Source of the DNA: Polymyxa betae A26-41 | Lineage: Eukaryota; Protista; Endomyxa: Phytomyxea | Assembly (NCBI GenBank): GCA_003693705.1 | Contig: RBZT01000846.1 | Coordinates: 62,001-126,000 of the forward strand | Reading direction: 5' to 3' | DNA: 64,000 bases | Shown here: positions 1 to 64,000 of the stretch, in pieces | How the letters are laid out: each line of letters begins with the position of its first letter | Position numbering within the stretch: the stretch's first letter is position 1 | The notes under the pieces: model-generated | The model's input: the letters and a program-made list of their open reading frames with translations, nothing else | Databases searched by the model: none | What the model was told of the DNA's origin: nothing | Made by a program: the position numbers and the translations under genes

Positions 1-1100
1 CAGTTCAATGTCAATAATGTGCTTGCTACTAACATCCTCAATTCTGATTACTTCCGAGAACTCTTGTGAGCTGTTGAATCTGTCTTTGATGTTGATTCTA
101 ACACGTAATTAGCGCTTTGAAAACCTTTCACGAAGTCATGCAAGAAGTTCTGAAGAAGGTGACCCATCTAGAAGCATTGACAATCGGTCAGACTCGTCTA
201 CCCAGTACAGCATTTTGCCTTCTTTACAAATTATTTACATTGAAGTTAACGGTGAAACAGCTCTGCTCGATGCTGTCGGAGAAGAAACCTCCCTTTGTTA
301 GAGGTCTTGGACTTCTCTATTTGCGATTCGTCCATCCCCCTAAACAGCTATGGCATTGGTTTGCACCGGTACTGAAGGACGCCACCGTTTTCTATCCGTC
401 TGGTCAATCAGCCCCATCTATGACTTTAGGAGACTTTGCTAAAAAGCTGCTAACCGAGCTGCAATATCCCGGCATCCTTTTGCCCCGGATTCCTGTTCCC
501 GTTCTGCGCGAATACAAAAAACTTATTCTTACGGGCGCCGACTCCCGTACGGAACCTGTATTCAACGACAACGACAATGAAGAAGAGCTCCCTGAATCGT
601 CATCAATTGCTCCTGGTTCTTTAGTACGTGCCCAATATTATGACGACGGGAAATACTACGATGCTGTAATCAAGGAGATATTTCCAGGCGGCAAATATCG
701 TGTGGCTTTTGTCGACTATGACGACGAGGAATCCGAGGTTCGCGGCTCAGCCATTAAACCTATAAGCGAAAGGAAACAAAAAGAAAAAGATCGTAAAAAC
801 AAAGAGCGCGATATTGAGGAGCAGATTCGCCGGCAAGAAAGAGCGTCAGCGCTTGCGCACGGAAAAGATTATGCTTCGAGACCAGCGAGCTGTAAAGCCA
901 CCATGTCCATCAACGAGCACAAACGTCGCCGGTCCAGGACCCCTCCACGTCGTGAACGCGAAGTCGTCAAGAAGATCATCAGGCCGCCTTCCCCGGTTCG
1001 TCCGGCCCCGTCTAGCCGTGCAAATCCCGAATTGTCAAAACGCCAGGCCGAACTGCTGGCCAGATACGGCGATGCGAGCGCCAATAAAAAGCCAGCTTGA
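1..1100 (+). CDS. PRPF38B: Pre-mRNA splicing factor PRP38B-like protein with internal Tudor domain (5' end outside window)
   Basis: PRP38 motifs NILNSDYFREL, PSTAFCLLYKLFTLKLT, RGLGLLYLRF, LPRIPVPV; Tudor-like segment GSLVRAQYYDDGKYYDAVI...YRVAFVDYDDEESEV; RS-rich tail; GT-AG intron ~66-112; TGA at 1098-1100. Confidence 0.85.
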
Positions 1101-1400
1101 AACTTGGCTTGGTAAACCGCCTCTGTCGGGTAGTGCGAACCTGAGTCCGTGGTGTGTCTATGTTGGGATCTGTTGGGGTCCATATAGAGGCTATTGAATG
1201 AATGTGCTTTAGGGGTAGTGGGCTGCTCTTAATATTATCATCGGTGAAGTCGGAGCATCGGCCGCCAATCATCTCCTTCAGCAAACCCGTCATCGTTATC
1301 TGATCTTGACGAACCCCCAGCTGGTCACACAGCCGCCATCGCCGTATTCACAGCAGGTTGTTGCGCGGCCGATTTTTGATTGGCGCATCACGCGTCGCCA

Positions 1401-2462
1401 ATGATGAAGAGGCTCTGGGCCGAAGCTTTGGAATTGGTGCGCCAGGGCGGCGCTACGCACGTCCTTCTCAAATACACCGATAGAGCAGGACGCCATCACG
1501 AGGTCCCGGTCTCGATCGGGACCCTCAACGACGACAGTCTTGACACCGGCATCCGTCTCGACAATGGCGACCTGGTGTTCCCGAACCCGACCACGGCGGT
1601 CCTGAACCCGTTCTTGGCACATTGCCCTCTAATCTCCTTCTCCTGCGATCTGCAGCGACGATCGGACGATTTCATGAACTTCAGCCAGTTCGATGTGAAA
1701 GATATCGATGCGTTGACGACATCGGAAATGCTGTCGTTGTTCCCTGAACGTGAAGACGAATTCCGTCAGTCGAATGTCATGACGGGCGACCCTGAGCAGA
1801 AGCTGTCTGTATCGCCGGCGGTCATGATCCCACAGACGCCAGCCCCGGCGTCTCCTAAAGCGCCATCGGCACTCAAGCCGAAGCGAAGCGAATCGACAGC
1901 CTCGACTCCCGGCGAACATCGCGGCACCAGTTGCCATCAATGTAAAAACGCTCGCAGCCTCGAACATCTGGCGTACTGCTCGAAACTGTTTAGCAAGCGC
2001 ACGTCGCATGATATGAGACATTGCCGCAAGAAGTTCTGTCAAGGCTGTCTGACCAAGTTCTATGGCGACTCGATTGAGAACTCGAAGATCGCTGGCTGGA
2101 TCTGTCCGTCCTGTCGTGGGCAATGCCGATGTGCTGCATGCGAGCGAAAACGTCGCAAATCGTCGACTCCGGCAACGTCGGCACTCCCGACCCCGGCTGT
2201 TAGCCCGAAAAGCAGTCTCTCTGGCGCCGGCGTCTTTTCGCACGATTTCGTCGAACTGATCGGTGGCGATCAGGTCCGAGCTTCGGGCGGCAGCCCATCG
2301 CTTCCTGATGAACACGTCGAAGACGAAGGATTCGTGGATTTGCCGGGCGGGAAGGTTGTCAAAGCTCGGCGTCCAAGCAGAGTGCAGCCGTACCCGTCGT
2401 CGCCGAAGCCTGCCGAGCCCAGCGATTACGATATCCAGCGATTACAGCCTCATACTTCGTAG
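1401..2462 (+). CDS. Fusion protein: glutamine synthetase N-terminal (beta-grasp)-like domain + zf-4CXXC_R1 (CDCA7/R1-type) zinc finger
   Basis: Intronless ORF, ATG 1401. N-term VLLKYTDRAGRHHEVPV...GIRLD...DLVFPNPTTAVLNPFLA...CDL resembles GlnA N-domain. Zinc finger CHQC...C...C..KFCQGCLTKFYG...WICPSCRGQCRCAAC at ~1932-2145. Confidence 0.8.
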   Translation: MMKRLWAEALELVRQGGATHVLLKYTDRAGRHHEVPVSIGTLNDDSLDTGIRLDNGDLVFPNPTTAVLNPFLAHCPLISFSCDLQRRSDDFMNFSQFDVKDIDALTTSEMLSLFPEREDEFRQSNVMTGDPEQKLSVSPAVMIPQTPAPASPKAPSALKPKRSESTASTPGEHRGTSCHQCKNARSLEHLAYCSKLFSKRTSHDMRHCRKKFCQGCLTKFYGDSIENSKIAGWICPSCRGQCRCAACERKRRKSSTPATSALPTPAVSPKSSLSGAGVFSHDFVELIGGDQVRASGGSPSLPDEHVEDEGFVDLPGGKVVKARRPSRVQPYPSSPKPAEPSDYDIQRLQPHTS

Positions 2463-2589
2463 AGGTGGCGTTGGACTACAATACCTTCATTGCAGTGAAA
2501 GATATTTTGCGATGATGAGGTCGGCCTCAGTATCAGCGAACCCTCTCTGCCCGTATTCGTTTTCTTGCTGCTCTTGAGACACTCGAATC

Positions 2590-3241
2590 ATCCATAGTTT
2601 AATGAATATCAAATATGAGATTACCCGGAGTCGTCTCCTTTGCAGTTAGCTGCTTTTATATATGTGTGTGACGCTCTCGTCGCCAACACGTGCCGGCCTG
2701 GGTTTGGCCTTCTTGTCGCGTCTGCTTCTCGAGAATGTTGAACAGTTTTAGAGGAGGCAGAACAAGCTCCGATTTCAACTTTTTCTCTCGAGCTGGCTCT
2801 CCTAATGTCTGCTCAGCTTCTAAAATGTAGCGGTTATTTGAGGGCAAGCAGGCTTCAATAGCGATTACGTAGTTTCTTGTTGAATTGCGTCCTTTCGTAG
2901 AGCATCTTAACGGTCTGTAGTCGTTGTGCGCCCTGACTTCTCCTAGAGGTCCCTCGTTGCATCGAGAATCTCGAATGCGATTTGAACTGTACTTGACGCT
3001 TTATGACGGATATCGGAACGTACGACTATCTGGTAACATACAGAATGGTCTTTATCATCGATTGCGATGAACAAAGACGGGAGAACGATGCTCAGACCGG
3101 ACGTACCGAAATAAACTGTATCGGGATGGGGATCACGAATCTTTCCCCTCGTGCTCTGAACCCAATCCTTTTTTATCGGCTGCTCGGGCTCTATGCGAGG
3201 CGGTTTCGTGAACAAACTCCGGCTGGCGGTTCCGTTCATTT
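2590..3241 (-). CDS. Possible multi-exon hypothetical protein
   Basis: Short minus-strand ORFs (2656-2847, 2943-3248) can be joined through plausible GT-AG introns; no recognisable motif; competing plus-strand ORF 3003-3293. Confidence 0.25.
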
Positions 3242-3368
3242 GCAGCAAGCTGCATTCATGGAACAGTACTACTGGATCAAAGTGAAAGTGTAGAAAATAT
3301 CTAGAAAAAATACGAAGTAAATTTATCTACCTGATTCTAGAGTGCTAATATCGATAGAGGAGCATTAC

Positions 3369-4241
3369 TTAGATCTTGTAGCTGTTCAGTAAAGTAATCC
3401 TTAAGGAATGGCCTCGGTAGACCTGACCGAGATGCCGCTTCAAGGCGCAGATAGCATCCTCTACCCGTGGGAATAATATTTCAGCATACGGCTTCAGGTC
3501 CTCGCTCTCATACAAATCGGCGCTGAGGATGTCATGCTCTGGAAAGACCTTCATGACGATCTCCTGCCCGGTTACGTCTAATGGCAAATTCTGAACTAAT
3601 AGTACGCCGGGATGTAATCCGTTCCCGAACAGCTCTGGATACGCTTGAAGGCTTTTCATTTTGAATCTGGAGGGCGCTGTCGGCTGCGGTTGGGGTTTCG
3701 GTTCGGTGATATTTTCTGACGTCGTCGGATTCGACGAAGTCGAAGTCTGAGGACGCTGAGATGGAGGTTCTCGCTGAGATGGAGGTTCCGGTTCATTTCT
3801 CTTTTCCGAAAGCAAACTCGGTGTCGACAAGCCATTCTCAAGCTTGAACTTCTTCGAAGCCAGCTCTGGCTTTGCAGAAGGAGCCGGTTCATTTCGAAAT
3901 TTTTTGCTCATTAGAACAATCGACGGTTTGCCATCGCTGACAGGAGACGACATCGACACTGGAGTTTCGTCTTTCCTTCTGACGGCCGTCTCATTCGGAA
4001 TCACGATCTGCAATTTGGTCGACGGCTCGTGATCGCGGCTGGGAAAGCGCCTGGGCGACACGTAATCGCGGCTGGAATGGCGCCGGGGTGACCGGCTGTG
4101 TCGCCTGGGCGACCTGTACTCGCGGCTGGAATGGCGTTTGAACGACGAATCGTAGCTGTTGCGTCGCCTAGATCTGGGCGGCGACCGGGCATCATCACGA
4201 ACCCGACGCCTGCCATTGACAAGGTTGAGAGTAACGCTCAT
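3369..4241 (-). CDS. RS/SP-rich protein with C-terminal RRM domain
   Basis: 290 aa intronless ORF; N-terminal RHSSR..SPR repeats; RRM-like LLVQNLPLDVT...KPYAEILFPRVEDAICALKRHLGQVYRGHSLRI. Confidence 0.75.
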   Translation of the reverse strand: MSVTLNLVNGRRRVRDDARSPPRSRRRNSYDSSFKRHSSREYRSPRRHSRSPRRHSSRDYVSPRRFPSRDHEPSTKLQIVIPNETAVRRKDETPVSMSSPVSDGKPSIVLMSKKFRNEPAPSAKPELASKKFKLENGLSTPSLLSEKRNEPEPPSQREPPSQRPQTSTSSNPTTSENITEPKPQPQPTAPSRFKMKSLQAYPELFGNGLHPGVLLVQNLPLDVTGQEIVMKVFPEHDILSADLYESEDLKPYAEILFPRVEDAICALKRHLGQVYRGHSLRITLLNSYKI

Positions 4242-4465
4242 TAATAAAAGTGACGTGGCCCTATAAAGAAGGAGGCTTCTACTCTCTATCAGATAACAAT
4301 ATGCGTACTAACATGGACCGATTTATTGACAAGATCGCTCTTATCAAGTGATAGGATGAGAGGCGTTGGCTGTTGAAGATAATTGTCTAGGTAAAGAGAG
4401 AGGTGTTGGGACGTTGATGCGGCGGCCTTATCGAATGGCCTCTTTCCTTACAGACGACACTCTCT

Positions 4466-5318
4466 ATGCAGGCTTCGGAGCTTGGCATCCCACCGGTCTA
4501 TCGCGAGTTTATCGTCAGGCTGGCGAACGAGTCCATTGAAGATTGCATTGTCGACGACGCCCTGGACCTGTTCGCCCATGCCTTCTATAATGCTGTCCAA
4601 TGGTGGAGATTGTGCTTGATCACTGATAAAGCTACAACTGAATGATTTCTAGCTCTGGGCATGCACAGATCCAATTCCTAGCTGTAGCTGCTTTCTGCCT
4701 CGCATGCAGCATAAACGATCAGGCAGAATATGGCGATGATCGGCTTCAGGAATATCCCGATCGGGATCAGATTATTATTCGTCGTCTGATGACATCCGAT
4801 ATCAGTTTTGTGATGTGGTGCCATCCAAACGTTGCTGTAGATATGGCTTCATATCTGCATGCATTCTGTACCCTGATTGGCCTAACTACACATCCAAGAC
4901 TAATTGCTTCCTATATCGTGTATGCGAACCATTTGTTTTCGTCGCATTTGAATTAATTTTTGCTTCGAACAGAAACAACATCTTATTACTAGGTCTATGT
5001 GGAAAGAAGCATTGCTCGAGCATCGCGGCAATTGCTGTTATTAGGACATGCGAGCTGCTTTCGCTCCATACCGGAATGACGCAGCAAGATTTCTGCTCGA
5101 CATTTCAGGTCTCGCTGACCTCCTTCAGAAAGCTGAATCGGCAGCTAGTAACATACTGGAGGCAGATCATCCCCGAACACCTCTGGCCATCGACGTCAGC
5201 CTTCGTCCAGGAATACCCTCAGCCGACTCTGGTCTTATCACAATATGGCCCTGTGCAACCATGCATACCAGCAGTTCGCGAGCGAAACTGCTTCGCCAAC
5301 CTCCCCTATCCGTGCTAG
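4466..5318 (+). CDS. TFIIB-like protein (two cyclin-fold repeats, no N-terminal zinc ribbon seen)
   Basis: Spliced model (introns ~4603-4650, ~4920-4970): IVDDALDLFAHAF...LAVAAFCLAC (repeat 1); ASYLHAFCTLIGL...GKKHCSSIAAIAV...TQQDFCSTFQVSLTSFRK...IIPEH (repeat 2) resemble the TFIIB core. Confidence 0.6.
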
Positions 5319-5739
5319 AATCGCTTTGTTGGGAAAATAAACCATAGAACCCTAACCACAGTGCGACTCTGTACATGGGCCACGATACATGAGCGACTGG
5401 CGACGAGTTGTCGGCAGCAGTCACCATTAGAAGAGGCTCCATCCCTGATTCTGTGACGGGGGAGCCCTCTTCATGCAACTTGAAGCACCCTGATATGGGA
5501 TCTCACTGTTTGAAATCCAGCGCTCTTTAGATAGCAGCTTTGTTTTCCACTCCCATCTCCGCTTGTTTATCCCATCGTAGCTGCGCTCCAACTTCCGATC
5601 GGGTGACTCATCGGCTAACATGGCGATCTCGCCGGCAACCCGGGCACCTGCCCTCAATCTTCTAATTCCGGTTTCTAATAATATTCCAGGCGCCCCCAGA
5701 TCTAAACCCTTTAGTTCCAGCCCTTCGTCGCGATACGCC

Positions 5740-6198
5740 ATGACCTATTCGCTAAAGCAGCTTAACTTTATCGCCATTGTAGAAGGCATCGTGTTGATCG
5801 GTGTTGTCGTGCTTTGTCTCCAAGTCCATATCTCAGAGATCATGCCTGTTATATATGGAGGCGTCAGTAACATTGCAATTTTATTTGGCGCGATTCTACT
5901 TGCTGTTAAATCGATGCTGTATTTACGAGGACCTCAAGGCGGTAAAGACGTCGCATTAAAGGCGGCGTGCGTGATGCATTTGGCTGGGTTTATTATTATG
6001 CTTTGTGTGCTGGCAGGCTTGCTTTATCAGTTTCACGATCAGCTATTTACATCATCTGCAACCAGAGTGGACGGTTTGAATTACATCGTGGCGGAATTCG
6101 CTGTGATGATTCTCTTGATATTAGTCGAATGTTTACTGGGTTGGATTATGTACAAGCGTAAGAACGATAATGATGCCGTTTATTGTCTGGATGTCTGA
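5740..6198 (+). CDS. Small four-transmembrane-helix membrane protein
   Basis: Four hydrophobic segments in ORF 5620-6198; start at ATG 5740 or 5620. Confidence 0.6.
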   Translation: MTYSLKQLNFIAIVEGIVLIGVVVLCLQVHISEIMPVIYGGVSNIAILFGAILLAVKSMLYLRGPQGGKDVALKAACVMHLAGFIIMLCVLAGLLYQFHDQLFTSSATRVDGLNYIVAEFAVMILLILVECLLGWIMYKRKNDNDAVYCLDV

Positions 6199-6454
6199 AA
6201 TTCCCCAACATAGTTATTTGTTTGTACATGACCGCAATCTCCGAGAAGACCATTGATGTTGAAGAAGCATGAATGCGTTCGTTGCTGCCGAAATTTAGCA
6301 ATAAAAACCCGCTTCTTGCATCTAGAGGTTGCAAGATCTCTCATCCTTCTGTTAGAGTGTAGTCCGAAGTTGACACTCTGGGACAATAAGCTGCAGCGAA
6401 GTGGTACAGTACGATGTACAATTTCATCACATCAATTGTCTGCAGGCGAAGAAC

Positions 6455-8004
6455 ATGTTGCGACGACGCCAACCAGATACTTTCGTAGTAGACAACATCA
6501 GCATTGATGACAAACAGAAGAGAAGACGGCCGCTGTCGATTTCGATATCATTGTTTCTTCTGATCCTTGTCTGCATCACGATCTTTCTGTTAACAAATCT
6601 GTCCCTCAACAAACGAACGTTGAAATATGCAGCTACATTCGTGTATTCAGATGAAGATGCGCCTTACAAAAACGAGCCCGTGAGGGAATATCGCAAACGG
6701 CTCGGCAAGCAATTGATGCAGAAAATTCCGGATACGATCTTTGTTTCGATCGCAAGCTACCGAGATGATGCCTGTCCTGAAACATTGGCAGATATGTTCA
6801 AGAAGGCAGCACATCCTGAAAGAATAACTGTCGGTTTAGTGGATCAGACTAATCTGGACAACCCGGAGACAGACGACATCTTTTGTGATGCCCTCCTGAC
6901 TCCAGAACAAAGGAAACAAACCCGACTTATTCGTATGGGGCATAAAGCTGCCCGAGGTCCGACTTATGCACGATTTCTGGCATCAAAACTGTGGGAATAT
7001 GAGCAATACTACATGCAGATTGATGCTCATTCGGAGTTCGCTCAGAACTGGGACCAGATGCTGATTGATAACTTGAGAACATTTCCTGATCCGGATCGCT
7101 ACGTAATCACACATTATCCTCCAGGGGAACCCACCGACTTAACACCAGAATCACCCGTCACCTGGATTTGTGCCGCTGAAGATCACGAACAGGCGCCTCT
7201 GGGACTGTTCGTGCAATCGCAAGACGTCTGTTGGGATGTGAATCAGTCGCCAGATCTGCCATCGGGAACATGTGTGTCGCCATTCATGGGCGGTGGGCTG
7301 TTCTTCGGAAGCGCTGATATGCTGATGGACGCTCCATATGATAAACATCTAGATTATCTGTTCCATGGTGAAGAGGTCCTCATTGTAAGTGATTCACCTA
7401 GCAGATTGCGATTACAGCTGATGGATCAGCATAGGCTGCAAGGCTATGGACCAGAGGATATAATCTGGTGACACCCAGGAAGAATGTATTGAGCCATACT
7501 TACGGTGGAAGAGAGAAGAATGTGTACGGAGATGGGATTGATGGTGAGGCTGCAAGGAGATCTGAAGCAAGAGTACGTCTGCTGATGGATGCTCTGGTTG
7601 AAAGCGATGAAGATGGAGCGGGGATTCCTCAAGACGAGATCGACGATCTCGGAATGGGGACGGTCCGCAGCATTGATGAATATAAAGAGTTCGCTGGTAT
7701 CAATCAGATGGGTCAAAAACAGTTCTCCTCAAGATGCAGGCAGCGGTTTCAGGATGGGCAATGGATCGATGTCAACAGTAATGGCAGCGGTCCTGAAGAC
7801 GGGGGAGAATCTAACGAAGATAACCCCGACGTCGTTGAGGAAGACAATCCAGACAAAGGCCAAGAAGATAACCCAGAAGAACCAGAAAACAACGAAGAGG
7901 AAAACCAAGAGAATCTTGAAGAGGAGCCAAACGAGGACACTCTTGAAGAGACGCAAGACGACAGCGATGACGTTATCGAAGAAGATAATAATGATGAAAT
8001 GTAA
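6455..8004 (+). CDS. GT60-family UDP-GlcNAc:polypeptide N-acetylglucosaminyltransferase (type II membrane, Skp1-GlcNAc-T-like) with acidic tail
   Basis: TM anchor then TIFVSIASYRD, GPTYARFLA, YYMQIDAHSEF (DxH), YLFHGEE; intron ~7385-7433; Glu/Asp-rich C-terminus. Confidence 0.85.
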
Positions 8005-8130
8005 AATAAACTGCAACAGCAAAATGTACGTGAATTAGAGCGCAGTTTTGGCAAGCCTGAACCTCTTCTACCAACATTTGTCCTCGTGAGATCCTGATTG
8101 TTAGAGCAATCTGCTCGGACCAAGTTATCG

Positions 8131-8843
8131 ATGTCAGCATCGCTGTCCGATCGCTATGAAAACCTCAGCAATGAATCGAATCCTGTCGTCTTTATAGATG
8201 TTTCGATTGGCAGCCATGCCGCTGGCCGTATCGTTATTGAGGTAAATGAAACTCATCATGACTGGGCATATCATCGATGATGATTGCTGTCCCCAGCTGT
8301 TTGCAGACTCGGTTCCAAGAACTTGTGAGAATTTCAGACAATTTTGCAACGGCGAATTCAAACGAAATGGAATGCCTCAGGGCTACAAGGGGGCCAAATT
8401 TCATCGAATTATCAAAGATTTCATGATACAAGTGATGCACACAGCTGTTGTTTATCTGTCAAATATCTAACACAAAATAGGGCGGAGACTTTGTAAATGG
8501 AGATGGAACGGGATGCACATCCATATATGGAGAGAAATTTGCTGACGAATCGTTCGGCAGGCGCCATGATTCCCCATTCATCTTGTATGTAGCTGTTTCG
8601 ATGCTGGTACTTTCGTGTATTAAGATTTCATTCTCCAGATCGATGGCGAATAGTGGCCCCAATTCCAACGGCTGCCAGTTCTTTATTCTAACTCAACCTA
8701 GTCCATGGTTAGATAACAAACATGTTGTGTTCGGGAAGGTTATTGACGGGTTTCTGACGGTTCGAAAAATTGAAAACGTCCCAACTGGGAAAAGCAATCA
8801 GCCCACTTTACCTATTATTATTACAGAATGTGGTCAAATGTAA
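8131..8843 (+). CDS. PPIH: Cyclophilin H (U4/U6 snRNP peptidyl-prolyl isomerase)
   Basis: [90 protein letters not shown]; three GT-AG introns. Confidence 0.9.
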
Positions 8844-8950
8844 TTAAATCATAATATTGCATCTTGTCATGCGATGCCCTCATGTTTCGGTTAACTTCCT
8901 GTCAAATTACTGCCTTTGCAGACTGCAATGTATCTCGCTGGTCATTGTGT

Positions 8951-10246
8951 TCATTGAGGGAACAGTATGTTTATTTCAGGTGACAATCTGTTCCCTAACA
9001 GTTGTAAATCTGAAATACGATAGTTACAAAATGTATTGATCATATGCCTCGATGGCACCTACTATAAGAATAGCTGAACATTGCTGGTGTATATCTGCTT
9101 GCAGGCAGATCTGGCCTAAGATAGCCCATTGCTTTGTAAGCAGACGCGAGCAGTTCCGAACAGAAATATGATTCAGTATCAACATCATCGGGCCGGTGAC
9201 GACGAAGCACATGAACAGAGGGTTTCCAAGAGTATCTTTCGAATGTAATAAGTCGAAGATTACGAATTTGAGCAGCAAGCTGCTTACCCACGACCAGCTG
9301 TTCGGCGACAAAATGCTGCTAGCGCTCTCGACGAAGCTTGCGATACAGGCGACTCCAAATGACGGATGCAGATTTGCGAATACTGATCGTGCCACATCTC
9401 AGTAACAAACGCCTCAAAGCTTCTGCATCGATCGATATTATGCGATGATTTCTGAGAGTCGGCAATTAATCGTACACTACATGAACTCCAGTATTGCCAA
9501 GAGCTTCAAGAACAGCGATCTGGCCGGATTTCAGCTTTAGGATCATTCCGACATGATCGTAAGAACTCTGAGTCGCCTAGCAAACCGTTCAGCTTTGGCG
9601 CCAAGATGGTGCTCTTTGCTGACGTTACGAACGATGCCTCCTCGAACACCGGATGTGCGAAATAACAGGATATCACCAGACTGACACGACTGGGAAATAT
9701 CACCAGCTGCTATATTGATTGGTGGTCCTAAATCTGGATTCGAACGAATCCTCCAAGGGTTTGTATGGTCGCTGAGCCATATCAGGAAGGATATCATAAA
9801 GGCGCCAAGAAATTTCCCAACCTGTCATTGATCACAGCTAGTGCAGGCCCTGTTGGAAGATATTTACTGTTGATTATATCACGTACCCAAACTGCTGCTT
9901 CCTCGTAGCAATCCGCTCTGAGATAAAAAGTTCTGTCGCCGTATTTGATCTGAAAAAACGGAGACTCGGCTGCTTCAAAAGAATCATCGCCATCCATCTC
10001 GACCTGGCAGGCGTCCTCGATAGCTTGCAGATTCAAAACGCCTCGTGCTCGCGGCTCGTTCCGCTTATAATATTGAATACAATTTGGAAATAGGACGAAC
10101 AGCCTGGGTTGCCATAGGTAGCGATCAGCGACGAAGTGGATTGGGGACCTGGTCCTTTTGTGAAGCACCCCGATTCTCGTCCATGGTCGTGGTTGTTGGT
10201 CGGTAGCCTGGTCATCTGGCGCCTGGTTCGGACCCTGGTCGTTCAT
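8951..10246 (-). CDS. PH domain + permuted NlpC/P60 (YiiX/YaeF, C92-like) papain-fold protein
   Basis: PH: GVLHKRT..WQPRLFVL...IQYYK...RTFYLRADCYEEAAVWVRDI. Then SGDILLF, SYDHVGMI, VLEA...GV, SYFCSELLASAYKAMGYL...YTPAMF; multi-exon. Confidence 0.8.
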
Positions 10247-10329
10247 CAGACGCGTGTCATGGGATCTGACGATCGAATCCAATCGATCTGCGAATGAAAC
10301 GAGGGAGGCCGCCGTCCAAACTACACATT

Positions 10330-12007
10330 GAGGTCATCTAAAGTGCCCTCAGTGACAAGCTCATCAGTCCAATTAGGGTTTCCCATCAGTAAGACCAGTA
10401 ACGGCAGACGACGTGGATGGATTGTAGCGTTTACAGTTAGCAGAGAAGTCTGATGAAAAGGGAGAGGATGTTCTCATTGTTTTAATGACAAGGCTAGACC
10501 AGCTCTATCTCTGATCGCCTCCTGAATCGACGTCGGAAGCTGCTATCCTGGACTGCCGGCATCAATACCTGCTCTTGCCTTACTGGGCATTCCCTAAAAC
10601 GGCTGCGAGTCTTGCAGACATCGATTTACCACATTTATGGTGAGTTGGTTGACAAGAGATTACTTTCTTCGAATATGTTTTAGGCCGTTTTTTATTCGCA
10701 AACACATAACAAAATCGTGATTTTTATGGATTCATTCTTGTATTATCACAGATTTAATGGGTTTTGACGTTATCAAATGCTTTGACTACGCCTCTTGTTG
10801 GTTTGAATGAGGATTAAACTCTGTAGCGTCGCCAACATTATCTCTTCACATGCTCATTCGTATCACTCGTTCAACCTATCGAATCTGTGACACATCGTAG
10901 ATTATCAAGGCATCATCTGTTTTGTTCCGAATTGTCAATGTGATTAACACAGGATAATTGTAGAAAGTTAGAGCAAGTGTAGGTCGCCTCTGATACAACG
11001 CTTTATATGTTTGTGAAACAACACAACGAGGAATGTGTAGTCTAAAGCTGTATTGCACAATGTCGCAAGACGGGTCTCAAAGCTAAGGTTCTTTCAAACA
11101 ACTTCTCCTTATCGAAGCAGCTAGACCAAGGGATCTTGGCATTGATTTTCACACCAGTATTGTTCTTGTTTGAAACATCATAGTACTGAGTTTAGGGATT
11201 TAGCTGCTACTCCATTAATCAAAGATAGCGAAGCAGAGTTGGGTCGAAGACCTCGGTAGCTGATGTCGCATAATGTTTCAATTGTTTCATTTTCATTTTT
11301 AGGCCTGTTGAACGATTAATAGAACCTGTCGTTAGTCAAATGCCAAGAGATCAGATTTCTTCCAGACAACGCATTTTTGTGGCGAATGACACGAATTCAA
11401 CTTCCAATGCACTCAGTATCTGGTTGAGATTCAAACATCAAAATAATTGGTGACTGTAGGATAGGAGTGGTCGGGTGAAGGAGCCAAGCCAATCGCTAGT
11501 ATTTGAAGATTAGGTAACTATCTATAGTCACAGAATTCGGAATTGGTCAAACAGGACCAGGCATTCCAATTCTCAAAATAGATTTCATCTCAAGATAATC
11601 CAGTTTGTGCGACCATTGGCTGAACACGTTCAAGGAGCAGGATGATATACAAATTTGATGTCAAGTTCTGAGCCAAGGTCATAGAATGCGTTCTTGGTGT
11701 TCTCCAATCGCTGCTATTTAGTTCGAAAGACGGTCTTTTCTTCTGGAGCAGCCCAGATACGGGTCATTTCGGCAACGCTCCCATACACCATCGGCCGTAC
11801 GCCGAAATCGCGGACTCTCGAGATTCTTCTTTTCTCGACTGCGGCTGTCGACAAACAGTTGCGAAGCCGGGCATGTTCCTCAGATTCTGCGGACGCAGAA
11901 ACCGGCTCGGATTCCGGGGCGCAGTCCGTAACGGCCCACGCGACGCGGCGGCGCTTGCCTTCGTTGCTCACCGTTAGGGCATCGTCGCATATATACGGAA
12001 TGGCCAA
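10330..12007 (-). other. Poorly resolved region, possible multi-exon orphan or decayed gene
   Basis: ORF 11714-12007 splices plausibly to downstream frames (KKRPSFELNSSDWRTPR; LPNLQILAIGL), but a stop-free model could not be completed by eye. Confidence 0.25.
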
Positions 12008-12331
12008 GAACGATGTCCAGATGGATCAACAACCGTGTTCAAATCGCAATATTACAATCGCTGTACAGCAACGTCACAGAAAACGACAACGATTGAATTT
12101 CTGTGTGACGATGAGTCAGCTGCAGCGAAGAAGTACTGTTTCGGCGGCACCCCGATCGTAGGTCTGTGTGCCGTGCACGGCGGGCGATAACAAGGGGGTT
12201 GTCGCCGGCCGTCAAGCATAGAGCGGGCGTCCATCGATGCCCATATCGGCTTGATTCGCCGGGTCTGATTTGTGCGAAGTCGGAGTCCGAGGTCCCAACC
12301 ACCCGCTCCTTACCCGCTCCGTCGCCCTCCT

Positions 12332-15300
12332 ATGAGCGAGGTCGAAGACGACGCCGACCTGGACGTGCCGCTAACGGCGCCGGCCCATGTCGAACTGCTG
12401 CAGCTATCCCAAAACGCTTTGGCCGAATGCCTCGAGGCCGGCCGTGACGACAGCGACGATATCGTTGCCGTCCTACCGTCCCAGCGGACCCTGGACCTTG
12501 GCAAGTTTATTAGGCAATCGTTTGCCGCTCTGCATGACGATGTCGAGGCTGAATCCACGCCGATATCGGTTTTCTTCCAGTTCATGGCTGCTGTGACGTC
12601 GTTGTTCGACGCCGACCAATACCCTGGCCTGACCCATGTCGCCAGTATTTTGCACTCGGATTCCGATCTAAATGTCGACCTGGTCGAAGTCGTCATCGTC
12701 TATGTTAGAGGCCTGGATATGTCGACACAGAGGAATCATACGATTGATGCCTTGACGAATATCTCAAACTTGTTCACGATACTCATGAATTATATCCGGT
12801 CGGGCGTCTAGGGTTTCGGGTTCTTGGGGGTTTGCTGATTTCAACGATTAGCTATGAGTTGACGATGGATCCGACCCAGCGCCTATTATGCTCCAAGTTG
12901 GCCGCCAGCGACAATTTGATCGCATTCGTTAATGAGACCGTCCACTTAATTCGTGTTCGTGTCAATAACGTAATCACGGTCGAGATGCGCGACAGTTTTC
13001 GAGCTCGGCTCGTTCAGTTCTGGATCGCTCTGATCGATAACAAAGTGGGCATTGATCCCGGATTTCATCTCTAAATTGTAACTTTCCTGCCTTAGGTTCT
13101 ACCGCAATCTACCATTGATAACGTCGCCTTGTCGTTCATCCGTCACGAAGACGTTTGTATGGTAGTCGGCCATCTACTCAGTCAAGTCGAGCAGGATCAA
13201 GAGCCTGCCCTTCTCCTGTTCCGATCGTACTGGCCGAATTTTCGGGAAACTCATACACTAATTCTGATTCCGTGCTCTTTGTTTAGATTGGTGACGTCCG
13301 AATTCGTCGCGTTTTTGCGGAAAGACTCATGGCGAGGCTTACGCGAGAAGTTCCTTAGTCTGGCCTTTGTCAAGATGCAGAACCTGATCGCACGCGACGT
13401 CCTTGATGCGTATATTGTTCTTATCCTCGTCAAGGCAAGCTCACTGATTAATTGGCCACAGGACTGTGAAGGCGGCGTTGGATGTGATGACAATTTTGAA
13501 TGAAATTCTGGGCGATGCGGCTTTTCTGTCGCTGCTGATGTCGTCCCGGGTCCATCTCGATATGCTCATGGCCTTCTTCAAGGCTCTGGTCCAGGGAAGT
13601 TCGGCTTTGTTCGCCCCGGTCCACATCCTGGACTCCGACGATGATGACGATGAAGAGCCAGTTACATTACAAATTCATCAACAGCTGTTGAACCGTTTCG
13701 CCATCGCCCTGCACGCTTTCTATTGCCGTCTGACTCAATCCGATAAGGACGCGTTCGTACTTGCATTGCTCGAAGCGCACGATACGGAAACAGCTCGTTC
13801 TCAACTGCTCTCTCATCTGAACGAGTTCGCCGCATTACCGATGCTGACAGGCCGGCAGGCGACGTCGCCCAGCAACAGGCGCGCGTTCTCGAGTTTCGTT
13901 GCGCGTGTTCGATCACTCAGCAGTAAGACACCGCCGCCCGATCACGACGACGACGACACCAAGACCGAGTCGGCTCCGAGCGCGGATACGAACGCCCCAA
14001 AACTCTCCAGACTACGATCATCGGCGCAGAAACGCAAGTTGTCCGACTTGGATCATTACCTGATGCAGACCTCCTTCCGGCTCACTGGCCGCAACGTTGA
14101 CCGAATCCCGGACGCGGCGCCGGTCACCGTACCCGCCCAACTGCCGACTGTGGCGGAGCGATTTCTGGCCGGGCTGCCGACTGTTACTGTTTCGAGACGG
14201 GGCGCATCCGGGCCGTGGACGCTGACCACAATCCGAGCCGTGAGGCAACACGATTTTCTGATCGAATATACGGGCCGTCGTATGAGCCAGCACGATCTGG
14301 CCGGGGCCGATGCCGAGACGCGTTCGCGCATCGAAGCGTTCGGGCCGAATTCGATAGTGAGACTGAACGGCGATCAGCTGTTGGATGCGTCGCAGACCGG
14401 GAGCGTAGCAAGGTCCGGATATGATGCTCTCTGTGAGACTGAGCTTGATTCTAACCTCTATGCTCTCTCTAGGTGTATAACCCATAGCTGTCAGCCATCG
14501 GCTGAGATTCAGCGATGGATCGTGGCTGGACATCCACGCCTATTCGTGTTTTCTATCAAGGAAATGGCATCCGGCGATCCAGTGACCGTTGACTACAGCG
14601 TATTGAATTTAAAGATTACCGATGATCGGTTCTGATTTGCATTTGCTGATAGGCTGCTGGCATCATAACGCGTCCATTCACATGCAATTGCGGAGCGCCG
14701 TCTTGCTCCAATCAACAGATTGAGGTCGACGATCTGCCCTGGGATGGCGTGACACCGTCCGGGTCGGCGTCCGTGGACTCGTCCGATTTCGACAACGCCC
14801 TACACGCTTTGGCCACGGCCGCCCAAGCCGAACAGGAACCTGCGCCGTCGGCAACAGCACTGAAGCGCCGAAACGATGCTGTCGACGGGCAGGCAGGGCC
14901 GCCCGCCAAACGTCTCTCGACAGATGCCGCCCCAGGGCCTGTATATCGCGGTACGGCTGCGGGCCTGGTTCGTCAAGCGCAGCAGCTGGCGTCAGGAGCT
15001 ACCCGCTACGGCCCCGGACCGACTCCCGGCTTCACGTATGCACCGCCGCGCGGCGCCCTCACCTCCCGATCCGGTCCAGATTCGTTACTGTCGTTCAACA
15101 GAGCGCGCGGGTTTGCGTCTAGGGCCAGCTCGCATGTGGCGATTGCGCGTGGCATTCAGATGCACAGAAAGGCGATCGGTGGACAGACCCCGTCACCTGC
15201 ACAGAGAAAGGTCCCGGTCGATGTCGTTGACGGCGCCAATGCCCCTTCACATAAACCGCCAGAACAATGGGATTCCGATCAACAGCAGCAGCAGCAACAA

Positions 15301-16803
15301 CAACAATATCAGCTGCAAGTACAGCAGCAACAACAACAGCAGCAGCAGCAGCAGCAGCAACAACAACAACAACAGCTGTATCAACAGTATGCTGCGATGC
15401 AACGGGGTCATGTTCCAGGGCAGCAGCCGCTGATGCAGATGGCACCGCAACAACATGTATGGTTGTACTGGGAAACTTGAATCAGGTTGCCTCAATTTTG
15501 CTATATAGATGGTCCCAGCTCTGTATGCACAGGCTATGTCTAAGCATCATCAAGCTCAACAGCAACATATGCGACATGTCATGCAGATGTATTCGAGACT
15601 GCAACAGATGGGGACAGGACGTGGGACTGCCGCTTCAGCCCATCCCGTCCCAAACCGATTACCGCAACAGCCGCATCAATCGCCACAACAGCCAGCAGCC
15701 ACTCTCATGCAGCAACATCCCCTGAATTCATCGCCAATGCCGTCTGCCGGCACTCCTCAACAGGCTGCTTTACAACAGCAACAGGTCGCAGCATTACAAC
15801 AACACGTACTTCAACAACAACAACAGCAGCAACAACAGCAACAACATCAACTGCAACAGCAGCAACAACAACAACTGCAACAGCAGCAGCAACAACAACA
15901 AATGCAACAGCAGCAGGTAAGAGAATGCTAGATTGTTGAAGGCCCTGTCTAAAACTATCTAGGCTGCAAGGGCTAGCACTACTCCAAACAAGTCGAATCT
16001 ACAACAGAGTGCAACCGGCGACTATATCCAAATGAACCCACAACAGACCATGATGCAGCAACAGCCACCACAGATGACGATGGGCCAGCATGCGCCGACA
16101 TCGTCCATGGTGCCGCAACAGCAGCCGAATGCCTCGCCTGCGATGGGCCAGCACCAGTTACTATTACAACAGATTCCGGGTCCGCCACGTCAACAGGCCC
16201 CACTCCATATGGGTTCAGCTACGAAGATGTCACAGATGCGTCCTATGCCGATACAGCAGATGAGGCCGATCATGGCCCCAATGCAACGTCAGGCTCCAGC
16301 GGCATCCTGGCCCATGCAATCATCCCGACCTCCCATCTATGTCCAGGCGCCGTCGCAGCCGTATGCTGATAACGATATGGTTCAGGTCCAGCCCGAAATG
16401 ATGTTGCAGGTATGGGTTTAGAATTTCTAGGGTTTTAAGTAAGTGAAATGTGGTGTAGAGGAATCCAATGCCAGGCCCACAACTGGTCGCACATAGGGCA
16501 CTACCACAGATACCACAACAGAGGGCGCCTACCTCATATGATTACCCACCTATGATGGTTGGTTCTGATGGACGTCTCATGTATCATGCCGGCATGCCAT
16601 GTACCAATACACAATGGACACCACAACAGCAACTCTTACGTCAACAGCAGATGCAATGGCACATGTATCAGCAAATGCAGCGTCAACAGCAGCAAATGAG
16701 ACCGCCACCAACACAATCGAATCCTGCAGATGCGCCATCGTCTATTGCGGATAATACCGAGACATCCAACCAGGCACCCGATCCACAATCATCACTCCAA
16801 TGA
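12332..16803 (+). CDS. Large multi-exon SET/post-SET domain protein with polyglutamine, prion-like C-terminus
   Basis: Helical N-terminal exons; SET segments FLIEYTG, LLDASQTGSVARCITHSCQPS, VTVDY; post-SET FTCNCGAPSC; Q/P/M-rich tail; continuous frame through GT-AG introns; TGA 16801-16803. Confidence 0.8.
15280..15375 (+). repeat. CAG/CAA trinucleotide repeat (polyQ, coding)
   Basis: Runs of caa/cag seen directly. Confidence 0.95.
15811..15916 (+). repeat. CAG/CAA trinucleotide repeat (polyQ, coding)
   Basis: Runs of caa/cag seen directly. Confidence 0.95.
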
Positions 16804-16925
16804 TCATGTCTGAATATGCAGCCCCAGGGCCATATCATCGTCGTACTGTATATTGTCCAGAGCTCCGAATATATTATCATAGCGTATTTTTCTTAATTAA
16901 ATTAGCTTGCTAATCAATGAATCAA

Positions 16926-19145
16926 TCAATCACCACGAGGTCTCCGCCTCTCATTTGTGATCTGCAGCTTGGCAGTATCGGCTACCTCCTTCCCTTGATA
17001 CATCGATGTGCGCACCCAATCGTTGGCTCCACATCGCCGACAGGATCTTCCTGGGTCGTGCCGGCCCAGCGCCCTACGTTAGCGCGCAATCAGTACAATG
17101 GGTGACTGGGGCGTGCGGTTAACGAACACGTCACGATTGGAGCAGATCTTGCATTTGTGCCAGGTTTTGGCAACTGTCACTAAAGTGGTAATGTGACCCA
17201 TCTCCCGACACGATTGCGGCTGCCGCTCCAGTGTGTATTTACAGTCATGACAGACATGGGCCTGTACGTTCTGGCTCCGAATTGACTGCATCTTCTCGGC
17301 CATCTGTTCCCGTGTCTGCAGCATATCAAATCGTGTCTCATTCCCCTCCCGATCGGCCTAAATCACGGACTTCGTCAACAAACCGAATCGCTGAACGCCA
17401 CGTTGAACCGACCTGCTCGACCAGATGCGAGTTGATCGATTTCCGTCCCGAAACTTGTGCACGCAGAGCAGCCGTGATCGCATTCGGAGGTCGCGGTGGC
17501 GGTGCTGCCTTCACCGGGGTTGCAGTCGCTGTCCGTCCAGCATTAACAGCTGATGAGATATCCATCAGTTTCTTAGCTAACGATCATGTTGATATTAATG
17601 ATATTTGTAACGTCTGTGCTGTCATACGTTGATTGGCAGAATTCGGATCCGGTGCTGATAGACTTTTTCCAGCTAATCGATGCACGGCTGCATTTGCACA
17701 TTGAACAATAACCAAAGCGATAGGCGATCCAGTACGACCTCGTAGAACGCTGGGATCCGGGGCATCCTCATCCAGGTCGATAAGGGCAGTCGCGGATAGA
17801 GCCGGATTGGATTTGGACAGGACCGGGACCAGCACGGGGGTCTGTTTCACATAGACGGGTCGCCCTCCGACATACCCGACCTTGGGGGTCCGGTACGACG
17901 CGCTACGACCTGCTCGAAACTAGTTGTGAGAGACAAGTAGGTATTGGAGTGTGTTCGTACTGAGACATGCGATAGCAGCATGTTTAGCTTTAGATTCTTG
18001 TACAGGATCAGGAGTTGTTAGACGTGGTCTCTTTGTATTGGATTTCATGATAGCAGCTAATGCAGATGATGTCGCTGATCTCGACCGAGTATTACCAGCA
18101 GATGATGTCTCACTCGTTATCTGATTCCTTGCAGATCCATGTTGTAGATCCATACGTCCTGATGACATAGACTTATCTATGACATTATATCAACTATATC
18201 ATATCACATATACGGGCGGCGGTCGTACAGGCCGCCTGCACATGGTAACCGCAATATCCGCCTTTGCGTTCATCAACAGCGATCGTACAACGTTTGCCAT
18301 CCTTCTTACGGCCCCTGAATTGGGTCAGATCCGTGATCAAGATCCCGTGCTGGCCCATGTGGCGGCTTACTTGCAGATGGCGAAATCAGCGCAGGGACCG
18401 ATTTGAAGGATTTGATCGGGATCATCAATTGAGATGGTAACGAGTTGCTGAGTCCCGCTTGTGTTACTGTCATTAGTGCCACGATACGGTAACCGTTTCC
18501 CGTTACCGATACACAGGACATGGCCGATCTCAGCCCCGGTTTTCAACCTATTCCAGGTAAGTCTGGCCCCAAACTGGGGTCATGGGGTCACCTACGTCTC
18601 GAAGGCGTTATCGAAAGCCAATAAACGAAATGTGTGATCATTGAGGTCTGATCTCCCACTGAGTATCATGATGACAGTGTTACACATCTTACTCTTACCA
18701 GTGAGCAGTAACGATAGGAACATCTTGGCAGCTTTAGCCTAAAACCTGTATATGAGGATATCGATATCAATATCAAATATGAACCCAAACCGTAGTTTTA
18801 AGTTCGAGTGCCGCGACGACCCCGAATACAGCCCAATTAGTAGATGAGGTGGTATCTCGCATTGATGTTAGATTAGGGATCTTAACAATCTTCACATTTC
18901 TAATAGACGTGTTATGAGATGAGATCAGATAGATGGTATGATATAGAGAACCTGAGAGACATTTGTACTGAATCACTGGATGATAGACGATGTTTGACAC
19001 GATATCCTGAATATGGACATACACATGATGTAGATGATGTGATTGCAGATGGAATAGGTCTGGGATCAGGGGCGGTATTACCTCCATCATTGTCTTGTTC
19101 ATCTATGAGACCCACTAATAGATCCAGATCATCATCAGACAGCAT
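16926..19145 (-). CDS. MCM10: DNA replication initiation factor MCM10
   Basis: OB-fold WAVFGVV...LTDL; ISIDDPDQILQIGPCADFAICK-GRKKDGKRCTIAVD...YCGYH (CCCH finger), SGRMDLQ; C-terminal REQMAEKM...CHDCKYT...C...GH...KCKICSNR zinc module. Confidence 0.9.
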
Positions 19146-19354
19146 CTGGAACAGACCTGACCCCGGGACCCCAACTTGGGGTTCAATTAATTGCGATATA
19201 GAGCTCGGGGGGGGGGGGACCCATCACCCCATCACCCCATCATCTTCATTACTATACAATACAATACTATATGAATTTAATAGGCGCTATACAAGATATT
19301 CATAACAGAGACCTATCAATAATCCGATTTCCTCAAAACTGTAGTAACAATCGT

Positions 19355-19621
19355 GGGTCGTCGAAGGCGAAACGCCGTCGCGCGTCCCCGATTGTCTTGC
19401 GAGGTCCAGTACTACGGGGAGTCACGGGCCTTCTCTCCCGCTCTCATAAGAACCCAGGCGTCCATCGCCTGTGTATAGATCCACCCGCTCCGACCTCCCT
19501 CGTCAGTACAACCCGCGCTGGGCATACTGGCCCCGGTTCGGTGGAGACCCCCGAGAGACAAAGGACCCAGTGCTGCCCGCATTCGGACTCGGGATCTGGA
19601 TTAGGTGGGGACGACTGATCC
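19355..19621 (+). ncRNA. Candidate structured GC-rich RNA element of unknown class
   Basis: Long imperfect stem (19383-19437 with 19553-19613), closing helix 19355-19363/19612-19621 and internal hairpins; G-U pairs favour the + strand; no known family motif matched. Confidence 0.3.
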
Positions 19622-19672
19622 GTACTCGCCTCCCTGGTCCGGGCTTGCTGGGCGCTGTCAAGGACGTGATCA

Positions 19673-21033
19673 ATGACGGAGAATGGGATCGCCCCGCTAC
19701 CCCTTTATTTTAATGATTCATCACGACATTTTGTAGCTGGTTCGGTGTGTTCATGTTCAATATCTGTATGATGTTATTAATAATCACTCATATATAGGCA
19801 TCTGGCATGATTGCCAAATATATCGAATATCCCGCCGATACCATCAAGGTGAGATATTGGGGGTGCAGGGACCAGCATTCCCCCGGTATGTGTGTTGATA
19901 TCATGTTATAGGTTCGATTACAGACAGAACCTGGTAAATTCCCAAGTGCTATTCCATGTATAATGGATACATATAGACGTGGTGGTATTATATCATTCTA
20001 TAAAGGAATATCTGCACCACTTATTGGAGCTGTATTCGAGAATGCTATTGGATGTATGAGACATATTATATACAGACATACTAGATACTGAGCATGTTAT
20101 TATATAGTTGGTGCATATTCATATACAAGTACAATATTAGGTGAATCAGATCCCAGGTTGGTCATATCACTAAGTCCTTATTATGTCTAATTCGTATGAT
20201 TTATATAGGACAGCACCAATATCAATAGTAGGTCTAGCTGGTGCTAGCTGTGGTGCTGTTATCAGTTTCTTTCAGACACCATTAGAGGTCAGTGGGGGTG
20301 TTCGCCATCGCTAGGGTTCCAGGGTTTAAGGTTTCCCTTTCAGCTAATCAAATGCCGAATGCAATCGGGCCTAACTCAGGTCCGATATCATGGTACATTC
20401 GATTGTCTAATGCGGACTATACACGAAGATGGACTACGTAGTGTATTCCGCGGTCTCAGCTCCACATTGATACGCGAGGTACTGGCCCACCCCCGCCCGC
20501 ATCTGCCTGTTGCATTGTCTGATCATAGTACAATAGATTCCGGGATCAGCGACGTATTTCATCATGTATGAGGTCGGAGTCCGAGCTATGTGCCGTGATC
20601 ATCCGGATCAACGTGGCTCCATTCCGATCATGTTGGCGGGTCTGTTACAGGGGGTCGTACTGAACCGCTCCGGATGATTGAATGGTGCGGTGTAGGATCG
20701 TTAGGTGGTGCTGGATATTGGCTGGCGGGATATCCAGCTGATGTTATTAAGAGTAGGCAACAGACGGGACATCCAGGTCTGTGTCTATGCTAGGGTTTAG
20801 GGTTCTATCATTACACCTGACTCTATGTATGTCAGGATCGTTTATGCGTATTGCCAATGTTATATATCGTCATGAAGGATTAGCTGCGTTTTTCAAAGGT
20901 CTCTCATTAACATTATTTAGAGCAGGTAACATTACATTATTGTGTCGGGGTCCGTGACGCACTTCCTTATATAGCACCCGCGAATGCCGCCGTCTTCCTC
21001 GTCTACGAATACGCTCTCAAATACCTGCCTTGA
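19673..21033 (+). CDS. Mitochondrial carrier (SLC25; ornithine/carnitine carrier-like)
   Basis: ATG 19673 MTENG...HFVAGS; signature motifs YPADTIKVRLQ, TPLELIKCRMQ, YPADVIKSRQQ; many short introns. Confidence 0.85.
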
Positions 21034-21319
21034 TCGCACTTCCATCTGACCGTGTGGTGCTGGCCCGCGCCATTACACGCACAATTCCCGAGAGAGAGAG
21101 AGAGAGGAGAGGGCAGTTCCATGATAGCCCCGCCATACACATGTATATCCATAAATTATTCGCACTTGTTTACTGTCCACATTTGGACGCGTGCGCGTTC
21201 TGTCCCATGTCGTGGGCCGTACTGTCCCCCAGGATACTAGCCACATGTTGACACCGAACTGCATCTGTCTCGGAGTCTGGGGAGGTGGTCACATAATCAC
21301 ATAACGTCATTCGAGGGGG

Positions 21320-22323
21320 ATGTCGTCGGATGTCATGCGTCAGGCTGTTCAAGATGTCGTGGCCGGGTCGGTCGGGGGCGTACTGGCCGCCCTGGTCGGA
21401 CATCCGTTCGATACGATCAAGGTCCGGTTGCAGACGCAGCCGGTGCTGGCCCCGGTCTATGGTGGATTCGGTGATTGTATTCGACAGACGTGGTCTATGG
21501 AGGGTGCATCTGGATTCTATCGTGGATTAACATCACCATTATGTGGAATGTTAGTATTTAATGCTGTACAGTTTATGGCATATGGACAGGCTCGTGATTG
21601 GGTTCAGACCAGGAAACACGATCTCCAGCTTACTGATTATATAGCCTGTGGTGCATGGACTGGGGTTGCTGTTAGTGCTGTTGAATCACCTATGGATCTT
21701 GGTACTATTATATCTGTATGATGTATAGAGACTATATACTAATACAATGTGTATTGTAGTGAAATCTCAAGTTCAAGTTCAAGTCTTCAAACGATCATCT
21801 GGTGTCAATGCGCTCTATTTCACAAGTGCATTAGATGCTGGTAATCAGATATGGAATCTAACAGGATTACGTGGAATATATCAAGGTCTTGGAGCTACTC
21901 TACTCAGAAATGTACCCGCTGTCTCACTCTATTTCGGTACGGAACAGTCATACCCGCCCCTGACCTGATACTCATCATAGTCCTGTAGGTGCCTATGAAC
22001 AAACCCGTCGATCGTTCGCCGGTCCGGATCGTGATGTCACGGATCTGTCGTCGTTAGAACTATTATGTTCTGGTGGTGTTGCTGGTGTTTGTTATTGGCT
22101 ATTTACATATCCAGCTGATATTATTAAGAGCACAATGCAGACCGATTCTGTAATTCGTGATCAGAGACAATATAAATCTATATGGGATTGTATACGAGGT
22201 CTGTATGCAGATGGTGGTCTACCTCGATTCTTTCGTGGTCTAACTCCATGTATGCTACGTGCATTCCCAGCTAATGCTGCATGTTTCTGGGGAGTCGAAC
22301 AAACACGCAAATTGTTCACATAA
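21320..22323 (+). CDS. Mitochondrial carnitine/acylcarnitine carrier-like (SLC25A20/29 group)
   Basis: GHPFDTIKVRLQTQ, ESPMDLVKSQVQ, YPADIIKSTMQTD, RAFPANAACF; two introns. Confidence 0.9.
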
Positions 22324-22376
22324 AGAGATGCAGAGTCTGTATTACTGAATTAATACAAATACAATGATGAGAGAGA

Positions 22377-23390
22377 TCAGGCTGATGGTTGACGTTCTAA
22401 CTCTCTTTCAAGAGCTGCATTATCCGCACGAATGGCTTCGTCCACATCATCGGTCTGGACCGGGGCCTGTACGCACGTCAGTTGATCGAAGCAGATTGCG
22501 TGATGCTGGACCTTGGCGGCCGAATCAATCGATCGCATGAGTTCATCATCGAATTGAGAGGAGGAGGCTGTATCAGCACCGCTCTCGGCTGTAGCTGGCT
22601 CATCCTGCTTAGAGACGGCATCACCCGTACTCACATAGTTCGAATCCATCTTCACGAACACTGTATAGAACGGTTAATGAGCGTGTCCAGGCGATGCGAT
22701 TGAGGGCCAGTACGTACGTGTACGTCCATCGAAGCTGACCTCGTTCAATGCCTTGATGGCGGCCTCGGCATCCGATTTTCGTGCGAACAGAACCTTGGAC
22801 ATCCCCATGCTCTGATTATCGCGTTTGAACAGATTCACGTCCAGGACGGAACCGAAACTGCTGAACGCGGCCCGAATCTGATCCGCCGTGGTCGTGTACG
22901 ACATGTTCGAGACGAAGATCTGCGATCCCGGGCCCTGTTTGACGGCCCGAATATTGGGCGACGGGCCAGTTTGACTGGCCAATGATGCCGCCGATGTAAT
23001 CTGGATCTGAACACCATTAAGCATAGTTCCATGACGGCGATGTTCGTCCAGAGCCTGTTCGGCTTCTTCGTATGTGTTGAACTTGACCACGGCTGTACGA
23101 GCGAATGCCCCCTGTGGAGTGCTGGGGTCACGGGTCAGTAGGGGCAGGATTTTAGGGTTTCGTTCTTACAAGTTCATGGTGATAGAACGTACACGTGCTT
23201 GACGTGAGAATAGATGATGAATCTCTTGAGCTTGTGATGATGATGATAGATCACATAGATACAGATCTTTAGATCCAAGACGACGTCGTACATTCGGGGC
23301 GGCACCATTTTCAGAGGTGTTGGCGACTATTGCCCCAGCTTCAGCTGACAGATAGCGACGTGCCCATTTCATTGCCCATGATGATGCCAT
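22377..23390 (-). CDS. Two-RRM RNA-binding protein, possible mitochondrial presequence
   Basis: RRM1 LYLCDL...AVVKFNTYEEAEQAL; RRM2 IFVSNMSYTTT...MGMSKVLF...AAIKALNEVSFDGR; N-term MASSWAMKWARRYLS. Confidence 0.8.
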
Positions 23391-23731
23391 GACGATATCC
23401 ACAAACCAAGATCAAGTTCAAGGTGCCCAATGGTGCTGCGACGGACTCCGCCTCGCACTACCCATTCAGAGGGTGGTGGTTCCGTAAGGCACAGATCGTT
23501 ATACACATCAAATATGCGGCTCTATCACAAATAATGTGCTGGCATGGTTTACATGGAGAATCAACAATCTATATAGAAACTTTGCAACAGAACCTGAAAA
23601 TCACCAGACATCGTTTGGAAGAAGCAGAATAGGATCTTGTCACAATATAGAGAAATATGAAAGTGTCAGTAAGCGTAGGTTGAGCATAGCGTTGGGTGGA
23701 TTAGTGGTATGGCGATTTACTTAACACTAAT

Positions 23732-24484
23732 TTAATCTCGTTGCGAAATCTTCTGCAAATGAGTTTCGATCTCGTCGGCGGTCAGAATCGTGAATCTACC
23801 CTGATTGACGCCTTTACGACAAACGGCAACTTCGATATCGTTCATCTTCAGATCGCTTCCGATCACGGTTTGCAGCGTCACTACGGCTGTCTGCATAACC
23901 TGATCGAAATTCATAGCCGAGCTATCCTGCGCCTTAAGCTGTTTCTCGAGTATATTGGTAGCTTCTTGTTCTTTCTGACCGGCTGAGCAAGCCTTATATC
24001 CACAGAAATGCCCAGCTGGATCAATACGATATAGACTTGGGCCATCCTCTTCATCAATCTGGCACAGAATGCAAATAACACCCAGAGCACGCTTGAAGGC
24101 GTGCTGAGTGTAAAGTTGCCCAATATCAGCCAGACGTTGGGCTAATACAGCAGCCGGCATATCGTAGCCGTTTTTATACTTGAATTCAGCCGCTTCATAG
24201 CGAGCTCGTTTCACAAAATTGAGCGCATCGCCATACAGACCGGTCATCATAGCGCCGATGGTTTGAGAGATGGGGAACATGTGTGTTACCGAGGTCGGAT
24301 CCAAGAGAATATCAGGCACCTTCTTTTGGCAAACCAGGACGACGGAATCAGCGCCGCGAGCCCCGACACACGTCAGAGCAGAGGCCTTGACGGCCTTGAA
24401 CGCGTACTCGACCTGGTAGAGGCGGCCCTCGGGCGAGAAGATGGTGATCTGACGATCATAGCCGGCCGACGACCCTCGTGACAT
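23732..24484 (-). CDS. PSMA6: 20S proteasome subunit alpha type-6 (alpha1)
   Basis: MSRGSSAGYDRQITIFSPEGRLYQVEYAFKA; intronless 250 aa. Confidence 0.97.
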   Translation of the reverse strand: MSRGSSAGYDRQITIFSPEGRLYQVEYAFKAVKASALTCVGARGADSVVLVCQKKVPDILLDPTSVTHMFPISQTIGAMMTGLYGDALNFVKRARYEAAEFKYKNGYDMPAAVLAQRLADIGQLYTQHAFKRALGVICILCQIDEEDGPSLYRIDPAGHFCGYKACSAGQKEQEATNILEKQLKAQDSSAMNFDQVMQTAVVTLQTVIGSDLKMNDIEVAVCRKGVNQGRFTILTADEIETHLQKISQRD

Positions 24485-24722
24485 TCTCTCAAGATGATAA
24501 TGAATGGAGATCTCCTTTCTCTCTTAATAGCCTTTATGTCACGCAATACAACTGTAGCATAAACAAAGAGCAGGGTCGCGCTCACACACCCAGCAGCCCT
24601 CCTTTGATACTTTTTTGCAACTTTTTATGGGGCGCGGCCGCTTGGGGAGCAGCCATGTGAAGAGGAAAGTTTTATAAAGTTTCGAAATGTTTTTTCAGAT
24701 AAACAATGTTTAGAGGCGGAAG

Positions 24723-25613
24723 CTAATCGGCTTTGTTCATGGAGCTCTCCAGCTTTTCGAGCTGCTCGCGGCTGGCTTTTTCGACAGGCTCGTCGACGAG
24801 TTCTTTGACGCCTTTCACTTCCGGGCAGTAATGCATGAGCATGCTCTCGATGCCGCCCTTTAAAGTGACTGATGAGCTCGGGCAGCCAACACAAGATCCC
24901 TGAAGCTGTAGATGCACATAACCTAACTAATATCAAACACTATGGGCTGTGACTTCCCAACACCAAACCATCTTTGAATCCATGATAGACAATATCACCT
25001 CCATCTTCTTGGATATATGGACGAATTCGCTTTCAAGCGACATCAACGATATATAGGGAGATGAAATGACAATCTTACCGTCTCGATCAGCTCTTTGATC
25101 ATGGCGGTCGTATCATCATCTGTTTCCAGAATCTTGGTATCTTGATTCGGTTCAGAGATGGAGGCAGCATCCTCCAGGATCGGATTGCCAGAAGCAAAAA
25201 AATTCTCCAACGAGGCGAATATATCTGGCTTTAAGATAGGCCATTGGGCTGAATCGCTCACAGTAACTGCAATGAAATCACCTAAACAATCATTCATTGA
25301 TCATTTCATGTATGATAGAGACGACCTCGTACCGCCAATAAGCACATTCTTAACATCGGAATGTCGGAATAAAGCTCGAGCTAAGGGGGATTTTTGAGCT
25401 GATTTGAACGAATTGAAATCAGCGCTGGCCGACCCTTCCAGCAGCTTACGCCTAGATCAGGAAATAAATGCAGACTCCCGGAGCGGCGATTGGCCATCCT
25501 AACCCGGGGAAGAACTTGAGACTCGATGGATTCGGCGTCTCTTGGACCTGAATAAACAGGCAACGAACAGCAGGCCTAATGCCGGCCTGTAGCCAATGCC
25601 GACCAAACAGCAT
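24723..25613 (-). CDS. NFU1: Mitochondrial Fe-S cluster scaffold NFU1
   Basis: Presequence, [78 protein letters not shown]. Confidence 0.93.
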
Positions 25614-25719
25614 TTGAATGAGATGAAACCACGACCAGATTCAGATATTATGTGCGCTGAATTTCAATTCTATCATTTCCACATTTCGAAATCGCTGTAT
25701 ATAGATCATTAAACAGACG

Positions 25720-26691
25720 ATGGAAGGTTATCGTTATGATGTATGGCAATTGCAATGCACATATCAGCTATGAAATCGATCAGATGAGTGAATAGTTTGT
25801 TAATGTCGTGGTAGAGGCACGTGTCAGTATCTTCTAGAACTATTCTATCATAATATGGGCGAATCCACACCCCAATCTACTTCTGATTGTTATCAGCGTC
25901 ATGCTTCAGTGCAAGCCGCACGATGCATTCCAAAACCCAGGTCGCGATCGTCTGCCATTCTCTACCAACCGTGATTCCTCACCTGATCGTATTAGTGACG
26001 ATTCTCAAAGGGCGCCATTCGATCATTGGGGGCACAGAAAAAGTCATGATATCAAAGAAGCCGCCCAATTGTTGCTCAACGACTCGGCTTTTGACGAGCC
26101 TAAACGGCTGCTACTGAATTTATCTGCCGACGATTCGCAGGGCTTCAAGGTTTCCTTTCGCTTGAAGGTTCAAAGTCAGAATCAAAGCGTTATGATCAGG
26201 TGGAATCGTTTGATGTCGTGTCGACCAAAGAGCTTATCGACACAGTCGGAACGGGTGCTGCCATCATTGAAAAGAACTTCTCGTCGTCAACAGCTCGTCG
26301 TCTGGCCGATAGGACCTTAGTTCCTGTTTACACGGTTTGTGATGGGGTACTCCGAATAATACCTAAACTATTGGAAACACCACAAATCAACAATAACAAG
26401 GCAAGCCTTGAAGGTGATATGCCTATCAAGAGCATTGTATTACACTGATGCCGAATAGAGCAAACATGCCTTGAAAACGGTCTGGATGGGGTGAAGGAAA
26501 GAATAAGCAAAATTGTGAATGCCATGAATGAAGCAAAGCTGCATAAAAAGCGCCCATCGTATGTTCTAAAGGCGTTCCGAACAATACTGCTTCATCAAAA
26601 GGGAAATAGTCAATTAGCCATTCCATTGGTCGTCGGATTGCTGTTCTTTCTCATTCTTATTTCTTGGGTTCTTAGCCATCGTTCTATCTGA
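25720..26691 (+). CDS. Hypothetical multi-exon protein with C-terminal transmembrane helix (tail-anchored)
   Basis: ORFs 25901, 26200 and 26491 join in frame through GT-AG introns; ends LAIPLVVGLLFFLILISWVLSHRSI*; start uncertain. Confidence 0.55.
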
Positions 26692-26839
26692 AGGTACACA
26701 AACTGCTGTAGCCAGATCTCGAATCAAGCTAATAGGACACTTAGGTTGCGGGAAATAGGAATACTCAACAGCTAGCCATAATTTTGATAATTAATTGTTT
26801 GCATAAATATATTCCTTGATTATCTAACCAGTTTGGATT

Positions 26840-29800
26840 TTACGACGAAACTGACAACAAGTCTTTGTATCCTATGAAGCCAGAATTCGTCAAATGCATA
26901 CCTGGATACGAAGGCTGTTGCTTACCATCTCCGAAAGAAACAAAATCGGAAAGCAACAGTTGATCGATGAATCCTAGATCAGGAGGTGTCGCTGTAATGC
27001 TTTGGGACGATATGTGTGCGCTGACCTAATGCAGATATATTAATGAAAATAATTGGCACAGTAAAAGCCTACTTCGAAATGGAACTGCCGCAATTGAGCT
27101 GCTGATACAATCCTCCTCATTGTCAGTAAAGGTCGCCTTAAAACTGAGCTCTTAGCGAATGTGGCGTGCAGGGAAACATCTGACTCAGATCCTCTCCGAG
27201 ACTCTGTTTTGAAAAATAAGACCAGGCATTTTTGTTTCGAAGGAAATGGCAGACCTGAGCTTGCTGTTCCATCTGAGAACTGTGGTTCTGTCCTCAATCG
27301 TCGACCAAGATATCTAACATGCGGCTGAAAGCAATTGAACGAATTATAATTGAACAGTTTAGTAATCTCAGCATCTTCAGCAGATTTTTCGTTTGACTAT
27401 GGAGAAATCTCAGTAAGCGGTAAAACATTTTCGTAAAGTGAAGACCTGAGAATGTGGATCAACGGCGGGTCCCTGTTCGAACTCAGAACTGCTGTCACCT
27501 AAAGCCAAACGGTCGACAATAAACATCCATTGGTATAGATGAAAATGGGATGGCAACAATACTACAATAGCAATGAGACATGATGGAAAAGAGAGTATCA
27601 TTCCTCACCAAGCGCAAGATCGACAAATTTACAGGCCTCCATAATAAGATCGAGATCAGAACTTTCATCGAGGATAGAAATAACCTCTACAAGTACTACA
27701 GGCCTGTAGATTATGAGATAGAGATCCATATTAGTGCGATGCATAGAGACCAGATTGTCTTAAGATTCTCAGGACTAACACGAGCAAGCAAGATTCTGAC
27801 ACAGAACAAGACTTGAACATGTAATATTGCGGCATCTTCGAGCTTCAGCGATTCAACTAGCTGGTGAACGAAATAAGAAGGTCATGCAATATAGATATGA
27901 ACGATACCTTTTCAACTATAGCTGGTAAATGCCTCGAATATTCGTCTATCCGTCCAGCATGAATCATAAAGCTTAACCGTTTGAGCTGACGAGCCCGAGC
28001 TAACACGTCCGTTTTATGTGAAGTGAACATGAGAACTTGTGGATTTATAGGTCTTCCCATTAGCTGTTCCGTCAGTAAAGTTGGATCCTAAAAAGCATTA
28101 GGCATTGAAAAGTGTTCCATTAAACAAGTGACCTCAGTGACAATTTGTGACATGATTTTACGCCATTGCATAAGACTATCAATTGAGGCATCAAAGAAAT
28201 CGTTATGTTGGAATGCATTCCAGCATTCCTTCTTATAAACCTTCAGTGAGAACTTGAACTAGTTTCATACTCAGTAAACACGCAATCCAATAATAATCAA
28301 TGCAGCTACCTTCTTGACAGAGAATGAAGCAATAAAAGCGGCAGCTGCGGCTGCATAGTCTAATTGGTCGATTGAACGATTGTCGATGTTCAAAAAGACA
28401 TATGGAAGTAGTAAACCAAGCATAGAGCACGCCCTACCATTTATGAGGAATGACGAGATGCTTATTACAAAGATACCTTTCTTCATCCTCGGAAGAATTT
28501 CCACCCCAAACAAGGCTGAAGATATCAGCTGAAACATTTGACACAGAGCGCAGTGCAAGCAATCGAACTGTAACAGGAGAAGCGAAGGATGACGACATTA
28601 ACCACTTTGGATGTTTTTGAGAGATGCTTTCAAACAAAATTATAATTATACCGATGGTGTAGGAGGGTAGTCATCATCAGTATCTTCTTCTTCAACGGGT
28701 TTCTGGTAAGACAGCGAACACGGTTTTGGCAGATCAGGCACAACTGCAATCTCTGAAGCTCCCTAAAAAATCAAATAAGAGCTCCATCAAGAAAGACCCA
28801 ACAATCATGCCTTCACGAAAAGGTTACTGGCTAATGTGAACAGAGTTTGGATCATTTCCCGAATATCCTTGAGCGATTTTGGATCAACTCTTTGCCAATT
28901 TGTACGGAGAACAAATTCATGAGTGATAGAGAGTAACCATAATGAAGGGTGTATAACAGCACTGGAGAATCATGAGGCCTGACAAGATACGTAATAGAAA
29001 AGCAGTTACCTGCTCGTTCCCGAAGAAAGAACCTTCTGTAGTTGTATTAACTTGGCCCAACATTCAGTCTGAGATAAAAATCAGCATTAAAAAAAATAAA
29101 ACGAGTGAAAATGGATTTTTACAATTTTAGCTGAAATCTTACAGTTACGCATGTACTGATCGAGGAAATGCAGGATTGCTGTATCGGATGGTTTCGGAAT
29201 ATTTGTGCCTGATTCTGCTAACGGAGAAGCTGCGGAGGCAGTTTCTTGAAGTATCGTAGAAATGGTAATTAATGTGGAAAGTATACAATCAGGAGTGGCT
29301 GCAGGTAGAATCTCGATAATCTCACATAGTGAGCTCATATCTACACGATAGCGTCAATAGACTATTCAGCAAATCTTATGCTTTACCATTGTCATATTGA
29401 CGGGCATGAGCTTCCCATGAAGACAGCAATGCATTTGTAATTAGAACAGGACTTTCGACTAAGAGAGGGTTCAAGAACGAGACGATCAGGTCTATTGCGT
29501 TGGAGGACGCCTAAAAGCGGAATTGACAAGGATATCAGAATGTTCAATCCACCTACAATGTCAACATTGTGCGAATGTGAATGTGATGACACAGAAGTGA
29601 CAGAGGTCTTTCTGGGCGATTTATCTGGCAGCAAAGACCAAATGTACAGGATCACCTAAGAAGGAAACCGTCAAATTCAATACGTCATGATTGAAAATGA
29701 TACGATCGTACATCTACGACTAAAGGTAAAATCCCTTGAATAGCATTGGAGGAAGATGAGGAGTCTTTTGAGCTTTTAGCTTCCAAAGAAGGCTCTGTTT

Positions 29801-32800
29801 CGTTGCGATTTACAGAAGAAGAAAATATTCCACCTAAAAATCCAAAAACTGTGCTGTTATTCCCTAAACAGATTGGTTAGGAAACGATCTGAAGGCACAG
29901 AGCAGATAACCTGAGCTGGCATTAGCGGTTGATAACTGTGAAGTTAATGTTAGCGGAGTTGGCCTTTTTAGTAAGCAGTAGTGAACAATTTCCCGAATTC
30001 CATAAAGAAGTACTGATATTGAAGCGTCAAAATGACATGAGGTCTTCCGAATCTGACAGAGATTTGAGAAGATGCAGCAGAGATGTTCAACGGAACTTAC
30101 TTGTTCACATAACACCGTTAAAACAGAGAACGAGGTTGAGCCCATAGAGCCATGGAGATGGGACAGAATGGAGATAATAAACCTGATTGCAGAAGATTTA
30201 GCAGGATTTGAAACGCGTCCTCTAAACACACGAACCCGATCCAATGTTGCAGCAGATGCTGATCCGAATTGGGTTCATGCGACTGTTGAATGCCGTATAA
30301 AATGGTGGAGACAAAATTGGCAGAATCGAAAAGTGCTGTCGAGCCGGATTGCAAGGTTGTGTTGTCGATGATGACGTGACGCAGCAATCTTAGCAGAGAA
30401 ATCTGCAAAACGATAAGGACAAAAGCGCTTTAGCAAAGAAGTGGCAAAAGTCAAACCTGCATATTTGAGTTATGAGCGGCAATACTCGACGAAATTAGAC
30501 CTAGAGACGCAGCTCCAAGGCCATTTATTCGTTCTGCAATCGAGAGTAAGTTCGCAGAGGTATCACTGGAAAGCATTGCAGATGTTGTGATCAACTGAAC
30601 AAGAAGATCAACAGCTGAGAGCCTAACATCTTCGTTCGCAATCCTTGAGTGAGCAGTCAACGAAATAGAGCATAGATTGATAGCGAATGACTTACAGATC
30701 CTTCTCAGAGACACCGTCGTGCATTCGACCTTGAACAAAACGAAGCGCACACCAAAACAAGATATCAAGGTACGTCGGAGCATCTGGAAGTGAAAACCTT
30801 TGCTCTATAGGCAAATTCCCAACTTTGTGAAGGTTAGGAAATTGAGCTCAGATGACGCTAATTATACCTGGACGCTGATGACGCCTCAACAGGCTTAGAA
30901 TGGTTGGATTCAGAACAGGCTGTTGGGCAGCTTTGGCAGCGACCAGCTGTCGATGGGCTGAAGAGAATATAGCTTGAAGCCTCCAGATTGAATGTCGAAC
31001 TAATTCAGCATCGTAGAGATTGGAGTAGCACATACTGGGAGATTGACGGAGAGTTGAAGGGCAAAGAAGAATCAGCAGCAAAGGATCCAACACTCTAATA
31101 AAACTTAGCAACGCTGGAGATATCAGAACAAAAATCACCTGTAAATAGATTCAGAAGATACACGAATGAATTCTAATGCAATCATCCGAGTAGGCGTTCT
31201 TTGATCGTCGATAGCATCAAGCATAATGATTAGACTGTTGCCAGAGCATCTAGAAGATTTCTCAGGATCATCTAAAGGCGATAATAAACGCCATAGGCGA
31301 GCGAAGCTGTAACGATATCAGAAGACTACAGACTAAGAGATCCCGTTATACCGCTCATAACCCTCGTACTGAGCACAGCTCTCGTGAGGCGAAACATGAA
31401 GCATAGCATCTGCTGCAACGGCTTCGCAAAAATTTGGACAAATCTCATACATGTGCAGCCAAAGCTTCGCAACCTGTAAGGAAAATCAGTTGACAGCAAG
31501 ACACAGGAATTAAGAAAGCATTAAAACCTGACGGTGAATCTCCTCTCCAAAATTAGCCTCGAGTAGATACCATAGTTGCTGTGTCAGCTGTCCACATTCA
31601 GTTTGCTGTGGCTCTTTGAGAGAATCGTGAATGATCCGAATCCAAGCTTCGAAGCCTACAGCAAATTAGTGGACAAAAAACTTGAACAAGGCGGTTGCTT
31701 GCCTAGACAAGAGAGATGAGGATTGGGAGACAGAGCAAATTTCACGACATGCTCTGAATATCGAATGATATGTCTTCGTTTCTCTCCGTTTGTATTGAGA
31801 AGCAGATAGTGGAACAGCTCAAACAATCGAGAAATGCACTTGAGAGTATGCTGGTCAGTGGCCCTATCAGCAATGGTTGTTTGGACTGGTTCGACCCTCT
31901 AAAAAGTGAATCAAACCACGAATGTTACTGAAACCTCTCAACATACTTGATCCACAGAATCCGATGCTTGTTCAGCGCTGAAGAACCCTGGGAGTGGCAA
32001 AGACATAGAAGAGAGGAAGTTCTCTGATTCGGAGAGGGAAACATCGAAATGAAACCGAGAGGAAAGCAACTTCAACGTGAAAGTCATCAAGCGCGTCATT
32101 TCGGCAATTTCTTCCTTCCAAGATATCCTGACAGGAATCAGTTAGAGCCTCCGAACAAACTGCTACTCAACTTGTACAGAGCTTTCAAATCAGTATTAAT
32201 CATGACCGGGACAATCTGCTTGTCAGAAAAATCCTGTAGGCAATCGTCAAAGTTCAGTAGACATTTCTCAGAAAATACAGACGCTGTCAAAATGAACGGG
32301 AAGAAAGTCTAGAGCGAAATCGATCAAATCGATTGTATGGATTTTGCTAAATGAATGAGATAGCAACGGAAAACTTTCAATGGATTCGGACGGAAGACTC
32401 GTGGCAGTCCTCAGCATTGTTGAATCGAGCTCAGAGATAAGTGTGGCCCAAACTTGGCGTAAATCTACTTGATTGAAAAACAACTGTGCGGATTTCAATA
32501 CAGACTGAGAGACAGCTGAATCTATCTAACTAGTAAGTTATCGTCAACAAAAACTGGAAAAATTCTTACTGTTGTCATAAGAGTAAGCATAGTCAATGAG
32601 AAGAGAAGAAATCTTAGAGAGAAATTTACTCATTCGAATTTCCTGGCGGCAAATTAATATCGGGACGCAAGCACTGGTTAGCGGTGTCTTACATCTTTTT
32701 CCAAGAGTGTACGAGCGATGTTAAACGGTTGAGTAGCCTCTTCATCAGATGATGCATGTCTGTCCATAATTTGGTGTAGTGAGGAAACGACCATCTCAAG

Positions 32801-34167
32801 AGTAGAATCAGATATTTCAACAGGTTCGCTTGAAGGCATCTCATCCGTTCCTCCTTTACTCAGAAGCCACGAATAGAATCGGCGATTTACGGAAGTCTCT
32901 CGACGTAAAATTACGGGCAACGTTGCCTGCACTTTGTAATGTCAACAGCATTGTTATCAAGTTGATGGAAAAAGACGAATACATAAATATGTCAGCTCCT
33001 TTTTTGTGAAAATGGAATCGACTAGAGGGAAATGTGAGATCATCAAATCGAACATGCTTCTCTGAGTCAAAACCATCTCATCGTGAAGTGTGGCAACCAT
33101 TGCCTAGAAACGGTATCAGTCAGGTTTCATACAGTGGCAAGTTCTCACAAAACCTCGATGGCAATAGACCTTTGGACTGGAAGATATTCAGCCAGCTTCT
33201 TCGATCCGGCGGGAGGAATTGTAGCATTGATAAAATGCATCGCTGAGCCACGATATTTGCTGCATTGGAGTACACATCTCCAAAGAGCAAGAGCAAATTG
33301 GGATGCATTGGTCTGTTGTTGTATATTGACTGTAAAAGGAAATGCTTAATGACAAAATATCTCGAGTCGAACGAAAATGGTCAAACCTAGAAGTTGCAAA
33401 GTACGGGTAAAGACTTCCCCAGAGCCTTCTTCCAGTCCTGGACATAGATTTAGAACGGTGTGAAGAGAATGTGTACTAACTGTACCTGGAAGTAGGGCCA
33501 GTATGAAACCGGATAAACATGGTAGTAAACCGATACCCAAAGGGAGATAATACTTCTCGTAGAGTTCTAGCAGCTCTGGTCTAACCCGCGACGATGCATA
33601 CGACAGTAGCGGAAACAACCCAGTAGAGTAAAGTGAGAGATCCTTCAAGCAATTACTTAATAAACGTTTTGGTCGGCAGAACAATGTCGACCTGGATTAA
33701 GCGCTGAGGACCTATACGTTCTAAAATCGCTCGATATGTTTCGAGCGTTTTTAAATGAACCCCTCCAGGTAAGACATCGCTTAAACATCCTGCAAGTCTG
33801 AACAAAAATCCAGAAGTCACTCATAGCGACAATGCATTAATATAGGGCAGAAACCGTTTCGTAACAGTTAGAGTCATTGGCACATGATCTATGTGGGCGA
33901 ATTTTGTTAGCACTTTGTTAACTCGAGCTAAGCATTTAATCAGGTCCTGATGGCAGGTTCAGAACTGAAATATTTCTAAGCGCTAAACTGTACTACCGGC
34001 CATTCGCGAGCCTTCTCGAAAGCCTAAATGTGTATCAGCGAACAGATAATTAAGAGATATTAGTGGAGCACCTGCATGGCATTTGCCATAGCGTCATGAA
34101 AGGCTTTCAGCCGAGGATGCTGGCGCTGTGCTGCTTCAGCTGCCGAGCGAGACGAGCGAACAGACAT
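26840..34167 (-). CDS. DOP1: Dopey/DOP1 endosome-Golgi trafficking protein
   Basis: Dopey_N: [63 protein letters not shown]; Dopey_C: [29 protein letters not shown]; >20 exons. Confidence 0.9.
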
Positions 34168-34580
34168 GATCTGCCCAGAGCAGGAGCGCACAGCGCTTAA
34201 TTGTTCCAATAATCAATGGCGTGATCAACTGCAGAATGATGGAAAGGCTGTGATATCAAAGAACGCGACTCCGATCTATAACGTTTCACGATACATTCTT
34301 CTAGAGCGGCGCCGATTTCGGAATTTCATGTTAAAAAAAGATTACAGCAATGTAATCATACAGTAAACGCTACCCATTGAATCAGCAGAAGCCAGAGATT
34401 CAGTATCATTGATGTTTTATTTGTTTTCGTCAAGATATCTTGAACGGGTGAAATGATGGACCGCTCTGAAATCCAGAAGTAACTGCACTTGAAGATATGG
34501 AAGGGATGATTCCGGACTACTTCAGGCCTTGAGCCTTGAAAATGGCGCCGCCTCTGGACCTATGATCAGCAAACGGGTAG

Positions 34581-34601
34581 AATCGAATCGAATCGAATCG
34601 A
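34581..34601. repeat. (AATCG)4 pentanucleotide microsatellite
   Basis: aatcgaatcgaatcgaatcga. Confidence 0.85.
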
Positions 34602-35127
34602 AGATATCTCGAGAATATCTCGTAGTAGAAAATGAAGGACGGATGTGCTATTAAAGTGCTGGTGAGAAAACGGCGGTCGCCAGTACTAGCATCTTTACTA
34701 GAAGAACGAGCTGCTATTCAGGTTCAGTTCAGTAATGTCAACTCAATCATCCAAGAATTCTTGGCCAAGCGGAAGATTATCAGCCAACCCAGCCGCCGAG
34801 TTATTTTGAAAATCAATCAGGAACGGCGATGCTCCACAAGAGCCGCATGTGATTTGCTTCTGTCTCAACATCTTGCTCGCGTCCGAAAAAGGAGAGAACT
34901 GTATACAACCGTCAAGTGCCGGTGTTGATAAACATCTGCTTCTGATCCTAAACCTCATAATCATCTCTCTGTAAAAATGAGCAAAGTAGATAAGAGAGCA
35001 GCCCTGCGTCTGCCAGTGTGATTAGGGTTTCTGTAATCTGGTATCCCCGTAGGTCCAGATAACTCTCAGCCGTCTTGTCATCATATTCTGACGAACTGCA
35101 ATTTCCTTGCTGGGCACTCTCCTTGCA

Positions 35128-35997
35128 ATGTCATTCTTATCTCGCCGATTGGTACCTACCACCCGCCATCTAAACATCGGGGGCCCACGATGTTTGTCAT
35201 CTGCAATAGCGGTTTCTGAAGAGAAGCAACCACCGGCTTCGAAGCCTAGTAACATCTTTTCCAAGGTCTCTGGCTGGCTTCCTCTTGCTGCTATTGGAGG
35301 AACCGTTGCTTTATCCAAAGAACTTCTCATTCTGAATGAAGAAGTTCTTATCCTGTTCACATTTTCAACGACTGTGTTTGGCTTGTACACCCAGATCGGT
35401 GGTGTCGTTGCTAAACATCTGGACGATCGTGCTGCGAAAATTGCAACCGACCTCACACAAGTCCTAGAACAGTCAGTTGAAGCTACGAAAGAGCAGGCTG
35501 AATCTGCTAAGAAGTTGTTGACTCTTCAGACAGACGTTGATGCAATTTTTAAGCAGCAAGAAGAGCTGATGAACCGATACATCGCAGCAATTCCAAATCA
35601 GCTTCGCTTTAATCTGAATGCCCAGATTAAAGCACGTCTTTCAATGGTTGCTGAGAAAGAGAGTCAGTTCATGCAAGGATTACAAGACCAATTGGCAGAT
35701 GCTGCTGCGGCTGCAGTTCGTGAGCAGTTGAAATCTGGAAACAAGAAGGCGCTCTTGATGAATGCGATCAAGGCTCTAGAAGCAGGCAGTATGCAGACCA
35801 AAGAAGATCCGATCCGAGATCAGTTCGTAGCATACTTTTCTGCATTCCAGAAGAAGATTGCTTCAAAGGCTGGAAAAGATGTTCCGATGAACGCAGAGCA
35901 AAAAGCGCAGTGGCAATCGGCTTTAGATGATTTGATGCGTCGTGATCCGAATCTAAAACAGCTTGAAGTGAAAGTTCCCGAAAAGATCACACTTTAA
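35128..35997 (+). CDS. ATP4: Mitochondrial ATP synthase subunit b (peripheral stalk)
   Basis: Presequence MSFLSRRL...RCLSS; LSKELLILNEEVL motif between two hydrophobic segments; long helical stalk. Confidence 0.8.
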   Translation: MSFLSRRLVPTTRHLNIGGPRCLSSAIAVSEEKQPPASKPSNIFSKVSGWLPLAAIGGTVALSKELLILNEEVLILFTFSTTVFGLYTQIGGVVAKHLDDRAAKIATDLTQVLEQSVEATKEQAESAKKLLTLQTDVDAIFKQQEELMNRYIAAIPNQLRFNLNAQIKARLSMVAEKESQFMQGLQDQLADAAAAAVREQLKSGNKKALLMNAIKALEAGSMQTKEDPIRDQFVAYFSAFQKKIASKAGKDVPMNAEQKAQWQSALDDLMRRDPNLKQLEVKVPEKITL

Positions 35998-36041
35998 TGG
36001 GAGCGCTTGGAAGTTATTACAACACTCAAAAGCGACTTATA

Positions 36042-36400
36042 TTAATAGTTTTCTGACATCGGTTTTGTAGCCTGTCGACGCTGAGAGAGCTCCTTTGAGA
36101 TGTTAGATACTGCCACTTTTCCGGGCTGAACAGGGATCTTTTCGAAAATGACATTGGAATTTACGAACTCTTGTACAAACTTCTTCTGCTGGCTATATAG
36201 CTCTTTCTGTTGAGGCAGAAATTGCATCAATATCGATTCAAATTGCAATAGGTATTTTGTGTTTTCTTACGGGACTGGCTGGTGTGTTAGGTGGCACTCT
36301 GCCTTCACAATCGGATGATGGAAGCCTGGTATCAGCAACAGTGCACGGGATGGGATTGGCCGGAGACACATTGAAATGCTTTCGAGACGACATTTCGATG
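36042..36400 (-). CDS. Possible small hypothetical protein
   Basis: ORF 36042-36248 ends convergent to ATP4; upstream exon uncertain. Confidence 0.25.
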
Positions 36401-36834
36401 AGTAATGGAGAAGTTAAAATGCCTCAAGCGAGATCAAAGACAAGGCACAAGATGTGGTATGTTCTATCGTGAGGAGGAACCCGGTGAAGTGGCTCTCTTC
36501 CAGCAGCAACATAAAACATCGAAGTCATCAAACCGTTACATTCAGGTTGCGCCCTGACTACAGCTATTACGTGCAAAAATCAGCAACGACCCCCATTATA
36601 TTCATTCAGTGAATTTCAACTTAACGAGTGAACTAATCGAATCTCAATATTCAACGATGTAGGCAAATGAAGGGCAGCTGGCTCAAAGATATTACAGAAA
36701 ACATACACATCTTTTAACCTTATTTTCCCGCAATTTTGCTTTCCGCTATATCCTTGGTCACCTTCCTTTGGTAATCGCTTGCTCTATTATCATCAGCGAG
36801 CTCCCAGTCAGGGGATACGCGGCAGCAAAGATCG

Positions 36835-38184
36835 ATGGCCAATGTCGATTCGCAGTCGGCTACAGATGCCATGTTTGGCCCAGATTATATGCCCTTCCCT
36901 GTAGACCGAGTCGCCCATGAAATTCGCCAGCAGGTAAAAGTCGCTGATTCTTGGGTCATACCAGAAGCGATTCCAACAGCCCAGAAGTCATCTGCTACAA
37001 AATCCAATGGCCCGCTTCTTCTTACTGGTCCTGCTGGATCACAGCCATCATCTAATGCTTTATCGCTTACTGCATCAGCTTCTAAGCCTAGCACGCCTTC
37101 GACTTCCACATCCTTAACAGCGCCATCACCAGCTAAACCTCGTATTGAAAATACGGTCCTGGGTCGTCGAAGGGACTTAACAATCCGCCAGCCAGCCTGG
37201 CATGCGCCATGGAAATTGCATCGCGTAATCTCAGGCCATTTAGGCTGGGTTCGTTGTGCTGACGTCGATGTATCAAACGAATGGTTTGCTACTGGATCTG
37301 CTGATCGAACAATCAAATTATGGGATCTCGCTTCTGGCGTGCTTAAGCTGACCTTAACCGGTCATATCCATACAGTTCGTGGTGTTGCTGTTTCCCATCG
37401 CCATCCCTATCTGTTCTCTGTAGGAGAAGATAAGATGGTCAAGAACTGGGATCTAGAAACCAATCGAGTAATCCGATCCTATCACGGTCATCTATCAGGT
37501 ATTTATGCATGCTCGTTGCATCCGACATTGGATATTCTTGCGACCTCGGGACGGGACAGTACGGCCCGTGTCTGGGATATGAGAACCAAAGCTCAAATCC
37601 ATGTGCTAGCTGGTCATTCGCATACAGTAGCAACTGTTAAATGTCAAGCTACTGATCCTCAAGTTATAACCGGATCACACGATTCTACCATTCGTCAATG
37701 GGATTTGGGCACTGGTCGTGCTCGTCAAGTTCTAACCAATCACAAGAAATCGATTCGATCCATTGCTCTACACCCTTCTGAGTATACGTATGTAAGCGGT
37801 GCTGCAGATAATATCAAAGTCTGGCAATGTCCCGATGGGGTTTTCCTGCGAAATATGTCAGGACATAATGCAATAGTTAATGCAGTTAATGTCAATCATG
37901 AAAATGTTCTGGTATCAGGAGGTGATGATGGCTCACTCCAATTCTGGGATTGGTCCACTGGATATATGTTCCAGTCCACACAATCGATTGTTCAGCCAGG
38001 CAGTCTGGACGCCGAAGCAGCTATCTATGCAATCGAATTCGACAGAACCGGGACCAGAATGATCACATGCGAAGCCGACAAGACGGTGAAGATTTGGCGA
38101 GAAGATCCCGATGCCACCCCTGAATCGTGCCCGATCGACCAGGAAAGGGTGAAAGAAATGGCCAAGAGAAGGGATATGTATTAA
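36835..38184 (+). CDS. PLRG1: Pleiotropic regulator 1 / Prp46 (NTC WD40 protein)
   Basis: [68 protein letters not shown]; may have upstream exon(s). Confidence 0.95.
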
Positions 38185-38430
38185 TGGTTTTAACAAGACC
38201 GACATCCAATCAATATGATAAACTAACAGTAATTTGTCAACGGTTTTAGTTAGAAGGAACACTTGTAAGATTTTGGCGCCTTTTCCGTTAGTCGCAGTCT
38301 TAGGTTAAAAGGTTTTGTTATTGCGTGAGGTCCTCTTGTCTACATAATCAGTGTGTGAGGTGGCTCCAAGGCTCATCGAAATTTTCACTCTTGGCGGGAT
38401 ATCTCTTCTATCTCGTTAAAATCCTCAACT

Positions 38431-38877
38431 ATGGCCCGTACCAAGTCCACCAAACAGCCCAAGCCAAGAGCGTCTGGTAAACAACCCAAGGCATCGTTAG
38501 TCCAGAAGACGCCGGCCAAGAAAACGTCGAAGTCTCCTGCTGCCGCTCCTGCCACCCCTGGGAAGAAACACCGATTCCGCCCTGGAACAAGGGCATTGAT
38601 GGATATTCGTAAATACCAAAGGACAACCGATTTGCTTCTGCGACGGTTACCCTTTGCTCGTCTGGTTCGGGAGATCGCTTCCAGCCACTTCGCCAATCGC
38701 GCTGAAGAGTGGCGCTGGCAGGGCGAGGCCTTGATGGCGCTTCAAGAAGCCGCTGAAGCGTACTTAATCCATCTATTCGAGGATAGCAACCTTTGCGCTA
38801 TTCATGGTAAAAGAGTCACTGTTATGCCACGAGATATTCATCTAGCAAGACGTATTCGAGGAGCGGCCCGTGCTTAA
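38431..38877 (+). CDS. CENH3: Centromeric histone H3 variant CenH3/CENP-A
   Basis: H3 fold with divergent tail, FARLVREI (Q to A), longer loop 1 [14 protein letters not shown] (F to W), EDSNLC (T to S): standard CenH3 diagnostics. Confidence 0.9.
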
Positions 38878-38926
38878 CTCATACGACAGCCCATCGTCTA
38901 CATTATCTCAAATAAATATCATGCTG

Positions 38927-39661
38927 TTATTGAGCATTGGCGATTCTGGACCCCATCTGCCTTAATGCTTCTCGAGCTTGCGATTCTTGCTTCCTGCCTT
39001 TGGCCACGATTTCTTGGATTTTTCTGTTGATTAATACCCTCTCCTGGTCATTGGTGCTTTTGTCTCTGGCTTGCGCTAGGAACTCTCTGGCCTGGCCGTA
39101 CTCGCCCATGCCTTCGTATGCTAGCCCAATGCGATAGTAGGCCTTGGCAGAATTACAATCCAGCTGTAATGCCATTTTGCATTGGGATATGGCATCGGTC
39201 CATCGTTGCTGTTTTAGGTAAACCTGAGCGATATTCAGATCCAGATTGAGCTCGAGTCTATCGACTTCGTCTCGTTGGGCGTCGGTTATACCATAGATTC
39301 CATTACAGATCAAGGCGCCTCGTTCGTAAACTTGCAAGCATAAATCCAGGTTATTCTCTTTAAACAACCGGTTTCCATCGGTTTTCGCTGCTTTGATAGC
39401 TTCAAGTTTTAGCAAATTTCTTTCAGCCAAAGGCATCTCGTCGTTGGGATCCTTCGACGATGGCATTTTCATACTGCAACCGCATGTATGATGTTGAGAA
39501 TGAGAAGGGCTTTGTCCGGTTTCAGCAGCAACCTTATCGGCACGTTCTTTCTGCGCCTTCATATAAGACTGACGTTTCTGAGCCTTCAAGGCAGCGGCTT
39601 CCTCCTGTTCGCGACGTTCTTCATCTTTAGCGAGCGCTTCCCATCGACTGTAATCAACCAT
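38927..39661 (-). CDS. TPR co-chaperone-like protein
   Basis: KTDGNRLFK, LNIAQVYLK, KAYYRIGLAY three-TPR clamp; N-term MVDYSRWE. Confidence 0.8.
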   Translation of the reverse strand: MVDYSRWEALAKDEERREQEEAAALKAQKRQSYMKAQKERADKVAAETGQSPSHSQHHTCGCSMKMPSSKDPNDEMPLAERNLLKLEAIKAAKTDGNRLFKENNLDLCLQVYERGALICNGIYGITDAQRDEVDRLELNLDLNIAQVYLKQQRWTDAISQCKMALQLDCNSAKAYYRIGLAYEGMGEYGQAREFLAQARDKSTNDQERVLINRKIQEIVAKGRKQESQAREALRQMGSRIANAQ

Positions 39662-40022
39662 AACGCATGGGATGGTAGTAGATAGGGAATGCGATGATGA
39701 TAAAAGTATTCTGAGACTCGCTGCATCGTTCACAGAGACAGGTTAGGGACTATCATCTCATCAGACAGTCATCTCCGCCTGTAATCCATGCAATTTCGCT
39801 ACCCTCCAGATGTATGGAGCAGCAGCAACATTCAATCTAGCTGACATGAAGATGAATTGTTATGTTATAAAGGGCTCATCGTAGTTAACAAGGTTGTGTA
39901 AGAGAATGCTGATAGTTGTAATGTGAAATTGAGCTATACAAATAGAAGGCAGAATACATCGGAAGTGAGGATTGCGCGGCCATAGCTGAGGCTTGGCCTG
40001 CTGTCTATCAACTCCATTCGCC

Positions 40023-40439
40023 ATGGACACCGTCTTCCTCGAGCATTCTGTTAGGTCTAGCCTGGTGGACTTCCTCGAACGTAGGGTACAATGTGTTCTA
40101 AGAGATGGCAAGATCCTCATTGGAACCCTGTTGTCGTTCGATCAGTTTTATAATCTGGTTTTGGGTCATGCTGTCAAGCGTATCGTCGTGGATAAACAGT
40201 TCGCTGAAGAGCGTATTGGGTTATTTGTTATTCGTGGAGAAAATGTTGCTACACTGTCAGAATTGGTGATTATTTCAATGCTGCAACTCAACTCGCTTTA
40301 ATCTCTTTCGTAGGATATTGAGAAGGAAGAAAGACAAACTATAATGAAGCGAGTCAGTATGAAACGCATCAAAGAACTCCAACAGGAAAAGGAAGCAGCT
40401 GCACGTGGGAAATCATCTATTCTCGCCACTGATGACTAA
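40023..40439 (+). CDS. LSM1: Sm-like protein LSM1
   Basis: LRDGKILIGTLLSFDQFYNLVL...KRIVV...GLFVIRGENV; one intron ~40266-40313; helical C-terminal extension. Confidence 0.88.
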
Positions 40440-40685
40440 CCGATTGTTATTTTGTATCCACACTTTACAAAATCTGATTGTCAAAGAATGTTTCACATCT
40501 TGCACTTTCAGGCATTGATTAACATGATTATCCTTCTATTTATGTAAATAATGAATTACCCATGCTGGCCATGCAGACGTGAATCCTTTTGTCACTACGT
40601 AAGGTGTTATACCAAAAAGAGTGTAATCATCGTGACGGTTTATTGTGTTAATCATATACTTTAATTATTTTAAATGCTAATCAAA

Positions 40686-42116
40686 TTATACAGAAATGAA
40701 CAAGGCTACCAAAGCAATTGCGACAAAACTGATAGTTGCTTTGGAAGTCGAGCTGAAGGTGCTATCCATATCATCCTCCCTGTCCTGAGCATCGCTAGGA
40801 TTTTCTTTAGCTTGGATATGTTCTTCATCTGTATCATCCTCGTCATCTTCGTCACAATTTTCACCTCGTAGACTGATTGACTTGATGTTCAAGGTCATGG
40901 GATTGGCGCTGTCATGGGTCTCTCCTTCGTTCTGGAAATCGCCAACAACTATGGAGCTGATCGTGTGCTTGGTCTTATTAAATCCGTTCAGTTTGTCGAA
41001 CGGAATGAGCACCTGCTGTGGTTCCCCGCCAAGCTTCCCGTCGAGCAATTCGCTAGCCGTTAAGACGAAATCTTTGAAATCCTGTTCGCATCCCTCCTTA
41101 GTCTTCAATCTGATACTGAAGTCACCTCCGGTGGGTCCAGCAACGTTTAAAGCCAGCATATTGTAGTGCTTGAACTTCATGCATGGAATAACGGTATACC
41201 AGTAGGACTCTGAAGTCTTAGAAGTAATCTGAAGACCTTCGATAGCAGAATACTTCTCGTTGGACATCGTGCCATCAGAACCGTGAGTTCCTCGCAGTAC
41301 GTTCTCGTTGATGTCTTCATTAGCGAAGTCCTCAATTGCCAGACTGCATTCTTTGGTTTCTTCCTTGTCAGATTCTGAATCAGAATCGGTAGTTGCAGTT
41401 TGATCTCGGACTGAAACAATAGTCTCGGAACTGACTCCGGTAGCGCATGATCCTTTGAACGTAACCGAATACAGTTCAAGAGGCATCGTCAATCCTCCAA
41501 TCGTGATGGCGTACATGTTGTTCTATCATCACTTATTTGTCTCTTATAGTTAAACGAGCGTTGAAGTTACCTTCGATGCTTCTCCAGAGATGCTAGAGAA
41601 CGGAATATCAACAGTAGTCTTTTCACCTGTACCCTTCTTGTTGTTGATAAGAACTAGAGAGTATCTGGGAGCACAATTAATAAACCCGATAGTAACGTCA
41701 GCTTGAAATTGGTCTTACCGAACAACGCTTTCTGCTGCTTCATCACAGTGAATATCATTGGAGCTGTATCCGATTAAGAACTGGATATCGGGAGTCGATT
41801 TCAACTCAACCGATATGAAATCGAAATTGTTTGCATCAAAGCATTGTCCTGCCTTACGAACAAACGAGAACCAGAACGAGCTGTTGGTATTCGGGGTCAG
41901 GATCAAGCGAGGATCGCCATCTGTAGCAACTGTCGTCTGCATGCCTCCGGCCAGTTTCATATCAAAACCCATGTTGTTTTGGGTCGTCGACTGCAGCTGT
42001 GAGAAATCGTTGACGAGCAGTTCGCAGTTGGCCGGGTTGGGCTGGACCAATTCAGCAGCCTGGGTGAGGCCCAAAGCCAGGCTCAAGACAAGGAAGCAGC
42101 GGTGCATGTTCGGCAT
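40686..42116 (-). CDS. Secreted, probably GPI-anchored protein with two tandem CBM11/CIA30-like beta-sandwich domains
   Basis: Signal peptide FLVLSLALGLTQA; two Cys-bounded repeats (CELLVNDF..SFWFS..IPF..C / CSLAIEDF..SYWYT..IPF..C); acidic linkers; Ser-rich omega region and hydrophobic C-terminal tail. Confidence 0.7.
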
Positions 42117-42665
42117 ATCGAATATGATTATGATGAGCTGACATCGAATCGCTTGCAGATCAGCAAGCGAAGGTCGTCATAGTGGAAGATATTTACAGAG
42201 TTGATGAGACCGTTGAGAAGTGTGGAACTCGCATCTGGGACCCCTCTTATAAGTCGTAACAAAAAAGGAGCAGCCTCCAAACATAACATCGTAGACTGGC
42301 TCTTCCCCATCACTTCTCGAAGAGTCTTTCTCTCTCTCTCTCTCTTACTCTCTCTCCACCGCTTTTTAATCACTTCTCAAAGTCTATGCAGGGACTGTTC
42401 TCCACTGCGACTGCTGCAAGCTTTATGAATTCTAGATGGTCTGGATTTATCCTGATTTGATGATGGGTAGAGCTGGTAGGCGTTTATTGCCTCAGGTCGC
42501 TCCCGGAACTGTCTAAATGAACTAGAATATTGCTAATTTTATGGCTTCATCCATGCCATTTAAAGTCACATGTGATCAGAGATATGCCTGCATGTGAAGG
42601 TGAACGTGTACGTACCCCATGACGATCGATCGTTATATCCACGACATTACTCAATAGAATCTAAT

Positions 42666-43488
42666 ATGGATGGGCAAATTGAGCAACCTGACGATGAGCA
42701 GACGGCGATAGTGCTTCGTTATCGACCTCCATTGTGCTGTCGCTCTGCGCGGTTTGTGATCGATCATTGTCGCGACCATTTTCCGATTTCGCTTCTAGAT
42801 AATGTCTGTTAAACGAAATAGTTTGACAAACTTTATATCTAATGGCTGCCTACAGACGAGTGAGCATGAAATCAATGATGCTATAGGCGAAATCAACCGA
42901 ATGTTGAAAATGACTTCATCACTTCGTTGGCGATTATGGCCTGTTGTCCTTCTTGTTAGTATTGCTGCTTTGACTGTCATCTCAACTGTCTTTATCCTGT
43001 ATGATGATACTAGAATTGGAGATCTGATGCCTTGGCTTACTCACGATAATATTATCACCATATCTGTTCTTACTTTGATTGCTATTATACTTCTGCTGGT
43101 TTACCTGACTTGCGTCGTTCAACTAAGGAATGCATCGGTATAGAAGCAGTGCTGTGTGTCCAGATTCATATTGAAATTCTTACAGAAGTTGCAAGGGATA
43201 GGCCAAGTTCTTTGGTACTTGAATAACCGTTTTGTTGGAAGACTCTTCTGGCAGGTAAAAGCGCATTCCACTTTGTGAGACAATCATTGAACTTCCCAGT
43301 AGCTTTCGACAGATTCCAAGCAACGCCCTATCATCACCATAAGAGAAGCGAGTGCAGCTTATGTGATTGGACCTGACCCCGTCCTTAGCAATCCTAATGA
43401 CTACGTTCCTGTCCTGGCTTCATTAAACAACACTGATCAGCAGCAAGTTGCTGTTCGGATGACATCGTCAGGTTGCAGGCAGCAATGA
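42666..43488 (+). CDS. Two-TM membrane protein (ERF4/CHIC-like layout), hypothetical
   Basis: Spliced frame MDGQIEQ...EINDAIGEIN, two TM helices, ..LNNRF..; ends SSGCRQQ*. Confidence 0.55.
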
Positions 43489-43586
43489 TCATCAATAGAA
43501 ATCTCAGTATTCACATTACAAATGATAATCGATTTCATACAAGCCTGACAACTTTCAATTTTATTTTGAGGAAGAATACCATTCAA

Positions 43587-44451
43587 CTATTTGGACATAT
43601 CTTGAATCCAATAGCACATCTGCACGAACATCTCGTGCTTGAACGTATATTCAATAGACGGATCCGTGTTGAAGTCGACACGGGCTAATTCCTGAAATTT
43701 CTTCTTCGCTTGATCAACTGAAGTTCATTAAGTATACACCAATGGGGAATGCAGGCCCTTATCGATTACCAGGAAGCAGCATATTTCCATCGCCATGAAA
43801 TGCTAAAACAGGAACCTGATTATATCGTGCAGCTGGCACCTTTGTAGAGCTGAATGATACAATCCCTTTCAAACTGGTATTGGTTTTTACACTGCAATTA
43901 CGATATTATCAAAAAGTTAACCTGCAACGATTACAATAGCGTATACCCTAGCTCCAGAGCTATATCTGCACCTTCACCGACTCTAAATGGGGATGTTAGA
44001 CAGAACCGATCTTGACACAGATAGTGATACCCGCCGAGGAACACATGTTCACATATATTGGATTCTTTACGAATAAGCTCATTTATAGCAGACGTGATGA
44101 TCGGGTTCGGACTGGACGGCGACCAACATGGAGATTCTGTATCGGGATCCAGTGGTGCTTAAATCCACAATTAGATATGTTGGATTGGGCTTAGTGGCCA
44201 AACATACCCCAGGGTAGAACAAGTCGAATGGAATTAGCTAATTGGCCCAATAACGTGAAAACAGAACGGTATCTGTCTGGATCATCAAAGCGATCATGAA
44301 ACAAAATCAATGTCGATCTATGATGAACTGGATCGACAATCAATGGCGGTCTTCTGAATATACCATGGAAGCCAGCCGTTGAAGTTTGTGTCGATAACCA
44401 TTTGAGATTAAGAAGCCTACCAGGCGAGTAGCTGCGGAACTTGACCTTCAT
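43587..44451 (-). CDS. Acyl-protein thioesterase / phospholipase-carboxylesterase fold protein with degenerate catalytic motifs
   Basis: STLILFHDRFDD, IRLVLP, INELIRKE, VFLGGVGEGADIAL, LKGIVSFS, VPVLAFHGDGNMLLP; four introns. Confidence 0.65.
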
Positions 44452-44758
44452 GATCGAAAGGGTAGCGACTCCGCAACCAAACCCAACGACATCCGAACCA
44501 AATCCACCAAAACAGATTACCATGATACTTTATTGTAGATAAAATCGCTCGTATGAAAGTACGATGAGAACATTCAGTCCGCCTTGGAAACCTTGATGAT
44601 TTTGTCTGAATGTAACAGATATGATGGGACATGATGTTATGAGAAATGTGATATGCGCAAAGCTCACCAAGGAGATCTGTCTTTGGGTTTGCTCTGTGAT
44701 ATCGTTGCGAGGCTGCAACCCTCTTTCTGTTATTTCTTTCTGCTTGTTATAAATCATC

Positions 44759-46518
44759 ATGTACCAGATCATGGTGAAACTCTTAATAGTTGTCGCTCTC
44801 ATCTCTATTGCTGTGTCGCAGGACGCACAGCCATCATCCAGCTTAGTTCAGCTCACAGAATCCAACATCGACGATCTTGTCTTTAACCCATCGGACGACC
44901 ATGATTGGCTCGTTATGTTTAGCGCACCTTGGTGTAGGTATGGCGTCGAGTGCAAAATTGCCTGTTTAATTCGGTTTCGAATTCAGGCGGGTGGTGCAAA
45001 CAGCTCGAGCCCGAATTTCTGAAGGCGGCCGAGGAGCATCCCAATGAAAAGTATAACGTGAAGTTCGCTAAAGCCGACTGCACAACCGAGAAGTCGTTCA
45101 ACACTCGATTTGTAATGATACTATGATTCTGCTTGTATTGTTGTTGATCAATTGGTTAGGATATTGAAGGATATCCTACTGTGAAGCTGTAAATACAAAA
45201 TGACTCGCTGCTCTGTACGAGTATTGATACCAACGCAGGATCCGAGACAAAACCGTCTTTAATGCTGGCCCATTCAGAAATTCCACCCAGATCGACGAAT
45301 ATATTCACCGGATTGTCACCTTGCCCGTTCTACGGTTTTCTCGTATGGCGACGATACTCGACGTTTATCGAAATCAGACTGATTGTTTCTGATTTAGCTG
45401 AACCGCTGCCCAAAGAATTTCGATCCGACCCTTATTTTATCCTGTTCGGAAATCAGAACGTCATGGATCCAAACTCGCCTGTCATGCAGAAGTTCTCCAA
45501 GGCTGCTTGGAGAATGCTTCCTTACTTCATCAGATCATATCGAATTTACGAGGTTGGTCTGTTATAGCAATGCATCTATCGATTTTGAGCATTTTGGTGT
45601 CAGGACGTACCTTCTCCATACATCAAGCGTGTTGCAGCTGGAGCACCCGATCTGATTTACAAAATATCCGATGAGGAAACGTTAACGGTTGAGGATCTCG
45701 TGAATTTCATGCAGAACAATAAGAAGCCGTTGGTTGCTGAGGTTAAGGTCGACAATTTCAAGGAATTGGTTAAGGCACAACAGCAATGGGTTGTTCTAGC
45801 GATAGATCCCGAGGTTTGCCATGTCATCGGCGGGCTCCTATCTAAATTCACATTTTCGATAGCGCCATCAAACTGCTTTGGATGGGTTCCGTAAAGCAGC
45901 TGCTGCCGATCCTGAGGGTATCATGTTTGTTTGGATCAATTCAGTGGTCTATCCTGAGTGGCTGAAAACCTTTGGAGTCGATTCAAACGTATCCTTTGCT
46001 TGTGTTTTTTACTATCTCTACCTGAGGTTCGTTTAGCAGCCCGGCGTCTTCGTGTACGACCCGAATATGGAACGTCATTGGCGATCATCGAATCTTAGCT
46101 TGGACTCTGGAGACGAAATTCTTCAGTTTATAGCTGATGTCAAAGATGGGAAAATTGAGGTGGTTTTGTTTTCAAATCGATTCCATTTAAGTGACTGATT
46201 ATTATTCGACTCAGACTATGGGACCTGGTAGATATCATCCTGCTTATCTCCTTCGGGTAGTCAAGCGTATTTTCGGTTATTATCGTCTAGCACTGACGTG
46301 GTTTTACAGCGATTTTATCAGTGGCTGACGTCGTCGTTCTATGAGTACAGTTTCAGCTATGAAGTAAGTTGAATGTATTTAATTGGATTTCTTAATGTCC
46401 TAACATGTCTTAGTTTGCAGCAGCGGCATTCTGCATGTTGACCACTTTGATGGTAATCATGTGGACTTGCATCAGATTTGCTTTGCGCTCAAAGTCTAAG
46501 AAGCAAAAGCAGCAATGA
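44759..46518 (+). CDS. ER membrane thioredoxin/PDI-family protein (TMX3-like)
   Basis: Signal peptide, WLVMFSAPWCGWCKQL (spliced), AKADCT, IEGYPTVK, further thioredoxin-like folds, C-terminal TM + KSKKQKQQ*. Confidence 0.8.
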
Positions 46519-46579
46519 AACGTTCTTAGACGAGCAATCAAGAATAAGCAGATTGCAATACATTGTTCATTATATGAAT

Positions 46580-47841
46580 TCAGTTTTCAGATTCTTTCTT
46601 GATCCTCGGTTTCACATCTACCTCTTCTTTTTCTTCCTCCTCTTCTTCTTCTTCGTTCTCTTCATCCTCAGATGCTGATGACACTGGTTCTTTTTTGGTT
46701 GCACCGTGACCATCAGCTGGGCTAATGTGATCAGACAATATTTTGTTCATCTTAAAGCAATGAAGATTATTGCATTTAAAAACAGTCTTCATTGCGCTAT
46801 CACACAAAATGAATCTGCACCGCCTTCAGACAAACTAATATGAAGTCTGCGATTTGGCGACCTTTTATCTTTGGGATTTTGTAGATTATTCTCTTTAACA
46901 TAGGCCCAGATCCGTTTCACAATCTGAGGACGTGACATAGGTTCACAAGTTCCGAGCATCGTCTACAAATTTACAGTGAACAGCTGATAATTTAACAACA
47001 AAATTCCAACCTGTAGATTGTTAGACATTACATACGGCTTATGGAATGCAGATTTTCCACTGCCGCCGCTCGAGCGCTTTGCCTTCTTCGGTGAAGACGG
47101 TTTTGAGGAGGAACTCTTTTCGAAATGCGGAGCCAGAACTTTTTGCAGACCAAAAAACGTTGTTTCAGCAACACCCAGCAATTTTGATAAGGCTTCATCA
47201 CAAACGATTATCCTGCCATCGGTTGCTGATTGAAGCGATTTCTCTTTGACATACTGGATCATACGACGTGTGACTTCAGTCCTAATATTCACATCGTTGA
47301 GCATCTTCTAGATATCTTATAAAGTGCACCAACCGAGCCATCTTAGCACCAGCTTCATCTGGCTCAACACCTGCACAGTAATGATGAGATGATTTTTTTT
47401 GTTGTGAAGGATTACTACCAAGAAATGCAGCCAATTCCGCCGATATTCCAATAGCCTTTTGAATACCAGATCCAGTAGCTCTCCTTTTCGTCGATTTACG
47501 TTTTGGTGATTCTGCAGCTTTACGCTTGGGACGTGTCCGCGCTGGTCTGCTCTCTTCTGATGAATCTGCATCTGGCGCGGTCTCTTCGCTAATTACATTT
47601 ATCTTAAGAGCGTTCCAATTATTAAGATGGTTACCAACCCAGAGTTCTCGTTCGCATTCATCTCTTCGATAGTCCTATTAACCAGCTGGCGAAGTTCCGA
47701 TTTCCTGGATCGAATCACGTCGCCGAGTTCACTTTGCAGCGTATTCATAATGGATTTGAATGTGAGCGTGCTGAGATCTCCATTACGAACGAGCTCAACA
47801 GCTCTAGCTGCAGCTGGATCTGACACCGTGGTCTGGGCCAT
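46580..47841 (-). CDS. DEK-C + two SWIB/MDM2 domain protein (UAF30/TRI1-like)
   Basis: DLSTLTFKSIMNTLQSELG (DEK-C); RTEVTRRMIQYVKEKSLQ...IIVCDEALSKLL; MSRPQIVKRIWAYVKENNLQNPKDK..ILCD. Confidence 0.88.
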
Positions 47842-48010
47842 AATCACAGCACCACCTCTTAATGAGAATGATGACAAGATCGGACTAAATTGTAAAGCTG
47901 TCCTTCATAATCCTATCAATATGATGACCATTGATACAGTTGGTACCACTACAAATGTTACATGACATATAAACATCTATATAATCATGTATGAGTAATA
48001 ACATTATAGG

Positions 48011-51000
48011 ATGTTTCAAATGGCACTGCAGCTACAAACATTCAGATCACTTTGTTATTGCGTAGGTTTGGGAACATCAGGTCGCCAATGACGGCGCTTG
48101 ATCTGGTGTCCTGCCCTGAACGAGCTCAGCAAATTGTGAAGGAGCTGCTGACGACATCCTTTCCTCTCGATACGACACCAATTTCTTTGCATCCGATCTG
48201 TGTCCTGTTGCGTTCGGATCCGTCAGCGGCCAGCCAGCTGCTTCTACAATCACAGGCATTGAATTTATTATCGACCTTGCCGAATGCTATTCGATCGCAT
48301 ATCTTACTAGCTCTGCATCATACATTGTCGTCTGTCAAAACCTCCAAAGACGATTTGAAATCGTTCGCCTCTGCTGCCCTTGAAGCCTGTCAGATAACAA
48401 CATTTGCATTAATTCTATCTCGTCTACCAGAAGAAGATCGCAATGAAATCGTTCGTGATATGAACGCTGATATTACGAAAGACAATATTGTGATGTGGCT
48501 GAATTCGTTCTCTGATTCACCTGGTGCTTTATGTCCATCTCTCATATCATTGCTACATAACTCTGTCACCAATGTGTATCAGGATCTACCAGCTCATGAT
48601 TACATTCCACTTATACAGAATATATTGCAATTGATCCAGCATATACAGAATGTCGATCAAGCCAAATGTGGGCTTTGGGCTCAGCTCGGTATGGCTCAGA
48701 TTCCGATCTCTTCCCATTGTCCTTATTGATATGGATAGTGAGAAATGTCTTTCGGTTATGTCCTGCATCGTCATTATCTGATTTGAGTTTTATTACTGAA
48801 ACAGCATTATCATATCAGCCAGTATTGTACGATATCATCTATCAACAGCTCCAACAGGTCCACACATTGTCCATCCTTTTCATATGCGAATTACAATGCT
48901 GATATCAGACTGAATCATTATCTGCACCTGATATTATGGTTCTTATGTGTTTATGCTGCTCTCGTCCATATATAGATCCTGTTCTGTCTCCAGTTTTCAA
49001 ATCAATATCGTCAAAACGTCACTCGATTCGAGTATGGAAAGATGTTATTCGCTGTCAAGGTAGACTTTTGTGCAATGCCAATCTTGGTCTAGAAATTGTA
49101 ACATTTGAATACAGGGAATCGGGCATCATTATTGAATTCATGGAGTGAGATCTGGATGGAAGATAATGGGGATTTAGGACAGATCGGCAGTGGCATATTG
49201 CAATGTTTATTCATTGACATTGAACACAGCCGTCACGATGTTTTACAGCTCATTCTAACGAATATTACTGAATATGATGGATCCAAAGACATTCAGGTTG
49301 CAATCTGTCTCATTCCAATATCGAAATAACATCATTCTCAGGATCGCTATATTTCATTGCTGTCGAAACTTCCAATGCAACAACTGATTATGTTCACATC
49401 CACCATTATGGACTTTATTAGATATTCTGGCAACCTGCAGCCTGAACCTGCTAAACGGCTATTATCAATTTTATTGCCAATCGTCCACTTTTCTAACAGT
49501 GCTCTTGATCAGCTCATTCTGCTGTTCAGAAAATTTATTCATTCGCGACTCCCCTCAGAACGCTCTCTGGGTATGTCTACAAGCCCTAATTACTACATTA
49601 TTTGATATGATTAGGTGCTTTTGGTCTCTGCGAACTTCTTCGTACAGCTGGATCATCGTTATCGCTATCTGTTCAGCTGGAAATTGTTTCATGTATTGAA
49701 TCGTCGCTCAATCTTCCATTTCAACAGCGCACCATGATTTACTCATCGCTACGTCTTGCATTATCGTGCTCCAGTCTCCGGCTACATCAAGAATGTTATC
49801 ATGCTTTATTTAAAGTCTTAGATAGGAGACTTCGACGATTCATCAGATCGGAGAAAGGTAGCGAATTAAGTTACGTCTTGTTTGATTTACAGTTTCCATT
49901 GTAGGTCAATGCTCATTATCACTGAAAGAATATGTTTATGTACAGGATGGAAGTGTTCAATATCACGATAATTTTCCTGAATTAGTTGCATGCCATACAC
50001 TGACGATACCGCACGTCCTGCCTAAACCGACCTTTCGTATTGTGGATTTGTTCTTCATGAATCCATCCAAATCACTTGCATTATTATCGAATTCTTCCAG
50101 TCAACGATTTGAAGCGAAGAATCTATTTATTGCTGTCACCTTTGCTGGTAATTCCTTTATCATGTCACAATACTGTTTCTTGCATGAACTATTCTGTTAG
50201 GCGCATGCGAAACACTATCACAACTGCTACTGCATGACGAATCAATTGCTAAATTCATGACATCCAACAAAGATCTATCAAGCTGTGATCTATCTGTGTA
50301 TCTAATTGAGTTATCTTCATACGTTTATCAAACTGTATCGGATCTCTCTCGTACAGATGTCACGTCTAAACGTCTCTTGGCGGTATGCTGAATGTTTGAA
50401 ATCTGTCATGTCATTCTTATAGACGACTGTGTCTAGAAATGTCCCGATGCTGCAGTTCTTCCAGCCCAATTCTGTTTACAAATGTTGTCTAATGAGAATA
50501 TATCGCTACTGCCATTATCCCGCCTCGTATCAACCGTCAATGCTGCAATCAGTAAACCCTCTGTCAATGATGCTAACAAGCTTGATATCGCTTCGTCCTC
50601 ATCTTCATCAGCTTCATCTTCAACGTATGACCTTATTCGGCACGATATTTCGTATACTGAAGTTTACTTAGGATGATTGTAAATCCAATTACTGTATTAA
50701 GGGTGTGTGCACCTTTATTCATTAAAAGTCTTCCGTGGTCTGAGAGTCAACATAATCACTGCTCTTCATTATTTAAATCTGCCGCTGCACATTCTAATCT
50801 TAATATTCCTGATTTAGTTTCTCCTTATCGTCATCTGTTGCTAAATCTCATCGCTTCGTCGATCCGTTCCGTTCGGAGCTTTCTTCATTTGACAAGGATT
50901 TGCGGGTTTCCGATCTGCACTACTGATGCCGATCTGAATAATGAAACTTCCGATGAATTCGATGCTGTCGACAATATGGTTTTATCATGGTGTTATGCGA

Positions 51001-52161
51001 TGCAATCGGAATTTGCTGCTTCAATAGAAGTGCCATTAGGGCTTGCATATGTTCACCTTATTCAAGGTGCTATCAGTCATATCTCATCTGCAGCACTGGT
51101 CAGTTTTGATGTTTTGATTTTTTCTAGTCTTGCTGAGTTGCTTTCAGGAACGCGCTGCTAAGATTCTATTGAAGCTGCTTAGCTCATATCGAATAAGTAA
51201 TGCATCTTTAATCAAGGCAATGGTGCACCTGCTGGTTTCTTTATCTCCTGATCAAGCTAAACTTTTGATGCAACGGCCAGATAAGATTTTGCTGGAAACA
51301 GAATCGTGCCGCTCTGCAACATATGATGCAATTATGACATCTTCAATCGAATCTTTAAATCAATGCTTTGGTGTGATCAAGCCATACACAAAAAAGAAAC
51401 TGCTCATAACACATCAAACATTCAAAGATGTTCAAGAGGCGGCTGTTCAGTCATGTACAGAGTTAGAAAGATGTCTGGACCTGTGTAACAATCTGATCGC
51501 AGTCGACAAAGACGTTCTGGTTTCTGATAGATTGATATCACGTCTAGTATCTGTCATTAACAAGCTGTTTACTGTTGGACATTCCTTAATATTCGTTATG
51601 TCCCGCCTTGTTACTGCTCTTGATCAAGACGTGTTATCTGAAGAACTCGAGTATCTCTCGGAAATCGATTCATGTTTAGGTGATGTTCCTGGGTCTATAT
51701 CATCTGTTTTACTGATTATGAAAACAATAGTCTTTATAGCGAAATTCGTGAAATCTATCCAGTCCATAAGCGATTGGGTTAATCTGCATAAAGAATCAAT
51801 ATCAAGCAATCTGTTATCCACAACCGTGTTTCGTATTTCAACTTTCGAGCATGATGTAGCAGCCATGGTTCGAAAGCATCGTGGATCTGTTGCATCCGAT
51901 AGACTGGATAATATTGGGGATCGTCTTCGCCGCATTGCTGATTGGCAGAATAAGGTTGCCTTTCATCTCTTCGTTCAATTAAATGTAGCTAAGTGTGAGT
52001 AGGGCAGTACGAACGTATCACTGAAAAATCGTAAGCGTCCAAGGGGTGGTCGTAAACAACAACATCGAAGTCGAATAGCTTACATAGATGAAGCGTTGTT
52101 AGAAGAGGAGGGATATGCATCTGATGCATATGCTGATCTTGAAGACTGGATTGTTGATTGA
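48011..52161 (+). CDS. FANCI-like helical solenoid protein
   Basis: QIGSGILQCLFIDIEHSRHDVLQLIL and LLPIVHFSNSALDQLILLFRKFIHSR..ERSLGAFG resemble FANCI solenoid segments; acidic C-terminal motif DAYADLEDWIVD*; many introns. Confidence 0.6.
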
Positions 52162-52266
52162 ACTGTTTAATTGTAAATTATGAATATTTGCCATGGAGAT
52201 CAGTTTGCATTGAGCAGCAGGAAGCATATGAGATGATGCAGGAGACAGATATCATAATAACGATAC

Positions 52267-55200
52267 ATGATGGGAGACCCCATGACCCCATTCTGTACAC
52301 GTTACATATCCAGTGGTAGTGTATACAGTACATGACTAGCAGCAGTACATGTGATGAAGCCTGTTAAAGATCAGCTCATTAATCAGTATAGAGATAGAAC
52401 ATGGATTAGATATCCACCAGATCAGCGCAAACATCAGGGCAACAATCACGACCGAGCTAATGCTCATTATAGAACCATTGTCAGAGCTCTAGATCATGTC
52501 GATCTAACTAAGAGTAGGCTCATCTGCATAGTCAGAGCTTGAGTCGTTGATAACGAGATCAGGGTCTGCTCCAGATAAGCAATATAATCAATCCAGGAAG
52601 CAACGTCATCAGATAGTTTATGATCAACATCAATCTGCTAAAGATCACATTTTTCAATTACTGGAGAATGGCATCCAGAATGAAGTTGAACAGGTACCAA
52701 GTCTGTGTATGTTGCAGGGAGAACTTCTCATCGCTTCACCATAGTTGAAAACAGTATTAAACAGAAATCAGCTCGAAATTCAGTCATTATTGACGAATTT
52801 AACAGATGAGGTCCTGTTTGGAATGCGATTTGATGCTTTTGAATCGGTCTGGAAGAATGTCTCAGATCTGTATGATGATAGAGATCGTGTCATAGCAGAA
52901 TCAGATGCAAATCTCAACAGTATTATGGACAGTCGAGTCAGTGATCTAAAAGAAGCGATGAGAGCTACAATGAATCAATTAATCGATATTGCGTTTCAAT
53001 TACAGCCTGAAATTGAATATGTTTTCTATCAAGGCCTTCTCCCAATTAATGTAAAGCTAATCGATACCAAACTGGTTTTATCTGGTGCAACTATTTCAAT
53101 TTTCATTTGTCTTCTTGTGTCTGATGCTACGTTTAGAATTTCGATCTCGATTACGTATTGCCGATATTCGATTAAAACAGCGACATTTGACGCTTTATCA
53201 TGAACGACGTCATGTCTGGAAATTATTGCAACATGATCGAGCTGTGCAATTACAGAAAGATAAATTCCGGTCTGATCAATATTCAAATCCTGAATGGCGT
53301 CAGAGAATCATCTCCGATCTAAAAACTTGTGATCAACGTCTTGGTGCAAGTATTGAACATCTAATGTCTGGATTAAATCAGCTATCTCCACCGATCTTAT
53401 CAAGCAGTAAAGTGATGCAGGTAGACATTAATGCCATGTTTCTTTCATACCAAAATAATCGTTGAAAATTCAGATTCAAGCTGAAGTCAATTATGTCATT
53501 CAGACTGCAAGTCAGATCTCCAATCAGTGTCTGCAATCATTTTCAGATTCCTTACAAAGTATGGAAGTGGATATGAAACAACAGATCACCGATCTTATAA
53601 CTGAACTGAATCAATATTCGGCATATGAATCAGAACATATCAATCAACAGATTCAATCTCAGATCTTCTTCATTGTTGATGAATATCACCAACGTTTTAT
53701 AGAGGAGTCCGACCAAATATCTCTCAACTTGCAACAGCAAGAGAAGTACGAAAATCGTGTATATTGTTCAGTTACTGTTTGCTGATTGACAAAGGCTACT
53801 CAATGAGCGGCTGGGAGCGGCTCTGAAATTTTATCTGAGTGCTGGACGAGTCTGGGAAAATTCGCTGAAATCTATTGACGATTTAGAAGTCGATACGAGC
53901 GAATCCTGGATGCGTCGTCACGATTTATACGATGTAATAGAATGCATGGCGATCTATTGATTACTGTTTGAATGTTGTTCAGGATGAATTACGGTCATAT
54001 GAAGACGATGTGAAAGGTATTATGGAGGGATTGCGGCAAGCTTCAACGGAGGCGATCTTAACGGAAACATTTCAGCAAGCAAATCTGATTTTGGGACCAT
54101 CTGGACGTATAGAGAAATGCCACAGGACCTTCCTTCAGGATTCATTGGTAATAGTGTTTCTAATCAGTTTGTTTAACAGTTGACGTTATGAACAGGACAT
54201 TGCCCGAGGGCACCTTCCTAACCTTGATAAAGTTCTAACGAATATACGTTCAGAGGTGAACATTTTGCTGAAGTTGAGCGCAAAAGATACAGGATCGGAT
54301 TTGTGCCTGGATGGGGCAGATGATGTTCAGGTCTGGGCTCAACAGGTCGAAACCAAGTTGAGGAAATGCCACTGCTACTAAATCGTATTGCTAGATCATC
54401 TCTGAGACGACTGTCAGTACAAATAGTGATTGTATTAGCACAGATCAAGTGAACGATAATCCGACTGAACAACCTCCACTTGATACTCCTACAGAATCTA
54501 CTCCTCAACCAAAGCCATTAATAGTTGTTTGTCAATATGAATTCAATCAGCCTTTATTCAGTTAGTGAACCGCTAAAGGCTCCCATTCAAGTACACTGAC
54601 ATGATATGATAGGCTCAATCATAGCCGAGTTAAGATCTGCGTTCATTTTACACACGAATGAAATTTCACATCGCGAACGTAATCGTGTTCAGTTACTGAT
54701 TGGGGAACGTGTCCAGGAGGTTTCTGTCCTCATCGATAAGAGCCTTCGTATACTGGCTCCTCGAATTATTCTATTAAGTTAGTCATATATGTTCATGAAT
54801 TCTGTCCTATAACGAATCTGTTGTAGATGTCGATATAGTACAAATTAGGGTGAACGAGCTCAAAGAAAATTTCAAAAGATTTCAACGGTTCTGGGATAGG
54901 TATAACTGAGCAATCGGTTGTGTAATGCTGTCCTTAACCGTATAACAACAGATATGATCAAACATTCTCCAATGGTGAAGCTGCAATCAAGTCTGGATGT
55001 ACTTTGTTAGAAAAGCATATCAGCGAAAGGAACACTGAAATTGAACGTATCAAGGAGATCGCAGCAAAAGCACAATCTATGCAGAAATTACAATCGTTGC
55101 ACAACAAATCAACAGCATTATCGAAATCGTTCAAAAACCGCATCATTGCGCAGGTCCAACATTTTGAAAATGCTCTGCCTGATAATGACATTTTGTCGCT

Positions 55201-55640
55201 CAGATGAAAACTGTTAAATCTCTACAAGACGACCTTCAGGCTCAACTTACCCAGCTGCGTGAACAGTTTTTAGCATCTTGCTCTGTACTCGGTTCGAACT
55301 GTGGTCCTGGAACTGCTTCCTATCATCCATGTGATAGATCATGCATTCTATTCGAATATCGTTTTGTAACATTGGCTGCAGATGAATTAAAGAAATATGA
55401 AGGTGAAGTTGAAATCCTGAAAACCGAGTCACACAATCGACTTGCCGAACATGCCACTTTGTTAAATCAAATACGAGATAAAGTCTGACAACCATTTGCT
55501 ATTACGATTTTGTTCTAACTAGTTTCTAGGTCGAATCAATACTATCACAAAAAGTCACTGATGATGTGATACAAAAAGCGAAAGCAGATCTGGATGCTAA
55601 AAAAGGTGCAGCGTCAAACATCCCACAACCTTCGAAATAA
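52267..55640 (+). CDS. CCDC180: Coiled-coil flagellar protein CCDC180/CFAP76-like (DUF4455)
   Basis: ISSGSVY, SRKQRH, VWKNVSDLYDDRDRVIAE...LIDIAFQLQPEI...INVKLIDTK, WKLLQHDRAV, LRQASTE resemble the CCDC180 N-half. Confidence 0.65.
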
Positions 55641-55691
55641 AGATTCACTCTAACTTAAAATGATTCAAGACAAAAGGTTATTGTGAGATAT

Positions 55692-56866
55692 TTAACATGC
55701 TGTAGTGATATGGCCAGAAATGATAAGATAGTAATATGTTGTCGGAAAGGCAAACAGTAAAGAGTCCTGATTTTCAATATCAAATTCCTGGATTCAAGTT
55801 GTACATATTACTGACGATCCTATCCAGAATTCCTCCCATTCCAGGCAATATATCTCCCATATCTTTTACATTGAATCCTCTTTTTACTAAGCTTTCCACT
55901 AAGTCGCCTAATAACGATCTTAGCGAGCCATGACGATATACACAAATATGAAGACAACCTATGGAAGCTGTAATGGCAATCAGTATTGATAACAGATGCA
56001 ATTGTAGATTATGAAGCGGAAATTCCGACTCTAAACGAAGAGCCTGAGCGAATTGAAGGACTGCTGAGATTAGAGTTACCTGGATGGAAACTGGATAGAA
56101 TTGTGTCAAATATATATGATGTAACAATACTTGATATGATTGTGCTTAGATAGCCTTCCAATGTCTTACCACGACTAATCCTGGTAATATGATGTCGACC
56201 AAACATCATGCCACCAAAGAAACCGAATGCTTCACCAATACAGGTTGTGATTATAGTGAACCATAGAGCCTCCAGAGCATAGGGAAGATCATTCAACAAT
56301 GACGCATGTGCTAGTGTACCACCAATATAGAAACATTGAAACACAGCTAACATGTACTTGTGATAAGTGGTCACATCGAGCTTTCCATCACCCAAATTGT
56401 AAATAATCATAAAACAAGAGATAAGAAAGGGCATCACTAGTGCATGGATAAGTGACAATCATAGTATGGATTGAAATAGATTACAGAAAAGTGCATGAGT
56501 GAGTCCCCATCTTCCATACATAGCAGTCATTATCAATAGATATGATGATGGGAATGTACATATGAACCTCTGTATCAGGCATGAATTGCTGCCAACATAT
56601 CTGTCGAAGTTCGCCTGAAGTTCTAATCCGCTCTGAAAGTATTCTTGAGAACCGTGTCGTAGCTTTGCAAGTATAGTCGAACATACCAATGTAGATAATA
56701 TTAAGCCGAATATGATTCGTAGAGGATATGAGGACATGAGAACTATTGATAGAGGTATGGCAATAGCTACTGATAAGAGTCTTGCTGGTAAGCCTTGCTG
56801 ATTTGTCACAGCTGTCTTCATATCATGACTGAATATACAACTAGAAGTGGCATCATATTTAGACAT
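55692..56866 (-). CDS. Phosphatidate cytidylyltransferase (CDP-DAG synthase), compact CdsA type
   Basis: [17 protein letters not shown]; [39 protein letters not shown]; multiple TM segments. Confidence 0.85.
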
Positions 56867-57020
56867 TGTTTGATGTTACAAAATACAGTGTGCTGAATCG
56901 CTGATAGAGACGACTGTATAGCAACCCTAGTCCGAGTCCCCATCATCAACATAAAACTTGACGTATCCTTCTATACCCCTTCATCATTATCACACCCCTT
57001 CTCACATTTGTTTCGTTCTC

Positions 57021-58376
57021 ATGTTCGCTATTACATCCAACATTGTCAAGCGCCTTCCATCAGCCTGGTCTGGTGTTAGAGTAGCTGCTACAGCGTTACC
57101 TCTCGCCAATGGACACCACCGCTATGCATCGACGTCTACGAAGGAACCTAAACGTGTAGCTGTCACTGGTGCTGCCGGCCAGATTGGATATCAAATACTA
57201 TTTCGTATTGCATCTGGGCAATTACTTGGTCCAGACCAACCTGTTATTATCCATGCCATAGAATTAGAGCAGGCTATGAATGCATTACGAGGTGTTGCTA
57301 TGGAGCTTGATGATTGTGCTTTCCCTCTGCTTCGTGGAGGTATTAATCAGGCTCTACTGGCATCATTTCATTTAGATCACAATTATAGTGGTGCAAACCA
57401 GCGACCTTGATGAAGGATTCGACGATATTGACTATGCTTTGCTTGTTGGAAGCCGTCCTCGTGGTAAAGGAATGGAACGTCAGGAGCTCCTGTCTCTCAA
57501 CGGGAAAATATTCGTTGGTACTGGAAAAGCTTTGAATAAGAATGTAAAAAGTTCGCTCAATTTTTAATTTGTTGTTCAAAAGCGTCATTCTAGGCAAAGA
57601 AGACGGCGAAAATCCTCGTTGTGAGTATCGGTATATCGACGCGATCTTTTTTACTGAATTAACATCGTTTTCAAGGTGGGAAATCCTGCTAATACAAACT
57701 GTCTAGTGGCGTCTGCTAATGCCCCTGATATCCCTGCGTATGCTATCATCATGATATTGTACATCTTCCAAACGTTTGAATATTGATGTCAGTGAGAACT
57801 TTGCTGCCATGACCCGTCTAGATCATGATCGTGCTGTTGCTCAAGTTGCCATCAAGACCAAATCTCATTGCACCGATGTTTCTAAGCTTGCAATTTGGGG
57901 CAACCACAGGTTCGTGAGTCTCGTGTGCTGTCCGGTTTAATCTAAAATTGTTTTAAAGTGCAACCCAATATCCCGATATCACACATTGTGAAGTGAAAGG
58001 CAAGAAGGCGTTAGATGTTATTAACGATGAGACCTGGGTCAAGGATACTTTCATTCCTTGTGTGCAACAACGTGGTGCTGCTATTATTGCTGCTCGTGGA
58101 TTATCGAGTGCTGCTTCTGCCGCTAATGCTGCTATCACGCATACATTTGATCGATTCAAGGGAACCAATGGGAAATGGGTCTCTATGGCCGTTCCTTCAG
58201 ATGGTAGTTATGGTATTGAGGAAGGATTATTCTTTTCGTACCCAATTACCTGCAACAATGACAAATACGAAATTGTACAAGGACTTGAAGTTGATTCCTT
58301 CAGCGCTGAGATGATTGAAAAGACCAAGAAAGAGCTTCTTGCCGAACGTGACATGGTCAAGGATCTGCTGCCCTAA
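57021..58376 (+). CDS. MDH: Malate dehydrogenase, cytosolic/type-2 family, with N-terminal presequence
   Basis: [80 protein letters not shown]. Confidence 0.95.
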
Positions 58377-58471
58377 ACATGCAGTAGATTCAAACCATAA
58401 TGCGAATGAAGAAATTTTAACAACCAATGGATAATTTGTTAGATGGCTTGACGATAATGATTGGGTAGATA

Positions 58472-61400
58472 TTACAATCGTATTCTTTTAACGGGATCAT
58501 TGGTTCTTGGGTCTATAGATACCCGACAGAATGGGCATGATCCAGTCCTCAGTATAGCTATCTCGAATTCATCTTCGTTGAATATCGAACAGCAATTATG
58601 ACATTGAATTAGAGCAAGTCCAGGTATGAGACATTTATAAAATCGGACAGGTCCAATACCAGCATGAGTAGTTGGTGTAAGAAACACCGATGATCTTGAC
58701 ATTGATGCAAGAATGTGTTTGCTCACTTCAACGTCCTGTTTAACACATAATCAGGTTCAACAGTTCATTGCCATTCAAACATCCAACCGGATATTTTCCA
58801 TCGACTGTTTGTTGAATCTGAATTACTTGTTGCATAAAGCCACTATCTCCTTCTTCATCGCTATTGCCTTCTTGATCACCACATCGATCCAATGTAAGGA
58901 TATTTGTCTCACCGTTCACATGGGTATTCGATTCTTTCCTGTGATTGCAAATAAATGTGATACAGACCTAAAGACTAGGCTCAGTTTCAATCATACCTTT
59001 CTGTCTGTTTGAGAGTTGGGCCAGAATTAATAATTGATAATGCTTCTTGAACAGAGAGGTTCCCATCTACCTGTTAGCAAATTTCAATATATTGCTGACT
59101 TTGGCACAATACAGAAAACTACCTGGAACTCTACCAGAGGTAACACCTCAAATGTACATGCGGAACGTACAAAGCGGTGCTTACAATTCGTGCAGCAATC
59201 TCCTGCTGTAAATAGAGCATTCCGAGTTGAACATCTAAACAAGCAAATCAGTAAGATCTCCTGATAAAGCGTGCAGCTTGAAGTACTTATAACATATTGG
59301 AAGCAGCTCAGTTCGGTCTAAGAACGGTTTTCCTTGGATTAAAATCGATTGAAGTTCGATTTCTTCCCGTTTCTCAGGCGGTATCCGTAATTTTTGAAGT
59401 ATTGAATAGCAAAGACGAGCAAGTTTAAATGCCTAAAATAAATTCAGATTGTGATCCATAATGTTGAAGCTGTAACCTCAAGATGGACGGCCTGCTTTGC
59501 AAGAGTAGATAAAAGAGCAAAGAATGAGATAAACCCATGAGATCCTACATCATCCCAGAACTTAAATCTCTTATCGTCATCGAACATAGCAATGCGTGCA
59601 GATACCTTCTGAGTTCACATCCATTCCTTCAATATTAAGTACATGAAGGGCACTATTAAATATAGTTTCGGCAGAAAGGGTAGTGAATGGTTCGAATGTA
59701 AAACGATACACATTAGAATATGCAAAATACAGCACTGCACATTTGTAATTTTCTTGAAAATCGCGATCATTAAAGGAAGATTGTCTAGCGACATCTAATG
59801 CCGTCTGGAAATAATAGTACGATGCATCAGAGAAGCGTCTCTCATGCACTGCACTTAGAGTAAGCTGATTCAATAACTGAGCTGCCTGATCAGATCGACC
59901 TGCGCGAGCAAAAGCTTCCTGTAACCGAAGACCAGATCAATTAAATGAAAGACAGGAGCCGGGCTCAATAACCTGAGCTTCATCAAATCTGTCATTAACA
60001 GCGAGCCATTGTGCATATGGTAAATAGATCTCATTGGCATATTCAGGATGTCGTTTCACCATATCTGAATCCTGATTGAAACCCTTGACAGAAAGCATTG
60101 CATTGATACGATACCTAGAGCTATATCCCAAGTTTGTGCTTGAACACATAATGATATTAATGAAACAATATCATCTATTCGTAAATATACATCTCGTGCA
60201 TATTGAAAGCTGCCACATGATCGAAATGTATCTGCAGCCTGTAATCAATCAGTATGAGTGGGAGCAATATGCAATTTACAACCAACCTGTTTCAACACAG
60301 CAGTTTCAACACTACTTAATTTATTGATCCTTTCAATGAGCTTATCAGTCCAACCATGCTGGCCCATGATCTCGATCGCCCGACTGTAATCTTTGGCCGC
60401 CCAGAACATTTCAGCCGCAGGCTCAGGTTCGTTACCTACAGTAGCTTACTTAATGGAATTATGCTTGGAAAGTAAATATATTGATGTACCTTGAAGTAAC
60501 CAGTTCGCCTCATTCCGTAATAAACGGATCATTTCGTTATCGACCTCGGAGCCTCCATTCTGATATCCGAAACGTTCGATGATGGATTTAGCACGATTCC
60601 AATCACGTAAATCCAGATACATCTCCATTGCACGATTAAAGTAACCAGATCGACAGAATAGTGCACTGGCCTCCTCGAATTTCCCTAAATTCGAAGCTCA
60701 TCAAAGCAGGTCATAGCAGAGGGCCAGTATATCAACCTTGATAGGCTTGAATTTCAGCAGCAAATAGGTTCCTATCGTAATTAGGGCGTTTCGATGCGAT
60801 ACTGATTTGATTGATGAGTTCTGTATAAGTGATATCTCGAAGTCGAATGAAGGATCGTCTGGCTACATCCAGATCCAGATTAGCAAGTGACTGAAATGAG
60901 AGAAGTTTCCAATCCTGTTCTGTTACACCAAGACATGCAATCTATCAACCAATCAGTTGATAGGTTGAGCCATGAAAGTATATAAAGATACCTTGTAAGC
61001 ATTTGTATAATCACCACTAGCTAAATATGAATGCATTGCTGCTGATTGAAATACATCAACAGTAACCATAGATGCATATTGCAAGCAGAATACTTTAGAT
61101 GCTTTAAATCCCACTACGAACCTATATTGCAATCTTATTAGTGTTGTATAAGACCGATTCCAGGATTGACAAAACCCTTGAAGTCGTTGGCGATGAACCG
61201 GGAAATTCGATGTCTTGATGGCCAGCTGAGAGTTTCCAGAGAAACAAAACATATCATCAAATTGAGCATTCCAGGCAACACTATTTGCATTCTGCTCCTC
61301 AAATAGAACCTTTCGACTTTCAATATCATAAATAAACACCTAGTTCAGAGCATCATCAAAGGAGTGATACAGAGGCGACTTTGGCCATACAGCGGAATTC

Positions 61401-63321
61401 TCGTCGACAATGGCGATCTTCTTTCGATTAGATGATAGATCCAGACAGCGTATTGGTGCAGAATGTTGTAGAAGTTGAATCGGGAATTTATTGTCAATGA
61501 AGATCTGCATAACCGATCCATCACGTAATCCAATAAGCAATCCTTCAGCACCAGCAGGTCCACCAATCACCTGATACACTCAATAATGGATTATCAATTT
61601 GAGAGGCCAGACCTTGATATAGCGAATAATGGATTCAAAGACCCATTCACGTATTTTATCACCAGCAAACGAATACAGTTGTAATTTCTTCTCCTGACAG
61701 AGAACGACATTGCTGGATGTGACCACCAATAAATTGCATTGAAGTTCTTTAACAATCTTATCTGATAATCTATGAAAACAGTGTCCAAATTCATTTACTC
61801 ACAAATGCAATTGAATATGTTATCATACTTATAATGCATATCGAAATCATCAGTAGGTGATGCTTCATAAATTAATATTCGATCTTGTAATTGAATAGCT
61901 AATCTATCTTTATAAATAGCGATCTTCTTAACATAATCACGTGTGCGAATCCGAACCTGTTCATGAAGATGAGAGCAATGTGATAGAGCATCAGTAATGT
62001 AACCGACCTTCTGTTCTGATATCATATGTTGTATAATAACATCTGACATAGCTTCTCGATATGCATATCGATCTCTATATAGACCATGTACAGTATTAAA
62101 TACTAATTTATGCACCTCCAGTTCTCCTGCATACAAATTTACCTCATTAGTGACCAACAACGTATTAGATATGTAACGTGACAAACCTCCATTCGATGCA
62201 AATGCAAAGCATCGAGATTTAGGTCTTTGTTTGACTGTCCATATCCAATGTGCTGCTGATACAAGTACTGTTAAATATACACCTTCTCGTGTATATAGCT
62301 GCACTTCTTTATTCGAACCAGACACAAGCAGAAATTCCCCATTATTAAAGTGTTCAATGGCGCATGGATCAAACCCTATAGTTGAAGGTTACCTCCACCA
62401 GAGGACCAGTACGGCCCGTATCCTGACCTATATGTCTATCCTTCCATAACTGCTGTCCATTGATCTGATAGAACGATAATGTTTGATCCCAACATCCCAC
62501 AGCTAATGTTGATTGTCCTTCTGAGTTTGATGGCGACCATTGTAAACACCAGATAGGTTCATGCCGTTCTATTACACTTTTTTCATTACCCTACAATATT
62601 CATATTGATCACGTTAACAAGTTACACATCAATCCAGATTACAGACGGCGAACCTGTCGGTCGCGGATTGAGACATGGCCGTCGTACTGGCCTAGGGCTA
62701 GGTAGTTCCCGTCCGGCGTCCAGGATGCAGAGACGATTTTGCTAGATACTTTGTATTTATGGACAGCTGTGTATTGGGATTTAGAGATGTGCTTATAAGG
62801 GATATCTGTAAGATACCTTTCTGATCTGGTGACCATAACCCAAAATCACTTGCTGTACATGATGCTAGAATATGTTTACATGGATTATATGACTATGTAA
62901 ATATACACTGTTAATACTATGATAGAAAATATATGAAAGATGAATTACAAGACATTGAATAGTATCAGCATGAGAATATTTCAGTACTCCCTCACATGTA
63001 TCAGTCCAGATTATTACACAACTATCTGCACCACCAGATGCAAATCTACATCCATCAAATGAATATGCTACACAATATACTGTGGTCTTATGGCCTATCA
63101 TCAGATAAAGTTACATATCTCGAGATAGATGTTGCTGATCTATAATCACCTTTCAGTGAATGTATCAATTGCCCAGTTTCAGCATCATAAACTAGAACAC
63201 GAGATCCAATGGCTACTAACAAACGTGAAGCATCTGGTGAGAAATCGATGGAATATACAAGCGGAGGTAGTGAATCTCTCTCTGGGAGATCTTCAGCCCA
63301 GACAACCTGACTTCTGACCAT
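58472..63321 (-). CDS. IFT122: Intraflagellar transport protein 122 (IFT-A)
   Basis: [92 protein letters not shown]-terminal CPFCR. Confidence 0.95.
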
Positions 63322-63593
63322 ATATAATGATTATATGACATGTAGAGTATAGAGAAGAGAGAGACAGAGATAGAGAGGTATACTGTGCAGTATGTATCTA
63401 TTGACATGTCACATGACAATTAATGATACACATTATCTATACTACTATATATCATATTCATCATACAAGCCAATATTACATACAGAACATGTATTTAGTC
63501 CATACAACAAGTATTGCGCTAGTTAGACGCAGTCGCTCTCATTGCTTGATCTATTTGGTTTATTAATCAAAGAGACAGAGATCGCTCTCCGTC

Positions 63594-64000
63594 ATGCCCA
63601 ATATACGTACTAATAGGACCAAAGTTCCAGATGGATTCCATGTACTTCAGGATACACTCGATGAATTCGATCGACGCATGAGAGAGGCGGAACTCGAGCC
63701 TCATGACGGCAAGAAGAAGAACGAAGCTCTCTGTAATCTAGGCTTAAATCATGTTCTGGTCGTATTGAACTAACCATGTCTGGCCGTATCTAGGGCCAGT
63801 ATTTCGTATTAATCATGAGCGAACCAGGTATATATACGATATGTGGCTGATTCGGAACATTACCCGTCCAGTGTATGATTTCTGTATTCGTGAGAAATAT
63901 GCAGATGCAGGTCTAGTTGCTAAATGGAAAAAGGTTCTCATTCGCTCATGGTTCATTTCAAGTTCATTAATTTTATTTCATTATATAGCAAGGATATGAA
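63594..64000 (+). CDS. BUD31: BUD31/G10 spliceosomal protein (continues beyond window)
   Basis: MPNIRT...PDGF...[35 protein letters not shown]...YADAGLVAKWKK. Confidence 0.93.

Follow-up and report, generated by a model that had tools for sequence, protein, structure and literature searches.

What is the N-terminal domain of a glutamine synthetase (GS) doing at the head of a zinc-finger protein? The question is raised by one gene in the window, the 64,000-nucleotide stretch of a Polymyxa betae A26-41 contig (RBZT01000846.1) that was analysed here. The predicted 353-aa protein consists, in order, of a beta-grasp domain of type I GS (GSI), a disordered linker, a zf-4CXXC_R1 finger and a disordered tail. 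The features of the locus are:

117..1100, plus strand: PRP38-family neighbour, used as a synteny marker (PRP38 domain E 9e-32, then a Tudor domain E 4e-4)
1263..2623, plus strand: likely transcript extent, as covered by variant contigs (~97% identical) from a run presumed to be RNA
1401..2462, plus strand: GS-N/zf-4CXXC_R1 fusion, a single-exon open reading frame of 353 aa without internal stop (ATG at 1401, second ATG at 1404)
1413..1652, plus strand: non-catalytic N-terminal beta-grasp domain of GSI type, aa ~5-84, assigned by profiles and an AF2 model
1659..1916, plus strand: disordered Ser/Pro-rich linker, aa 87-172, in the predicted model (4-25% identity beyond the closest relatives)
1917..2171, plus strand: divergent zf-4CXXC_R1 finger, aa 173-257, with 11 cysteines and a basic insert and without the CDCA7 class I residues
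2172..2459, plus strand: disordered tail with short motifs common to plasmodiophorid members (e.g., aa 296-304)

The fusion is real. The reading frame is uninterrupted, the finger scores over its Pfam cut-off, and the N-terminal domain is confirmed by a family profile and a structural model. Alignment of homologues shows that they share the start site of this frame. The full-length predicted model (pTM 0.32) has two ordered domains with no inter-domain packing seen; the remainder is disordered, including the Ser/Pro linker that the original prediction had described. Contigs of the ~97% identical variant cover 1263-2623 with zero splice joints and leave both flanks uncovered, such contigs from a run guessed to be RNA being no proof of strand, ends or expression. 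A raw RNA run held no reads of this stretch. Within the coding sequence the variant differs from the window by 27 synonymous and 8 non-synonymous changes. Contig cover and substitution pattern fit a gene that is unspliced and under selection, with the N-terminal domain as part of it. Across the family, conservation is highest in the finger (50-98% identity), and the N-terminal domain shows 22-56% identity beyond the closest relatives. In those closest relatives it is 90% identical, versus 63-65% for the linker. The surroundings are ordinary, with a GlcNAc-transferase (PF11397) gene and an SR-rich RRM gene at 6401-7471 (+) and 3369-4241 (-). In the PRP38-family splicing factor at 117-1100 (+), the Tudor domain lies C-terminal to the PRP38 domain.

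Searched alone, the N-terminal piece has one Pfam match, to Gln-synt_N (E 0.0015, ~34 residues). The Pfam check thus names the right family and stays under threshold, at 18.5-19 bits versus a gathering cut-off of 33.4 for PF03951 (best family member E 4.4e-6). A single-sequence PDB search returned GS chains at E 0.011-0.4, and we regard the single-sequence matches to GS in Pfam, NCBIfam and PDB as suggestive only. Profile and structure matches are significant. The family profile of the domain was built from twelve homologues that share it. Among solved GSI structures, this profile matches proteobacterial and cyanobacterial GlnA best (E 1.7e-10 to 1.8e-8), and Bacillus, actinobacterial and archaeal GS are matched more weakly. 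In a search of 1.84 billion proteins, the members of the fusion family rank at the top and GS sequences come next. A reverse profile made only of GS enzymes, chosen by similarity to the fusion family, gives the window domain 38.6 bits; its 50 shuffles reach no more than 1.1 and the reversed sequence scores -2.0, and 22 of 22 fusion domains outscore their own shuffles. Homology between the fusion and GS N-domains is therefore significant in both directions.

Structural comparison points to the same source. The AF2 model of the domain (pLDDT 87) aligns to GSI with VIA Z scores of 10.2 and 10.1 (81 aligned, rmsd 2.6-2.9), versus 3.7 for human GSII and 4.0 for the best non-GS fold, and all rows shown by Foldseek were GS at probability 1.0. 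An Atlas structure search also led to GS-N, and an Atlas feature search with aa 1-90 stayed at chance level, with no score above 0.80. A GS-type beta-grasp fold is thus predicted for the domain. Because profiles in both directions and fold matches all lead to GSI, the by-eye recognition of a GSI/GlnA domain was right, with the correction that the quoted GS-like peptide starts at 1461 and not at 1419. The domain is also an orphan, as had been claimed: Gln-synt_C (PF00120) has no match anywhere in the 353-aa protein, where disorder and the finger follow the N-terminal domain.

The domain has changed in ways that are shared by the family:

1500..1502, plus strand: Glu34, conserved and family-specific (16 of 21 fusion domains have Glu, 97% of the compared GS enzymes His)
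1557..1571, plus strand: site of the deleted GS Asp50 loop, aa 53-57 (~11-12 residues missing)
1605..1613, plus strand: Asn69-Pro-Phe, the form that GS Asp-Pro-Phe takes specifically in this family (19 of 21 fusion domains have Asn, 99% of GS enzymes Asp)

Compared with 134 GS N-domains, the fusion domains keep G30, G50, P61, P70, F71 and C82. Lost family-wide are the entire DGSS...SDM loop, the first-strand Asp and a Gln-His pair, and the equivalents of GS D22, Q33/H34 and F53 are changed. None of the 21 aligned domains keeps the Asp50 loop; in plasmodiophorids and Leptophrys it is deleted, and several environmental members carry unrelated sequence in its place. The loop deletion was thus correctly spotted at the outset. 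The Asp50-equivalent named at the outset (Asp54 here) is not conserved among family members. Both the model and the alignment retain the strands flanking the deletion and the Pro-Phe motif. We considered Asn-Pro-Phe as an EH-domain ligand and set this aside because the motif sits within the folded domain. In GS, the N-domain is chiefly responsible for ring association, and the Asp50 loop serves the active site of the neighbouring subunit (PMC10799026). Since catalytic domain and Asp50 loop are both absent from the predicted protein, it cannot be a glutamine synthetase.

The GS complement of this organism was examined in the whole draft genome (27,085,814 bases in 1001 contigs), taking spliced genes exon by exon. 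The only GS genes seen there are a GSII on contig C233 and the following divergent gene:

C839, ~383981-385471, minus strand: intron-containing GlnA-like gene; the tested exon is closest to a structure named 'type III glutamate-ammonia ligase', a methylamide-synthetase-type ligase

Its product is possibly a gamma-glutamyl-amine ligase in a protist, judging from this match. A canonical GSI enzyme was not found by the exon-wise search of the genome, and the fusion N-domain profile did not detect the genome's own GS genes. The proposal that the domain docks on, senses or poisons a GS ring is weakened, because the neighbour-contacting loop and the candidate ring-contact residues are gone family-wide and the genome offers only GSII and the divergent GlnA-like gene. 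The other option then raised, a repurposed interaction module, is the best reading.

The second domain belongs to zf-4CXXC_R1, a finger confined to eukaryotes. It matches PF10497 at E 7.6e-13 (48.9 bits versus a cut-off of 22.7) and has all eleven signature cysteines (178, 181, 193, 208, 213, 216, 235, 238, 242, 244 and 247), so that it is complete, as had been stated. Two smaller features lie within it:

1944..1949, plus strand: Lys182-Asn183, found in every fusion member aligned, where CDCA7 has its base-reading pair R274-Q275
2145..2159, plus strand: basic RKRRK patch in the last predicted (C-terminal) helix of the finger, putatively an NLS or a DNA-backbone contact

The segment GTSCHQCKN is invariant in 20 of 20 aligned fusion members. 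The RKRRK patch is present as claimed; its NLS-like sense is putative. It sits in the last helix of the finger and is not conserved in distant family members. The finger shares with CDCA7 its family, fold, 11 cysteines and disordered scaffold. Unlike CDCA7, it has a shifted fourth Cys and a basic insert, and human CDCA7 R274, Q275, G294 and R304 are replaced by K182, N183, K210 and F220. A class I zf-4CXXC_R1 requires the three ICF residues R274, G294 and R304 (PMC10538959), and R274/Q275 of CDCA7 read hemimethylated CpG (PMC11343034). A CDCA7-type function is therefore not supported, as the finger is without the methyl-CpG-reading residues and the exon-wise search of this draft genome gave no match to a C5-methyltransferase (PF00145). 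On its residues, the finger is not a class I CDCA7. CpG observed/expected in the window is 0.97, i.e., there is no CpG depletion. In Plasmodiophora brassicae, none of DNMT, UHRF1, HELLS and CDCA7 was detected, and eleven 'other zf-4CXXC_R1' proteins are present (PMC10538959 supplement).

Related fingers in this genome number ten, all of one divergent type. Seven further zf-4CXXC_R1 genes lie on C1, C70, C355, C455, C620 (two in tandem) and C720, and the N-domain profile has no match in any of the seven. They are candidates for a lineage-expanded, uncharacterised family of predicted transcription factors. Most fingers of the same subfamily are without the N-domain, which is thus dispensable for the finger.

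Both domains occur together in ~21 sequences from independent assemblies. This genome has three fusion genes (the studied gene on C32, and paralogues on C690 and C545) and P. brassicae has two, PBRA_003582 and PBRA_002960. PBRA_003582 adjoins PRP38, as the studied gene does, with PRP38 on the opposite strand in P. brassicae. The fusion is also present in the free-living vampyrellid amoeba Leptophrys vorax (EukProt EP00475), and therefore predates the split between Phytomyxea and Vampyrellida. Environmental eukaryotes with the fusion have ordinary eukaryotic neighbour genes. Based on phylogenetic analysis, their N-domains group with Leptophrys (SH-aLRT 89), and a citrate synthase beside the fusion on L020 groups with the enzyme of this genome (97/96) in a one-exon tree whose set held plant, amoebozoan and opisthokont rows and no other named SAR taxon. 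Because of these two groupings, the environmental carriers are probably Rhizaria. The fusion-carrying eukaryotes of L020 and L024 have very compact, apparently intron-poor gene arrays. Three short matches, P0015, P0018 and P0119, break off behind the N-domain, perhaps because they are first exons.

Given ~21 members across plasmodiophorids, a vampyrellid and environmental eukaryotes, we read this as an old endomyxan (Rhizaria) gene and not a recent transfer. The original prediction had taken the intronless, GC-rich gene (58% GC) as consistent with a shuffled or horizontally derived domain. As a sign of recent transfer this is not supported, and recent transfer is rejected, given the 47% GC of the C690 paralogue, an apparent intron in the finger of the C545 paralogue, the synteny in P. 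brassicae and the Leptophrys fusion.

Ultimately the N-domain is predicted to derive from a GS of type I, with bacterial GlnA as the nearest kind. A quick N-domain tree (102 columns, long branches, a GS set biased by the query) places the fusion domains on one side of a branch with a weak SH-aLRT of 77, too weak to name the donor. Because the finger tree did not resolve, a single fusion event is likely rather than shown. Full-length bacterial GS-like proteins that are without the same Asp50 loop were seen on P0027, P0073 and L043 (5001-6266); the P0027 gene follows a FecCD/ABC transporter pair near cobU. Proteins of the P0027/P0073 type fall, weakly supported, near the fusion side of the tree and are probably convergent pseudo-enzymes. 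A 4424-aa protein with seven Gln-synt_N and six Gln-synt_C stretches (P0019/P0157; MDX9701877.1, from a Ca. Auribacterota MAG) is either a polyprotein of GS units in tandem or a product of faulty assembly.

The GSI scaffold is put to structural or regulatory use in lengsin (among the AF2 fold matches), FluG, NodGS and Bacillus GS-TnrA/GlnR. To our knowledge, all of these keep the large catalytic-type domain, and none consists of an N-domain by itself joined to a nucleic-acid-binding finger. The fusion domain is homologous in sequence and fold to the N-domain of type I GS (GlnA, GSI-beta; PF03951), with the N-terminal helix, the two-strand hairpin and the Gly, Pro, Pro-Phe and Cys positions invariant, and among solved structures proteobacterial and cyanobacterial GlnA match it best. 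It differs in lacking the catalytic domain and Asp50 loop, in the His to Glu and Asp-Pro-Phe to Asn-Pro-Phe changes, and in being fused to a eukaryotic finger. GS beta-grasp domains are otherwise known for little architectural diversity (PMC1949818). A divergent zf-4CXXC_R1 finger is combined with a second functional domain in plant DDR1-3 (DDT and WHIM1), in IBM1/JMJ24 and DMM-1 (JmjC) and in proteins with a chromo domain; those partners are chromatin domains, whereas here the partner is a piece of a metabolic enzyme. The 'other zf-4CXXC_R1' list of Funabiki et al. 2023 (PMC10538959) includes CEO94768 and CEP03200, the P. brassicae homologues of the fusion gene. That study aligned the finger; the word 'glutamine' is absent from its main text and 'Gln-synt' from its supplements. 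Public names of homologues say only 'zinc-finger domain-containing', and the literature searched, in which subscription papers are under-represented, holds no description of the GS-N/zf-4CXXC_R1 pairing. The architecture, unfamiliar from the start, and the free-standing GS-N domain are thus apparently new, both component domains being known.

We anticipate that the gene product is probably a gene regulator, still putative. In our best reading, whose chances we judge roughly even, it is a DNA-binding regulator in which the finger would read unmethylated DNA and the GS-derived domain is predicted to bind proteins. It would be an old endomyxan nuclear regulator. Its two domains fold separately, are joined by a flexible tether and have been kept together in plasmodiophorids as well as in a vampyrellid; nuclear localization and specific DNA binding are putative. 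The finger, one of about ten lineage-expanded, transcription-factor-like fingers, could bind unmethylated DNA via Lys182 and Asn183, in place of the CDCA7 base-reading pair, and via the basic insert. The beta-grasp would have been reshaped into a GS-independent protein-interaction module, serving self-association, pairing among the three paralogues or cofactor recruitment. In the alignment, E34 and N69 are newly fixed while GS residues that are near-invariant among the enzymes are lost, and the ancestral job of the domain was protein-protein contact in ring assembly (PMC10799026). Against this reading, DNA binding is established for CDCA7 and not for divergent zf-4CXXC_R1, and most fingers of the subfamily do without the N-domain. 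Furthermore, most of the conserved N-domain residues look structural and are common to GS, so that a new binding surface would rest on two positions.

If the targets of the finger were instead nucleosomes or histones, or DNA regardless of its sequence (or if the finger were RING-like), the beta-grasp might recruit a remodeller or modifier. Other divergent zf-4CXXC_R1 domains are paired with chromatin domains (DDT/WHIM, chromo, JmjC; PMC10538959), and the nearest Atlas structures of this finger are zf-4CXXC_R1 proteins carrying such domains. Such a chromatin adaptor is nevertheless unlikely, as this protein has no chromatin enzyme domain, and a family that has expanded tenfold in this lineage, with variation in the residues that follow CHQCK, would be more transcription-factor-like. 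Quite unlikely, too, is a small-molecule sensor, perhaps dimeric, that would respond to glutamate, glutamine, 2-oxoglutarate or another metabolite as a one-component metabolic regulator. Small-ligand binding is the usual role in the fasciclin-like beta-grasp group, to which GS-N is assigned (PMC1949818), an archaeal GS binds 2-oxoglutarate partly via N-domain residues, and E34 and N69 are conserved and polar. However, the insert that forms the ligand interface is the deleted part, known GS ligand sites require the catalytic domain, and no conserved basic cluster was seen in the family alignment.

We consider it improbable that the N-domain docks on the GSII or GlnA-like enzyme, so that the factor is sequestered or released by nitrogen status as in Bacillus. 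Ring association is the main role of the domain in GS (PMC10799026), the loop-flanking strands and Pro-Phe motif are kept, and C839 carries a GSI-related gene. On the other side stand the loss in all members of the loop that reaches the active site, the changed D22, Q33/H34 and F53 equivalents, the canonical GSI not found in the genome, a family profile that misses the organism's own GS, and a fit to human GSII of only Z 3.7. In addition, TnrA and GlnR contact GS through their own tails and not via a GS domain. The broader idea that a GS ring-assembly domain became the sensing module of a nitrogen-status transcription factor, through the organism's own GS or a nitrogen metabolite, making a eukaryotic counterpart of GS-TnrA/GlnR by fusion, is doubtful. 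Two further readings are rejected. A functionless relic, or an assembly or annotation artefact, might be suspected from an N-domain that evolves fast and scores below the Pfam cut-off. It is very improbable given the same architecture in ~21 sequences, an N-domain far better kept than the linker in the closest relatives, the P. brassicae synteny and the presence of the whole window DNA in six runs from two studies (one possibly its source). A CDCA7-like hemimethyl-CpG sensor for HELLS, for which the common Pfam family and fold would speak, is hardly conceivable with all four CDCA7 residues replaced, no C5-methyltransferase match in the draft genome, no CpG depletion, and neither DNMTs nor HELLS detected in P. 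brassicae.

The preferred reading, a DNA-binding regulator with a GS-derived interaction domain, would make this a clear case of an enzyme piece, freed of its catalytic partner, recruited into what is probably a gene regulator. Outside the enzyme, the ancient GS beta-grasp domain is hardly known to occur. As the fusion has been kept across Phytomyxea and Vampyrellida, it is a possible marker gene of these Rhizaria, in which database annotation stops at the zinc finger. The only link of the gene to nitrogen here is the ancestry of the domain; if the domain does sense nitrogen, this would be a new eukaryotic nitrogen-signalling route. Little is known of gene control in the parasites that cause clubroot or transmit rhizomania, and the family provides candidate transcription regulators for them. 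It also allows the role of zf-4CXXC_R1 to be examined in organisms without DNA methylation.
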